Assembly: GCA_021432655.1 (NCBI GenBank)
Contig: MU271191.1
Location: 173,561 to 193,560 of the forward strand
Length of the DNA stretch: 20,000 nucleotides
Reading direction: 5' to 3'
Source: Atractiella rhizophila
Taxonomy: Eukaryota
Both the position numbers and the translations under genes were made by a program. Of the stretch, positions 1-20,000 are shown in pieces (position 1 is the first letter of the stretch; every line of letters starts with the position of its first letter). Below the pieces are notes generated by a model that worked only from the letters and a program-made list of their open reading frames with translations, did not search any database and was not told the DNA's origin.

Positions 1-760
1 CGTACTTCCTAAGATAGGAGCTGCAAGAAGCTCTACACATTGGCAACCACTCCTTTCAACCCACTCAGTTCAGCGACCATCTTCTTTGCTGCTAGGAGGG
101 TATCCATTTCATGATTGTGTGGAGTCTAATTCTGATAGTGACCCTGATAGCTTGCTTCCTTGTCATTGTTTCGATGCCAGACTCGGAAGTCATCCAATTT
201 AAGCTGCTGTTTGTCGTCAAGCTCAGGAATATTGGCCTGATAAGTTGGAGGAAGAGCCAGAAGGTGATCAGAGCCATCATCGAAGAGTGGCATAAGGATA
301 TCGCAGGCCTCGCTGCAATCCAAGGTCCAAGGATTAGCACATTCTTTTTTACTTAGAATATTAGAATTTACGACAATGGCGTAGCATGTGTGAGCTCAGT
401 GGCTCCGGAAGGGCGAACGATGTTGTCAGGATTCGGATTGCCGAAACATTGTTCATTAAATTAGGTGTCAATGGTGTGAGTGAAATTAAATAGAGAGACA
501 AATTCGTGACCACAGAACTGATTGGGAAGATAGTATGGATCGGCCCAACATTCAATGTTGGTGTACGATCACATAGCATGAGTTCTTGAACACTTCTGGC
601 TTAAAGTTCCTCAACTTTCACACAGCCAGCGACCAGAATGTCACATCCCTCAATAAGCCCGATTTCTTCGCTGTCGACAACCGCAGAGTAGATAGCACGA
701 CCTGCTGTAGTAACTCTGTAGAAAGAAAGCTAGTAACTAAAGTGTGTACCTGCAGAAGTT
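1..760 (-). pseudogene. Decayed spliced gene relic of unknown family (runs off window start)
   Basis: Minus strand has an intron-like segment (GTAAAT...GCTAAT...TGCAG, ~372-313) joining protein-like frames (GATELTHATPLS|EACDILMPLFDDGSDHLL...). These frames are interrupted by several TAG/TAA stops. No recognisable domain; boundaries approximate. Confidence 0.3.
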
Positions 761-1234
761 GTCATCGGAGTAAGACGATCCACTCGACGACACGACGATA
801 GAGCTGAGCTAGAAGCGTCAGGACACCCTTAAACAGCTCGTTCACTATCTCAGAACATACATGAAAAGAGTGCCATTCTAATTTCCATCTTCAAAACCCC
901 GGCAAGGCTGCTTGGATGGAGCCCGAAATCTGTCATCTGCACCAACCTGATCGATTTCAAGACGAAGGTGACACATGACAATTCCTAACGTTTATCAAAG
1001 CCTTTTCTGCTTCCACTCCACCAGAACGAGGTAAGCAATTGTTTAATTTTACATCAGTAGCCGATATCCAAGATACCAGTCAATTCTTGGCAAAAGCTGA
1101 AATGGCGGGTTTCAACGATCCAACCAATAGCCACGAGCTCTGTTGGGAAATTGCAGTCACAATCTCGTCGATATCGGAGGATGAACCCGACGAATTGACG
1201 TCGACCTCTGACCCACACCCTGAACCGCCGACTC

Positions 1235-1762
1235 CATCTTGAAGAAAAAATCTGACTGGCCAGCGCCGATCAGGTCATCCTCTGCACCAGGCCGTAAGGG
1301 CTATGGTCAGTCCACATCAGTCATGGTATTATTATGATGGATGTAAGGACGGAAAATGATCAGAGCTTTGTCAGCGTTAAAGGGTCTTAGTATCAGAACC
1401 AAATCAGGAGATGATCAGACCACCAAATGCGCATCATCCGGCACTCATCAGACTTGCGCCAGATGCAAATCATGTTGGGATCACAACTCTGACATTAATC
1501 TGTCAGACACTGATCACCCAGCAGCTGGCTCCATCTGATTTCGATATTTTGTTTGTTTTCTTGTCCTTATTCCTGCGTGGTGCAATTAGCTACGTTACTA
1601 AAATCCTTATATTGCACGTCCTGCTACCGAAAGCCAATTTCATGGTGGTATTGATTACCGTTCCTCCCACTCCATTCTCAGAACTCCTCAGCTTGAAATT
1701 AAACCGATCATCTAATTCCAATCGATCACAGGAGCGGTCACATGGCTTAGTGGCGCGGAGGG
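1235..1762 (+). repeat. Orphan copy of the Plavaka element left end (528 bp direct repeat of 2862-3388)
   Basis: Manual alignment to 2862-3388 gives 24 substitutions plus 1 indel (~95% identity). Similarity begins exactly at CATCTTGAAGAAAAAATCTGACTGG in both copies and ends after TGGCGCGGAGGG. Confidence 0.92.
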
Positions 1763-2861
1763 AGGAGGCAATAAGCTGTCCGTTCGCTAAAATTTTAGGC
1801 TCCAGACGATCCATCCGCCGCTCCATGCCATCTTTTTTTCTTTTCAATGACGACAACCCCAACCTGAACAAGTGCTAGTTGCCAATGATAGAGACCACTG
1901 CTTTATGACTTGACATGTTGATTTTTCTACAAGACATCTGTCCTGCAAAAGAGCTGCCCTGTTCCCACCACGGTATGTCATGGCAAATTTTGGGAGTATT
2001 AGTAAATTTCACTTGTCTCTGGCTTGTACTTCAACGGGTAGAGAATTGTGTCCCCCTTCAATCGGCCGTGACTTGTTCCATTGATGCATTGTAAATAAGG
2101 TGAAAGCAAGAACCCGGCCGTAAACATGATTGTGTTGTGTCTCCTGTGTCAAGCTTTGAAGGAGAAAGGAGACAAGCAGATATTAAATCTAGATGTCTTG
2201 TTGCCTTACTGTCAGCCTGTCAGCAAAGTCTGAAGGTATAAGAATGTGCTATCTCCGTCATTGCCCTGAATGCATGGTAGAGCAATGTCGCAGAGCGAAG
2301 TTGGTCAATGTGCGCAAATCAGCGCACAGAACAGAAGTTTTTGTACTTGTTTGCGCTCGTTTGCGCCAAGCGGGAAAAATGCAAAGGGACATAGCCCATA
2401 CCTTTCTTCAATGTTATCTACGTCGTCTGAAATGGAAACGTACTCATGGGACTGTACTCAAAGAATAACGGAATGGCAACCAGTTTTTTACTGCTTCTCT
2501 TATGAAAGCTCCATCGTCACCATCCCCTGATTGATCCCAATGTGCATTGTGAGAGTTTCCCACTTCCAGCCCCCATCCTTTCTCCCCTTCCAATTCCACT
2601 GCCATAGCTAGACGGTAAATCCTATACCTCAATGTTGAAGCATGGGAAACCTACCAGGTAACAGCATGGGTATCAAACGTATGATCAGAACCCAGATGGA
2701 GTCAGTCTCAATGTGTTTTCTAGCCTGTACGCCTCATCTTGTCCACCAACATCATGAAAGACATATTGAATGTGCATCAAGCTAGGGTCATGTCCAACAT
2801 GAACAAAGAATTGTTCGATGTTTGCTCCACCAGAGATGTCGAATCCGGGTGCATTGAAGGA

Positions 2862-3170
2862 CATCTTGAAGAAAAAATCTGACTGGCCAGCGCCGATCAG
2901 GTCATCCTCTCCATCAGGCCGTAAGGCTATGGTCAGTCCGGATCAGTCATGGTATTATTATGATGGATGTAAGGGCGGAAAATGATCAGAGGTTTGTCAG
3001 CGTTAAAGGGTCTCAGTATCAGAACCGAATCAGGAGATGATCAGACCACCAAATGCGCATCATCTGGCACTCATCAGACTTGCTTCAGATGCAAATCACG
3101 TTGGGATCACAACTCTGACATTAATCTGTCAGACACTGATCATCCAGCAGCTGGCTCCATCTGATTTCGA
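2862..3170. repeat. Left terminal inverted repeat plus subterminal ATCAG/CTGAT repeat array
   Basis: Dense ATCAG/GTCAG/CTGAT cores in both orientations. Contains CCGATCAGGTCA (2893-2904), GATCAGTCA (2941-2949) and CCATCTGAT (3157-3165), all of which recur at the right end. Confidence 0.75.
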
Positions 3171-4364
3171 TATTTTGTTTGTTTTCTTGTCCTTATTCCT
3201 GCCTGGTGCAATTAACTACGTTACTAAAATCCTTACATTGCATGTCCTGCTACCGAAACCCAATTTTATGGTCGTATTGATTACCATTCCTCCCACTCCA
3301 TTCTCAGAACTCCTCAGCTTGAAATTAAACCGATCATCTAATTCCAATCGATCACAGGAGCGGTCGCACAGCTTAGTGGCGCGGAGGGGAACGTGATAGG
3401 GTTAACCGCTGTATATTGCTGGATGGGATGGATAGCTGGACTGCAAAGGAGCATTCCACCAGAGGTATCGGTCCAAGAGGTGCTAAAAGCTAGATAATCA
3501 GCATTTGGAGTGGAAGGGTTAGTAGATGAAATACATAAGACCTAATATGGTGAGAGGTTCAAAGGCGGATCTGTTGATATATCCTGCCAACTGCAAAAGG
3601 CTAGCCACAAGGCAATCTGTCTATTGAGCGGAAGAGGAAAATAGAGCAAAAAGGGACAAGTTATTTGATCAGAGCTAGATGCAATACACGAACATGTATT
3701 CATCAGCCACAATGCTGATCTGCTGAAAAGTGAAAGGCGGCTGACACCGACTGAGATACAGCCAAAGTTACCCAGTTCTACGAAAAAAAGCATGCTCATT
3801 TATATCACAAGTCATCATAAGCTCAAACGTAAGGGTATGAGATCAGCCACAGCAACTACCCCGCCACTTGGAGGTAAAACCACATACTTCATGTCAATAG
3901 GTTCGTCGACCTACCCCTTCCACCTACACCACCTTTCTTTGCCACCGAAGTATTTGACTGCTGATTATTCAAGCATGATAACCAAGAATAGTCATCTTGA
4001 GTTCAAATCAAAAGATCCGGTGTAATGGGGAGAGTTGGCGGAAAGCGCTAGGACGTTATACGAGTTATGGTCGAATTTTGGACAGCAAGAACCTTAGGGG
4101 TTAACTGCTCACCAGAGGGCCCCAGCGGTAAGCGTGAGGGACTTGCTTGTTTTACTAAAATAACGTGTCCATCTCCATCACAGCTCCCCTGCATTACAGT
4201 AACTCAAATTAGAAATGGAAGTTCGATAAAATGGGAGATATTGGACGGAGTGCTGAGCATGCATAGATGTTTGTGGGTTTAGTTCCTTGTCATGACTTAA
4301 ATTAAGACACTTGCAATTCATGGTCTATGCACAAGAATGTTCGTTGTATGTTAGAAGTGATCTA

Positions 4365-5850
4365 TTACTCTACATTCTCCCCACCTTGCTCCTCCATGAA
4401 ATCCATACCAAATCCATCCAAAATATCTTTATCGTCAGCAGTTTCGTCGCGTAAGGTAGTACCGTTGTCTCTTGCATCATCACGAGGGAATACTTCCCTG
4501 TTCCAGAGTTGTATGAGATGATGGAACTTGTCGGCATGTTGTCTCTGAAGGCTGTCGAGTAGTGTGACGGTGCGTTGAAAATGGTCCCGATAATTGTTCA
4601 CCTGTTGTGCATTTGGAAGGATTGGCACTCTTCCTTCGGCCGCAAAGATGGGGTCAGCGCTTAAGGCATAACGTGCCTACTTATCCTTGAGAATTGGTGT
4701 GAAGGGATAAATAAAGGAACGAACCAGAGTTGAGCAGTATGCCATCAGTGGAATTGTGATTTGGAAGATGGAAAGCTCTTTGCCGATTGTCGAAGCTCGA
4801 GCTTTCTCAGTTGTGCTATTGATGGCGGCCGGTCCATGAATGATGATGCGCGCCACCTAGTAACCTCAACAATAAACAATAAATCTCAGGTAATAATGAA
4901 GAGGCACCTTGAATAAAGCTGTAGATCGGAGATAGGCACCTGCTTTAACCGCCTTCTTATGTGCTTCACTGCAATGAGCAGGCAAATTGTACGGCGCGTA
5001 AAGATAGGTTTGCTCCTCTATGTGTTTATGAACTTCTTCATCTTCTTGGCGCTTTTTTGGGATCCTGAGTTCTACAGAGGAGGCAGTCTTGATGTCAAAA
5101 AAATCGTCAAAAGATCACGCATCCTCTTTGCATTGTCGCTTTTCTGTTCAGATATCCCTCGACAGACCTGCCACTGATTGTTAGAAGGATAAAGAGGTTT
5201 ATGAACGTGCCGACCTCTTTCTGAAACCACTCGCTATTATGCCATTCCAAAGCTTCTGGTGGGAGGCGGCCAAGGATGAACTTGACAAAGTTGGATTTGT
5301 AATATTGACCACAAACCTCCCACATCTGATTTCTTCTCTTCTTCTCCCTGATCTCATCCTCATCCTCATCCTCGCCCCATTCCTCATCATCTGAAACACC
5401 ATCAATCTCTCTGTCATCCTCGCACTCTGTAACCTCTGATCGTTGCAGGAAAATGTTTTCGAACCTCATCGCCCAAGGATGATACAAAAGGACAGATGCT
5501 TTTCCAGCGTGATATGCTTGGATCTTTGCTAGCCTAGTGGGTGCGGCAGGCATAACACGAGTAGAACGACGCCGTTTTGAGGGAGGTTCATTGCTGGCAA
5601 AGTGCACAGCTTCTTGCAGAGCAGCCAGTTGCTCTTGCAGTTGAGCACGCTCTTCTTCCCACTGCTGTCGTTCATCATCCCCCCTTGCTACAATGTTCTG
5701 AAGCAGACTGAGCTCTTTTCTTTCCTCGGCCAGCTATGCCTTGCCCTATAACCTTTCCTTTCATAATAAGAGAAGACGACGCACCTGAGCTTTTAACATA
5801 CTATACTTCCTCTTATAAGCTGTTCTTGTATTATTTTCTTGGTCTGACAT
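4365..5850 (-). CDS. DUF6698-like transposon-associated protein (~430 aa, 5 exons, one apparent frameshift)
   Basis: Exons 5850-5785, 5733-5215, 5167(or 5173)-4908, 4856-4725 and 4676-4365, all with GT-AG introns. N-terminus looks coiled-coil, followed by basic PPSKRRRS and an acidic tract. The C-terminal pattern YLRSTALFKVARIIIHGPAA...ITIPLMAYCSTLARYALSAD...NYRDHF...LIQLWNREVF resembles fungal DUF6698 as I recall it. Exon 3 needs one extra base, most simply in the A7 run at 5097-5103. Confidence 0.72.
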
Positions 5851-6057
5851 GATTCCGTCAGGCTTTCGGAAATATTGAGAAGGACCAGTAGTCACGTTGT
5901 TCAAGTGCAAGGAAAGCAGAAGGCATCAGCCTTTTCAAGCCCGCTGTGCCAAAGTAAACATTGTGACGTCATGCAACACGTCACGCGTCCATCAAAACAA
6001 CAACTTCCTCATTGTCTTTTCAGCTCTTTCTACATTTTCAGTGCTAGTTCGATTCAA
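5851..6057. promoter_or_regulatory. Putative bidirectional promoter of the two transposon genes
   Basis: 207 bp between divergent ATGs (5850 on -, 6058 on +). Contains GTAAACA (5954-5960), TGACGTCA (5964-5971) and ACGCGT (5983-5988). Confidence 0.5.
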
Positions 6058-9000
6058 ATGGCTCCTCGCTACACCAGAATCAATGCGATCAAGAAACTAC
6101 CAAGCAATCAAGTGGAATGCCCTGATTGCCATCAAGTCTTCTTGCATGCCAAAGGCGGGCTCAAGAAACATTGTGCGAGGCCAACATCCAATTGTTCCAC
6201 ATGCAGCAGGTTGGAAGGCGGTAAAAGTAGACGGAAGAATGGCAGGAAGGAATGAAGATGTGAGCATAATGCTGATTAAGCTAGGACGAGATGCTGAAGA
6301 GTTTTCAAGATAGAGCATATGAGCTCAGAATCAGACTTCTCAGAAGAACGAGAACATGGCATTGACACATCCCCATTCGCTGCCATGCAAGATAATCAAG
6401 GTCTGTCTGTGTTCTGATATTAAACCATTCGAAATCCAAAACAAGGTGATCTAATCGCTGAATCAAGGGCCAGATTTCGGCACCATCGTCAACCCTTGGC
6501 CTCTATGGAATTCTTCTCCCCATCTATCTACCTTAGGCAACAACTTATCATCCCTATCTCCGTCCAGCTTCAGTTCCAATGAGGATGAAGATGGAGATCT
6601 GAAAGAACATCTCGGCGGCCCATACTTCCAGTACCACCATCCAGATTCACATCATGACCGTCCATCTATCATACCCTTTGCTAGTGAAGTTCCAACTCTT
6701 CCTCCCTATCATCCATTCAAAAGCGAGATCGACTATGAAATGGCTGCCCATGCCTTTTTTCAAGGAATGACACAATCGGATACCACAGCATTTTTTCGGA
6801 ACCTCAAGAAACGTAGGCTCCCTGAATTCAGTTTAGATTCATTTAAGGATATGAGGGAGACATTAAGGAGGGACAAACGAAGTGTAACGGCCGGGGTGAG
6901 CTCATTTTAAAGCTATTTATGAGCTCTTACTAACGCAATCAACAGTTCCAACACCATATAGTTTCAGCGGAGTTAGAGAGCAAGACTATCAAGCATCATG
7001 TCTATATACGGGATCCTATCGAGATCATGAAAGAGGTGATCCACGACGATACTGTACGAGAGTCAATGCAGTTCTACCCAGTCAAGAAGTTCAAACAGAC
7101 TGAGGACGTTCCATGTCGCAATGTGAGAACTTATGATGAGCTGTGGACTACTAGGCGCTGCTGGAGATATCAGGTTCACATATTCTCTCGCATTCACATC
7201 AATTATATACTTACTAGTACTCCAGGATTCTCTTCCCAATCCAAATGGGTGTATCGGTGCAATCATCTTTTATACAGATGGAACAAGTGCCGTCAAGTTT
7301 GGACAGAAAACTGTGCATCCCATGTATATGTGGCTTGCAAATGTTCCACTTCGAGAGAGGAGTAGTGACAGTAAAGGAGGGTGCCAACTCATTGGATTTC
7401 AACCCGAAGTAAGCAAGCTTCAAGTTATCCTTGCTCCTCTGAGGTACTGACCACGAAATATTTAGATTGTTGGCACGGATAAGCAAAAGAAGGACAAAAA
7501 ATTCCGGCTGTACAAGCGTTCGGTATACCACAAAGTCATTGGTATTGTCTTGAAGGGCATTCATCGATATGAACATGTAGGGTTCAAGGTGCAAGTCGGC
7601 CACTCCTTCAACAAGTTGATATTCCCGCGTATTTTCATGCTGCAGGCTGATATGGCTGAGTTGTGAGAACTGCTTTACTTTGATAAAACATCTACTTACC
7701 GGTTTCCAGATACACCCTCCTATTGCTACTCGGCATTGGGTCTGAATTTCGCTGTCCAATCTGCCTTGCTCCCAAAGGAGAGCTTCACAACCTCTCACGC
7801 CAGTTTTTTAAACGCAGTCAGAAACAGGTTCGACGTGACCTTTTTCGATATGAAGAGACACAAGCCGAAAGCGGGACAGTTGCAGCGGCAAAGGAACTAA
7901 CGAGCCGGTCTTCCCTTCGGCCTGAGAAGGTATGTGGTTGCCTGCTTGAGCCTTTGTCATAACTTGAAAGCTGAAATGCTTGGCCAGTCCGCTTTCAGCA
8001 GACTGGAATGTACCGATATCTACAATTGCATTGCTGCTGATCCATTGCACGTTTTTGGTGGTTTGTACAAAGATCACGTCATGTGTAAGCTCTTTGAGAA
8101 ACTTTTAAACTCGCAGAAGGAGAAAATTGACTCGGAGTAAGTTACTTTCGACCTTTCACATTTACTGAGAGCTTGTTTCGACAGCCTCAGTTCACTACCA
8201 ACATTTGGTTCACTGCGCCACGTTTCAAAACGTGGCCTAACAAACTTAGAGAGTTTTACCTGCATGGAGATTCAAGATGCAATGAAGGCACGTAATCTCT
8301 CTACTGTGCTGGTATGGATATCAAGTTTTACCACAGTCTTTAATCGTTGGCATGATTGGGATTCTTCCGGCTGAGCTTGAGCAAGAAGCTGTTCCAGCCC
8401 TACGAGACCTGGTAGCTTTCGAGGTGATCGTAAAGATGCACGTTCAAGACGAAGACAGAATCCTTGTGCTTCGACAGGAGAAGCTCGTAGCTGTTGAAAG
8501 GGCTTTGAAGGTTTGTCTTGTCCTTCTTCTCACACCATACTTTTTGTTTAGTTGACATGACAGACTCTGAGCGAACATTTCGGAATGTCTACAACGTTCC
8601 CAAAAGGACATCTACCCCCACACTTTGTTGACCTCATCGCTGAGGGTGGAACCTTGGACCATCAAACGACAGCCCATGGTGAACGATCCCACCGTCCACT
8701 GAAAGAGCACATCATTGCTCGAGTGCTTCATAGCAACATAGCGGGGAGACGGAGCTATCAGTAAGCAGCCATTCAAACATTCATGTTTCGCACTTTGCAG
8801 AATGCTGACCTGTGACACGATACTGTGTTAGATGGCTCAACGTGCGTTCGAAATGATGCAACTTCAAGCCATTGGCCGCCGCATCGAAGCAGCAAAACTT
8901 GCTCAAGGGAGTAGTTGCGAGAACGAGCGAGCAATTCCACACAAAAGGCAAGGCTCCATTGAACGCTCCGGTTTGTGCGGCGAGTCGAGGACCTTTCATG

Positions 9001-9617
9001 TTCAGACTTACTTTGACAAGTTATCCACTGAATTCGAAACACATCAGGACCTTGCAACGGACCTCCGTCTTTTCCTGCTCCAACTTCTAGATCCTTCAGC
9101 TCCGGCACGGGTGCGCCAGGAGCGATTGCCTCAGATTGACAATTCTACGGTTTTCTTCCTTACATCATCCTCACGCTTTTGCTGGCTAACTTCGGGTATT
9201 CAGGTTCAAGACTTCACCCTCTTCCGCTGTCCATTCACTTCGTTTGTCGATCAAAGGATATACGAAGATTACCTTCGATGTCACCCCAATTGGCAGAAGA
9301 AAGCGCCGCGATACGACGACGCTATTCTGCAAAATAAGGATGGCACAATTTCATTTGCGCGGCTTGTTCGATTACTTTCTTGTTGCGTTGAAGGGAATGA
9401 GTTTCATATCATTGTCTTCCGCGAGTACACTTGGATTGGTAGGCACCAGGTTTCTGGTATGCCCTTTGTGCATGGTGGAGATCGGTTTAGCTTTGGTATC
9501 ACGGACAACATTGTGCGAGGCTGCTACGTTCAGCCAGACCCTGTTGAACATACATTTTATCACATCAATGATCTTGCTGAGGCGGATTTATTTTTAGGCT
9601 TAGAACGCCTCTTGTGA
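6058..9617 (+). CDS. Plavaka transposase (~970 aa, ~13 exons; one clear and one probable frame disruption)
   Basis: Introns at 6260-6309, 6401-6467, 6896-6945, 7174-7225, 7409-7465, 7663-7709, 7930-7987, 8137-8184, 8288-8336 (GC-AG), 8511-8563, 8761-8831 and 9150-9203. Motifs: N-terminal Zn finger CPDC...GLKKH...C; PYHPFKSEIDYEMA; YIRDP; YDELWT; IIFYTDGT...FGQKTVHPMYMWLANVP..ER....GGCQLIGFQP; QADMAE; CPIC; DPLH; FPKGH...H...GERSH; DYLRCHPNW...RYD. Exon 8564-8760 is one base short of phase. The 6173-6259 junction is unresolved. Confidence 0.9.
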
Positions 9618-9619
9618 AG

Positions 9620-9847
9620 TTAGTTATCATCTCACATTACTGATGTTGACCGCTATGGATAGTATTCCACATTTAGTAGATGAACTTTTACATATGTAGT
9701 GATCACCATCTGATCAATGCCCATCTGATGAAACCAGCTTATCAGTCGCGTATCACCTCCATTTGAGCTCCGATCAGGTCAAGTTCAACCCGTGCCAGCC
9801 ACCAGCATCCGTCAGGCGGTGATCAGTCAACAAAGATTTTCGTGATG
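9620..9847. repeat. Right subterminal repeat array plus terminal inverted repeat
   Basis: CCATCTGAT at 9706-9714 and 9721-9729, CCGATCAGGTCA at 9770-9781, GATCAGTCA at 9821-9829; ends TTTTCGTGATG at 9847. Confidence 0.72.
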
Positions 9848-10359
9848 GAGGAACTGCTCGAAATGCATATACACGTTGGTTCTGTCGCAAAGTCCAATGA
9901 GCTTCTAATACCTGAGCCGACTCCCACTGCACACTCTCTATCCTCCTCCTAGTGGTCGAGAGACACATGATTCCCTTCAAATCATCTCTTGGATCCTCAA
10001 AGTCCAACACAAGGCTCTTTCCGTGGCGGGAACAGGAGATAAGCGTGGTGCGACCTTTCAACGAGTTTGCATTGATGTCAACGGCGCTAGGTGGTCTGGC
10101 GTTTGCATGGTGCTTATCCGCCCTCCTCACGCCTTTGTCAAGGAATAATCCTCAGCTCAGTTTCAACACCTTCTCCTATGCAGTCTCGCTAGTGTTACTT
10201 TCCTCTGATGAGGAATAACTAACGGATAAACTCTGGGAACCGAACCGCCTCAGGCAGTAGGACGTAGGTACGATTATGATCATTGTATTCTAACTGTGCA
10301 TGCCGCAAGAGTGCAGATGAATTCGAAGATTCCTCGGAAGGGGAGGCGAGCTTTGTGAG

Positions 10360-12450
10360 ATGTTATCCGTCGAACCCGACACAGACGACGAAGGAGAGAG
10401 TAGCACGGCGGCTACCTCGCTCGATACCTTGGTTCAGCAGAAACAGTATGCTCCTTTCGTGAATGGGGTGTTTGGTGGAAAGTTGAATAGTTTCATCATT
10501 TGCGATGAGTGCAAACATGTCAGTTCTTCCAGTTGTGCACGATGTGAAACTGAGGACGGGACAGATTTCGATGACTCAAGAAGACTTCTTTGGTATCTCT
10601 CTGCCCCTCAAATCCGACGAGAGCAAACTTCGAAAGGTCCGTATTCGTCTATCACCAGTCTGCTTGGCTGATATTGTTCATCGTCTACGCAGAGAGACAA
10701 GCTCCGTCGCTCTTTGCAGGGCAACTTCTTCAACTCTAAAGCGAAGATCGAAGCCGCAAAGAAAAACGAGAACATTGCCGTCGTGCGTCCAGCCGTGAAG
10801 AGGCAACAATCCATCTCTTTATCCGACGCCTCTGCTTCCCCCTCCACTTCCGAAGCCGAGTCAGATCAGTCTCCCATAGACTCCAAGCTCTCCCGTCGGC
10901 GCTCTCTCGACCCTGCTCACCTACGGAGCGGGAAGAAGCAGGAGAAAACGGGAGAGAAGACCCCTCGGGACCTTTCTCCTTCCCGCTTGGGAGGTTTGGG
11001 GAGGAGCATCTCTGTGCGCAGTAAGGGAGAGAAAGAGAGAGAGAAGCCACCGGCTGTTAAAGTAAGCAGGGAACAACAGGCATACATCAAGACCCTTTTG
11101 ACCGAGGTTCCCGCACCTTCTCCTATTGCTGGCCTCCGTTGGTCGACCCCACACGGTGCAGTAGGAGGATCGAATCCTACGGTTTTGGTTGATCCTGGAG
11201 TGCAAAAGGTGGATCAGTCGAACACAGGATTGTACGAATGTTTGAGGATGTTCACCCAGGTGGAAGACTTGGACGAGGCGAACCTATTTGCTTGCGAGAA
11301 TTGTTGGAAAATGACCCATCGGAAGAAACACAAAGATCAGAAGAAGAGGAGGGAGGCGATAGAACAGGCCGCGAAGGCAAGATCCGCAGAACCCTCTCCA
11401 GCACTATCTGTTGGCGGCTCCCTTATGAACGCTCTTAGCCGAAGTACGGAATCTCTGCCCCTCCATGCTCCTAAAAGGTCCGGGACTATCACAAGCCAAT
11501 CGAGTCATAGGAGGGCGAGTGAGAAAGAGGAAACCTCCTCGATCAAGGAACTGGTTGCAAGCGGGATGCGTATGGCTGCCGTCTCGAGCCCTTCCTTAGC
11601 CTCTTCAATTGGGAAGGAAGGTACGACGGACGAGAGCGATGCGTCTTCCCTGAATGATATCTCGGACCCTCCTCACTCCGCCAAGTCTACTACGACCTCG
11701 ATCAATGTCGAGTATGTTGATGATACAACATTGCCTCCAGTTTCCAGAACGGATACGGTTGCCTCATTTGTCAGCGATGACGAACCGAGTTTGAAAGCGG
11801 GAGATCCAGAATCCATTTCATCATCGCCCGGTAACATCAATGATCCACTTCCTTCACCTGCCCATTCAGCAACCTCGCTCGCTTCCTCCATTTCTTTTGC
11901 CACAGACACCGCTCCCCCTAGACCCCTTTCCAAGCCTAAAGGTCCGAAGTACATCCTCCGGAAAGCAAAGAAACGATACCTCATCGACCCCCACCAACTT
12001 CCACCTGTGCTGATTTTGCACTTCAAGCGGTTTTCCCAGTCCTCAAGGACTCTGTTTTCCGGGAACTTCTCCACGCTGAAGAAGAGGGACGACGAAGTGA
12101 GTTTCCCAGAAATCCTCGACCTCGCCCCATTCCTAGCGCCTTGGGGTCGACCTCCAAAGTATAAGGAGGAGTCGCGCGGTCTTCATCTCCACCTTCCTCA
12201 CCTAAGCGATTCATCCTCTTCGCTCCCAAATGTTCGAAGTAAATATCAGCTTACTGGAGTGGTCGTACATCTCGGCTCTACCCTTGGTGGAGGACACTAC
12301 GTTTCGTATAACCTCACGTCACGCGTGAAGAGCAAGAGCGGGAAACCGGAAAGGAGATGGGTTTATTGTTCGGACGAGAAGATCACACCTACGACCATCT
12401 CGGAGGTTCTGAAGGCGAAGGCCTACTTGTTATTCTATGAGAAGATATAA
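10360..12450 (+). CDS. Ubiquitin-specific protease (peptidase C19, USP16/USP45-like), 5'-truncated in this window
   Basis: Spliced via introns 10519-10564 and 10637-10692. Motifs: PFVNGVFGGKLNSFIICDECKH|ISMTQEDFFGISLP; LYECLRMFTQVEDLD...FACENC; LPPVLILHFKRF; VSFPEILDLAPF; His box YQLTGVVVHLG...GGGHYVSY; WVYCSDE; AYLLFYEKI*. No Cys box is visible. The start coordinate is only the first in-frame ATG. Confidence 0.88.
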
Positions 12451-12653
12451 ACCATGAAGCTCTTTGGATACCCTGGGGGTGAACGTTATCTTAGACTGTA
12501 GCCAAAGCACTTGCTTATGCATACATACCATTGTTGTTCCACGTAATCTGGTTGTCGTTGATACAGATACATCACTTGCACTAACTACTGAATACAACGA
12601 ATGGACATTTGCACACCACTGCTGCATCATGAAAAGCAATAACTTTCTTCGTT

Positions 12654-14648
12654 TCAAAACTTCCTCCCAATCTCCAGCTGCTCATCCGCCTCCTCTTCTT
12701 CCAAAACTTCCCTCTTCATACCTTTGAACCTCTCAAAAGGTCTAACCACACTGTCGAGGGCTGAAAATGGCGCATTGCGTACTACGACTGGCGATATAGC
12801 AGACGTCAAACCCGTGTTTGCTCGTTGAGGATCTCTATTGGTAGGATTTTGACCTTGGGGAGGAAGGGTGAAGGAGCGTAGACCCTTTGATTTGACAAAA
12901 GAGTCGGTCCTTTGGGGCTTTATGGAGTCGATGTAGTATTTGTCGCGAATAGGGAATTGGAGGAGGTTCATCTATGTTCCACAAACCATCAGCTTGAAGA
13001 AAGGTTCATGGAGAGATAGGCTGGACCTTTGGTGTGACCACGAGGCAAGTTTGACAAGGAATCTCAACCCAATCTCTTTTCTGGAAGGTTAAAGGCTCAG
13101 AGGCAATCATAACCTATTCCACTCACAATCAACAACGATGGACGGACAGAACCCTGCGGAAACATACGATTGTCTCCCTTTTATCGTCCTTCCTCATTCT
13201 AAACTCCTTCTCTTGGAACTCCTCAAACTTTGTCCCGGTAGAGAAAAACTACACAAAGGAACCCAACAAGTAATCGTTTGCTAAAGGTCATATCAAGACC
13301 GAAAAGAGCAAAGGCGTACGAGCGAAGCAGCGTCCTGTTCTTTCGAGCTGATGTACCTAGTCACCACCACGCTCTCACCATCCGTAACACAGAAGTTCAA
13401 GAGGTTGGGCTCTCGATGTCCATTCTTGACGGGGACGGATTCGCAGAGCTCGTTAATCTGCGCTATGGTCACCAGCATTTTTTCTCTGAGCAATTGATGG
13501 GGAAAGGTCGGAGAATCGAGTGGCGCCGCCTGTCGATTCCCTTTTGATCAGCATGTTGGGCAGGATGGGAAGAGGTGAAAAGTGAACCTTTTTGAGGTTT
13601 TCGAGGAAGAGAGCGAAACACCATTCGCTGTCTGTGTTGCCGTTGACGAAAGAAAAGGTTTCATCTGACAACTTGGCTTGGAGAGAACGTTTTATGGCGG
13701 GGAAGTTGGATACGCCGCCTGTAATTGGGGAGCTGATTAATAGGTATCGTTTCTCAGAGGATAGGAGGTACGCGCCATTGTGCATCCACAAAAGGGATTG
13801 GTAAGTCTAATGAGTCGTGTAAGAGAGGGAAGATGGGCTGAGACGAGAACTAAGATACCCATGGATGGCCTGCCATTTCTTTAGTTCTCTGAAAGGAGAA
13901 AGAAATGAAAACTAACAATTCTCTTCGCTAAGAACGCCACTCGTGCTTGCCCTAACGTGCGCACTTCATTCGCAGACTTCTTAGCTAATTAAGCTCCAGA
14001 ACGCCGAAGAACTGCGTACAAGACGAGGCGCGATTTGAGCTTTGAACAAAGTTGCTGCAGATTCTTATTTGCTGTGCGTCATACATACACCAGTTAGTCC
14101 TTCAACATTACAGTGCCCGAGAGTAATAAAGGACATACACCATGCTGGTGTGATGGCCTTGAATATACCTATTTGCTCATCATTTCAGTTCAAACCTCTG
14201 CAGCGGAATTGGAAGGGACAAACATGGCTTTGTGTCTCGCTCAAGCTCCAGCGACTCGCCCACAGATTCAGGATCGTACCAACCGACACCGAAACCGTCA
14301 GCATTGATGGGTGGACCCTCTAACACAACAGATTTACGTCAATTTGCGCACACCGTGAGTGGTGAAGAGGAATACGCACCGAGACGTAGGCGAGAGTCGT
14401 AAGCTTGGTTGATGATTGAACTTTCCCAACAAATTAGAATGAGCACACTTTCACCAAGATGAGGTACCATACTGGGCAGGCTTGGTGATCAGCTGAGAAT
14501 ATCATCAGTTTTTACACGGAAAATGTGAGTTGAACGAGAGGCAGACGTGAGAAAGGAGGATGGGATCTGTTCCTTTGAACACGAGAAATCTGGGTTGCAG
14601 TCCGCCTTCTTAGATGACAGGATTTTTATTTGGGACGCACCGACACAT
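12654..14648 (-). CDS. DUG3: Class II (Ntn-hydrolase) glutamine amidotransferase, Dug3-like, 15 exons
   Basis: Manual splicing gives MCRFLVFKGTDPILLSHLITKPAHSIINQAYDSRLRL...INADGFGVGWY...PCIFKAITPAWSNKNL...VFAHVRAST...ENCHPW...WMHNGG...GNTDSEWCFALFL...LLNFCVTDG..VVVTRY...IASEPLT. The Cys2 nucleophile is present and all exon phases are consistent. Confidence 0.9.
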
Positions 14649-14954
14649 CTCAATTTGTATAGATGGTTGTGACTGAGTACTGAGGAAGGAGCTATGTAGG
14701 AGTTATCGCAGCAGTGATGATGCAAGGCCGTTACAAAAGCAAGCGTCGGATATTTATCAAACTGGGCAGCTGCGGGCAAGAAGGAACAGATGACATTGAC
14801 TGTAAATATGATTCTCATATTTTGATCATTCAAATTATGAACACTCAGGTACTTGTACTCAGGGGTAACCTCACGAATTTTGTTGGAGGCTGACTTATAC
14901 TTTTGAAGTAGCTAGAGTCAAGCGATTATTGTTCAACATGATCGGCATGACCCG

Positions 14955-16112
14955 TTACATGAATTGGTCTTTGTTTTGCTTCACCCATTCTTTCCAAGTC
15001 GTTAGCTTGGTATCTTTTAGAGCTGGATTGACCTCTGATTGCTTCGTACCGAAGTCTAGGAGAATGAGCATTAGAAAAGACGCGAACAGGAACAGCTAGA
15101 AGACGCACAGCCGAATTCGTGGGAAATGCTTTGCGAATTCACTCTCGCGAACTGGTACCTGAACGTACTCAAATGGTCTTCCAGTCACTGTGAACACAAG
15201 TCACCTCCTACTGGAAAGCACCCAAGCGCATAACTCACCTTCTTCGAGATCTTTAGCGGCATCATAAAGCGTTCGCGCATCCGCAAAAACATTGACAACG
15301 GTTCCAGCTTTCTCCGGTTGTTCAATTGCAGCACGCACAAAGAGTCCAAATTCTCGAATGTCGAAGAAAGGGATGGCGGTGTCAGGATTAGTGGAGAAGG
15401 CTAATTTGCCATGTCTAGGTTGGACCATTTGGGCGAAGCTTTGTATGTAGCTATTTGTGCTATTAGCCCTTGCACCCATGAAAAAGACGAAGGTTATCAG
15501 ATGACTTACAATCCGGACTGCACGACTGCGTAAGGGATCCTAGTAGTTGCTGATTTCTCAGCCAGGAAAACTGAAACTTCTTCCTTGCCATCTGCGTGTG
15601 CAACGTGAGTGTATTTTCCATTAGAAATCTTCTTGTAGCTTGGAAGACCGGACCAAATGAAGAGCTTTAGAGTTGACAAGTTGTAAGCAATGTCAACCAC
15701 CATTTTGCCTTCTTGGGTTTCCTTCAGCGGCAATTAGGGTCCGGGAGCGGAAAGGACAGGATGACAACTCACTCTTTCAGCAGATCCGTGCTCCCAAAAA
15801 GTTTGTCATGAGCTGTTCCTCCCGTCAGTTCGAGAAGCAAGTACTAGGTTATCGACGAACAAAAACAATCTCAGCACCTTCCAGAGACTTTCGCACGGCG
15901 TCTTCGTTGCCAACAACTAAGTTAACTGCCACCATCTCGACACCTTTCCCTTTCCATTCCACGCTCGTTTGCTTTTTTGTCTCTCGTGAGAATCCGCGCA
16001 ATCTATACGGCTTGGGGCATTGGATAAGAGCGTTGGCGACAGAGGAACCTTGTCGACCTGTTATGCCTGTAATGGCAACTAGGGGAGCGGAAGGATCGGA
16101 GGATAGAACCAT
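14955..16112 (-). pseudogene. NmrA-like NAD(P)-binding atypical SDR protein, 6 exons, two apparent +1 frameshifts (pseudogene or assembly error)
   Basis: Motifs VAITGITGRQGSSVA, VFLMTNF(WEH), ETQEGKMVVD, FIWSGL, HVAHADGK, EFGLFVRAAI and (HEFGY)FG...TTWKEWV. Exon 15812-15773 is 40 nt where 39 is needed (A5 run at 15796-15800). Exon 15187-15109 is 79 nt where 78 is needed (G3 run at 15121-15123). Confidence 0.8.
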
Positions 16113-17042
16113 TGGGATGCTAAAGGTTAGTACTAAGGAGAGTGCCGTGTTCTAGAAGACTCACGTCTGAGTTGCTGTGGTTTGATGGCGTTTTATACTT
16201 GCCAGACGTTCTTCTCCTAATCTTTCCTCTCCGAGATGTTTACTAAGTGAACCCATTTTGTCAGCTCCCAGAACCGATGGCAGCCTTATCTGAATCGCAC
16301 ATTCCGTTCCAAGTCTCGCTTGCCTTCATCTGTCCCCTGGAATGCCCCGAAAGCGCTCCATACTAAAGCACTGTATCTTTCGGACGGCGTCGACAAGTTC
16401 ACTGTTGGGCATTTCACCACGAGGTAGGACGGTAGATTGCTGACTTTAAGTGGTGAATTCCCGCTACTGAATTCACAGGTTGGTACCTATCTACAGTCGA
16501 CGTGTTAGGATGGATAATGGGGGACTCTTTAACTTACCGCATCTAAGCGCAAATGTCCAACAGCACACTGCGCGATGCTGCTGTGTTTCCTGAATTTACC
16601 GTCAGGCCCCTGCATGTTGAAGGAATACAGTGGTCAAAGAGGATCGCAAACATGGGCTGCACTAAGTCACTACTGTAAGCTATGTAAAGCTTGCAAGAGC
16701 TCAGCTAAATGTAATCACGCTCGTACTTAACTCGCTTGCAGCCACGTCGAGACGACAAGGTTGGTCTGCTTCAAGTTTTCCGCATTGAAGACCTCAATCA
16801 ATTCTTCACCTGGAATGTCCTCTTGCGCCGGCTGCCAAGGATCAAGTTGGCACAAGCGTCGAACATTTAATAGGGGAGTCATCACTGCCCATCGGTTGAT
16901 TTGCTCATCATGAGGGAGAAAATGTTCGTGAAGTTCGTGACATTGCACTCAGAACCCATAAGCAACAAACAAATATATTCCAACGACATGAGAAATCCCA
17001 GCAACATAGAACCCGAACGTCTACTGTTCTATCTATTCACTT

Positions 17043-19253
17043 TTATGCAACATCCCTCCTACCAGACTCGACGCTCCCAACATCATCACCATTCTCCTTA
17101 GAATCTTCATCTCCATACTTCTCCAAGTCGTGGCTATTCAGCTCCTTGACCCTTTCGGGCGTCGGTGGATGCATAACTCCCAATTCGTCCCGTGCATCAT
17201 CACCGAAGATCTGATTGATTTCTTCGAGCGATTTTCCTTTTGTTTCAGGGTAGAAGAAGGTGAATACGAGGGCACAGAGAAAGTTGACCACTGCAAAGAT
17301 CACATAGTACTTCCACCTTTCAGAATAGGCAATGTTAGCCCTCGTTGGCATGAAAGAGCCTTCAGAGATGAAAGCAAGGTCCGCTTACCCAATGTGCTCT
17401 AGAGCGATCGGCGACACTTCAGTCAATAGGGTCGAGAAAAGGTATCCTGATGCTTGTGCTACACCATGGGCTTTCGCTCTCATTTGGACCGTGAAGACTT
17501 CTGGAGGGTACACCCAGGAGACGGGGCCCGAGAATAGGGAATGGAAGACTGAGACTGAGAAGACACCTGGGTTTCGTCCAAAGATCGGAAACATTACTAT
17601 TGAAATCAGGAGAATGACGCACAGGCAACACTGAAACGTTGGGCTACAACGTTGACGTGTCTTTACGGCGCATTGGATTAGGGATGCCGTGAGGAGTGAG
17701 AGTCAAATAAATACTCACTCGGCTGTTGGTGGGTAACTCGCTGAGCTGCAGGATCAAGCACATTAGGCTCCAGATTACTGCGAGCAATAGAGAGGATGGA
17801 CTTACAGCGCCGCGATGACGGCGAATGCCGTACAATACCCATATGAAGTGATTGCTGGTCATCATGGCCAAAGGTCACGCCAGTCTATCCGTGAATCGAG
17901 AGTGGACCTACCCAAGAGCGGGACACGCCCAACCTTTTCTACGAAAGTTAGAGCGATAAGTACGCAAATAGGCGATAGACAACCGTAGAGACCTAATTAT
18001 GCGTTTGATCGGTATCTGCACATGCCGAACGTATTTCAGTGAAAAACACACCAGTCACGAGGAGTTGGGTGTCAGCATTAAACTTCAAAGCCCTGTAGAT
18101 GAATGGCTGGTAATACTGCACGAAGCTGAGCCCAGAAATAATGGTCGCAGTCCACACGAAAGTGCCGAGGAAGAGACGGCGCAGAAGGCTTTTCGTCGTT
18201 AGGATTGTGTACCATGATGTGCCATTCTTCATGTAAATGAGATCGGCGCGAACAGAATCCCTGATGTGCGAAAATATAGCTGTCAGCATGACAAACGTTT
18301 CGACGAGCAGAGGCAGAGTTTTAGAGGGACAAAGATTGCTTACCTTATCTCGATAAACTCTGCAGTCACCGCGTCAGGATCGTCTTTGTGCCTGTACCAA
18401 CGCAGGGACATTTCTGCTTCCTCCTCTCTACCTTTGAGACATAACCATCGTGCTGCCCAGTACCCGTCAGAATTCAGCGTCTGAAGGAAATGGGAGAAAA
18501 GCGAACGCGATTCGGGAATGAACATTACCCCAGCACCAAGAATGATTGCTGGGATGGCTGTAAGAGCAAAGCAGATCCTCCATGATCCCGCATTCTCCAC
18601 GAACTTGAATCCATAACCCGTCCAAAAGGCAGTGAAGAAGCCCATGGCGACGAAGAATTGGGTAAGACCATTAGTTCGCGCTCGCTCAGCCTTCTTCGAA
18701 ATCTCGGCTGAAAAAATGGGAGAAGCTGAGGTGATGGTTCTGTTGCCCCAGGTCAATTGCCGGCTTCCCACAAATCAGGCAAAACCCCATACGCTACACA
18801 TCCGCCTTCGAATGCTCGCCCAACAAGCAGCATTCCAAGGTGTGCCGAACCGGCCATGAATCTTTGTTCCCCACAATGAGAAGGGACGGTAGAATGTTGA
18901 TCGCCTACCCAGCGCCGATGACTCCCAACACACATCCGAGGAGCACAGTCTTCCTCCTCCCCAATCGATTCCCCACCAGTCCCGAAAGCAGACCACCAAA
19001 GAAACCTCCTGCCTGATATACGGACACGACAGCTCCTGTCACCGCTGACGAGGGGTGATGGAAATACGTGACAAAGTTGGGTTGCACCAGAACGGGAGTG
19101 GTGATACCGCTGTCGAATCCATACAGGAAACCGCCTATTCCTTCTTCAACCAAAGGAAAAAGCAATATGAGGAGTTGACGTACCAATGGCCAAATAGAGA
19201 GAAATGAGAAACGGCCTCGTCAGGACAGTACGCTCCAGAAGAGAGGGAGCCAT
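17043..19253 (-). CDS. MFS sugar porter family transporter, 12 exons
   Basis: Motifs GGFLYGFDSG, NRLGRRK, LLVGRAFEG, PIFSAEIS...R, SWR, PESPRWL, EKVGR, GPVSWVYPPEVF...RAK and YPETKGKSLEEI. All GT-AG introns are in consistent phase. Confidence 0.93.
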
Positions 19254-20000
19254 CGCGTTCGCTATTAATATGAGGCGCTAAGCTCAAAGCAGCTTAGATA
19301 TCGCGATGAAGAGATTGGCTCTTTGGCGTGTTTTTGAACGCTCAAGCTGCAGGAGCAGGATAAACAGAGGACGCTGCCTATTTTATGGGGTCGCGTTGCG
19401 GCAAGATGTGTGTGGAGGAGGCACTAAGGATTAGTTTGGACAATGCTCCGATCCGTCCATAACCACGTTCAAACCCTGAACAGGTTCAATGGTTGCAAAA
19501 TCCTGCACATCCATCGTTCTTTCGTCTGCTTCTGTAACGGATCGAGAGGAATCGTGAGCCGACACGCAAAGATCGCAGCAGAGGGATGAATTGCTGATTT
19601 GGTAAGGTTTGCAAAATGACAACATAACAATAAAATGCTTATCTAACGATCGACACGGATCTCAGACTGAACTGCACGGATTTGAGATGAACAAACTTAA
19701 CTTTGCCTGTCCCCTTGCATCGGAACATCTAGACCCTCTGATGGTGCTGGAGCTGCAGAACATCAGAATAACCAGCAAAGTCATGAGCAACGGAGCAATT
19801 CCCATTCCCCACCAACGTCCGTGCCGCGATTGCAAACCAAACAACCAGGGAGCAACAGATTGATTCTGGTTTCCCCTCATCAACGACGCAACACTGGAGG
19901 AACATTTGTCCCTCTTTCCGAAAGGAAAGGAAGTGTTCTGAATATCACGGCGGCGGAGACTTCAACACAGCATCGCAGACTTCTTTCGTCACGGCAACAG

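Follow-up and report, generated by a model that had tools for sequence, protein, structure and literature searches.

A PlavakaB-type DNA transposon with defined ends and a divergent DUF6698 gene in Atractiella rhizophila

The 20,000-nucleotide stretch of Atractiella rhizophila DNA analysed here (below, the window) contains at positions 2862–9847 an element that is very probably a PlavakaB-lineage cut-and-paste DNA transposon. It is inserted into another repeat, 2 bp of which were duplicated, and carries two genes, one coding for a Plavaka transposase and the other for a protein of the Pfam family DUF6698. The original prediction of a complete element holds for the boundaries but not for the coding part, since this copy has frameshifts in the transposase gene and probably one in the partner gene. 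The element and its surroundings comprise:

2862–9847, plus strand: PlavakaB-type DNA transposon, 6,986 bp, with both ends present; the copy on contig C1 has the same two ends
2860–2861, plus strand: left copy of the target-site duplication (GA), single in 5/5 paralogous empty sites
9848–9849, plus strand: right copy of the target-site duplication (GA), single at the paralogous empty sites
2862–3141, plus strand: left end, with the CATCT terminus, an imperfect inverted repeat of ~30 bp and subterminal GATCAG at 2895, 2941, 2984, 3039 and 3136
9710–9847, minus strand: right end, reading inward CATCACGAAAA, with GATCAG at 9710, 9772 and 9821
1764–2859, no strand assigned: left part of the host repeat, which resumes at 9850 to about 10375 and has copies on C157, C143, C137, C109 and C51
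1235–1762, plus strand: second, one-ended copy, a 528-bp left-end fragment 95% identical to the element, with a short GGAGG overlap at the joint with the host repeat

The termini of the element in the window are CATCT and TGATG, with GA at each flank: at the left junction ...GCATTGAAGGA is followed from 2862 by CATCTTGAAG, and at the right one TTTTCGTGATG runs up to 9847, followed by GAGGAACTGCTCG. As had been predicted, the empty site, GCATTGAAG-GA-GGAACTG, has one GA in all five other loci matching the left flank (two on C157, two on C109 and one on C51, that is three places, two of them being tandem pairs). From the window alone, the duplication could also be read as 3 bp (GGA), the element then ending in GAT; this is ruled out by the C1 copy, whose junctions (TG/CATCA...GTGATG/TG) give the end GATG and a 2-bp duplication. 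The inverted ends are imperfect (ungapped matches 4/4, 8/11, and 17/30), and they are not among the 25 longest inverted pairs listed in a repeat search of the window. GATCAG, a motif picked post hoc when the ends had already been inspected, occurs on either strand five times in the left 400 bp and three times in the right 300 bp, compared with six times in the middle 6,286 bp.

Copies elsewhere in the genome bear out both the exact ends and the 2-bp duplication. Tabulation of the flanks gave such a duplication in 5/6 two-ended copies genome-wide (GA, TG, TA, GT, and GG), the chance of which is by our arithmetic about 5e-6 at 1/16 each; the exception is the C200 copy, flanked by AA and AC. The duplication is thus independent of sequence, and GA as a preferred target is rejected, given the TG, TA, GT, and GG of the other copies. 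The C1 copy is 7,158 bp long and shares both ends with the element, the coding parts being about 75% identical. The consensus CATCA starts the copies on C1, C200, C487, and C465, all four listed with CATCA-type termini at both ends. The one-ended copy at 1235 shares the CATC start, as was claimed for it, and its left boundary is confirmed by paralogues on C103 and C94. A search of the window and the genome revealed neither a right end nor a right flank for it, and its interpretation as a second full element or a short non-autonomous one is rejected on these grounds.

The two genes face away from each other across a short gap:

6058–9617, plus strand: gene for the Plavaka transposase, modelled with 13 exons and 967 aa, X standing at the two breaks
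4365–5850, minus strand: DUF6698 partner gene, five exons (5850–5785, 5733–5215, 5167–4908, 4856–4725, and 4676–4365)
5851–6057, no strand assigned: gap of 207 bp between the two start codons, presumed to be a shared bidirectional promoter; the C1 copy shares a conserved block immediately before the transposase ATG

The transposase was identified by the Pfam Plavaka profile PF18759, which two exons match at 34.4 and 27.3 bits (curated cut-off 26.3), in agreement with the original prediction of this family; the score is below those of other Plavaka families of the same genome, and the annotated protein P0005 matches the profile at 127.3 bits (E=1e-36). The protein has an N-terminal CxxC..H zinc-finger-like motif followed by D334, D439, C458/C461, DPLH, H674/H678, and E698, in the ordered strings YTDG (D334), ADMAE (D439), CPIC, DPLH, HLPPH, and HGERSH (E698). 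The order D, D, C(2)C, H(3)H, E of these catalytic and zinc-binding motifs is that given in PMC12730594, the motifs being assigned by reading against the text of that paper and known Plavaka motifs rather than by alignment to its Figure 4. Four of the introns correspond to GT..AG joints in the public run X3, contigs of which skip introns in both genes; the kind of this run is unrecorded, cDNA being inferred only from such joints and a poly-T end, and it gives no cover at about 8250–9580. The frame is broken by 1-bp frameshifts near 6179 and 8743, each relative to 4/4 covering copies, and no further stop codons are found in the model. Because of these two frameshifts a full-length transposase cannot be made from this copy, which is therefore not an intact autonomous element; with its ends kept, it would be mobile only if another copy supplied the proteins.

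DUF6698 (PF20414) is a Pfam family without a described function. The partner protein consists of an N-terminal coiled coil (a predicted helix spans residues 3–68 in the structure model), an acidic linker, and the DUF6698 domain; P0001 matches PF20414 with E=1.7e-13 and, together with eight other scanned relatives, lies above the curated cut-off, by which all of them belong to the family. A 1-bp frameshift near 5114 is probable in the partner gene, to judge from exon 3, whose 260 nt are one base fewer than in sister-family copies. The divergent two-gene layout had been foreseen, and it extends beyond this element: relatives of the partner lie head-to-head with a transposase at 11/14 loci of this one genome, between families whose transposases are only about 51% identical and whose partner proteins are 44–58% identical. 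The remaining three loci show no adjacent transposase (on C637 only an end is present, on C204 none was found, and on C6 the gene is at the start of the contig). Many other Plavaka loci of the genome gave no partner match at the sensitivity used, and the PF20414 genome search, insensitive on these short exons, gave one match.

No recognisable DNA-binding domain was found in the partner by Pfam scans or by a PDB sequence search, in which the best E was only 0.24, and the Pfam scans revealed no similarity between DUF6698 and TnpA. The structure models are of low confidence, with a mean pLDDT of 57 for the full-length partner and 60 for its distant relative P0022. The full-length model retrieved generic coiled coils only, over residues 1–73 (best Z 6.8, rmsd 1.4–4.1, 71–73 residues aligned), while for the P0022 model, equally to be read as low-confidence, the best Z was 4.6 (rmsd 3.7–4.9, 95–113 aligned), CRISPR small subunits recurring weakly, and no Foldseek match had E<=0.001. 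Such weak fold-search results from predicted models are no evidence of a new fold.

Relatives of Plavaka, which belongs to the CMCT clade, are EnSpm/CACTA and Transib/RAG1. PlavakaB elements have CATCA..TGATG ends and 2–3-bp duplications, and consensus sequences have been published (Kojima 2025, Biology 14:1741, PMC12730594), so that the original view of Plavaka as known mostly at the protein level is outdated. The right end TGATG of the element described here is an exact match, its 2-bp duplication is within the 2–3 bp, and its left end CATCT agrees with CATCA in 4/5 positions and is found also in PlavakaB-1_GyCo, while its right terminal 11 nt are identical to those of PlavakaB-1_AuSu. Placement in PlavakaB over PlavakaA is based on the ends: PlavakaA has the transposase family and the 2-bp duplication in common with the element, but its ends are TGT..ACA (PMC12730594), in contrast to CATC..GATG here, and membership in it was rejected by termini. 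Fungal EnSpm/CACTA, with CAC..GTG ends and a 3-bp duplication (PMC12730594), was rejected in view of the CAT..ATG ends and 2-bp duplication, and ESTA, with its TA-specific duplication, in view of GA, TG, TA, GT, and GG.

The Plavaka families reported in the text of PMC12730594 are from Agaricomycotina, and 'Atractiella' occurs neither in that text nor in the supplement, whereas the host here is labelled Pucciniomycotina and the second gene, DUF6698, goes unmentioned there. What had been proposed as an uncatalogued family therefore stands as a host-specific family unlisted in that paper, but not as a new kind, PlavakaB being already defined there. Fungal Plavaka elements can carry TET/JBP cargo (PMC12730594); the frameshifted copy described here has no recognised TET/JBP gene, none being matched in the ORFs scanned with Pfam, a scan that covered part of the short exons. 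Judging by titles, no literature on Atractiella transposons was found that deals with this topic, and nothing was found on DUF6698, including a link with Plavaka, for which there is no printed precedent that could be found (the supplement on red-algal Plavaka could list partner genes). The novelty is modest and consists in the Pucciniomycotina-labelled host and the pairing with DUF6698; a PlavakaB family with clear boundaries and empty sites is added from a fungal subphylum unlisted among the hosts in PMC12730594. Nothing established is overturned, and the copy itself is broken. The pairing indicates that at least some of the fungal genes annotated as DUF6698 'hypothetical proteins' belong to transposons.

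Coincidence or artefact as the source of the boundaries and the GA match has a negligible probability: the inverted ends are weak (8/11, 17/30) and a lone 2-bp match arises by chance in 1/16 of cases, yet empty sites exist, independent copies amid unrelated flanks stop at the same bases, and 5/6 two-ended copies have 2-bp duplications. It is improbable, if less so, that the element represents a new Pucciniomycotina-specific lineage, neither A nor B, which is B-like in its ends but distinct in its transposase and paired with DUF6698. The lower PF18759 score than in other families of the genome would fit this, as would a short-query search giving only six close homologues among nine candidates, all labelled as the same organism, but that search was word-limited to the nine; moreover, PlavakaB is matched exactly by the ends and the length of the duplication, and the CATCA starts of the four other copies and the terminal 11 nt shared with PlavakaB-1_AuSu agree with it. 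Assembly errors mimicking frameshifts in an intact autonomous element are very unlikely. Each of the three breaks falls within a short homopolymer run, and an X3 partner contig, about 99% identical, has by our arithmetic 391 nt between 4675 and 5212 against 390 in the spliced model of the window and is apparently in frame; against this, a 476-nt contig in the DNA runs X1 and X2 spans 4797–5272 with 0 gaps, and the extra base at 8742 is present in only part of the depth (195.5/263 and 300.7/416.4), so the short form is present in the reads. X1 and X2 may come from the source sample, in which case they test the assembly and not the population, and they bear on the breaks near 5114 and 8743.

According to the proposed mechanism, transcription of both genes of the PlavakaB element would run from the 207-bp gap towards the two ends, the DDE transposase would bind the CATC ends and excise the element, and joining to the target with a 2-nt stagger would, upon repair, yield a 2-bp duplication of any sequence. 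On balance, the DUF6698 protein is somewhat more likely than not an element-encoded helper. A real though somewhat weaker contender places its gene outside the transposition machinery, as a captured host gene carried along as passive cargo or as one coding for a chromatin or anti-silencing factor. Cargo has precedents in the fungal TET/JBP genes (PMC12730594) and in the three accessory genes (methylase/SET, ParB/2OG oxygenase) of the giant red-algal Plavaka elements, 17–19 kb long (bioRxiv 10.1101/2025.02.11.637652). These elements resemble the present one in having a transposase and accessory genes inside defined ends, though none of their accessory genes was recognised here; the partner's lack of a recognisable DNA-binding domain points the same way. 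Exceptions aside, the fixed head-to-head position at 11/14 loci was counted against passive cargo, as were the protein identity kept across families and the fact that no host copy of the gene outside transposons was identified in this genome, the C6 and C204 loci being ambiguous.

If the DUF6698 protein is a helper, the leading, tentative proposal is that it would, by analogy with TnpA, bind the GATCAG-containing subterminal motifs and bridge the ends via its coiled coil. En/Spm (CACTA; PMC2613891) has, like the element described here, a transposase of the related clade, short terminal repeats, repeated subterminal motifs, and two element-encoded proteins; it differs in its CACTA ends and 3-bp duplication, and in that TnpA arises alongside TnpD by alternative splicing of one transcript, and not from a divergent gene. 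No literature was found on subterminal binding by TnpA in fungal CACTA elements. The observations in the direction of a TnpA-like partner are limited to linkage and motif enrichment. A bolder proposal, and an unlikely one as a whole, would make Plavaka two-component transposons, with DUF6698 as an unrecognised second protein common to PlavakaA and PlavakaB across basidiomycete subphyla—a helical TnpA analogue, possibly with a new fold, binding GATCAG-type motifs and pairing the ends by its coiled coil; were it true, the compact 7-kb family would be a minimal test system. Should the partner be required for transposition, this would provide a function for an uncharacterised Pfam family and show recruitment of helpers by RAG/EnSpm-related transposases.

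The left arm of the element, in which no long ORF was found, includes one further feature:

3217–3890, minus strand: stretch with signs of a spliced, polyadenylated RNA, with an intron at 3483–3887

These signs, both from run X3, are a poly-T loose end at 3217 and a CT..AC joint 3482–3888.

The genome holding the window comprises 51.5 Mb in 1,998 contigs, and the window corresponds to C12:173561-193560; its first 10 kb are a nest of repeats. The following features are dealt with below:

1-440 and 710-1234: dispersed repeats, the former with more than 15 matches elsewhere
1235-1762: fragment of a second transposon copy
1764-2861, resuming at 9850 to about 10375: unclassified host repeat, the target of the main element
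2862-9847: main element, a two-gene DNA transposon
3217-3890, minus strand: contig of a putative RNA in the left arm
5850-4365, minus strand: partner gene in five exons, ATG at 5850
6058-9617: transposase gene, modelled in 13 exons
10371-12450: ubiquitin-specific protease gene (PF00443)

The main element starts with CATCTTGAAG at 2862, preceded by ...GCATTGAAGGA, and stops with TTTTCGTGATG at 9847, where GAGGAACTGCTCG comes next; the CATC and GATG ends, drawn at these bases in the original prediction, are shared by other copies. As inverted repeats, the two ends are short and match imperfectly (4/4, 8/11, and 17/30 positions, ungapped). The motif GATCAG has five occurrences in the left 400 bp, three in the right 300 bp, and six in the 6,286 bp between, a roughly tenfold subterminal enrichment that is descriptive only, the motif having been chosen after the ends were viewed. 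From the window sequence alone, the end could be GATG with GA duplicated or GAT with GGA duplicated. The 3-bp alternative is ruled out by the second full copy, C1:246039-253196 (7,158 bp), which reads TG/CATCA...GTGATG/TG and thus sets the duplication at 2 bp.

Comparison of window 2800-9900 with the genome revealed five other loci (two on C157, two on C109, and one on C51) matching just the 62 bp of left flank, all of which read GCATTGAAG-GA-GGAACTG with a single GA; owing to two tandem pairs they represent three separate places, and they are paralogous copies of the host repeat, not orthologous alleles. A genome-wide pattern search for the element end gave 15 matches, compared with none for the reversed control. 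Tabulation of the flanking dinucleotides found matching pairs in five of the six two-ended copies (GA/GA in the window, TG/TG on C1, TA/TA on C487, GT/GT on C465, and GG/GG on C203), the flanks on C200 being different (AA/AC); at 1/16 per copy, the chance of such an outcome is ca. 5e-6. The GA target duplication proposed originally is thus borne out by both the empty sites and the flanks. Only the window and C1 copies form the close family, the other four belonging to sister families of ca. 65% DNA identity. One-ended copies share this start position in unrelated surroundings; in three, one base is altered. Contigs of the public DNA runs X1 and X2 bridge the insertion site; these runs may derive from the source sample, and they show the same paralogues.

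In the accessible part of Kojima 2025 (PMC12730594), PlavakaA elements have TGT..ACA ends and a 2-bp duplication, while PlavakaB elements have CATCA..TGATG ends and a duplication of 2 or 3 bp. The main element agrees with PlavakaB in ends and duplication, on which its assignment is based. Its right terminal 11 nt are identical to those of PlavakaB-1_AuSu, and PlavakaB-1_GyCo likewise starts with CATCT. The host, Atractiella rhizophila, belongs to Pucciniomycotina, and its name is absent from the text and supplement of PMC12730594; the accessible text describes Plavaka families from Agaricomycotina and states only of the TET-bearing ones that they were not found in Pucciniomycotina. The main element is a new host-specific family, here as a frameshifted copy, of the published PlavakaB kind, so that the idea of an uncatalogued family holds for the family but not for its kind (PMC12730594, as far as accessible). 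The accessible part of PMC9674265 adds nothing on this element.

The identification of a Plavaka transposase was upheld by two exons of the window passing the PF18759 cut-off and by the annotated product, P0005 (E=1e-36). The model codes for 967 aa with X at two breaks and no further stop, and in alignment with the C1 copy the exons are conserved and the 47-71-nt introns diverged. It contains, in order, an N-terminal CPDC..H, YTDG (D334), ADMAE (D439), CPIC, DPLH, HLPPH, and HGERSH (E698), of which the presumed catalytic and zinc residues were assigned by motif reading, not by alignment to the figure of the PlavakaB paper. The motif order is that given for Plavaka in the accessible part of PMC12730594. 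Near 6179, after ca. 40 codons, the window has one base more than all four copies covering the site, and near 8743, past the catalytic E, one base fewer than all four close copies, with loss of the C-terminal quarter. At 8742 the extra base is present in just part of the X1 and X2 depth, and therefore the short form exists in the reads. The C1 copy carries a separate frameshift near the E motif, and no intact copy was recognised in the subset inspected. The original description of a complete element thus stands for both ends and both genes, but the transposase has two frameshifts and the partner is one base short; the window copy is non-autonomous with both ends kept.

The ATG of the partner, the DUF6698 companion gene, lies 207 bp from that of the transposase. 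Exon 3 has 260 nt, one base fewer near 5114 than in sister-family copies, and a 476-nt DNA contig crosses this region without a gap. The annotated product, P0001, is 413 aa long; an in-frame gene would give 429, and the deficit of 16 is compatible with a spurious intron annotated over the break. P0001 matches DUF6698 (PF20414) with E=1.7e-13, as do its relatives P0003 and P0004 and all six distant relatives scanned (25-35% identity). A genome search with P0001 found 14 loci, 11 of them head-to-head with transposase DNA; of the other three, only an element end was seen near C637, no transposase turned up at C204, and the C6 locus sits where its contig begins. Many distant Plavaka loci from the PF18759 search, which gave 53 exon matches on 29 contigs (distant families including C343, C262, C37, C169, C119, C160, and C189), have no P0001 match, and the pairing is shown one way only. 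DUF6698 was not found in the literature searched or in the PMC12730594 supplement, though a second gene may already be noted in Repbase or by Iyer et al. 2014; the accessible part of a red-algal preprint (10.1101/2025.02.11.637652) names TET/JBP as the sole accessory gene reported in fungi.

The partner gene at C465:20143-22369, inside a two-ended 9.4-kb copy, has its 3' exons tandemly duplicated internally (P0002, 660 aa), and the C1 copy lacks ca. 470 bp of the gene. Window 3400-4350 has no alignable counterpart in the C1 left arm; the stretch between left end and partner gene is the variable part of the family. A 1,017-aa ORF at C6:4489-7542, separated by 3 kb from a distant DUF6698 gene, contains protease- and integrase-like motifs which we take to be typical of a Copia-type retrotransposon.

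Contigs of X3, a run of unrecorded kind, indicate neither strand nor level. They skip four modelled transposase introns (6260-6309, 6401-6467, 6896-6945, and 7174-7225), the first partner intron, and one host-gene intron, nearly all marked GT..AG; such joints are absent for X1 and X2 among the matches listed, and we infer that X3 is cDNA. The X3 partner contig, ca. 99% identical, has 391 letters against 390 in the spliced window model; that sample thus probably contains transcripts of an in-frame copy. A further in-frame 45-nt GT..AG joint within transposase exon 4 (7054-7098) would drop 15 conserved residues; the C1 copy lacks its acceptor, which makes cryptic splicing the probable explanation. 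At 3217 the left-arm contig ends loosely in poly-T, and it has a CT..AC joint of 405 nt (3482-3888), suggesting spliced, polyadenylated RNA without a long ORF, possibly the partner's long 3' UTR or a non-coding RNA, perhaps from another copy. Its depth is ca. 220 versus 11-26 for the two genes, a measure that cannot rank genes.

The main element most likely moves by cut-and-paste, both genes presumably being transcribed outwards from the shared gap. The DDE transposase would act on the CATC ends and integrate with a 2-nt stagger, whose repair would duplicate any dinucleotide, as the observed duplications illustrate; this chemistry is that established for DDE transposases. Given the fixed head-to-head linkage, the DUF6698 protein is somewhat more likely than not to act for the element. 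Low-confidence predicted structures offer just an extended helix at the N-terminus and a C-terminal domain made up wholly of helices. The leading specific guess, a tentative one by analogy with En/Spm (PMC2613891, accessible part), is a TnpA-like protein that would bind subterminal motifs and pair the ends via a coiled coil; it is about as probable that the protein is a regulator or cargo.

The second copy at 1235, said to start at the same end, is 95% identical to window 2862-3388 over 528 bp. On C103 and C94, sequences paralogous to its left flank extend to exactly 1234 and then diverge, which marks 1235 as a genuine left end. The right flank to be expected had no match within the window or on the rest of C12, and the copy meets the host repeat at 1762/1764 via a short GGAGG overlap; deletion is the simplest account of the missing right part. 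In its other copies the host repeat opens with CACG or CACA, some four bases ahead of this junction. The repeat, also found on C157 (in tandem), C143 and C137 (near-identical 922-bp parts), C5, and C1102, may be a non-autonomous CAC-ended, EnSpm-like element. Two close copies of the transposon (C81, near 70073, and C5, near 212761) lack the right end from almost identical subterminal points onward and run on into sequence like the host-repeat start, which may reflect repeated nesting of the two. At 10371 the host repeat replaces, mid-exon, the upstream part of the PF00443 gene, which shares 97% identity with its C672 copy and is a 5'-truncated allele or paralogue.
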